A stretch of 64,000 nt of DNA, taken from assembly GCA_964016885.1 (NCBI GenBank), contig OZ024742.1, forward strand, positions 212,102,001-212,166,000, read 5' to 3'. A program made the translations under genes and the position numbers. How positions within the stretch are numbered: the stretch's first letter is position 1; each line of letters begins with the position of its first letter. This stretch comes from Eledone cirrhosa (lineage: Eukaryota). The notes below the pieces were generated by a model. The model saw nothing but the letters and a program-made list of their open reading frames with translations, made no database searches and was not told the origin of the DNA. Positions 1 to 64,000 of this stretch are shown here, in pieces.

Positions 1-59
1 GAGAAGACCCGCCTTACCTAAATATATAGTAAAACCTACTCCAGCCAGTAGGCATCCCT

Positions 60-425
60 AACAAAATACACCCCGTCCCACCACCCCCACCCCTACCCCA
101 TCCACACCACCCCGTTCTATGTAAAGTTATGTTGGTGCCGCGCCATCGAGGCCGAAACAAATGAGATCGTGTAGGTGTCACGACAAAAAAACACACAATC
201 CACGCTGTAATGTGGCCGTGTAGGCAACACGGTAAAAACCTCCCAGACCCACACTGTAAATGTGGTTGGTGTTAGGAAGGGCATCCAACTGTAGAAAACC
301 TGCCAGACAGTCCTATGCGAGCAAGACAATCACTCTTGCCTCAAGTGGGACTACCCCCGTCCAAACCCATGCAAGCGTGGAACACGGACGTTAAACGTTG
401 ATGATGATGATGATGATGATGATGA
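60..425 (+). mobile_element. Non-autonomous retroelement/SINE ending in an RTE-type 3' tail with (GAT)n
   Basis: Contains gttaggaagggcatccaactgtagaaaacctgcc and ends cccatgcaagcgtggaacacggacgttaaacgtt(gat)n. A diverged homologue lies at 22620-22960 and the same tail ends the RTE LINE fragments in this window. Confidence 0.65.
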
Positions 426-456
426 TACATATATATATATACATATATATATACAT

Positions 457-3282
457 AGTGGGGTTGCTCTGTATATCCGTGAAGATGTCACACCAATTGT
501 ACTGTTGACACATTCAAACTCAGTCTGTGACACACTGATAATACATATGAAGCAACTACAGACAGTAATATGTGTCACATATCGGCCGCCCGATGCCCCC
601 AGTCATGAGGGTAAATTTGAGGATAGCCTAAGTAGGATAGAATAGGTCCTTGACAAACTGGACCAGAGTCTCAACATTCTACTGCTGGGAGACTTCAACC
701 TACCAAAGGTCAAATGGCCTGAGGGCTACCTCCTCCCTGGAATGACGTCAATAGAACAGAGACAGACGGAATCCCTGCTGGCCCTCATACACAGGCTGTT
801 CATGGAGCAAGCAATACTCCTTCCAACAAGAGGCGAAAATGTCCTGGACCTCTGTTTTACAAACAACGAAGTGCTCATCCACAATGTAAAGGTGACACCA
901 ACAATTCTCTCGGATCATAACTTAGTAGAGCTAATGATATGTGGTCCAAGAGAACCAACAGAGACAAAACCACCAAGAAGCTCCGGGACGCTATCCAGCC
1001 TTAACTTCTACAAGGCTAACTGGAAAAAGATTAAGAGTGAAATCCGGAAGCAAACATGGAGTGAAAACACTGCCACACAAGACACTAACACACAATTTCA
1101 ACACTTCATGACAACGATACACACTATATGCAAAAAGTTTGTCCCGGAGAAAGAGGCAAACAGACACAAAAATCTTATTCCCAGAGATAGGAAAATCCTT
1201 ATGAGACGTAGAACTAAACTCTCAAACCAGTTGAATAGTCAACTAAACAAAAAGAAGGAATCCTATTTGAAACATGCACTACTTGACACCGAAATTGCAC
1301 TCAAACTTTCCCATGAGAATGAGAGGGCAAAGAAAGAGAACAGGGCCATAGAAAACATTAAAACAAACCCCAAGGCCTTCTTTAAATTTGCAAAAGAAAC
1401 TGCCTCAGTACACTGCAAGATTGGGCCACTCTTCCACACGGACAGTTCATTAACCGAAAACCCCCAAGAGATATGTGAAATACTGAACGAACAGTACAAA
1501 AGTGTGTTCACATGTCCACTGAGGCACATGCAAATAACGAAGCCAGAGGAGTTCTTTGATGCCACAACACTACATGAAGAAATGGCAACCATCAACCACA
1601 AACACATAACGGAGGAGGATGTGGTGTACGCCATTGATGAAATTAGAACAGACTCGGCTGCTGGACCTGATGGATTCCCAGAAGTTCTCTTAAAAATATG
1701 TAAGCGGGCCTTAGCAACTCCACTGAAGATGCTCTTCAGAAGCTTCTTGGCTAGCGGTGTACTACCCAGGGAGTTGAAAGAAGGCACAATATGCCCTATC
1801 CATAAAGGAGGTAGTAGAGCGGAGGCCAAGAACTATGGGCCAGTCTCCTTGACGTCGCATATCAGTAAGGTCATGGAGCGAGTCGTCAGAAAGAAACTAA
1901 TTACTTTCCTCGAGGAAAATGACCGCCTGATTAGCACGCAACATGGCTTCCGCCCAGGAAGAAGCTGCCTTACACAGCTGCTACATCACTACGACTGGGT
2001 ACTGAGACAACTACTAGACAGCTCACATGTGGACGTGATATATCTTGACTTTGCGAAGGCCTTTGACAAGGTTGACCACGGAATGATATTTGACAAGGTC
2101 GACCACGGAATGATATGTCACAAACTACACAGACTCGGCATAACTGGAAAAGTAGGTGAGTGGCTGCATGGATTCCTAAGGGACAGAAGCCAGGCAGTCG
2201 CAGCAAATGGGGCCCTCTCGAGGGAAACACCGATAACAAGTGGGGTGCCCCAGGGGACAGTCCTGGGACCACTACTGTTTTTGGTGGCTCTCTCGGACAT
2301 GCCCTCTGTGGTGCATGCAACAACATACCTCACTAGCTATGCTGATGACACTAAGGTAGCACAGGCAATCAAAAACCCGGCTGACGCTGCCCTCTTACAG
2401 CAGGATCTGGATGCCATATACAAATGGGCGGAAGAAAACAACATGCAGTTTAATGCTGGCAAATTCCAAGCCCTACAATACAAACCTACAAACACAAATA
2501 TAGTGGAACACAGCTACACAGGACCAGGAGGGACCGATATCCCCGTGTCAAAATCGATACGAGACCTGGGCATAGACATGAGCAATGATGCATCTTTTTC
2601 TTCACACATCATGAAAGTGGCGACAATGTGCAGTCAACTTGCTGGCTGGATCTTGAGGACTTTCCGGACAAGAGATCGAGACACCATGTTGACACTGTGG
2701 AGGACTTTTGTCCTAAGCCGCCTGGACTACTACTCCCAGTTGTGGTCACCCCATAGTGTCAAACTAACCACGGCGCTTGAGGCAACCCAGCGAAGCTACA
2801 CCAAGAGGATTGCCAAGAGGAGGGAGACAAGCTACTGGGAGAGGCTAAAGGAACTGAACCTCTACTCTTTGGAGCGAAGACGGGAGAGATACGCAGTGAT
2901 CTACATGTGGAAAATCCTGGAGGGACTAGCACCAAACTTTGGCATTGGGAGCTGGACCAACCGTCGAACAGGACGTCACTGTGTGGTGCCAAAGGTCCCG
3001 TCTTCCACATCTAGAATAAGGAGCAGGTATTGCAATAGCCTGGGATTCAAAGGCCCTCAACTCTTCAACAGGCTGCCGAGGGATCTGAGAGACTTGCATG
3101 ACGTGGAGGTGGATGTCTTTAAGAAACATCTCGACACCTTGTTATCCAGGATCCCGGATGAGCCCACAGAAAGACACGAGGGAAACCAAAGGGCAGCAGC
3201 ATCAAACTCCTTCTTACACCAGGGCCAACCTATACAGGCTGGAGATAAAATGTGTAGCCACAAGGGCGATGCCCCAGCATAG
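457..3282 (+). pseudogene. LINE ORF2 (APE endonuclease + reverse transcriptase), disabled
   Basis: The frame of the 742-3282 ORF continues upstream to 457 (SGVALYIREDV...YRPP...GDFN) but has a TAG at 643-645. The endonuclease N-terminus is missing and there is a 27-nt in-frame duplication in the RT. Confidence 0.88.
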
Positions 3283-3315
3283 CCTCAGCCGGATGGCTGA
3301 AACAGGTAAAAGAGA
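457..3315 (+). mobile_element. 5'-truncated CR1-clade non-LTR retrotransposon (LINE) inserted in an (AT/AC)n tract
   Basis: APE endonuclease motifs (GVALYI, YRPP, GDFN, LDL, SDH), RT motifs (YLDFAKAFD, GVPQGTVLGP, YADD), a CR1-like C-terminus (LYSLERRR) and a 3' stem-loop tcagcc-ggat-ggctga. Microsatellite lies on both sides. Confidence 0.92.
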
Positions 3316-3322
3316 ATATATA

Positions 3323-3382
<60 letters not shown>

Positions 3383-3725
3383 CATACATATATATACGTA
3401 CATATATATATACATACATATATATACGTACATATATATACGTACATATATATATACATATATATATACATACATACATACATATATACATACATATATA
3501 CATACATATATATATACGTACATATATATATATACATACATATATATACGTACATATATATACGTACATATATATACATAATATATATACATACATATAT
3601 ATATATACATATATATACGTACATATATATACATACATATATATATACATACATATATATATACATACATATATATATATACATACATATATAATATTAT
3701 ACATATATAATATATTATATACATA

Positions 3726-3774
<49 letters not shown>

Positions 3775-3835
3775 ATATATATATATTATATATATATATA
3801 TACTATACATATATATAATATATATATATATAGTA
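3316..3835. repeat. (AT)n/(ATAC)n microsatellite
   Basis: Direct reading of the sequence. Confidence 0.98.
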
Positions 3836-4035
3836 NNNNNNNNNNNNNNNNNNNNNNNNNNNNNNNNNNNNNNNNNNNNNNNNNNNNNNNNNNNNNNNNN
3901 NNNNNNNNNNNNNNNNNNNNNNNNNNNNNNNNNNNNNNNNNNNNNNNNNNNNNNNNNNNNNNNNNNNNNNNNNNNNNNNNNNNNNNNNNNNNNNNNNNNN
4001 NNNNNNNNNNNNNNNNNNNNNNNNNNNNNNNNNNN
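3836..4035. other. Assembly gap (200 N)
   Basis: A run of exactly 200 N, the look of a fixed-size scaffolding gap. Confidence 0.99.
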
Positions 4036-5940
4036 CACTGCAAGATTGGGCCACTCTTCCACACGGACAGTTCATTAACCGAAAACCCCCAAGAGATATG
4101 TGAAATACTGAACGAACAGTACAAAAGTGTGTTCACATGTCCACTGAGGCACATGCAAATAACGAAGCCAGAGGAGTTCTTTGATGCCACAACACTACAT
4201 GAAGAAATGGCAACCATCAACCACAAACACATAACGGAGGAGGATGTGGTGTACGCCATTGATGAAATTAGAACAGACTCGGCTGCTGGACCTGATGGAT
4301 TCCCAGAAGTTCTCTTAAAAATATGTAAGCGGGCCTTAGCAACTCCACTGAAGATGCTCTTCAGAAGCTTCTTGGCTAGCGGTGTACTACCCAGGGAGTT
4401 GAAAGAAGGCACAATATGCCCTATCCATAAAGGAGGTAGTAGAGCGGAGGCCAAGAACTATGGGCCAGTCTCCTTGACGTCGCATATCAGTAAGGTCATG
4501 GAGCGAGTCGTCAGAAAGAAACTAATTACTTTCCTCGAGGAAAATGACCGCCTGATTAGCACGCAACATGGCTTCCGCCCAGGAAGAAGCTGCCTTACAC
4601 AGCTGCTACATCACTACGACTGGGTACTGAGACAACTACTAGACAGCTCACATGTGGACGTGATATATCTTGACTTTGCGAAGGCCTTTGACAAGGTTGA
4701 CCACGGAATGATATTTGACAAGGTCGACCACGGAATGATATGTCACAAACTACACAGACTCGGCATAACTGGAAAAGTAGGTGAGTGGCTGCATGGATTC
4801 CTAAGGGACAGAAGCCAGGCAGTCGCAGCAAATGGGGCCCTCTCGAGGGAAACACCGATAACAAGTGGGGTGCCCCAGGGGACAGTCCTGGGACCACTAC
4901 TGTTTTTGGTGGCTCTCTCGGACATGCCCTCTGTGGTGCATGCAACAACATACCTCACTAGCTATGCTGATGACACTAAGGTAGCACAGGCAATCAAAAA
5001 CCCGGCTGACGCTGCCCTCTTACAGCAGGATCTGGATGCCATATACAAATGGGCGGAAGAAAACAACATGCAGTTTAATGCTGGCAAATTCCAAGCCCTA
5101 CAATACAAACCTACAAACACAAATATAGTGGAACACAGCTACACAGGACCAGGAGGGACCGATATCCCCGTGTCAAAATCGATACGAGACCTGGGCATAG
5201 ACATGAGCAATGATGCATCTTTTTCTTCACACATCATGAAAGTGGCGACAATGTGCAGTCAACTTGCTGGCTGGATCTTGAGGACTTTCCGGACAAGAGA
5301 TCGAGACACCATGTTGACACTGTGGAGGACTTTTGTCCTAAGCCGCCTGGACTACTACTCCCAGTTGTGGTCACCCCATAGTGTCAAACTAACCACGGCG
5401 CTTGAGGCAACCCAGCGAAGCTACACCAAGAGGATTGCCAAGAGGAGGGAGACAAGCTACTGGGAGAGGCTAAAGGAACTGAACCTCTACTCTTTGGAGC
5501 GAAGACGGGAGAGATACGCAGTGATCTACATGTGGAAAATCCTGGAGGGACTAGCACCAAACTTTGGCATTGGGAGCTGGACCAACCGTCGAACAGGACG
5601 TCACTGTGTGGTGCCAAAGGTCCCGTCTTCCACATCTAGAATAAGGAGCAGGTATTGCAATAGCCTGGGATTCAAAGGCCCTCAACTCTTCAACAGGCTG
5701 CCGAGGGATCTGAGAGACTTGCATGACGTGGAGGTGGATGTCTTTAAGAAACATCTCGACACCTTGTTATCCAGGATCCCGGATGAGCCCACAGAAAGAC
5801 ACGAGGGAAACCAAAGGGCAGCAGCATCAAACTCCTTCTTACACCAGGGCCAACCTATACAGGCTGGAGATAAAATGTGTAGCCACAAGGGCGATGCCCC
5901 AGCATAGCCTCAGCCGGATGGCTGAAACAGGTAAAAGAGA
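4036..5940 (+). mobile_element. Second copy of the CR1 LINE 3' part (same as 1411-3315)
   Basis: Offset 2625, with identical translation including the private 27-nt duplication. It starts exactly at the gap edge. Confidence 0.9.
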
Positions 5941-16548
<10,608 letters not shown>

Positions 16549-17762
16549 GGTGGCTGCCAACTCGTTTTCGGGTACGGGCCACTACTTTATATCCATGTAG
16601 GAGAACTCCTACCGATGCGCTGAACGAGTGTGACTTTTTAGTCCAGCCAGCGACTTGAAAACTCTGGTACAAACACTACACCTGTGACAATTATTAACAC
16701 ATAGTTCTGGGTCCTGGGCATCATGTGACGACAAGTGCAGAGAGATCTCCAGATATAATGCAATGCCAGTGCCGTGAAGCTTTTATAGTGAGCAAAGGCA
16801 CTGCACAAAGCCAGTCCCACTCTCTTAACCAAGATGATATTTACCAAAAAGAAGAACAAATCAACATCATTGGATACCATCAGGGTTGCAGGTGTTATAT
16901 CAGAGTTTTCCTTCTCCTAGAATTCTGCCTTGACAAAGGCTAAGGGGTCATCTCTCAATATATACATACATGTACATATACATACATACATACATACATA
17001 TATGCATACACATATGCATACACATATACATACATATATATGTACATACATATATATATACATATATATGTACATACATATATATATACATATATATATA
17101 CATACATATATATATACATACATATATATATATACATACATATATATATACATACATATATACATACATACATATATACATACATACATGGTGGCTGCCA
17201 ACTCGTTTTCGAGTACGGCCACTACTTTATATCCATGTAGGAGAACCCCTACCGATGCGCTGAACGAGTGTGACTTTTTAGTCCAGCCAGCGACTTGAAA
17301 ACTCTGGTACAAACACTACACTTGTGACAATTATTGACACATAGTGCTTTACCCTTGATACCATGTGACGACAAGTGCAGAGAGATCTCCAGATACAAAG
17401 CAATGCCTGTGCCGTGAAGCTTTTATAGTGAGCAAAGGCACTGCACAAAGCCAGTCCCACTCTCTTAACCAAGATGATATTTACCAAAAAGAAGAACAAG
17501 TCAACATCATTGGATACCATCAGGGTTGCAGGTGTTATATCAGAGTTTTCCTTCTCCTAGAATTCTGCCTTGACAAAGGCTAAGGGGTCATCTCTCCCAG
17601 TGATTTTGGATGGCCATTGACTCTTATGAGCTCCTTTGCCCTTTGACAGGTTTTGTTTTTAGTCCTGCAGGATGTCCAAAGTCACCCTCCTCACCAAGAA
17701 ACCTTGGTGGGGTTGCCAGTTTAGTCGCCAACGACCCGACCATGAGACAGGTTGTACTGGGA
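16549..17762. repeat. Tandemly duplicated ~390-bp segment (16549-16937 and 17190-17596, second copy extended to ~17762); right part resembles an RTE-type 5' UTR on the minus strand
   Basis: Two direct copies separated by microsatellite. The minus-strand motif ctaggagaaggaaaactctga is recalled from RTE 5' regions; that family assignment is tentative. Confidence 0.6.
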
Positions 17763-18038
17763 TACATGTATATACACATATATATACATATATATATATA
17801 TATATACATATATATACACATATATACACATATATACATATATATATACATATATACATATATATATATATACATATATATACACATATATATATATATA
17901 CATATATATACATATATATACATATATATATATATATATACATATATATACATATATATATATATATACATATATATACATATATATATATACATATATA
18001 TACATATATATATATACATATATATACATATATATAGC

Positions 18039-18071
<33 letters not shown>

Positions 18072-18180
18072 CATATATATACATATACATATATATATAT
18101 ATATATACATATATATACATATACATATATATACATATATACATATATACATATACATATATATACATATATATATATAC

Positions 18181-18257
<77 letters not shown>

Positions 18258-18493
18258 CATATATACATATATATACATATATATACATATATATGTATAT
18301 ATATATGTTATATATATATGTATATATATATATATGTATATATATATATGTATATATATATACATATATACATATATATACATATATATACATATATATA
18401 TACATATATATATATATATACATATATATACATATATATATACATATATATATACATATATATATACATATATATATATATACATATATATAC

Positions 18494-18542
<49 letters not shown>

Positions 18543-19555
18543 CATATATATATACATATATATATATACATATATATATACATATATATATACATATATA
18601 TATATACATATATATATATATACATATATATATACATATATATATACATATATATATACATACATATATATATATACATACATATATATATACATATATA
18701 TATACATATATATATATATACATATATATATACATATATATATATATACATATATATACATATATATATATATACATATATATACATATATATGTACATA
18801 TATATATATATATACATATATATACATATATATATACATATATATACATATATATACATATATATATACATATATATACATATATATACATATATATATA
18901 CATATATATACATATATATATACATATATATATATACATATATATATACATATATATATACATATATATACATATATATATACATATATACATATATATA
19001 TACATATATATATACATATATATACATATATATACATATATATACATATATATATACATATGTATACATATATATACATATATATACATATATATATACA
19101 TATATATATACATATATATACATATATATACATATATGTACATATATATACATATATATATATACATATATATATATACATATATATACACATATACACA
19201 TATATACATATACATATATATACACATATACACATATATACATATATATATACATATATACATATATATATATACATATATATATACATATATACATATA
19301 TATATATACATATATATATACATATATATACACATATATATATACATATATATACATATATATACATATATATATATATATATACATATATATACATATA
19401 TATATATACATATATATATATATACATATATATATATACATATATATACATATATATATATACATATATATACATACATATATATACATATATATACATA
19501 TATATATATACATATATATACATATATATATACATATATATATATACATATATAC

Positions 19556-19602
<47 letters not shown>

Positions 19603-20606
19603 CATACATACATATATATATACATATATATATATAATATACATATATATATACATACATATATATATATACATATATATATACATATATATATATATAC
19701 ATATATATATATACATATATATACATATATATACATATATATATACATATATATACATATATATATACATATATATACATATATATATACATATATATAC
19801 ATATATATATATACATATATATATACATATATATACATATATATACATATATATATACATATATATATACATATATATACATATATATACATATATATAT
19901 ACATATGTATACATATATATACATATATATACATATATATATACATATATATACATATATGTACATATATATACATATATATACATATATGTACATATAT
20001 ATACATATATATATATACATATATATATATAAATATACATATATATACATATATATACATATATATACACATATATACACATATACATATATATATATAC
20101 ATATATATACACATATATATATACATATATATACATATATATACATATATATATATATACATATATATACATATATATACATATATATATATATACATAT
20201 ATATACATATATATATATATATACATATATATATACATATATATATATATACATATATATACATATATATATATATATACATATATATACATATATATAT
20301 ATATATACATATATATACATATATATATATACATATATACATATATATATATACATATATATATATACATATATACATATATATATATACATATATATAC
20401 ATATATATATATACATATATACATATATATATATACATATATATATATACATATATATATATACATATATACATATATATATATACATATATATATATAC
20501 ATATATACATATATATATATACATATATACATATATATATATACATATATATATATACATATATATATATACATATATATATATACATATATACATATAT
20601 ATATAC

Positions 20607-20637
<31 letters not shown>

Positions 20638-20666
20638 CATATATATATATACATATATATATATAC

Positions 20667-20699
<33 letters not shown>

Positions 20700-20730
20700 C
20701 ATATATATACATATATATACATATATATAC

Positions 20731-20761
<31 letters not shown>

Positions 20762-20880
20762 CATATATATACATATATATACATATATATATATACATAT
20801 ATATACATATATATATATACATATATATATATACATATATATATATACATATATATACATATATATACATATATATATAT
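17763..20880. repeat. (AT)n/(ATAC)n microsatellite
   Basis: Direct reading of the sequence. Confidence 0.98.
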
Positions 20881-21120
20881 ATACATTTAGAAACACACAG
20901 ATACATGCGGACACACACATATATACATGAATGCATCCGCACCCAACTGTGAGTTAAGGGTGCCAACTTCACCGATGTTGCTCAATGAATGACTGGGACA
21001 GACCAATTCAGTTTGAACCAGACTGAACCAGTATCAGAGTTAAAAATACATTATGAAGAGAGAAGAAACATTTAGATATAATTAGTAATAAAATGTATCA
21101 TACCTAAACTGTTCCTAAAT

Positions 21121-21208
21121 TCCTCGACTACGTAGTTTCGTGGCATAAACAAAAACAATATATCAAAGATATAGAGTCCTTGCGAGGTCTGCCGACTTAT
21201 CAAGAGGA
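21121..21208 (-). ncRNA. Type I hammerhead ribozyme, U3:A8 variant (inverted copy)
   Basis: Reverse complement of 21754-21841, lying within repeat B. Confidence 0.8.
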
Positions 21209-21753
21209 TACCTCATTTTACTAGTCTCAAGAACGCGTCCACACGACGTGAGAAAGAATCCCAAAAGGCGGAGGGGGAGATAGTCACGCGATATAACGGT
21301 CGAGAAACAGAACTAAGCCTCTTATAACCACGAAAAAAATACCACGGAGGCGGAGGAAACTGAATTGGTCTGTCCCAGTCATTCATTGAGCAACATCGGT
21401 GAAGTTGGCACCCTTAACTCACAGTTGGGTGCGGATGCATTCATGTATATATGTGTGTGTCCGCATGTATCTGTGTGTTTCTAAATGTATTAATAACTCC
21501 CTCTGGTCGAGCAATCTTTGAAGTGTGGGGACAACTGGAAAGCTTCCATTACTCATACTTCTCGCCTTCTTCACTACCTCTTCTACGGCCTCGATATGAA
21601 TACCCCCTCCGCCTCCGTGGTATTTTTTTCGTGGTTATAAGAGGCTTAGTTCTGTTTCTCGACCGTTATATCGCGTGACTATCTCCCCCTCCGCCTTTTG
21701 GGATTCTTTCTCACGTCGTGTGGACGCGTTCTTGAGACTAGTAAAATGAGGTA

Positions 21754-21841
21754 TCCTCTTGATAAGTCGGCAGACCTCGCAAGGACTCTATATCTTTGAT
21801 ATATTGTTTTTGTTTATGCCACGAAACTACGTAGTCGAGGA
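21754..21841 (+). ncRNA. Type I hammerhead ribozyme, U3:A8 core variant
   Basis: Stem I TCCTC/GAGGA; core TTGATAA (21759-21765); stem II GT(c)GGCA/TGCCAC; GAAA (21823-21826); stem III within the palindrome ACTACGTAGT; GUC cleavage triplet ending at 21836. Confidence 0.8.
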
Positions 21842-21910
21842 ATTTAGGAACAGTTTAGGTATGATACATTTTATTACTAATTATATCTAAATGTTTCTTC
21901 TCTCTTCATA

Positions 21911-21916
<6 letters not shown>

Positions 21917-21957
<41 letters not shown>

Positions 21958-21958
21958 C

Positions 21959-22007
<49 letters not shown>

Positions 22008-22028
22008 CATATATATACATATACATAC

Positions 22029-22059
<31 letters not shown>

Positions 22060-22126
22060 CATATATATATATACATATATATATATATACATATATATAT
22101 ATACATATATATATATATACATATAC

Positions 22127-22166
<40 letters not shown>

Positions 22167-22610
22167 ATACATATATATACACATACATATATATATATAT
22201 ACATATATATACACATACATACATATACATATATATATATATACACATACATACATATATATATATATATACACATACATACATACATATATATACATAT
22301 ATATATACATATATATACACATACATACATATATATATATATATACACATACATACATATATATATATATATACACATACATACATATATATATATATAT
22401 ACACATACATACATATATATATATATATACACATACATACATATATATATATATATACACATACATACATATATATATATATATACACATACATACATAT
22501 ATATATATATATACACATACATACATATATATATATATATACACATACATACATACATATATATATATACCAATATATACATACATATGTATATATACCT
22601 ATATATATAT
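21917..22610. repeat. (AT)n/(ATAC)n microsatellite with a ~26-nt higher-order unit
   Basis: Direct reading; repeated acacatacatacat(at)n units. Confidence 0.95.
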
Positions 22611-22619
22611 ACAACCAAA

Positions 22620-22960
22620 CATACACCCCAACCCACTACATCCTCCCACTCCTGACAACACCACCCTTTCTCTATAAAGTTATGTTGGTACCACAACATC
22701 CAGTCCAAACTAATGAGATCGTGTAGGTGTTACGACAAAAAAAAACAGTCTGCACTGTAATATGTCTGTGTAGGTAACAGTTGACAGTCCACACTGTAAA
22801 TGTGGTTGGTGTTAGGAAGGGCATCCAGCCATAGAAAACCTGCCAGATAGTCCTATATGAGCGAGGCACAGTCACCCGACCAATCTTACCTCAAGTGGGA
22901 CAACTCCCGTCTAACCCATGCCAGTGTGGAAGGTAGACGTTAAATGATGAGGATGATGAT
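22620..22960 (+). mobile_element. SINE-like element with RTE tail (homologue of 60-425)
   Basis: Shares aatgagatcgtgtaggtgt, aggaagggcatccagcc and the acccatgcc...ggaaggtagacgttaaatgatga tail. Confidence 0.65.
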
Positions 22961-23061
22961 ACATATATGTATACATATATATACATAACACACACACACA
23001 TATATATATACACACACATATGTACACATACATATACACACACACACACACATATATATTT

Positions 23062-23653
23062 GATAGCTTCCGATACCTAGGAGATCAGATGAGGGTGCTC
23101 CGAGGCCATAGTATCTAGAATAAGGGCAGGATGGAGGAGTTAAAGGAGCTGCTTCTTCTGTTGACAAAGGGTTTCTCCCTGCGTATGAAAGGCCGGTTAT
23201 ATGATGCCTGTGTGATATGTGTGATGCTGCATGGTAGTGAGACATGGGCAGCAATTGCAGAGGATATGCGATGGCTGGAGAGAAATGAAGCAAGCATGCT
23301 CCATTGGATGTGCAATGTCAATGTGCGTGAACGACCAAGCATAGATGACTTGAGAGTGAAACTGTATAAGAGAGATAAAGTAGTGTGCAAGATAGAAGAC
23401 TGCGTTCGTATGGCCATGTGATGCGCATGGAAGATGACGCGGCTGGGTGAAGAAGTGTCAAGAAATCCCGGTGGAAGGAAGACGCACTAGAGGATGACCA
23501 CGAAAAACATGGGTGGAGATGGTGAGAGCTGACCTAAGATCGCTGAAGTTCACAGAGGAGACGACGAAGGACCGCGATGAATGAAGAGATGCTGTGCTGA
23601 AAAGGACCCGTCCTACCCTTGCAAGCAAGGAAAAGCGGACATATGATGATGAT
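23062..23653 (+). mobile_element. Degraded RTE-clade LINE 3' fragment
   Basis: Peptides FRYLG and KGRLYDACV..MLHGSETW with frameshifts; ends cccttgcaagcaaggaaaagcggacat(atg)n. Confidence 0.85.
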
Positions 23654-24477
23654 ATATATTAGAAAATTAAGAAAAAAAGTAGAAAATGCTAATCGGATTT
23701 TCTCATAGAATAACAGTAAAACCTTTTTTTAAAAGTAATTCATCGTGCCAGTTTCAGCCAATAATTATTCCGGCTTCTTCATGCTATAGGATATATGATA
23801 AAAGGTATATAATAAAATTAAGGTGTATACTAATCAGAAGAGGGTATTAGAGAACATAGTTTGATGATGATGATGAGTTTACACATATAAAAGTTCACAT
23901 TTTCGGTTATCTCTTTCTCTTCTCCTTGGTGGTATTAGCAGCTAAAACAGAAGTTGGCTTGTTCCCTGTTACTGTCTGTTGACTACAATTGCAGCAGCAG
24001 TAGTAGTAGAGTAAAAAGGAGGAGTGGTAGTAATGAGAGAGAGAGAGAGTAAATGTTTTTAGATAGTACCCACATTTCTTCTAATGAAGAATTCACTAAC
24101 CATTATTCTGTTGAATTTGACAAATGTTTCCTCTACATTGAATAAATGAAAAATCAACCAGCATTAAGAAGACTAAAATTCTAAACTATAAAATCAATAG
24201 TTCGACACATGCAACACTCCATAGATCAACTCTACTTACAAATATATAGAATTTTCAGACACCAAAATAGAAAATTAACAGATTCTAAATGAATGGTTTA
24301 TAAATCAACATGGCTCTTATTAGTAACACTATGCTCAAACTTTATCTGATATTTCATTTCATTCCAACAAAAGAATTAAGAATGTGTCTACACATAGGTA
24401 TGCAAACATAAACACATATACACACACACACAGTGGAAGCTTTATATATGGATAAAACCTTTAGAGGCCACATCATA

Positions 24478-24852
24478 ATGGTTTCTGATTTAGGCACAAG
24501 GCCAACAATGTTGTGGGAGGGAAAAGCCTATTAAATTCACCCCAGTGCATTACTGGTACTTTATTTTATCGACCTCAAAAAGATGAAAGCAAAGCCAACT
24601 GCAGTGGGATTTGAAATCAGAACATTAAGGGCTGTAACCTGTGCTACACAGCATGGTGTCAGATGCTCTACTGATTCTCCCAATCCATCGCCCTTGAGAG
24701 CCATATCAATGGTTTCTGATTTAAGTACAAGGCCAACAATTTTTGGGGAGAGGAAAGCCGTTTTAATCAATTCCACTGTGTTACTGGTACTTTATTTTAT
24801 CAACCCTGTAGGGATGAAAGGCAGTGCTGACCTTGGCAGGATTTGAACTCAG
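24478..24852 (-). mobile_element. Two tandem copies of the abundant SINE family carrying the core gcctttcatcc...ggggtcgataaaataaagtaccag
   Basis: Reverse complement of the core motif seen at more than 10 loci in this window. The central domain resembles the Meta/Sauria-type SINE domain (recall, not searched). Confidence 0.75.
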
Positions 24853-24856
24853 ATTT

Positions 24857-25412
24857 GAGGCCATAGTATCTAGAATAAGGACGGGTTGGGAGAAGTTGAG
24901 GAAGCTGCTTCCTCTGCTGACAAAGAAGGGTTTCTCCCTACGAATGAAAGGCCGGTTATATGATGCCTGAGTGAGATGCGCAATGCTGCATGGTAACGAG
25001 ACATGGGCAGCAACTGTGAAGGATATGCGACAGCTGGAGAGAAATGAAGCATGCTCCTTTGGATGTGCAATGTCAATGTGCATGAACAGCCAAGTATAGA
25101 CGAGTTGAGAGAGAAACTGTATAAGAGGGATAGGCTGTAGTGTGCAGGAGAGAAGACTGCGTTGGTATGGACATGTGATGCGCATGCAGGATGACCGCTG
25201 AGTAAAGAAGTGTCAAGAAATCTAAGTAGAAGGAAGACACAGTCGAGGAAGACCATGAAAAACATGGGTGGAGGTGGTGAAAGCTGACCTCAGATCGCTG
25301 AAGGTCATGGAGGAGATGACAAAGGACTGTGACAAATGGAGAGATGCTGTACTGAATAGAACCCATCCCACCCTTGCAAGCAGGGAAAAGCGGACATAAA
25401 ATGATGATGATG
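24857..25412 (+). mobile_element. Degraded RTE-clade LINE 3' fragment (same family as 23062-23653)
   Basis: Colinear homology, LRWYGHVMRM-type peptide and the same tail. Confidence 0.85.
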
Positions 25413-25788
25413 TTGATTTGAATATAACAATTTTGAAGTTGAAAGGAAATATTTAATTTACTATGAACTTGAGGAACCTGACTTTTTTAGGAAAGAGTTT
25501 GGACATTAAAAAGTTTTTAGAAAGTATAAAAAGGTAATATACAATATAACTAGTTCAAATATTGCTATAAATTTGTTTAAACTTTTATTTTTATTTTGGT
25601 TTCTGACAATCCAATGTACTTTACTCAATTTTCTCAACTATTATTTCTAGTGATTGAGTATTAGTATAGTCATTTATGTTGGAATGACTACATTTCAAAT
25701 TTACCTAATGCTTCTTAAGTCAACTGGATGTTTACATTTCTAGTTACAGGCTTATAATCTTTGGAAAAACAGAAGGGACACCTTAGAG

Positions 25789-25930
25789 CAGGATTTTCCA
25801 AATTTTTCAAATGCAGAACCTTTTGGGGGAACCCCAAAGTCTAATATGGTCATAATATAAATATACTCCTCTACCTATTTTTCATGGAACCCCAGATACT
25901 CCTTTGTGGAACCCTCTTTGGGAACCACTG
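25789..25930. mobile_element. hAT (Charlie-like) MITE
   Basis: Termini CAGGATTTTCCAAA / TTTGGGAACCACTG with a perfect 8-bp TSD ccttagag (25781-25788, 25931-25938). Confidence 0.85.
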
Positions 25931-26936
25931 CCTTAGAGCAATGGTTATGCACTGACCTGCATCTGATTTATACAGGATTTGATTCTTCATAGGTGCCTCT
26001 TTCCACTTTTTCCTGTCTCCAGGATTATCTTATCCGATTTTCTTTATTATTTATTGTGATCATTTATTATCATAGTCATTTGCATTGGGACAACTACATT
26101 CTAAATTACAGCACTAATTGTATATCTACATCTTAAGAGTTGTAGGCGTTATTTTTATATGGGGTGGATGGGGGAACATAATGTCATCTTTTGTTCTTAG
26201 ATTCCCGATCCTCAGCTAGAGTTGAACTCAATACATTCCTAATGCCAAAGATGAACATAAATAGAAAATGATGTTAGGAATTCAAAAACTCTGTTATTCA
26301 CTTAGAAATGGAGTGGTTTCAGGAAACATTTCAGCTTTTGTTAAAATATAGAATTGTTATATATTTCATAGGTTTACATAAAGACAACTTATTAAAAGCA
26401 TTTTACATATTTTAAACAGCTATAAAAACTGCAGATAAATTCGGAAACAAAAACAAGTATTTTTGCATTCTTCAAACAAAGACTTGTATACAAATCAAAC
26501 ATTTCATAAAACCATATATATATATATATATATATGATTATTCATGTATTTGCATTACATACAAAATTATAATTTTTGATAAACACATTTATCTGTAAAA
26601 CATGTTTTAAATAAAACACTGGTGGCTACTAAAAAAAAATCAGTGCTGATGTCTTTGGGATAGATAGACAGTGAAACTGACACATCTTCCTTGTAATTGT
26701 AAACAATCTGTATAAATAAAATAAGTAATTTTATTTATATTAAAGATTGAAGTGCCATTTAAGACACTTAAATAGTTTGTTTATTTCTAAGTAAATATAT
26801 AATCTGATAAATTATAAACTGAGTTTATCAGCTGCACCAATGAGAATGAAAAAACTACAGTGGTTTGGACATGAAATTAGATGGATGAGACATATAGTGA
26901 ACTGTCCTGTTGGAGAGCCAGGCATTAAATGTTTAT

Positions 26937-27091
26937 TTACTTTTTGTAACCAGCTGTAGTCATTGAAGGATAATTCAGGAAGGGGGATAAAGGATGTTGT
27001 GGCATTAGCTTCTTCTTGGAATCTAAATTAGGTTGTAAGCTGGATTTGTCAAGAGCTTGCCTCATCTTCAAGGCACTTGCCAAATGAGCAT
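26937..27091 (-). CDS. Candidate terminal coding exon of an unidentified host gene (..DAHLASALKMRQALDKSSLQPNLDSKKKLMPQHPLSPFLNYPSMTTAGYKK*)
   Basis: ttttag acceptor at 27093-27092, open phase-1 frame to TAA at 26939-26937, followed by AT-rich 3'UTR-like sequence. No homology recognised. Confidence 0.4.
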
Positions 27092-27914
27092 CTAAAACAT
27101 GTTAATTTATTTTAATTTGTGGCTTGCATTAGAGAGAATCATTGTTCTGTATTTCCCAGTTGTTGTTATTGCATTTTAAGCACAATGAAAGTGGATTATA
27201 ATGAAAGAGTTACCATACATCTATAATCTCTGATAGCTTGTTTCTGATTTAGTGAATTATATACTATTAGATATAAATAACTAGAGCTCACAAATGCTCA
27301 ATTTACATCAACACTAAAATGATGCAGTGAGGTGTTGAGAAAAACAACTGTTTTGTCATGTTATATTATAACCATGTTTCATCATAGTAGACTAAATCAG
27401 TCTTTTTTTTAATCTTTTATCAATGTCCTACAAATAATTCTATTTATTCCTTTCAATCCAACATTAAAAGTATCCTCATTTCATAAAACATTCAGAATTT
27501 ATTCACTAAAAGCTATGGTAATTTACAAATTGTTAAAATACACAGTATGCTAGTCAGAAGAAGCAATTATGTAGCTAAAGATTTTAAAATACAGTTCTCT
27601 ACATTTATTTCTCTCATGAAATTGCTTATTTTGCTAGATCTTAAATTCTAAGTAATATAATTTCTTATTTCGATTGTTTGAATAAATTAATAGGTGAATA
27701 AAAATGTATAATTTTACTTATGATTTATTTAGAATCAAAATTATCTCTGTCTTATTGAAACTTTGAAATATTTGTTACGTAATAGTTTTGGTACCAACCT
27801 GCCTGAAACCAGCCCTGGTTCTATGATACAAAATTACTCATTTTAAATTATATTTAAATTAAAACCAATCATAATTTTATGTACAAATCTTTTGTTATGT
27901 TCTAAACAGAAGTT

Positions 27915-28075
27915 TCGGACATGCTTTCCAGCATAGTTACGTCCCTTTACGATCTGAGTTCAAATCCCGCCGAGGTTAACTTTGCTTTTCATCCTTACGG
28001 GGTCGATAAAATAAAGTACCAGTAATTATACTGGGTAATTGCTGACCTTGTGCCAAAAAGTAGAAACAATTATCA
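27915..28075 (+). mobile_element. SINE copy (gcctttcatcc...ataaagtaccag family)
   Basis: Has gagttcaaatccc (B-box-like) plus the core motif. Confidence 0.75.
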
Positions 28076-29021
28076 TTTAATGTGTTCCCTACTTGAAAGT
28101 ATTGGATGAGTCATCAGACTAAATCAATACTTAATTGGAGCTACTTCACTTCTCAGATGGGCTGGGGCATGCTTCTCACAAATGTTCCCATACTCTACAG
28201 AGTGCACCAGGTGCATTTTATTGTGACACCAGCATTAGCGAAGTTGTCATATCTTTGACACAGCTCAAGAGTCTTCCTGGCCCTTTGTTCCCACATCCAT
28301 GCTGATGCAGGTTATATACTCACTTTCGTATAGAAAATGTAATAAACCCAATTTCACACAGTATTAGACATATAATTTACTTGTATGAAGAGAAAGCCTA
28401 TATAAAGGAAGCAATATCATCTAATAACTAAATCTTGAGATTATATACTTGTGTGTGTATGTGTGTAATAATCAAGTACCTTTCTAAATATAAGGATTAC
28501 ATTACCTTCAAAAGTTAATTGAATTTTAAACTTGATCCTGGTAGGCTGCAAGCTTATCTTTATCAGTAAGCCACATTAAGACAGAGTTCAGTTAGTCTTA
28601 ATAGTTTTTGACTTGTTTTACAAGATTTCAAATATCAATTTAACACCACCTTATACTGAAAAGGCTTTTCATTGTGTATGTATGTGTGAAAAGGTACATG
28701 TGTTTGTGCATGTGTGTGAGTGTTTTAGATTGTAGCCTATTTCTATGACTAACACCCACCCTTCTCAGTTATCAAAATCTCCAACAATATAACTGATATT
28801 AAATAACACCCATATCAGCTAGTAAAACTAAACCATTTATAGTACTTTTTTTAATTCATGGTTTATCACAAATATTGGTTAATAATAATTTGTTGTTATT
28901 GTTACTAAGAATGACAATCTGTAGACTCTATTTACCAACACATTTCTTAACTAGCTACCACCATAATATTTTCTGAAGCCTTTTTGACTAAATTCTGAGT
29001 GTAGCTTATATTATTTTCCAC

Positions 29022-29275
29022 ATAGGTGCAGACATGGCTATGTGGTTAAAGAGCTTGCCTTAGGTTCACTCCTATTACATGGCACTTTAGATTGATCAAT
29101 GCCTTGTAAGTGGAATCTGGTAGATGGAAACTGCAGAAGCTAATTGTATATATGTCTGTGTTTACATTTATGTCTGTATCTATGTCCTATAACTTAGCAG
29201 TTCAACAAAAAGGAGATTAATAAAAAAAAAGTACCAGACTTTAAAAAATAAGTACTGGGTTCAATATGATCAATT
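29022..29275 (+). mobile_element. Degraded tRNA-headed SINE (second family; another copy at ~41532-41810)
   Basis: ggtgcagacatggctatgtggttaaagagcttg head is shared with 41532. Confidence 0.5.
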
Positions 29276-32200
29276 AATATAACAGGACTGTAACAGTAAT
29301 TTCTATTTCAGTGAACAGTTTTGATGTAGACTGTATCACTTAAGTTACAATAGAGGAAGAAAACAAAGAACTACAGCTGTTCAGTTTCATTTTTGAACAT
29401 GTCATGCCAAACATACTGTGAGAAAATACTGACAATTAATGAAAGAATGTAAGCTTTGAAATTAGTGGAATAAAGTACCAGTAATGCACTGGGTATTTGC
29501 TGGCCTTATGCCAAAAGTAGAAACAATTATTTAAATAATATAAGCAGTTGTCCCTAGACACCCTCTTAGGATTTGTCCAATGTAATTTGCACATAGAAAG
29601 AAAATGAAAAGTGTGGCCTTATTTTGGTAGTGTCTGTGCATCTAAATATTCATAAGACCTGGAAAGTCAACAAAACAAACCTGTTGAGAGTCAATGTTTC
29701 TGAAATTGCTTCCTGTAACATCAACAAAATCAGCAGCAACAATTTTATCTCTGGACATTGGTCAACAAAATATGAATCTTAAAATCATAACCGTATTTTT
29801 AATGAAAGACACTATTATTTTCAAATACTTTAGAAAATAATCAAGAATTTGGAGATTTAGTAAAATCAATTTTTAATTACTATTAAGTTGGTGTTTGGAG
29901 CATAACTTAGTAAAAAAAAATTATACAAAAGTTACAAAGAAAGCTAAATATAACCACTTTAAAATTTGCATCATAGAAGTAGGCATAGGTTCAGGTAGTT
30001 TTGTATCAAAAGGAATAAGCATGGTAAATGACAGGATTCTAAATTTTTTTTTTTTTATTAGTTTGATCTTAAGGAAGTGACCATGCCCATGGCCTACACA
30101 GGCCCTCCAAGATGCTAAGATTGATACCATTGAACAATTTGAAAATAAACACTTAAAGAAATTTGAGTGTTAATTACTCAACAGGAAGAAAAGGGGTGAA
30201 CAGAGGAGACAATTTGGGATTGTGATAAAATATTGTAAAATCCCCACAATCAAATTTGGAATGACAAAGGGAAGGAATATCTAATTTACAAATAGCTTAG
30301 TTATATTGTATATGATCACAATTTTCCATAAAAAAAAGAAGAAAAAATTCTAAATTAAAACACCATTTATATCTAACTTTTACTGGTTAATGTCATATTT
30401 TGAAATATAAGGAAAGAATTTAAAATAAATATAAAGGCATGATATAATAATGAATAGACATTGTCAGAAAGAGAAGTAAAACTTAGAAATTGTTAACCAG
30501 AAGTAATTGCACAAAAAAGTATGATTAATGATAAATAATGTATTTTTATGACAATTTGTGAACAAACAATAGCACAGTTGGTTATAGGTTTCCAATAGGT
30601 CAGTCATTAGCTCATTGCATCTCCAATGGTGAGAGTAATAAGGGAGAACTTAACTTAATGTAAGCAACTCCGAATGTTAAGTGCCATTCTTTTTGCTATT
30701 GATGAAGTGCCAACATAAATTGATGAACGACACACACACACACACACACATATATATATTTTATATATATATATATATATATAAGTATATACTATGGGCT
30801 TATACATAATCTTCATCTACCTAAATTCCACTCATAAGGTTTGATAAATCTGAAGCAATGGTAGAATCAATTTTCCCAAAATACTATACTGTATGTGAGA
30901 TCAAAAGCTGAATGAAGTGGTTGCAATCTGACTCATTAACACATGACAAGTCTATCATGCCAATACAGAAAAAAAACACTTTATAGTAGCTGACACACCA
31001 AAGTCCTCAGTTAGAGGGGTGAAAAATATATGCTTCCTCCACTGCCACTATAACTATCTTCTCTCTTGGACCAGCAAGCAGTTCAATACCCACCCCTCCA
31101 CCAAAAAAAACCCCCCACTTTCCTCTTATCCCCTATTGTAGCTCATATGAAGTCCCACACTAAATAATTTGCACAATCTTTTCTCCTCAGAATTTCACCC
31201 TGTGGAATTTCTTCTTTACTCGTATTTTTCCCTTACAGCCACAGAATTATAATGGCCTGCAAAGGTTACGGGCTCTGCCCCACCCTCTTTAGCAAGACAA
31301 TAGCAATATAAAATTCCATATAAATAAACATGACCCAACGTATTGATTACAACAGTAATTTATCAATAATTTAAATCTCTTTAGAATGATTGAGTTTGCT
31401 ACTGAGTTATCAACAGTACATGATCTTGATTCTTTAACTACCTTTCAATACAATTCAATCCATATAATTTTTTAAAAAAATTTTAATCCAATTATTGTTA
31501 GAAAATTTTGAATATATTAAAAAAAAAAATTACTTTAGTGCCATTCTCTATTCTAAATTAATCTGGAAATTTCATAACATAAATACCAAGAAACTTCAGT
31601 GATGATAATGCTTAGCTGAAATGTAACATGGAACTGATCCAAATAAATTTGGCATGGTTGAGATTCTTTAACCGGCAAAAGACATATCTAAAATGGCAGA
31701 AAACTGAAACTAGCTGAAAGACCATTTTTGACTGAAAATCAGCTTCAAATAAAGCACATATTGCAAAATCAGAAATTTTTGGTCTATTTTATTAGCACAG
31801 TTGCCTAAGAATTCCTTTCATTTGCCGAGCTTACGTAAATATGTTGCCAATGAAGTAAATATGATAAATTGTATACGATGCTAAAATAACTCAAACCCTT
31901 GCTGGCAGGAAAAGTGGATGATGATGATGATGATGTATATGCCTTCAGTGGAACCCTGGCTTTATCTGTTAACATTTAAGAATTTATACTTATGTTTTTT
32001 CTTTTTTTTTTTTTTCGTGGTTGAGATTGCAAAGATATTGAAAATATAAGAACATAAAAAAAGTATCATTTGAGTTTTGTATATTTTAAGAAGTTTTTGT
32101 GGAAGAGAAAGAAGTAGAATTACAGTGAATTATATGAAGACCAGATAACTGATAGCTAGTAAATAAAGAATCTAAAGGAGATATGTATATAACAGTTAGA

Positions 32201-32298
32201 TGACCTATTGATCTTTTCATTACCATATTTCTAATGGAAGATATTGCCTCTGACTTTCAAATCATTTTGAAAATAATCTAGAATTTGAAATGATTTAA

Positions 32299-32506
32299 CC
32301 CTCTAACACTGAAACCGGACATATTCAGCCAAAATTCTTTCAACTCCTGTTCAAACCAGTTGTAAGTGGCCGCTTATACTGATGTTAAGGTATTGTTCTC
32401 AAAATAAATAACATCAAAATCTCATAGATTTGATATAATTATGTAAGATAAAGCCTTTACCACAAAAATACAATAGTATATATAGAGTAATGTAAATACT
32501 AAAGGG
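32299..32506. mobile_element. Degraded piggyBac-type MITE
   Basis: TTAA|CCCT...AAAGGG|TTTA ends; related to 42147-42349. Confidence 0.55.
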
Positions 32507-35014
32507 TTTATATTATGAGCTTCCTCATTACTAAGCTGGTATTTGCAGCATAACAAAAGTTACATAACAGTATGATGGAAGGTTTTTAGATAAATATAAA
32601 CAAACTACTTTGTATCATAAAACCAGTGATGGTTTCAGAATGTTTGTTATCAAAAGAGCTGATCTTGGAATTACTATAAGTATCAAGAAAAGGCAAGAAT
32701 AAATAAAGGATGGCGGGCGGGGGTAATATCAAGCCCAGTCAAATTATGGACCCAAATCTAATGGTATCAATATTACTTATAAATATATATATACAATATA
32801 CACCACACAGAATATAACAGCTTTTTCTAAATGTCTTCATCTCTAAATGTAAACAAAAATGCTTCCAAAAGGCTATACTCTTTCTTTAGGGATAGAAACC
32901 ACTTCAGTTTTAATCAGCTGCTGACTCTACAAAGCATAATTGCATACCACATATGAGTAGTGCTAATATATTTGGGATGCTACTAATGTTACACCTACAG
33001 ACATTTTGAATTGCCTTTTGACTCACTCAACAAGGCTGCAACCACTTGCACACACTATAACAGGACTTCTCATCTGATCTAGTGAGTTGTATACTACCTC
33101 CATCTAATACCATCTGATTCACCTACATTTAATCTCATACATGCTGTGTTTTATCTGAAAAGCCTTTGACTAAACACTTTGTATGTTTCTTTCTCCTAAA
33201 AACTACAACTATTTGGTAACTTTTCCTTGCCTACATTTTCTCAGTCAGTATCAACTTTCAGAATTAGAAGCTGATCATCAACCATTTGCAAGGGCTCTTT
33301 TTTTCTTTTTACTGTTAACTGAGGGAGAGAAGAGTAGTACCAATGACCCATTTGAGGACCTCCAAGACTGGTAAGAGGGAAGGAGGTTAGGTGTTTTCAA
33401 AATGGAAACCTGGTCCATATGCTTAAGGCACACAAAAAAGCAGAAAGTGGTGTTAAACCGAGACATGGATTAAATCTATCCCAAAAGTAGGTTACAGCAG
33501 GATTTGAACTCAGAACACAAAAAAAAAAAAAATAAATAAAATGAAAATGCTATGAAGTATCTCATTCTATGTTCTAATAATTCTGGCCAACTACTACTGC
33601 CTTGGTACTTCATTTTATCAACTCCAAAAGGATGAAGGGTAAAGTTACACCTAGAGAACAAGAACAAATAGAACAAGGCATTTGTCCCAGAGCAGTGGTT
33701 ATGGGCACTGACTAACCTTTTCAGACTAAATAATTTCTTACATTGAAACAAAGTCACAAACACCTATTTTATTAAGCCTGGCAGGATTTAAACTGAGAAT
33801 GTAAAACAACATTTAAATACAGTAGAAGCATTCAGTCCAGTGCTTTCTACCATTTATATAACTGAACTAAATAGTTATAAAAATGTTGTTGTCTTAGCAA
33901 TGTACATAAGAGTAGCCAGTAGCAAAAATTATAAAGAGATGGATTGTAGCATTTAGTTATGTCCTTTACATTTTTTTGTTCAAATTCTGCTCTGGCAAAG
34001 TTTACCTTTCATTCTTCTGGGGTAGATAAAATACATATCAGTCAAAAACTAAGGGTTGATTTAATTGTCTGTGTCCCTCTCTCAACATTTCTAACCATGT
34101 GTCAATATCAAAAATTATTATTTATGAAAAATAAGTGTTTAGTTTTTAATGAGAAATTCAGATTAATTTTTTTTTAACTGTAAAATTTTATTTGTGTCTA
34201 ATCTCTTGATGTACACACACCATTGTACATACATGTGTATACACAGTGGGATACACTATACAACAGAGCACAAAAGAAGTAACACAATATTATACTAATA
34301 TCTCTGTATTATGAAGCAGAAAAAGAAAAAATATTGACAAGTGAAAACTGTACATTATTGTGTTTAGATGGATACTAAAGGTATTTTTTCTTTGTAAATA
34401 TCATGTAAGCTTTCCTTCATTTTAAAGAGAGCGCAAGTTATTAATGTAGCTAAATTTACAATTTTGTTTTTAATTTAAGAGATTGAGAAGTAGGTGTACA
34501 GATAAATAGGTTTATGAGTAGAGATAACCTGACTGGCTGCTTGATTTTGGTACAAAGTCCAACTTATTTTGATGTGATCCAACACCCACTATCATTGAAA
34601 AGTCATAAAGAGAGAATTAGTTCAAACAGGCAATTTGTTCTGTATGTAATAGAAAGATCAAGGACTAACACCAAGCATTTGTCATGTACACAAGACATCT
34701 ACATAATATTTTGCACTAAATTGAAGTTGGTGGTTAGAATAGTAATAATTTCTTAATTAGATATGAAACCTTTATTAGTATGACAAGTAGAATTAAGTGA
34801 CTTGTTTAAGGAGAGAAAATATGCATAGATCAGAATATCAGAAACTCAAAAGTTATAAGTCTGCAGTTTGATAACAGGTTGGCAAATAAATTAAGACAAA
34901 ATGCTACAAATCTAAGTGAGCAATGTCAGAGTGTAAGATATATGAGGATGTGATGAGGCCTCATAAACATTGTCTATTATATTTATGCATGAAAGACATT
35001 TGTTCTAATATGTA

Positions 35015-35222
35015 CTGCATATACTTGAATATAAACCGATCTGAATATAAGCCGAACCCGACCTATTTTATGTCTGAGAAATGGGCAAAAATCAAAACCC
35101 ATTTATAAGCCGAGGCAGCTAATGAACACATTGTTTCAATAACATATATAAGCCGACACTCCCATTCTACCATTGAGTTTTTGGTTGCATATTCCTTGAC
35201 TTATATTTGAATATATATATGG
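35015..35222. mobile_element. pogo/Tc2-type MITE
   Basis: Degenerate TIRs of the TA|CCGTATATACTCGAATATAAG type with TA flanks. A partial inverted copy lies at 57282-57367. Confidence 0.7.
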
Positions 35223-35870
35223 TAATTTAAATGACTGATGCATGCAAGATGAACAACCTGCAGGTTACTGACCAAAAAAAGCAACATATTGGCAGAATTG
35301 TTAGAGCATTAAACAAAATGCTTTGAAGCATTTGTTCCAGCTCTTTATGTTCTGAGTTCAAATCCTGCCATGACCAACTTTGCTTTTCATCCTTCTATGG
35401 TTGATAAAATAAAATAGCAGTCCAGCATAATAAATTGGCGAAATTGCTAGCGGGCTGAATAAAAAGCTTTGCATTCTTTACATTCTGAATGTCCAGGCAT
35501 GTGGTGAACTTGTTTGTGTCTAGCCAATTAGATGCTAAGTTGTAAGAATGCATGATGGAAGGCAATAGGGAAACTACCATTTTGTATTCTTTCATCAAAA
35601 TTCTATGAAAAGACCAGAATACATGTCTATAAGCTCACTATTTGTGGAGAATGGAAAGTGGGCATCGTCAGAAGTAAATCAAAGAGGAAATGTAGTTAAA
35701 ATCTTACTAAGAAATGTAGATTTTACTGATGAAGCCAGATTTAGATTCAAAGATGCTGTTTTGAAAATCATAGTAGTGTGAAAAAAAGAGAATAAAACAA
35801 TATTGATGATTTTGGCTGAAATAAAAAGTTAACCAATTTAAACAGAAGTTACTTGACTTTTATTCTAATA

Positions 35871-37099
35871 CTAGCTGGCCCGTCCGGCTGGTGCCCAGCT
35901 AGGTATACCGGCATTTTATTTTTTCAATAGTTACAACAATAAAGGCTGAACAGAGAACACATTTTTTAACACAAACTTTACAATAATTTGTACAACCATA
36001 ATGGAAATTCCAAGTAACAGAAAATACATAAATTACATTGTTAGAGCCTCAGAGTATACAATATTTTTTGTTCGGCCCTCGGGAGCAAAGATGAAGAGAT
36101 TGTTTGGTGAGCTCACCCTAGAGCATCCTACATACAATTGACCATGGGAAAAGCATGGTTTTCCCAGATGAAGGCCAGCCACTTTTAGGGTTTGACCCTG
36201 AGCTTTGTTGATGGTAATCGCGAAGGTTAGTCTCTCTGTTGCTCTAGTAACATTTTTTTCTTCTGGAAAATCTGATCTTGCAGCCAGGCTGGGACTTTTT
36301 GGGTGGTAAATCGGCAGTAACAATGACGATAAGCCGTCTGTGCTTTCGTGAAATAAATACGTTTGTTTATATTTTGTTTTTGTGTATGCAAAAATATCTG
36401 TACACGAATATATAATTATATATGTATATATATATTAAAACAACAGATTAAAGTTTAAGGAAAGAATCGCTGCTCTCACCCTTAACGTGAGCTTCTGAAA
36501 CTAAAAAAATCTATCTGTGAACGCAGAAGTAAATATTTCGAAAAACGTTGCAACCAAAGGAAAACAGGAAGATGATACTTTGGTTCATGAAGACGTTCCC
36601 TGGCAATGAACGGAAAAAAGCGAAAATAGGGTTCTTACATATTTGATATATATTTATCCTTATCGAACCCTCTTTGGATTTTAGTCTTCACATTTATTAT
36701 TATTACTAATTATATATATATATAATTATTGAGAGGGCATGCAGTATCTTTGCACTAAATTAATTAAAAGTTGGTTAGAAGCGAAGTCAATGCAGACAGG
36801 CAGCCAGATATTATAAGCGTGCGACCTTATAGCTATGTATCTATCTAAAAAGACAGACTAAGAAAGAGAGAGGAATGTTGTATAACCGGAAGTGTTGACA
36901 TTTGAAAATTTTAAAGAAGTGAATATTTAAATAAGCAATAAAATATCTTTAATCTTTTAACGAAATTTAGAAGACAAAAATACCCTCGCTTTCTTACTTG
37001 GAAAAAGTTACATCTATGGTGCAAATTTGGTGCTTTTTGGTCCAGCCGTTTGGCAAAAAGTTTGTTACATATATATGGCCGTTAGCTTTATAATATAGA
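35871..37099 (-). mobile_element. Non-autonomous Helitron with both termini intact
   Basis: Minus strand begins A|TCTATATTATAAAG and ends in a GC-rich hairpin + CTAG|T. There is no TSD, and it carries an internal PIF1 helicase fragment. Confidence 0.9.
36033..36233 (-). pseudogene. C-terminal fragment of Helitron RepHel PIF1-family helicase
   Basis: RLTFAITINKAQGQTL...FSHGQLYVGCSRV...TKNIVYSEAL are the SF1 helicase motifs V-VI and C-terminus typical of Helitrons. Confidence 0.9.
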
Positions 37100-37552
37100 T
37101 TATTTATAATATACTAAAGCATCATGAACAGGATGATGAGTTAGAATAACATTATCTTCACTACTGTGGCTGACTATTTTAAGCTAAGAGCTCTAGAAAG
37201 AAGTTCGGGGAGGTCTTTATGAGTTTAGTTGTGATGCTGGCTTCAAATACATAGATTTTCAAATGTTTTTAAAATATAAAAAAAATAAAAAAATGCAGAG
37301 AGAGAGAGACGAAATATAAGGGAATAATTCAAAATAGGCAGAAAAGTCTTTGAGATTAAATTTGAAAGGAATTCTGTGTCATGATTTTTTTTTTTTAAAC
37401 CTGATCACTGCATTAATTACATGTGTATGCTGCTTACAAGGCTAGTAGTCTTATACATTTAGATAGCATGAATAAAGTTTATTTCAACCAATAAATTAAA
37501 ATAGAGCAGCATTGCTTCAAAGTTTTTCGCCTACCACTTATTGAACATATTT

Positions 37553-37850
37553 CATTTTACGTCCGCTTTTCCCTGCTTGCAAGGGTGGGACGGGAACTGA
37601 TTTTGGGTCGATTTCTACAGCTGGATGCCCTTCTTAACACCAACCTCATTTACAGTGAGTGCTGGGTGCTTTTTTGCCATGGCACCTACACGACCACTTT
37701 GCAGTGGAATGATAGGGACCCCAGTCCCTATCATCTCATTTCTACAGCTGAGTAAACTGGAGCAATGTGAAATAAAGTGTCTTGCTCAAGGGAACAACAC
37801 ATCATCTGGTCTGAGAATTGAACTCACAACCTTTCGATTGCAAGGCCAAT
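37553..37850 (-). mobile_element. Composite of an RTE-tailed SINE (37553-37695) and a tRNA-derived SINE (37715-37850)
   Basis: Reverse complement of aagggcatccagc and the tail. ccttgagcaagacactttatttcacattgctccag is also seen at ~51860-52015. Confidence 0.65.
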
Positions 37851-38119
37851 GCTATGTTTAATTCCAGAATTCAATAAATAAGTAGAAGACATATCCTGGT
37901 GTCAGTTTTATTGACTATACTTTTCTCTTCAAATCTGCAGCTTTGTGCCAATGTATTATTATCATTCATAAGAGAGGACTAAATCTCAATTGGTAGAGCA
38001 TCAAGAAAATGCCTTACGCTATTTATTTATAAATAAACAACATAAGGTATTGCTCTACCAACTGTGTAATTCAGTCCTTTCTCATAAATAATAAAGAGTC
38101 TAAATCTCTTCCCAATCAA

Positions 38120-38790
38120 CATCCTTTTTTATCCTTCTGAAGTCAATAAAATAAAGTAGCAGTCAATTGCTGGCCTTGTGCCAAAAGTATTGGCAGAATT
38201 GTTAGTGTTTGACAATATGCTTTGCTGTATTTATTTGTAGCCTTTCATTTTCAGAGAAATCCAACCGATGTCGGCTTTGCCTGTCATCCATCTGGGTAAA
38301 CGAAATAAAGTACCAGTCAAGTACTGCTCCTTCACTGCCAAATTCCTGGTCTTATACCTATGTCAGAAACAATTATTATTACTTGAATGATAAAGTGTGG
38401 TGGATTAGCAGTATCGATAGAGTATCGAACAACATGCTTTGCCTTTCATCCTTACGGGCTTGATAAAATAAAGTACCACTAATGTACTGAGAGTCAATTT
38501 AATTGACTGTCCCCTTCCCCAAAATTGTTGGCCATGTGCCTAAATCAGAAACCATTATTTGAATAAAGGGTGGTGGGTTAGCTGTATCAGTAGAGTGTCG
38601 GAGAATATGCTTTGAGGCATATAGTTACATCCCTTTATGTTCTGAGTCAAATCCTGTCAGGTTAATTTTGCCTTTCATCCATTCAGGGTTGATAAAATAA
38701 AGTGCCAGTAAAGCAATGGGGTCAATTTAATTGCATTTCTACTCCCCCCAAATCACTGGCTTTGTGCCAAATGTAGAAACCACTATTTGA
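38120..38790 (+). mobile_element. Cluster of ~4 tandem SINE copies (gcctttcatcc...ataaagtaccag family)
   Basis: The core motif recurs at ~38125, 38275, 38438 and 38668. Confidence 0.75.
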
Positions 38791-41700
38791 ATGATAGATG
38801 AGGTGAGGCCATTTCCCTGAGAAAATATAATTAAATGTATTAAATAAATACTAAAACAAATATCCTTGTTCTGAATGAATAAAATAATTGACTGTGTTTT
38901 ATCAGTTTTATCACTTGTCTTTTAAACATTCCTTTTAGTTGGGCTATGTATTGGATACATTTACAAATTTAGGTATTTCTATCATATTTTATCAGGAGAG
39001 CAGTAACTCTGAATAAGGACTCAGACCATAATGACCAATCTACTAACCCATGCCAGCATAAAAAAGTGGATATAAACTGAGAATGATGATTATCATCATT
39101 ATCAATTTTATTTATCTACTAATTTTATGATTAGGACAGCAGCTCTGATTAAGTACTGATTTGGTCTGTGATGACCCATTCAACCCATGCTAGTATGGAA
39201 AAATGATGATTTCAGTTTGAGCATTAGCCAGTTTTACTTCAAAGTACAGGAGACTAAAGAAAAATATATAACCAAAGGATGCAAATATAATAACTGAAGC
39301 AAAATTGGAAATATCAATGACCATAAGCCAAGCCACTGGAATGAATATGTCATGTGAAACAATTAACAGGCAAAAGCTAATCATCAAAGAATACCAAGAA
39401 AAATACTAGCCAGACTGACTAAATCAGCAACTCCTTTTCTTTTCTTTTTTATTGAAAACAACTGCTACTGAGTGTCATTAACCCTTTTGTTACCATATGT
39501 CTAATGAAATAGTGCGTATGATTTTCAAATAAATTTGAAAGGATGTATGTAGTAAAATAACTAGTTTTTCGCTTTATTTTTTTACATAAAATTATTATGG
39601 ATAGTTTTTAGATAAATATACACATTTTAAAACAAAGGGCTGTTTCAGGCAGTTTGGTTTTAAAAATGTTAAAGAACTACATAAATTGGGGTGGCGGTGG
39701 AAAGCGGTGTTAGGTAACACCCGTGAAAGTTTTTGTTGAACTAAAAATGGTGATATTGGAGATGTCTTTCATTTGTTTGCTTCTATTGCTTCATTGATGG
39801 TTTTAGTCATTAAAATTTATAGGCTCCATTGAAGCTGCAATTCAATTCACAGGTAATATTCAGCCGAATGTTATTTGTGCGAATAAACATGCACATTCTT
39901 CTCTTGCTGACTGTTCTATTCAATGAGAACTGCAATTTTAGATTCTATCCAAATAGTTTGTTTTAAATATTCAGCATTGTATCTACAAAGGTAGGTACGT
40001 AGATATAGCTATTTGGGCTTCAGGTATAATAGAAAGAGTAAAAATAAGAAATTAGTGAAAAGACTCTAGTGTAGGTGTATGAGCAGGGGTTTGAAAGGAT
40101 TAAGGGTTGTTAGATGCTATCACTACTTGATGGTAAATTCCAGAAACTAAACACACCACATATGGTAAAGTTTTTGATCAACCATATTTGATGGTTGTGT
40201 TGTTTATATAAACTTTGGAATACAATTAGAATTTTATATGGAAACGATTTAAAAATTAATTTAATTTGCTACAAATTTAATAAATCATTAAAAATGACCA
40301 TTCAATGTACGGTGAGTAAAATGGAAAATAGATACTTTTTTTTACACAATTAAATTGATTCTTGGGATTGTTTAATGATTTTCAGTGGAAATCTATTTTA
40401 AGTTTACATTAGCTTTATATGAGAAGGTAAATTAACAAGTGTGTTTTACCTGTTTTCAAATGGTGTACAATAATAAAATAATAGGATTGTTTGTTGCTTT
40501 AAATACTTTTGTTTACATACATTACTATCTAACTAAACATGCGCTGTGCATCTATTTCCTATTCATTTATAAATTTAGAGTAGTTCAGTTAAACTAGAGA
40601 AAATACATTGCAAATTTCTACCATCTCACTCTGTTTGGAAGCCCTGCTATAGGAACATTGTCATTGTCTTGAATATTTTACCCCACTATGGTTGGATAAG
40701 TTGGAAGAGTCTGAAGAATAGCATAATTTTCTATGTCTTGATCCTATACTGCTCACTCTCAAAACATTTTTCTTGGTATATTTCTGTCATAAATAACTAC
40801 CACTATTAAACTGGCCCAGTACTTTTTTCACCCCACATCAGCTACTTGTATTACATGTCACCTATATCAGCTTGTCACCTTCCTTGCCATAATACTTGTA
40901 TTGCTTAACTGTTTTCTTAACTTTATTTCCTAACTCATGTCCCATATAGCTTGCCTTCTGTTTGAAGAGAGAAACTCTTTGTTATTCATAGAATTGTAGT
41001 TCTGAAAATTTCTTTCATACTTATTGAACAATAGCCACTACACTATTTGTAACTTTACTCCCAATACCAATATCATCTTGGTAGTACAACTTGTTTACTT
41101 TGAGCAAACCATTCCTATGTTGGTGGTTAGCTGTTACAGTGCATCAAGTGCTCCTAAAGTTTTGTTTCTCTGTCACTATCATACTGCCTATCATGTTTGC
41201 ACAAAGTTCTTTCTCTGTAAACAAATTATAACAATGAAGTCCAGAAATGAAGTTCATAATTTAAAAGTAAGTGGGATATTACTACTGAGAGTGAGAAAGA
41301 TTTTGTGTGTTGGAATGAGCAGTTTAGTGCTTCATGTTTCTCCAGTATAAATAGTATTTGGATAAACTTCACCCTACACCAATAAAACATCAACATCATC
41401 GTTTAACATCTGCTTTCCTGGCTAGCAAGGGTTATACCAAAACATGTAACAATCATATAATGGAATAGATTTGATCAATTACGCTTTTGTTGTAAGTATT
41501 GAAGTTATACAATTATAAAATAATTTAAATATAGGTGTAGGCATATCTGTGTGGTTTAAAAGCTCATTTCCCAATCATGTGGTTTTGAGTTGTCACACAA
41601 TGCAGTATCCTGGGAAAGTGTCCTCTATTATAGCTTTGAGTTGCCCAATGTTTTGTGAGTGAAATTTGAGACAGAAACTTCATGAGAGAGAGAGTGAGAG

Positions 41701-41950
41701 AGTGAGTGAGTGAGTGAGAGAGCGAGTGAGTGAGTGAATGTTTACTGTTTGTTTATGTCTGATAACTTATTGGTTTAACGAATAGAGATTGAGAATAAAT
41801 ACTGGGGTTTTGAGGTCATTGTAATTACTGAAACTATTAAAAGAATAATATATATTAAACCATTAAAAGAATAATATATAAATAACTAACTTGAAATAAT
41901 CAAAAATGTTTCCTAGCTATGTCCCTAAACCTTCAAATTCTTTTACAGGC

Positions 41951-42100
41951 TTCTGTCATTAGACTGCTGCCATGCTAAGGTACTGTCATAATTGGGATTT
42001 AGTTGATCATATTAATTTGAGTACTTATTTTCTTTTCAAGTCTTGGACTTATCAATCTCTTTTCGTTGAATTGCTAAGTTACAGGACATAAACACAGATA
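41951..42100 (-). mobile_element. SINE with CR1-LINE-like 3' tail (second copy 56333-56460)
   Basis: Minus-strand gcagtgccccagcatggcc...gtctaatgactga-type tail aligns with the LINE end at 3265-3300. Confidence 0.6.
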
Positions 42101-42146
42101 CAAATGTAAGCACACACACATATACGCAAAGTGGTTAGAGAATTAA

Positions 42147-42349
42147 CCCTTTAGCATTTACAATACTCTATATATACTATTGTATTTTCACAGTAAAGGT
42201 TTTACCTCATAATATCAAATGAGATTTTGATATTTATTTCAAGGACAATCAATACTTTAACATCAGTGTGAGCTGCTGGTTACAGCCAGTTTGAACAGAA
42301 AGAGGTGAGAGAATTCTGGTTGGATATGGCTGGTTTAAATGCTAAAGGG
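42147..42349. mobile_element. piggyBac-type MITE nested in a SINE head
   Basis: TTAA|CCCTTTAGCATTTA ... TAAATGCTAAAGGG|TTAA: 14-bp TIRs and a TTAA TSD. Confidence 0.85.
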
Positions 42350-42816
42350 TTAAACTCATGATCATTAGGTCACGGGCTTAATTTCTGGACTGGATGGTCC
42401 ATTGTGATCTTGAGCAAGTTACTTCATTTATTTTTTATGATAGGACTGATGCCCCTTTCATCAAAGAATGAAAAACCTACTGAGATGCAACATCATAAGA
42501 GGCCAGCTACACCTTAGGTGTGAGCTGTAAATTGCATTTAGAAAAAAAAATATATATGTATATATATATCTATCTATCTAAGGCGGGTAAAATTCCCGAG
42601 ATCCATGGACGAGTTCTCTCCAGCGGTCTCTGTCCCTCATTATCGCTGCCATGTCCTGCATCTCCAACAGACCAGTGTTTGTCCTTAGGGCATCAACATA
42701 CGTTAACCTTGGTCTTCCTCTTCTAGTGTGTCCCAAAAGTCAGCTCAAAAGTGACACAGAGGAGACTGAGGTTGGCTGGACATGCTCACCGACATCCAGA
42801 GTTGACATTGCACTCA

Positions 42817-42849
<33 letters not shown>

Positions 42850-42850
<1 letters not shown>

Positions 42851-43040
42851 CTAAGGAAATGTGGTAAGGAACCAGGTGGACCATAATGCACCAAAGTACT
42901 CAATACTTAGGGTAGTAGAGTGGGTAATAGGGATGAGTAGGACCCCGACGGTTGAGCTCAAGCTGTTTCAACGGCTAAGTAGTCCAGAATTAGCCGTCGA
43001 AACGGCTTGAGCTCAGCCGTCGGGGTCCTACTCATTCCTA
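42850..43040. mobile_element. TA-flanked island with a 51-bp inverted repeat made of a hammerhead 3' half (Penelope-like remnant)
   Basis: Arms 42928-42978 / 42990-43040 with 4 mismatches and an 11-nt loop. The right arm reads GAAA-CGGCT..AGCCG-TC-GGGG. Confidence 0.6.
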
Positions 43041-43059
43041 TATATATATATATATATAT

Positions 43060-43095
<36 letters not shown>

Positions 43096-43262
43096 CAGGC
43101 CTTTACAGTTTTCATCTACCAAATTTCACTCACTAAGCATTAGCCAACCTGAGGCTACAGTAAAAGTTACTTGCCCAAGTTGCCACACAGTGAGAGTGAA
43201 CCAGAAACCACATGCTTGTGAAGCAAACTCCTTAACCACACAATCATATTTATTATTATTAT

Positions 43263-43460
43263 AAGGGCGGTGGATTGGCAGTATCGGTAGAGGGTCGGAC
43301 GCCATGCTTTGCAGCAAAGAGTTACGGCCCTTTATGGTCTGAGTTCAAATCCCGCCGAGGTTAACTTTGCCTTTCATCCTTACGGGGTCGATAAAATAAA
43401 GTACCAGTAATACACTGGTATAATTGCTGGCCTTGTGCCAAAAGTAGAAACAATTATTAT
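43263..43460 (+). mobile_element. Well-preserved SINE copy (gcctttcatcc...ataaagtaccag family)
   Basis: Full head, gagttcaaatccc B-box-like motif, core and ggccttgtgccaaaagtagaaac tail. Confidence 0.8.
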
Positions 43461-45189
43461 TATATTGATGTATTCGATTTGCATCTTTTCTTAGATTTTT
43501 TTTATTTTCCTGTTTGGTCAGGGCTTCCAACAGAGTGAGAAGGTAGAAAGCAGAGATGCGACTCAAATACTTACAATAGTGAACTCTGCTAAAGACAATG
43601 TGTTTACTTTCAAAATGACTATGCTAATTAACCTGATCAACAAAGCTTACTTTAACAGAATAATGAAAAAAAAAAAACAAAAAAAACATTCCTGATCAAT
43701 AGAAAAAAAAGGAGCTGATGATCAGATTGGGCCAAGGAAACATTGTTTCTATTGGTCTTTCCATGCTGCTACCATCTGCCAGTCATAACTCCTGGGTCAA
43801 GGAGGTAAGATTTGAACTCAAAATAGAGAACTCGACTAGATACTGCAAAGCATCCCATCCAGCACATTATCGATTCTGTCAATCCACAACCCCTAGACTC
43901 ATATTTTATTTATTGACCTTAAAAGAATGAAAAAGTTGAGCCTGACGAGATTTGTGAGCTGGAACAAATACTGAGGCAATACAATACCTTAATAACTCTG
44001 CCAATTGGTTGTCTATACAGAACCAGGTTTACATTTAAGTTTCAAATCTTATATTTTTTAAGCTTTTACAACTGACATATTAAGTTAGAAGTTATTGTAC
44101 TAAACTTCCTTATTTCAACAATACTGCAGAGAATGATCACTGCTGAATAATAACAGAAATAATAATAAAATATATATTTTAGATGATAATTGCCATTGAT
44201 TTTTTTTTTTTTAAATCAAGAACAAATATTTCTTAATATATACCATTCATCTCCATATTTACATTCATGCAGTTTGTTCTCGTTATTGGCGAAAAAATAT
44301 TTTAAAATGTATATTCTACCTAGCCTATTCAGGTTACATTGATGGTATCAAAAGGTAGTTTTTTCTATTGTGTACACCTAAGCTTATGTTTTTGAAGTAC
44401 AACAAAATTTCCTTCTAAAATCCACTGTAACTCATGAAATTAGCACCTTTCTCATTTCATACATTCTTTTCATCAAAAGTACTTTGATGTTCAATAGTTC
44501 TTATTTTAGATGGGTATTCATAACATTCAACACAAAAATAGTAATATGTTGCTCTTTTCTATTATGTTACCAGAGTATGAAAATAATGCATGGAAAAAAA
44601 ATTAAAAATCGGCATCAAAATATTTTATCTTTATAATAAATTAAGATGTGTGTCTGTTTCAGAATGGGTACACCTTATCCTTACATGTTGTGACTAAAAG
44701 AATTGGTGCCAAGAAGGGCATCCAGCTGTAAAATATTGCATATTATGAGGCTAACTCCTCCTTTATCTGGGAAAATTACCTTAAATGTTTGTTGTAATAA
44801 ACCGATAAGATATTTTTCAGAATATTATTCTTTAAAAAGCTGAGTTTAAAATATTATGAATGTTATGCTTTAAATAATGATTCTTAAGATTGGTATAAGA
44901 CTGTAAATATTTCATATTAGGAATACAGTCAGTTATATAAACACCAATACTTGACTAATACTGATTTTAACAGCTCCATAAAGATGGAAGACAACGTTAA
45001 CCTCAGTGAAATTTGAATTCATTTCTCCAATGCTTTACCACTTCTTCCAATCAACTACAAATTAAACATTTTTGTAGCAATGAAAAGGCTTGAACCTTTC
45101 CCAATCTTTAAATATATATTGACATCTAAAGCATATTACTATATCCTTGCAATGAGTCAATAGGAGAGCTTTTTTGTGGTAAATAGTAG

Positions 45190-46020
45190 TCAAATCTCTC
45201 TCAAATCTAATCCGACAATCTTTAAAAAAGGAAGGACATATTGGATATTTTAGTTTAAGATGAACCATGACTGAAACAGGATGGTCATAACATGAACACC
45301 TTTGATCACAGGTCTGACATGGGGGTAACACTAACAGCAATAACTATATCCTTGCAAGCCAACAAGGGAGCCTCTATGTAGTCACCCAACCTGTTAGAAA
45401 TAACATTCAAATTGCTCTCAACTCACATCCTATTGTCTTAAATGAAAAGGAGGGTACAAATTAGATAATGTCATCCTAGATATGTCTAAAAAGACAGGAT
45501 GGTCACAACTGGAACACTTTTGATCATCAGCTTGGTCAATGACAGTACAATAACACATACACAAAAAAAAAAAAAAAAAAAAAAAACATTTCAGTGCAAA
45601 GGTCTCTTTATTATTCATTATTCTATTCTGTCCAACAATACATTTAAATATACTAAACCAATTCCTTATCGTCATATAAGCTACCAGTTCAAAGTATACA
45701 GATAAATGAAAGATCACTGTAATAGTATAGTAAACAAATGAATTCCCCCCTCCCCCCCAAAAGGGAAAAGGCAAGTAAAATTTTTTTATCATGGATAAAA
45801 CTATAAACATTGAAATATATCTTTTTAATAGTACCATTTAAACCTTGTTGTTTAGCTCAGCCCTGACCCAGCAGACTTATGACCAAAGGCATTCCAGACA
45901 TGACCATCCAATCTTTTTGCCAGAAATAATATATTTAGAATTACATTATCCAATATGCTATTTGTTTGAGAGTCAAATAAGTTTTGGGGGAGATTTGGCT
46001 GCTATATCTAACAGGTAGAG
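45190..46020. repeat. Three copies of an interspersed repeat (two +, one -); a further copy at ~49900-50065
   Basis: Shared ctctcaaatc...ggatggtcat/acaa...tttgatca motifs. Confidence 0.55.
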
Positions 46021-46320
46021 CGGCGGCTATCTGATTGAAAATGAAGCAGCAATATAAGGATTGGATAAACGCACGTACGTAGTGAGAGCCGGTAAAACGT
46101 CACATGAAATTTATTGGATAATTAAGATGACACGTTCGAATAATATCACACAAAAGAAAGAAAGAAAAAAAAGATAAACGTCAGTGGGACAGTTGAATAT
46201 GTTTATTCATACCTAGAAATTACAATAAGCTTCGGGAATCTAACTAAAACTGGGGCATAAACTTAAGAATGTTTAATGCAATATTGCAAAACAAACATCG
46301 GGAAAAGCGCAGTGAGGTGG
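46020..46320. promoter_or_regulatory. CpG-retaining patch with CCAAT and CRE-like motifs; possible promoter
   Basis: Many CpGs in an otherwise CpG-poor region; ATTGG twice; ACGTCA twice. Confidence 0.3.
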
Positions 46321-46429
46321 ATTTTAAAAAAGAAAGTTTTTATAAAATATCATTCATAGTAGTACAATGATCAAGTAAGAAAAGCAGAAGTGTAAACATG
46401 GTCGGTTCTCATAGCATGGTCTTATTCTA

Positions 46430-46610
46430 ATTGTTTTTACTTTTGGCACAAGGCCAGCAATGACCCAGTGCATTACTGGTACTTTATTTTATCGACCCCC
46501 GTCAGGATGAAAGGCGAAGTTAACCTCGGCGAGATTTGAACTCAGAATGCCAAGGGCCGTAACTATGCGTCAAAGCATGGCGCCCGACCATCTACCAATA
46601 CTGTCAAATG
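46430..46610 (-). mobile_element. SINE copy (gcctttcatcc...ataaagtaccag family), inverted
   Basis: Reverse complement homologous to 43263-43460. Confidence 0.8.
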
Positions 46611-46825
46611 CTCTTATAACAGGTTGATTTATTAAAATTGTATCTTACAGAAAGGACCTACATGTAGTCACTCGGACTTTTGGAATGAAGGGTTGATTCA
46701 ATCCTAATACCCACTTCCAAACAGATCTAGACAAATCAAATACCTAATTTTTAATAATCCCATTCTTTCTTAAAAAGAAATTGGATAAAATTATTTAGAT
46801 TTAAAAAAAAAAATTATCTCCAGAG

Positions 46826-46858
<33 letters not shown>

Positions 46859-46967
46859 TGTACATACACACATATACATACACACACATATATACATACA
46901 CACACACATATATACATACACATATATACATACACACACATATATATATGGGCGTGTATATATATAT

Positions 46968-47003
<36 letters not shown>

Positions 47004-47008
47004 GTGCG

Positions 47009-47042
<34 letters not shown>

Positions 47043-48229
47043 TGTAACGTCCAGTTACAGTAGGTTCACCAAAGTTAGCACTCGATTCTGTCATTACCAC
47101 AACGTAAGTCCGACGAGTTTGATTCCAGAGTCGGGCTAGATCGATACAGATCGAACCATGAGCTGATCAATGGCGAAACGCACGCCACTACTCAAACGTA
47201 ATAAAGACATAACTAATCGTCCTTTATATATATATATATATATATAAAATGTTTAAAGAAAAATAGCTTTAAAAAAGGAAGAATCAACAAAAATAGGCTA
47301 GCTATTTGGTAACGTATGTAATCTGTAAACAAGAACTCTGACAAATACCACTGATAAGGCAACATTCAAAATAAAGTTTAGTGCAGAAAAAAATTGGATT
47401 TTCAGTAACCAACAGTTTATTCTAGATATGTAAATAAAACACAAATATAATTACTATCTCAAAAATAATACATATCAAGAAAGTTGTAAGTGGTTTGTGA
47501 TACAAACAGTATCTTTCTTGTATTAATAAAGTTCTTGAATTTAATTTTTAAAGTTAAATTTCAGAAATTGTTAATGTTTTAAATACCATGAAGTAAATTT
47601 AAATTGTAAAATATAGAAAATAAATTGCTTCTTACAATAACTTGTTAATATCAACCTAAAAGAAATTAGTATATTAGAAATATTAGTAGTACTTCGGTAC
47701 AAACAAAAATATTTTATTCTATAAGAAAACTGATTAAATAAATAATAACAGTAATATTAAAAGTAACATTGAATAGTTGATTGAAATGAATTCTTTTCAG
47801 TATATCACTGGTACTTATTTCATTCCACACCTTATTCAATCCACAGGAGGATAAAAAGTAAAATCAATATTAGTAAAATATGAACATAGAATTCCTTCAG
47901 CCTGGTTTTCTGCGGCTGCCACTAATAAGAACAAAGTTTTAGCGTGTGAAGTAAGAAAGTAACTATCAAAATATTTTTCAAACACTACACATCATATATT
48001 TTAGTCTTAATTATTTACTTTAATACATAAACATATGCCTTGAGCATAGCAGTAACAACAAAAATAAATAGTTAGCTATATCGTTTATGTAATTATAAAT
48101 TCTTTGGAAATATTCTCTTCCCCTACAGATAAACACAACATGAACAAGAGTCTTAAAACTTAGTTGTGATTGACAGAACTAAACGAAATTATCTTAACCA
48201 CATAAAAATAGATACACATACAAACATAC

Positions 48230-48274
48230 CTTCAATTTTTTATCCAATGTATTCTTATTACTTTTGTAAACCAT
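48230..48274 (-). CDS. Candidate first coding exon (MVYKSNKNTLDKKLK) of an unidentified host gene
   Basis: ATG at 48274-48272, 15 codons, strong donor AAG|gtatgt. It is preceded by 5'UTR-like sequence and GA/GT-rich upstream DNA. Confidence 0.33.
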
Positions 48275-50409
48275 AGTTAAAAATTTCTTTGAATTTCTTA
48301 CAACACAGAAAGGAGAAAGAGAAAAAAAATAAGCTGTCTTCAGCTGCTGCTATTACCAATACCAATTAGTCATATGTTTTTGGCCACTTCGAAAAAAAAC
48401 TACTGCTACTATTTAAAAGGATAGTTGCCTGAAAAAAGCAGTGTAAACTTTTTCTTTTTCTCTTTCCTTCTTTACTTCTGGAACTTGAAACAGACAGTGA
48501 GCTAGATGGAGAAGAGGTATGATACATTCATACACTTAATCACCAGAGGGGTACTTGTGTTTAGGAGAGAGAGAGTGTGTGTGCGCGCGTGTGAAAGATA
48601 GGAAAGAGGGTGGGGGAGTGAGAGAGGAGAGGCAGTAGCTGAATAGCAACATGCTGTAGAGTCTATTCCAATGAATGTATGTGCAAGCATGTCTGTGCCC
48701 CACCTAAAAGTTTACTGCTAGTAGTTGAGAAACTAATAGTATATTAGTTGATAGAACTCTGTTGCTATTAACTACCGCTATTCAATCTTCTTTGGTTATA
48801 ACTTAAGAAATAACACTAACAACTTGCTGCTGATGGCCTATGGTTGTTTGATTTTTATCAGTTCTTATCACAGGTTAATAGTAACGGGAATAAATAGAAG
48901 AAAATAAAATGTCTTCGATTATTTGCCTAATAATATATAATTTAAAAAAATCAAAAAGATGTTTATTTATTTTGACTAGTTAATGGTAAACATTTAAGTA
49001 ATGTGTATACATAAACATGGTCAATCTATAGAGGTGAAGGAATTAGAATTAAATAGAAAATATATTTGACCATTTTCATGTTAGAAATCCATCTTTGATA
49101 ATTCAATGAAAATGATAAAAATATATTTATTGAAATGAATGTGACTGTGTTAGCATTTAATGGAAGTTAGGGCAGATAAAGAAATAACAAGATGGAAAGA
49201 AGCCATTTTGAAGACCTGTCAAACTCAGCATGTAAAAACATTTTTTCCAGCTAGATAAGCAGTGCCAATATCTCTCATTTACACTTCTAAAGCCAAGTAT
49301 TAAGTGAAAGAATCCCTCTCCTCAGATTCATCTTAAACCAGCAGACTACGGTTGAATGATAATAGGGCTTAGATTCTATAGCTTTAAAAATGTTATAAAT
49401 TTTACTTGATTAGACACTAAATTAACTAATATAGAAACATAAAACTTTACTTAACCAATAAAAAGATTTAACTTAAAACAGTATGTTCCACACACAGATT
49501 TAGTATATTCCTTAGTTCACAGAAGCAGAGCTGTACCCATACAATTTACAGGCATTCCAAGACTGATGTGGTTGATATCAAACTTAAACTTCTCTAGGTT
49601 ACTGTCTGTAAGGAAAATGCAGGTGGGGATAAGGTTCCAGGGGGCTGCAGTTCTGAGGAGGAGAAAGAGGAAGATTGGATAGAACAAGGTATTTTGTATA
49701 AGTTGGGTAGGGGTTTAAGATATTCTAGGAAAAGACCTCCAGAATTTGAGACTCAACATTTGTATTGGAAAAGTGTCATGAATACAGGAAGGTGTATTGC
49801 TGAAGGTGTTTTCCAGATATGTGTTAGTGACTTCATTTTCTTGTACTGTTGAATGAAAGCCGGTTATGTCACCTATAGAGGATGTTGTTGTTGTTGTTGT
49901 TTAGCCCCAGATCACCCTTACTGAGCAGACCTATTCTATTATACTATAGTGACTGTCATGTCTATTTGATTTAATGTGTCTTTTTTATAAGATGGTAGGA
50001 TGTGAGGGTGATCTGGTTATTGTTTCTAGCAGGTCAGATTGCCAACTAGAGGCTTCCATGCTGGCTCATCATTAAAGCATGTTTTCAAGATACTTGTTCA
50101 CAGAAATAGTGTATGTTAGACTGAATGTCTCGGTGGCATGTAGATCCCACTTATGTGAGAGTAACTTAGTGATAAAAGGTGTAATCAGCAGAGTAGTGTG
50201 ATTAAGGTGTTTCAACAAAAAGTTTGTTCGTGTACAAGAGTAAGAATGAGGGGATGTGTGTGTGTGTGTGTGTGAGAGAGAGAGGGGGGGGAGACTGTAT
50301 GAAGTAGACTTTTCATCCAAGATGAATGAAGCCCTTAAATTCTAATGCTAATCACAAAGACCTTCCTCATATCAAAAGTAATACTTTGGTTTCAGTTACG
50401 TTTTCAAGA

Positions 50410-50680
50410 GTGTATGAGAAGAATCAGAAGTAGTATGTAAGAGAGAAGACTACACTAGTATGGAAATGTGATGTGTATGGATAAAGATCATTGGGTGAAA
50501 AAGTGCCAAGAAATTCAAGTGGAAGGAAGACTTGGATGGAGGCAGTGAAAGCTGATTTCTAACCGTTGAAGCTCAAAGAGATGACAAAGGAAGGTAATTG
50601 GTGGACTGATGCTGTGTTGAAAAGGATGTACCCAACCCATGCAAGCATGGAAAAGTAGAAGTAAAATGATGATTATGATA
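50410..50680 (+). mobile_element. Degraded RTE LINE 3' end
   Basis: Homologous to 25130-25412; tail acccatgcaagcatggaaaagtag. Confidence 0.75.
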
Positions 50681-50682
50681 AG

Positions 50683-51320
50683 CTCTGCAGCAGACCTGGC
50701 TCTAAGGCTCTCAGTGAGACACCACTGTAAATATGATATATGTAAACAACTCTGCAACAGACCGAGCTCTATGGCTCTCACTCACACACCCCTATGATAT
50801 ATGTAAACAACTGTGCAGCAGACCTAGCTCTATGGCTCTCACTCACACACCACTATGATATATAATAATGAAATTATTGTGTAAAGTGCTCAGGTGCACT
50901 ACAACCCATCAATAGTGCATGTATAGTACATAGAATAATATACAAATGTCAGGGAAGTGAATAGTGTATGAGTCATGATATGTATGGAGGGGGAATATTA
51001 GGTGTAGTGTTGGCGAATCTCAGGAAGCATGGAGGTTTTAAAGGATGCAGTGTTTCGACAGCTAATAACTGATGCAAGTAGTTCGTTTCATGCTTCAGCA
51101 ACTCTGAGCGTGAAAAGATGTTTCCGAAAGTCATGGGATCTGTGCTGTTTTCTGACACATGGAAATCAAAAAGATACTCAGGGTTGTTGACAAGATGGTT
51201 AATAATTTTGTAAATATGTAAACAACTCTGCAGCAGACCTGGCTCTATGGCTCTCACTCACACACCACTATATATATGGTATAAACAACTCTGTGGAAAA
51301 TCTGGCTCTATGGCTCTCAT
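50683..51320 (+). repeat. ~61-bp minisatellite (5 units) split by a LINE fragment
   Basis: Unit aaacaactctgcagcagacctggctctatggctctcactcacacaccactatgatatatgt; three units lie before ~50862 and two after ~51220. Confidence 0.8.
50865..51212 (-). mobile_element. 3' remnant of a CR1/L2-type LINE
   Basis: Minus-strand decayed C-terminal ORF2-like peptide (YKIINHLV...FDF...FF.LRVAEA.N.L) followed by a UTR-like tail. Confidence 0.55.
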
Positions 51321-52124
51321 ACTGGTGTTCACCATAGAAGGAAGGGAACCTCAGGATGATAAAAGGCAGTCATTTATGTCACTTTCCAACACCATTGAGG
51401 TATTAGAAATGAGGTTAATAGTCTGGTAGCTGATGATCCATACAAACATAGAAACATCTGTATATGCATACGTACATATATGTGTACTCTGTGTACAGTG
51501 GTTGGTGTTATCCAATCATAGAAACCATGCCCAAAAGGAACATACATGCGAGACATGGTCTCCCAACCCATCTAAGAGGGCACTAACCCCCAATAAGGAC
51601 TTCAACTGCAACACACCATCCAACCCATGCTATGATGGTAAGCAGATGTAAAATAATGATGATTGTGTGTGTATGCATATTAGCATGTATTTTCTACTAG
51701 GGTAAAGACTCCTTCAGTTACGAATGATCATGAAATTGTACCTGGAAAGTTCCCCTTTGAAGCACAAGCCAGGGAAAATAGTTTGGGGGAAGACCAACAG
51801 TTGCCCATACATGTCAGTCTCCCCTTTCCATGCCACTGATGTTGTTCAAGAGAAAAGCAAAGGCTGATACAGTTTGGGACCAGTGATGTCGCAACTCATT
51901 TTTTCCAGCTGAGTGAACTGGAGCAACACGAAATAAAGTGTCCTGATCAAGGACACAACGCACTGCCCCAAACTCACAACCCCATGATTGTAATCCCAAC
52001 ACCTTAACCCCTAAAACTGCACCTTCAGTTAGATAATTGCTACCTGGAGCATCGGCCATTTTGTTAATTAATCGATTTCAAGAATTGACTATTATTGTTT
52101 TTTATTATCATTGATAGACATTAG

Positions 52125-52535
52125 GGCAGTGGATTGGCAGGGTGTCAGACACCATGCTTTGTAGCATATAGTTACGTCCCTTACGTTCGGAGTTCAAATC
52201 CCACCGAGGTTAACTTTGCCTTTCATCCTCACGGGGTCAATAAAATAAAGTACCAGTAATGCAGTGGGATTGATTTAATCGCCCCTCCCCCCCAATTGTT
52301 GGCCTTGTGCCTAAATCAGAAACCATTATTATTGATAGATGGTGGATTGGCAGTATCGGTAGAGGGTCAGACGCCATGCTTTGCAGCAAAGAGTTACGGC
52401 CCTTTATGATCTGAATTCAAATTCCGCCAAGGTTAACTTTGCCTTTCATCCTTACGGGGTTGATAAAATAAAGTACCAGTAATACACTGGGGTAATTGCT
52501 GGCCTTGTGCCAAAAGTAGAAACAATTATTATTGA
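52125..52535 (+). mobile_element. Tandem pair of SINE copies (gcctttcatcc...ataaagtaccag family)
   Basis: Two consecutive head-core-tail units. Confidence 0.8.
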
Positions 52536-54122
52536 TAGACATGTATGCTGGAACAAGAAAAACATGGGCGATAGAGAAAACAAATTGGACTCAACATGTA
52601 GAAACACATAAGAAACATTATTTTCTAGGACACAATGTAAGTTCACCAGTGTAATATAACTGTTTCTAGCACTCAAACACACTGATCTATACAAATGGAA
52701 TTTACTTGGGATTGCCCAGAGGGCATAACTCCCTATGAGTTAAAGAGTGTCAAAATAGAAAAGATACCCTCCCACCCACCTGAGAGGACATGTTTAACTG
52801 ATTTTTTAAAAAGGAATTCGTTTTAATATTATAAACATTTCGAATACATGTTTAAAGGTATTCAAAAATTTTCTAGTAACTTACTCAAACAATAAATAAA
52901 ATTTACTAACCAAATTTAAGAACTTATAAATTATAATGTAAAAACATCCGAATTTCTCTATTTTCAAGGCATAGCTAATTTCTTGCTGGCTCATAATTAT
53001 TGGTGTTTTTTTTTTAAAATTAATAACTGAAAATCTTTCACTTTAATTACACCCTATCATTGGATAATGAATTAGTTTTTTCTACTGGTATAATTATTGA
53101 TGTGAGTCTTTTTTTAATATTAAAAATATGCTAGAAATATTCCACTCTATAAAGAGAAGAGAGCATTAGATAATTATTTAGTATTATTTTAAAAAAACCA
53201 AAAAAAAACAGAACATTAACCATCCCGTTATGGATAAGAATCACTTCATATTTTCTGTAACTTATAACGCTGTAAAAAATAATTTTTGGAAGACACCTAG
53301 TAGACTAAGATATGTTTGTACTGGTGATCAACATGATAAAAGCACCCAGTACATGCTGTAAAGTGGTTGGTCTTAAGAAGGGCATCAGACCACAGAAAGC
53401 TTGCCAAACAAGGGGTTGGGAGAACCCTTCAATTTGTGTCAAAAGGCATGATAACTTCTTCTGTGCACTCAATGGAATGTATGACCACGTGAAAAGCGAG
53501 ATGCAGTCAACCTGGTATCTCTGGAAGGTCAGTAATTCTGCTTCAGTGCTGTCCAACCCTTGCTAGCAGGGAAAGTGGATGTTGAAACCATGATGTTGAT
53601 GTTGATGAATAATGAAAGAAAACATAAAAGAAAATTATTGTAATTGATTTAAATTAATGCAAAATGAAATTAATGATTTAAATTAACCACACAGCCATAT
53701 ATGTGCCTAGGATGATAATTATAATGATAATTGTTTTTAATTTAGCAACAAGGCCAGAAATTTTGGGGAGGGGTTAGTTGATTAAATTGACCTTGGTATA
53801 TGACTGCTACTTTATTTTATCGACTATGAAGGATGAAAGATAAAGTTGACCTCAGTAGGATATGAATGCAAAAAAAAAAAATAATAATAATGATTTCTTT
53901 ATTGGCCCCACAAGGGCCTAAGACAATGGAGACAACACAAGAAAATTATTAGAGTCAAGGAAAACTCAGTGATTCAAGCATCTTCATAAAGAATGTAATC
54001 AAATTAAATATTTTACTATACACTCCATCATATTAAATATATAATGATCATGTTTCTCAATAAAAAAAAAGCTCAATGGTCCTTAGTTCAGAGCATCAAT
54101 TATACAAGTTAAAAGGATATAT

Positions 54123-54207
54123 ATATTCATTTTATCAAGGCTAAATAGTGAGTCACTATTATTAAGGCTAAACAAGACTCACTAGTTAGCCTTAATAAAA
54201 TGAATAT
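54123..54207. repeat. 32-bp inverted repeat (mini fold-back)
   Basis: 54123-54154 vs 54176-54207, 2 mismatches, 21-nt spacer. Confidence 0.85.
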
Positions 54208-55589
54208 TTAAACTCTAGTTCGGTACTGAGTACTTTATCTCAGCCGTCAACTACATATGGATACAGAGAGAGAGAGATAGCAATATTTAATTTTAAAGGA
54301 ATTTAGTTGCCACTCCCAATACCAATCCAAATTTAAAATTAAAAAAAATAAATAAAATTATACAAATACTATAACAAGTCACCTTCAGTTGAAACCAGAG
54401 ACAAACTTACACAAAAATAAAAGCAAGATATGTTTTTTTTTACTTTGTTCTCTTTAAATTATTATTACTATTAGTTTTTTTGGTTTTTTTTTTCGTTAAA
54501 TAAGGTGAATATATACTTAATTACTATGTGGGAAATATGTTCAAATTACAGAAACGATATGTAACATCCTGTAATTACACATACTAGTAGAGAATATTTC
54601 AATAATGGTCACACATAGGCATATATAGTGACCAGAAAACAGGAAACAGAGGAGTTATTTGGAAGCAGCTACTTTATCAACAACAAGCAGTCTGGGCCAT
54701 TTCAAGAATATTTATTAAGTACTAAATTTTCTTTCATGTGACATAATATGATAACCTTACAAAATAAAATTCTATTCTAGCTCGCTAATGAAATCAATGA
54801 AAAGAATTAGTTTATACTAAAAACAACATCAGTATTTATTTTAGAAATCTAGTCATTATGACTATTGGTGTCCCTGGCTCCTGGACTGCTATTTTTCTCT
54901 ACTAAATCAGGATGAGGGCGTGCCTGAGAAAGAAGTCTTGTGAGGTAAAATGGCCGATGCAGTGGGTGCTTCTGGCTGTTTTCTGTTGCCCTATCTTGTC
55001 CGTGGGCACAGTTGAAATATACCATTTAACCTCCCCATTTCTCTTACTGCTTCTTTCTTTTTCTTATCATTGTAAACATATTTTCATAATCTAGCATGGA
55101 ATGTTTTCATGGTTCAATGTTGACCAAAGTTTAGTCTTAGTTTCATGGAATTAAGCAGATGATAGCTAAATCTACTGGATAGGATTTCAATCTATCATGT
55201 ATTGGTCCATCAAAGAAGACAAGAAAAAGTGGTTAGATCTCAGAATGTTGGGCTATACAGATGAAAATGAAGTGTTGTAAAGTATAACAAGCCATTGTCC
55301 CAACTTTGTTTTATTCAATTTATTCATCACATTCTTGTAAAGCTATGTTTATAGATTGTATACATGAGTAGATAGATATAGATAAATACATATAAAGAAA
55401 AGTAGAAAGATAGATAGAGAGGGACAGACAGCACCCTTGACAGTCACACCCCTTCTCCGCACTCTTTTGTCTTACAATTATAGAGATTGAAAATGGACAT
55501 TAAAATGATGATAATGATAACAACACATGTGGATTACATACATGCATACATACATGTTGATTGCTACTTCTTATCAGAAGAGTGTCATC

Positions 55590-56147
55590 CCTTCATTGAG
55601 CATTTCACAATCATGTGCAAGCAGGTGACTTTTTGGACCTACTTTTGTTTTGCAGGCACATTTACAGATGTGACACTTGAACTGTCTATCTCCCAGCAAG
55701 TACAGGCTGGGGTGTATCTTCATGCATTCTACCATGTCTGGTCAGTTCACCAACTGACTTGCAAATTAAGCCACACTCATTGCAAATGTATCGTGGAGTG
55801 TGTAGCAGTAGAACCATTTCACAGGTGTCTTGTGTGATTTCAGATAGTTGACAAATCCAACTCTTGTCAGAAGAAATTAGCCACATACATTGCACTACAA
55901 TTCCTGCTGGATTTTTGCAGGCATTGCACTAGTGTCCCACTTACGAAGTGAACGCTTCAAAACAGCATGCTCCACTTCCTTTTTTTCAAAGACATCACAT
56001 CCATATTTGATGAGCTTTCTCCATGATGTATGGCCTTCAATCAGTCTCTCAGCTTTAAGATTGTCTTTTATGGCATCATTAAACTGCTTCTTTGGTTTAT
56101 GCTGTGCTCTTTTTCCTCTGGTCAGCTCCCCATAAAATATCTGTTTA
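55590..56147 (-). mobile_element. RTE (BovB-like) LINE 3' remnant with C-terminal C2H2 zinc fingers
   Basis: KQIFYGELTRGKR..KPKKQF.DAIK followed by YICNECGLICKSVGELTRHGRMH and a second CxxC...H..H unit. Confidence 0.75.
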
Positions 56148-58350
56148 GAACAGAATTTGCAACATCTCCAGTTAACTGATTAATAGCTTCAAAATTCTTA
56201 ACTATAAGGTTTTAAAGTTAGGACTACTTTACATCTGTTTGTTGAAATTAAAACCTAGAATTATTTACAAGTGGATATAATCATTCATTGAAAATTTTTT
56301 TTTTTTTCAGAATATATTGACCAGAATTGATATCAGTCATTAGATTATGGCCATGCTGGGGCACTGCCTTCAAGGTTTTAGTCGATAATATCAATTTCAT
56401 TACTTATTTTATTGATCTGTATTTATCAAACTGCTAAGTTACAGGAAAGAAACAAGCAGTAAATGTAAACACACACACATATGACAGGCCGCTGCAGTTT
56501 CTATCTACCAAATTTTATTTAAAAACAATGGTCAAGATGAGGCTATAATAGAAGACATTTGTCCAAGGTGCCATAGTGGAATGGAACCCAAAATCACTTT
56601 ATATAGTCAAACATAAGCTGAGAAATATGTGATAAAACTTTTTTTAAATCGATGGGAAAATAGGATGTTCAACTTAGCAACTTCAAATTCTACATAAATT
56701 AGGTGCTAAAATATCTGGCGGGATTATTTTACAATGAAACACTGCTTTTCTACATTTACATTGATGTTATTTATACATTCCCTTGAAAATATTTCCAACA
56801 AACTTTTATAATTTGAACTTTTTAATACACAAATATCCCATACATATGCACATGTGTACAGACATACATGTTTTTCTTTGACTTAATACTTTTCCTTTCA
56901 ATCTTATGTAAGATTTAAATTTTTGTTCTGATTTTATTTTATTGCTCTCTCCCCCTTCTTACCCTATCTTTATCTCTCTCTCACTTGCTGTCTCCCCACT
57001 CCCTTCTACTCTATGAACCCCTATACAAAGTTCTCTTATTTGATCTCTTGCTTTCAAAGTACTCTTAGCTTGTGAATGGTCAGAAGTAAACAAAAATTTA
57101 AGAAACTTGTTGAAACTTAACGTAATGAAAACTCATTAGGTAATGGAGTTGTGAAACAAAAACTATACTCCAAACAACACTTAAAATATTTTAAACATCA
57201 AAATATTAAAACTTCATAAATATATTTTATACTCACAAGAATTACAAAACCACACCATCTAAACATAATGTGTTGATTAGATGCTTTGACTTATAAAGGG
57301 GGTTTGGATTTTTGCCCAATTCTCAGACATAAAATATGCGGGTCGGCTTATATTCGAGTATATATGGAATGTGGTTGCAAAGTGAACTCATTAACCACAT
57401 AGATATGCCTGCACCTATTGGGGGTATATTTTCAAAATATACTGTAAAAATGTTAATAAACTTTCTAAGCATAAAATTTTGTTTTATAATTTACGAAGAT
57501 ATTTATTTCAAAATAGAAAATAGAAATAATAATTATTACAATTTTCTAACCACTCAAAAGTGAGGTTTGTGGATATTAATTAAGAGGAAGTGAAGAAAAA
57601 ACAAATAAATAGAAAACAAGACATAAACAAAGTCAAGAATGGTTGCTATGTCAATATCTATATTAACATTGGTTTCAATTATCATAAACTGCTATATATT
57701 ATAAGCATGTTAAGAGAGCTGTCCTCTAATTGTTTGTCCTGTTACACTGTACAGCATTAATGGCGCCAAATGTGCCAAAGCAGATAAAATAGGAGTTAAC
57801 AGAAAGAAGAAGGAAATATATGTTATATGAAATTGTATTGAATTTGATCAGAGTATATTACAGGTTCTTATCTCAACACTGTCAATTAAACTATGTTGTT
57901 ATCTAATCTATAATAAAGTAAGGAGTGTGGGACTGTGTCCAGAATATATTTTTTTTATCCCCTTAGTAAAATAAGTTGGATTACTTTGAATAAATAATGA
58001 ATGAATACTACATAATTTATCTACTAAATTTCGTTATTCTTGATTAAATCTAAATAATTTTGTTGCTTATTTTAAGATTCACTTCTTTAAAATTTTCAAA
58101 TGTCAACACTTCCGGTTAGCGATTACTTAAATAAACATTTATATATTTCTGTCACTAATTTTCTCCTAATGCAGTTTATATATAATATCGTCTTTTTTAA
58201 TGTATCATGTATTACGTTACTGATTACATAAGACAGTGTAACACAGTCTTCATTCAATTTCTGTGTATATTGTCAATTACGATTTTATTTGATGTATCAT
58301 ATCTCCATGTATATATACTTGTGTATAATATCAATATGCACACTACACAT

Positions 58351-58389
58351 ACTAGCAGAAAACCACCCGAGGGTGGTTTTTCTGCTAGT
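58351..58389. repeat. Near-perfect 39-nt palindrome bounded by CTAG
   Basis: actagcagaaaaccaccc-ga-gggtggtttttctgctagt. Confidence 0.9.
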
Positions 58390-59388
58390 TATATTAATAA
58401 AGTTACTTTGCAATTAAAAAGACTGCTGTTGTTACTACTATTACTCCTTTTTTAACCACTTGTTTCCAAGAGGGTCATGGAGGCAGTCCTCAGACACTTT
58501 CCAGAGGGTCCTATCGGAAGCAACCGTCCCTAATTGATCTGGTGGGATCCCCAAGTAAGACCAACAGGGCTTATGGGTGTTATCCAATGACCTTGTTCAT
58601 GGTCTACTTCTGGGTCTCCTGTTAGTTGGCTTTACCCATAAAATCTGTCCTGTGATTCTTTCTTTTGATATTCTTAAATTAAGAAAATAAATTTTAAGTC
58701 TATGTCCTTGTTGCTGAATAATCAAGTCAGCTTTGCTTGACCGAGTCTGAAACATTTGACCATCATTCAAGTAGCATCTTTCTGATTTTTATTTTGGGCA
58801 TATTGTCCTTAAGACAAAATATCTATATAGGTGTTAATCGGAAATTGAAAACAATTATAAAACATGAGAAAGAATGCACGCTCACTAACGTGCAGAACCT
58901 TATGAACAAGTCAGCTTGTGGTACCAACAGACAGAATGGAGAAAGCATTACCCAAGAAAATAGCAAGGGAGACATGTTGAAATAGCCAGTCCAACTTTCA
59001 GAGCTTATTCCTGCAGGTGGACAACTCCCCCAAAATAAGTGGGAACGTGCTATGGGAACCAAGAATACCAGAAGTCTCCTCTGCTACAGGTTCAATAACA
59101 AAGCTATCAGAAAGCAGCCAATAGTTCAACAGCTTGCAAGCTTTAGCTTGTCAGGCTAGTTTTTAAAGACAGTATTTTGAGGGAAAATCTAATGTCACTT
59201 CAACAAAGAAAGGAGCTACCACTTTCATTTAGAACTATGTTTAGAAGATATTTGTTACACAGGAAATAACTACTAGAATAAATGATAATTTTTGTTGTGA
59301 GTTAAGATACACAAAAATTATTTTCTATCAGGGACTTCATGGTTGTATAATTCTTCACCAATCCACAAGGTTCTTCCGTGCATGCATT

Positions 59389-59462
59389 TTACCAAATGTT
59401 TGAGGTGTCCAGTACATTCACTGTGGAAAAATTAGAGTGCTCAGAATGAGCTGCACCAGTTT
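59389..59462 (-). other. Candidate start of a terminal (3'UTR or short coding) exon
   Basis: Strong polypyrimidine acceptor ttttttgttttttttttgtatag ending at 59463; phase-1 frame reads TGAAHSEHSNFSTVNVLDTSNIW*. Confidence 0.35.
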
Positions 59463-59966
59463 CTATACAAAAAAAAACAAAAAACATAGAATACATTTGT
59501 ATCATTGCAAAAGCTGTATCTCTAAGACTTTTATCAGTTTTATCGTTTGGGGTTTTTACTGACCAAGGCCAGGAGTGAATATTAATTTGTTGCATTTAAA
59601 AAAAAAACTGTTAAAAATAAAAGATATATTTTGATCAAATTTGTTATGTCTACTTTGCCTGACTCCATGTCACCTAAACTAAACTAAAATGTACCACTAT
59701 GTCTTTGATGAGAGGTAAAAAACATACTAGTACATTTTTAGTACTCAAAGAATTAATGATCAGAAAACACTTTTGCTCAAGTGTGATTTACATTGGAGAA
59801 TTGCTCATAAATTTTGGATGGTGCTGCTGATACATACACAAACATCTTAGACCACATCCAAAAGAAAGTCATTGAACCAGCTAGTTAACAAAAATCCACT
59901 TGCCAAAAGATTATAGATACAAACTCACAGTTTCTCCCATCTGCCTCTGAATTAACCAGGTACATA

Positions 59967-60519
59967 CTGCATTTTTCGGAATATAGGAGAATACAGTAAG
60001 GCGGGTAAAGAACTTAAATACTGAAATATCTGTTATATCTGGTGGACTGACTTCTCAATTACAAGCCTTTTAAGGCACACGAGAGAGGAATGGGATAATT
60101 GGATGAAGGAACTGCAACATGAACTGACATTGACAGGATGTATGAAGGGGCCTACATTTTCCCAGGTAACCCAGTGGGTGCAAAACTCGTGGGGAGCTGT
60201 GAAAACCAAGACAGTTATAAAAGCTTTCAAAAAATGTGGCATTAGCAATGCCCTAGATGGCACCAAAGATGATTTTCTGTTAAGTGACACAAGTGGTTCT
60301 GAAAACAGTGATGACCCTGAGGAATGTGAGGAAGATGAGGAATTTCAGGAACTAGATGAGGGTGACAGCCAGGAAATCAATGAGGATGACAGTAGTCATG
60401 ATTTTATAGGATTTGAAAGTGATTAAAGCTTTAATAGCGTTAATATTTTTCCTGGATATTCATGTTAAATTTAGAGTCTGTCCTATATTCCGGTGCATCT
60501 TATATTCCAAAAAATACAT
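59967..60519 (+). mobile_element. Internally deleted pogo-family DNA transposon with transposase C-terminus
   Basis: LTLTGCMKGPT..VTQWVQNSW..VKTKTVIKAFKKCGISNALDGTKDDFL plus an acidic tail is the C-terminal region of pogo/POGK-like transposases. Degenerate TIRs ctgcatttttcggaatatagga / tcttatattccaaaaaatac with TA flanks; it interrupts an L2-like remnant. Confidence 0.85.
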
Positions 60520-60829
60520 TATACACATCCCTACCACTGTATCTCATATCACAAATTTCACATTAAACACTTTGTACAATCATTACAAGCCTTAACTATT
60601 AAATTCCCGTCATTCAGTCATGTAACGTTTTGAGGGTCTAGTAGTTGCACCATCTCAGATGTGGAAATATTATTAAATTGTGGATCTCACTTGAGCTTTG
60701 TATAAGTTTAGAGATTGTTGGGAGCTGAGGTATTTTCTGAATCCTGAAGACGATAGCCAGTTTTTGGAATGTAGTGTTTAATATATTGAAGATCTGAAAT
60801 CACCAGGAGGGATTATCGATGATGGTGAA

Positions 60830-61180
60830 GCCTAGCATTTATAGCAACTTTCAGGGTTCTGGTTACATGTTGTTCATTAATGTAATAATTGTGTCTTTGT
60901 ATTGTTGAAAGAGACAAGATTGGCATGACCCCCACTGGAGAATGTTTTGGGGGTGAGTGCAAGTTGGGCATGATGTATCTAGGTTGCATGTGGGAGATGC
61001 TTGGGGAGAGAAGATTAAAAATGAGTGAAGGATGGCAAGTATGTCATTGATGTAAAGGAAGTACAGAGTGGGAGACAAAACCGAACCTTGGAAGACAAAA
61101 CCAAATCATGGGGCATAGATCAGAGACAGTTCCATCAGCACACAGTGATGGCATGATTTAACAGGAAGTCACTGATCTGA
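60830..61180 (-). mobile_element. Degraded LINE RT remnant (L2/CR1 group)
   Basis: VFQGSVLSPTLYFLYINDIL matches the RT motif QGSxLSP. Confidence 0.7.
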
Positions 61181-62329
61181 GATTAGAGATGGAATACATA
61201 ATTAAAACTGCAATAATCTAAAAACTTATTTCTTAATTCAAATATTTATGTTATCTTTACTAATGGACAGGCCATTGTGAAAATTTGCAGCATTAGGTTA
61301 AAGACTTTAATTGTTAATGAAATGCAGTCATAGTGCTGTTTTGTACTTTTCAAGAATGTCTCACTAATGGAGTTTCATGTGGTATGGGTCATTAAATGTT
61401 AAAAAAGTTTAATAGATAAAACAGTAGCCTTATATCAACCATTCAACCAAATAGCTAACTAACTAGCCTTGGACATTCTAGTATTTTGTCTGCAACAGCT
61501 CAATCACTTTAATTTCCTAATCTATATTATACACCCAATAAAAACCCTTTTACTATTTGTATTCCTTAATTTAAAACTTGAATCTAAATTTGTAAATGCA
61601 AATATAAATTTAAATAGAAAAAGGATAAAAGAATATTTATGCAAAAATCTTCAAGATAAAAGGAAAGGTTTAAGCAACAGCTGTATTTTAACAGTGACAA
61701 TAATTATATAATAATCTAGACAACAAAAGATCTAAACAATTTTCATTTTTTTTAAACACCAAGTTTTTTTCCCATTCTTGTTCATGCAGTTAATTCAAGT
61801 TAGCACATCAACATATTACCAAGTAATCAATCTTTATCAATTAATTCTATACAAGAAACATGAAATATAGCTGCAAATAATTTTGGATGTTGTTGTATGG
61901 TATATACTTATCAAATTTACACAAAATATTGGATATCTATGTATTGTATACAATATGACCAAGGAACATATAATTCAAGTGACACCCAAGCTGATGAGAA
62001 CACAAAAGGTTAATATCATTTCCCCTTTAAATGTTTTTAACACAAAGTTACTGAATGGTAAAACTAAATATTTTCTTTTACATGAATGTTACATACTTTA
62101 ATAATACTTTGAATCCCAGTAGTCAACTGTACATTTATCAGACTTTGTTGTTAGTCAGAACTAAATACTGTTGCACAAAAATCAAAAATGAAAATAATGT
62201 TATGACCATTATTGGAATAAACAGATTAAATTAAGTAGCATAATATTTCCTACATTTTGAAAATAAATGGGTGATATGGATAGCCAAGAAACTTTCTTTA
62301 TGCCAGCTCAAATTATGAAAGTATTAATA

Positions 62330-62416
62330 ATTGTTTCTACTTTAGGCACAAGGCCAGCAATTACCCAGTGCATTACTGGTACTTTATTTTATCGACCCCG
62401 TAAGGATGAAAGGCAA
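62330..62416 (-). mobile_element. Truncated SINE copy (gcctttcatcc...ataaagtaccag family)
   Basis: Reverse complement of the core and tail. Confidence 0.75.
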
Positions 62417-62992
62417 TAATGATATATAAGAAATAAACGGTAATACTAAGGTGGGATCTAATTAATTTGTAATTTGAAGTCATAGATGCCAGAGAAACAT
62501 TTCCCCACTAAAACTACTTTAGCATTTTATTTATTTTGTTATTATTTTGCTTATCTTTAATCATTTACATATATTTGATTACTATTATATGGCTGCAATT
62601 TCAATTTAAATAAGAATAAACCTTATACATTAATATAGAATTTATATTTTTATTTATATAACCTGGGCACTTCCATTAGTCGATGAACATTTCACTGCAA
62701 TTTAATTAAGTAATATTTTGCATCATTGATGCCATTAGAACAAGATAGCTAGTCTGTATCAAAATGTCAGGTATAACCTTAGGGTCCATCCAGATCAATT
62801 AAAATTGTCAAACCAATCTGTCAATAATAATCTTGATTATAGATACTCGAGATCACAACTCATAACACAAGATGAAGTTATAACAATGTCCCTACCATCT
62901 AAAAGACATTGTCTTCAAACTACACATACGGCAATATGTTAATGTTTTCTGTGTGCATATGTGCATGTGTGTGATTTGAATATACCACTCAC

Positions 62993-63157
62993 TGTTCAAG
63001 AGTCAGTTGGCCTTGTGGTCCTGGCCAGCAAGATGGAGAAGACATTGCTCTGGAGGATGGCAAAGGAGACGCACTGAGACTGCCACTCCACCTCACGATA
63101 GTAGTGAGTAGGAATGTAGTCCAGGGTGGCAAAAACGCCAGTAGGCTCAACGTAGAA
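62993..63157 (-). CDS. Candidate host coding exon (FYVEPTGVFATLDYIPTHYYREVEWQSQCVSFAILQSNVFSILLARTTRPTDS*)
   Basis: 165-nt GC-richer block bounded by acceptor ctgctacag| and donor |gtgagt. Phase-0 frame has C/G-ending codons and a protein-like sequence, with the stop 3 nt before the donor. Gene not recognised. Confidence 0.55.
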
Positions 63158-64000
63158 CTGTAGCAGTGTAAAGTAAACAATTAAACTGAACAAGTTTGGC
63201 TCCCTCTTACGTTAGGCAGGAGAAAAATAAAATGTATAACTTGTTTATCATATCTTCCTTATTTACTAAGGTTTTTTTATTTGTTTATATAAGAGAGGCT
63301 TCTTATTCAGGTTACAAATATCGACATGAACTTTAACAGACTGAATTTTTGCTGAACCTAATCCCTGTTATATATAAACTGAAGATTATCAAATGCAATC
63401 TGAGAAACTTTTATTAGAAGCAAATTAGTATTTATACATATTAAATGTTATTGTATAGAAAAAAAACAACTAAAAGAATAGAAAGTAACTAAATTAATTT
63501 ATAATACAAAATAAGCCATTTAAATAGTTTTAGCATTTCCTAAAAATATTTCTTTTAACTAACAAGTTAAGAGAATAACATTTCACAAAAAAAAAGAAAA
63601 AAAAAAGCCAAATTGAAAGCAAACTTAGTATTACAGGAGAGAATCTTCACACAGCTAATAACAAACATGATAAATAACAATAACTCATAGACCAGTGTAG
63701 CTATCAGAAAGGCTATTGCCAGTATCAGAACTTAAACTGTGTTTTGGCAATTCTAATTTAGCTTAACAGCTAGCAAATGATGGGCAGCAGGCAGTAAAGG
63801 GAAAATGTGAACAGCAATGTTTTTGTTTATATAAAAGAAAGAAGAGAGAAGGGCTGTAGGAAGGTTAAGATCTGAGAAATTTAGACTAAATGAAATAAAG
63901 CTATAATGAACATCTTTGTTTGAAATAAAATATAGACAGTAATCTGTTGTTTGTATAGTTCTTGAGTTTCTTAAATATAGATTCAGATTCTATTCTAAGT

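Follow-up and report, generated by a model that had tools for sequence, protein, structure and literature searches.

Metazoan non-LTR retrozymes have been described as non-coding tandem repeats with one type I hammerhead per unit and a GC content below 50%, occurring in thousands of copies, with highly self-paired predicted RNA and alongside Penelope-like elements (PLEs) (PMC7229834; 10.64898/2026.07.22.740005; published systems are compared here as they appear in the consulted parts of the cited papers). The 591-nt hammerhead family described here shares these features, and its unit lies within the 51-972 bp range given for retrozymes (10.64898/2026.07.22.740005). It differs from the metazoan retrozymes in its U3-A8 core, where theirs have the canonical motif, its very long stem II, its short dispersed arrays, half of them head to head, its two fixed 3′ ends, its (AT)n targeting and its functional splice donor. 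Retrozyme circles have been demonstrated in coral, mussel and axolotl, whereas the circle of the 591-nt family is a proposed one. That retrozymes and PLEs are one thing has already been argued (10.64898/2026.07.22.740005). Plant LTR retrozymes, which form circles of 600-1000 nt, also carry a hammerhead, predicted to be blocked in the circle as in the present family; their type III hammerheads, true LTRs and mobilisation by Gypsy elements have no counterpart in the 591-nt family.

The insertion anatomy of PLEs comprises 5′ truncation, partial tandems, an inverted 5′ copy and an optional tail at one end, together with microsatellite targets and an intron near the pLTR (PMC8557442; PMC11167929; for tail and inversion also PMC8969392), and all of these recur in the 591-nt family. 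For the anole PLE, the tail corresponds to the sequence that separates two internal reverse transcriptase (RT) start sites; cutting and extension take place on both target strands, and a dimeric protein is predicted (PMC11167929). Two internal RT starts, about 80-90 nt past the hammerhead cut, are a further likeness. Compared with PLEs, the 591-nt family has no ORF and a tail of 165 nt instead of 30-40 nt, and the rule that an inversion has one of each end was counted here and was nearly strict. The hammerheads of the Schistosoma PLE Cercyon (PMC4209133) resemble the present ones in their U3-A8 swap, palindromic stem III and predicted activity as dimers; they are mostly single minimal motifs in truncated PLEs, whereas in the 591-nt family stem III is full, stem II contains a 47-nt insert and the units are non-coding and arranged in tandem. 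MRC1 and other Chlamys PLEs (PMC8557442) are likewise non-autonomous with multicopy head-to-tail insertions; they are without canonical hammerheads and match autonomous partners at their 3′ end, whereas no partner was found for the 591-nt family. The origin of tandem and inverted PLE copies and the role of the hammerhead are still open (PMC8557442; PMC11167929; PMC4209133). No account of the 591-nt family was found in article texts on octopus Penelope hammerheads or retrozymes; the supplements of PMC7229834 and 10.64898/2026.07.22.740005 could include cephalopod families.

Anatomy of the island and its family

The island lies at 20881-21916 of a 64,000-nt window of Eledone cirrhosa DNA (contig OZ024742.1, positions 212,102,001 to 212,166,000, forward strand). 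The genome encodes molluscan haemocyanin, each gene having seven functional units, and unit g scored 647-655 bits against the octopus and squid chains 1js8, 4yd9_C and 6r83 but about 500 bits against the abalone chain 3j32; the cephalopod origin suggested by the sequence-only reading is thereby supported, and the host is probably an octopod. A search for maximal exact inverted matches recovered the two interleaved pairs that a sequence-only reading had described: pair A (20881-21014 with 21357-21490, 134 nt) and pair B (21046-21356 with 21606-21916, 311 nt), both with 0 mismatches, and spacers X (21015-21045, 31 nt) and Y (21491-21605, 115 nt). The 591-nt unit A'-Y-B'-X' that had been reconstructed from them turned out to be the natural tandem period at other genomic loci (spacing 591). 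In ribozyme sense it was numbered A' u1-134, Y u135-249, B' u250-560 and X' u561-591. The left arm (20881-21356, minus strand, 476 nt) reads u250-591 and then u1-134, and reaches its 3′ site, S2, at 20881; the right arm (21357-21916, plus strand, 560 nt) reads u1-560 and reaches its 3′ site, S1, at 21916. Both sites adjoin (AT)n, and the TA/TACA microsatellite target abuts both outer ends of the island (left flank 17770-20880, right flank 21917-22600). The S1-to-S2 stretch X'+A', or 'tail' (20881-21045, minus strand, 165 nt), was found solely at the left end. As had been claimed, an ORF check of the island found no RT or endonuclease ORF. The island has one hammerhead per strand, and this copy is therefore incapable of releasing a monomer on its own.

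Elsewhere in the window, about 16 kb of TA/TACA microsatellite extended over 5900-22600, and further small elements were nested in it at 16548-16955 and 17189-17768. One LINE-type RT ORF was present twice at 646-5907; its two copies are 2,625 nt apart and lie on either side of a 200-N gap (3836-4035), so that an overlap duplicated at this scaffold gap is the likely cause.

The 23-nt ribozyme motif had 7,458 exact matches genome-wide, and the control had 0. With B as query 1,039 candidates were obtained, the best 40 of which, when scored, were 99-100% identical and many of them 591 apart; among 70 sampled insertions, arrays reached about 5 units per arm. Older subfamilies that are about 77% and 70% identical retained both period and layout (1,851 and 2,361 candidates, overlapping sets), with a tandem period of 590-598 in the older subfamily, and from these sequences the family comprises at least three subfamilies. 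The motif matches and the head-to-tail units without an ORF bear out the earlier description of a non-autonomous multicopy family, and 'young' fits its newest wave only, as subfamilies with 70-83% identity share the layout.

The units of the family are head-to-tail tandem repeats, non-coding and without an LTR, each with a type I hammerhead motif of variant form (U3-A8, long stem II), as expected of non-LTR retrozymes. They are also truncated at the 5′ side, stop at fixed 3′ sites with or without a tail, include inverted 5′ copies and target microsatellite or AT-rich DNA, as PLE derivatives do. The island contains no RT plus GIY-YIG ORF of an autonomous PLE, and its type I topology and the absence of an LTR pair set it apart from LTR retrozymes with a type III hammerhead in direct LTRs. 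On these sequence characters, we class the family as a non-autonomous PLE-type non-LTR retrozyme, retrozyme-like in its working and PLE-like in its insertion.

Fixed 3′ ends and head-to-head insertions

The ends were surveyed in 70 insertions, a non-random sample that consisted of the best-identity matches and the first motif matches on contig C1, less one duplicate and two very diverged loci. The copies lay in (AT)n, their 5′ ends were ragged, and their 3′ ends fell at S1 (u560) or S2 (u134-136), sites that are 165 nt apart and 80 nt (S1) and 245 nt (S2) beyond the predicted hammerhead cut. The former distance is close to the 85-92 nt between cut and start that was derived from the coordinates of the anole PLE (PMC11167929). 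Direct insertions (32/70) ended at S1 in 17 cases, at S2 in 14 and elsewhere in 1. Among the inverted insertions (38/70) two had a damaged end, and the 36 with both ends readable, 34 directly and 2 via overlapping loci, all had S1 at one end and S2 at the other, for which the chance under free choice of ends is about 1e-11. In the older subfamily the rule was obeyed by 15 of 16 readable inversions, the exception being L183 with S2 at both ends. Two ends with the same S1/S2-type pairing were also present in other hammerhead families of the genome, an ORF-bearing PLE included.

Within insertions the two arms agreed in 631 of 637 comparisons at polymorphic sites (6 differed), while between insertions 77% agreed and 23% differed; minor alleles were shared by the two arms at 86 sites and confined to one arm at 6. 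Judged by these shared variants, the two arms of an inverted insertion derive from the same template. Since inverted insertions end once at each fixed 3′ site and their arms share variants, the interleaved A/B pattern is read as the ordinary PLE anatomy of an inverted copy plus tail, rather than as terminal repeats. The earlier reading had left two templates open. A multimeric or circular one agrees with the 591-nt head-to-tail arrays, whose arms reach about 5 units. The other, a linear element of LTR-type layout with a hammerhead in its terminal repeats, was discarded, as the arrays consist simply of units in head-to-tail order, X' being present at every junction.

Copies were often nested within (AT)n tails that belong to other PLE families (L015, L028, L036, L100 and L111). 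Another hammerhead family was seen as very short head-to-head insertions joined near the ribozyme, with one arm per end site (L036, L074, L111, L174 and L188). Four S2 arms (L102, L114, L132 and L169) halted at u5-10, about 40 nt short of S1, beside a predicted hairpin, which is a possible stall point.

Predicted hammerhead and transcription of its strand

A type I hammerhead was predicted on the plus strand at 21754-21841, with stem I, core, long stem II hairpin, GAAA, palindromic stem III and a cut after 21836; the left arm carries an identical second one as an exact inverted copy (21121-21208, minus strand). By hand reading, stem I pairs 21755-21758 with 21837-21840, the core occupies 21759-21765 and stem III lies at 21826-21835. 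The cut position given by the sequence-only reading fits this structure, with the qualification that the core is UUGAUAA (U3-A8 swap) and not the canonical CUGAUGA. Searches of Rfam gave no hammerhead at gathering or at E up to 10, the returns being chance miRNA-like matches on the microsatellite, and a scan of the window for the canonical CUGAnGA had no match inside the island. The core swap has already been described in Schistosoma PLE hammerheads (PMC4209133). The whole hammerhead motif had 6,610 genome matches, and 99 of the 100 among those listed had the UUGAUAA core.

The hammerhead halves were 54/55 identical between the young and the old subfamily, compared with 69-85% elsewhere in the unit, and this conservation is counted for RNA-level selection on the ribozyme. 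Pair covariation was assessed in 45 diverse copies (51 after de-duplication, minus 6 truncated or gapped). The hammerhead pairs were formed in 93.7% of cells, changes were mostly one-sided with both-side changes at 2 of 34 pairs, and the covariation score was reached by 11 of 500 shuffles; the covariation is therefore weak. The 10-nt palindrome of stem III was predicted to form a self-duplex at -14.3 kcal/mol and to fail to fold as a lone hairpin. In the third subfamily stem III is altered at two sites with the palindrome retained, and these sites are pairable only between two ribozymes. Counting against an active ribozyme, the active fold lay 3-8 kcal/mol above the predicted minimum and the local fold had a z of -0.01. 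A putative 6-bp pseudoknot (21747-21779, plus strand) would join 21747-21752, 5′ of stem I, to 21774-21779 in the internal loop of stem II; its support was weak, with 92% of cells paired and both-side changes confined to single sequences. The ribozyme 3′ arm was further predicted to pair with the sequence ending at S1 in a long hairpin (21828-21915, plus strand), for which single-sequence folds gave z -4.4, -2.2 and -3.8 in three subfamilies; folding of the alignment from stem III to S1 (-0.9 kcal/mol) did not recover it.

A 5′ splice donor AG/GTATGA is located at 21857-21864 on the plus strand. A contig from run X6, one of a set of sequencing runs of which none is recorded as RNA, exits the unit precisely at this donor in another copy, and its continuation maps once, right after a pyrimidine tract and AG, with the acceptor 3.7 kb downstream of a sense copy on C22 (G000:C22:8275625-8279921). 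As the contig is a spliced transcript, the ribozyme strand is therefore transcribed, at least at the C22 copy. There the copy lends its splice donor to a cryptic downstream exon, which gives a chimeric transcript. A diverged loose end from the same run had no exact match in genome G000. Run X1 contained the unit as one cyclic 621-nt contig, which a circle or a tandem array fits equally; the four sites at which this contig differs from the window are those at which the family majority does too. The unit was also found at depth 2-12, near-identical to the family majority, in runs X1, X10 and X15 under many organism codes. Horizontal transfer was not adopted as an explanation of its presence in runs of other organisms: depth was low, the sequence was near the majority, and carry-over or diet are also possible.

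Template, enzyme source and mode of insertion

In our favoured interpretation, which we consider fairly probable, the island is a head-to-head insertion of a non-coding 591-nt hammerhead repeat, placed in (AT)n likely by the RT/endonuclease of an autonomous PLE and probably from a circular monomer RNA. The earlier suggestion of mobilisation in trans is supported by the absence of an RT/endonuclease ORF from the unit and by the PLE-type insertion anatomy. A GIY-YIG family search gave 10,596 candidates, so rich is the genome in PLEs. There is at least one open RT/GIY-YIG frame of 938 aa, which belongs to a full-length PLE at L071 (G000:C1:145868000-145877900) whose two terminal repeats carry U3-A8 hammerheads. 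This element resembles the 591-nt family in its U3-A8 hammerhead, in targeting (AT)n and in the similar distance of its first end, and it is a candidate source of enzyme for in vitro work. An autonomous Penelope sharing the unit sequence, of the kind that the sequence-only reading had suggested looking for, was found neither in the 40 best-scoring GIY-YIG loci nor in the flanks of the sampled copies. C3-variant hammerheads, older subfamilies and sister family flanks led to no homologous ORF-bearing element, and a Poseidon-like protein search for an autonomous parent returned its own family alone. A sister hammerhead family (L089:290-680, G000:C2:111529700; 1,676 candidates) combines a U3-A8 core with a long stem II. 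The palindrome of its stem III measures 12 nt and shows compensatory variants, its tail is repeated in tandem, and a search for an ORF in it found none.

A circular template, proposed earlier for PLE tandems (PMC4209133) and for retrozymes (PMC7229834), is considered likely from three indirect kinds of sequence evidence, namely fixed private variants, strand-specific self-pairing and extra 5′ ends past the cut. In young arrays with at least 3 copies of a site, private variants were in all units in 6 cases, in one unit in 19 and in some units in 1. Private variants fixed across units point to re-expansion after a monomer bottleneck, as expected from a circle, though homogeneous source arrays could cause shared variants and need no circle. 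Folded as a circle, the sense unit had a z of -5.1, the antisense unit -0.8 and old units -5.3 and -7.2 (25 shuffles each). Minus-strand 5′ ends flanked by (AT) numbered 66 in u466-496, compared with 30 in u436-466, 29 in u370-400 and 43 in u499-529, as counted with four anchors of unequal sensitivity. By hand count, 33 of the first 39 distinct 5′ ends listed were at u481-496, 3′ of the cut, and 6 at u467-480. The excess lies directly against the cut, yet as a 16-nt plateau with no sharp peak at u481; it is a hint of cleavage, and RT pausing at structure could also produce it.

The same family and PLE enzyme could instead use an uncleaved linear multimer transcribed from tandem arrays, or jump between templates, with a hammerhead that is weak or used elsewhere and no need of a circle. 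The majority of arms in the 70 insertions read through the predicted cut site, and the predicted minimum is a fold other than the active ribozyme, both as this explanation would have it. The hammerhead was also dispensable for in vitro insertion of the anole PLE, where mutants had no effect and RNA-seq reads did not end at the cut (PMC11167929); 8 of 9 Xenopus retrozyme dimers likewise failed to cleave in vitro (10.64898/2026.07.22.740005). Yet 5′ truncation would shorten linear arrays in every round, whereas arms are found that reach about 5 units and have private variants in each of them, and neither the strong conservation of the ribozyme nor the excess of 5′ ends just beyond the cut is as expected. 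We regard this alternative as rather unlikely. It is improbable that a rare full-length PLE has the unit as its terminal repeat or UTR, with the copies as truncated ends of that element: the pLTR features are there (hammerhead, splice donor, two start sites), and a rare parent may be hidden from a genome search that scores the best candidates, but the unit succeeds itself head to tail with no ORF between, no sampled copy (70 young and 30 and 25 older loci, some overlapping) enters a PLE ORF, and the 40 GIY-YIG loci had no homology to the unit. An inversion created by chimeric reads or assembly would account for arms that are 100% identical and embedded in a huge microsatellite; with more than half of the sampled insertions inverted, the same two outer ends, varied inner junctions and inversions in older, diverged copies as well, it was rejected as extremely improbable.

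Under the favoured interpretation, the hammerhead strand would be transcribed, as was seen at one other copy in the spliced contig, and tandem hammerheads would be cut, probably as dimers via the palindromic stem III, with the monomer ligated into a circle. A GIY-YIG nick in (AT)n would then prime cDNA at internal start S1 or S2; two fixed ends are what was seen, and the enzymology is borrowed from PMC11167929. Both target strands would prime on the same template, one at S1 and one at S2, and the cDNAs would be joined head to head, paired priming being suggested by the observed one-of-each rule. Running around the circle would give arms exceeding one unit. A more specific version, which we put forward tentatively as a possibility, is that a dimeric Penelope RT primes one 591-nt circle at two sites, one per strand, with both rolling round it; the cutting arm of the ribozyme would be held in a hairpin together with start site S1, so that ribozyme activity and reverse transcription would gate each other.

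Standard hammerhead models overlook an abundant animal family. In the 591-nt family, short and nearly identical insertions that stop at two fixed sites number in the thousands. This makes the models of a circular template and of paired priming testable, and the family may be useful mainly as a mechanistic test bed with a simple 591-nt RNA substrate. If true, paired priming of a circle by a dimer would explain PLE tails, inversions and tandem arrays in one step.
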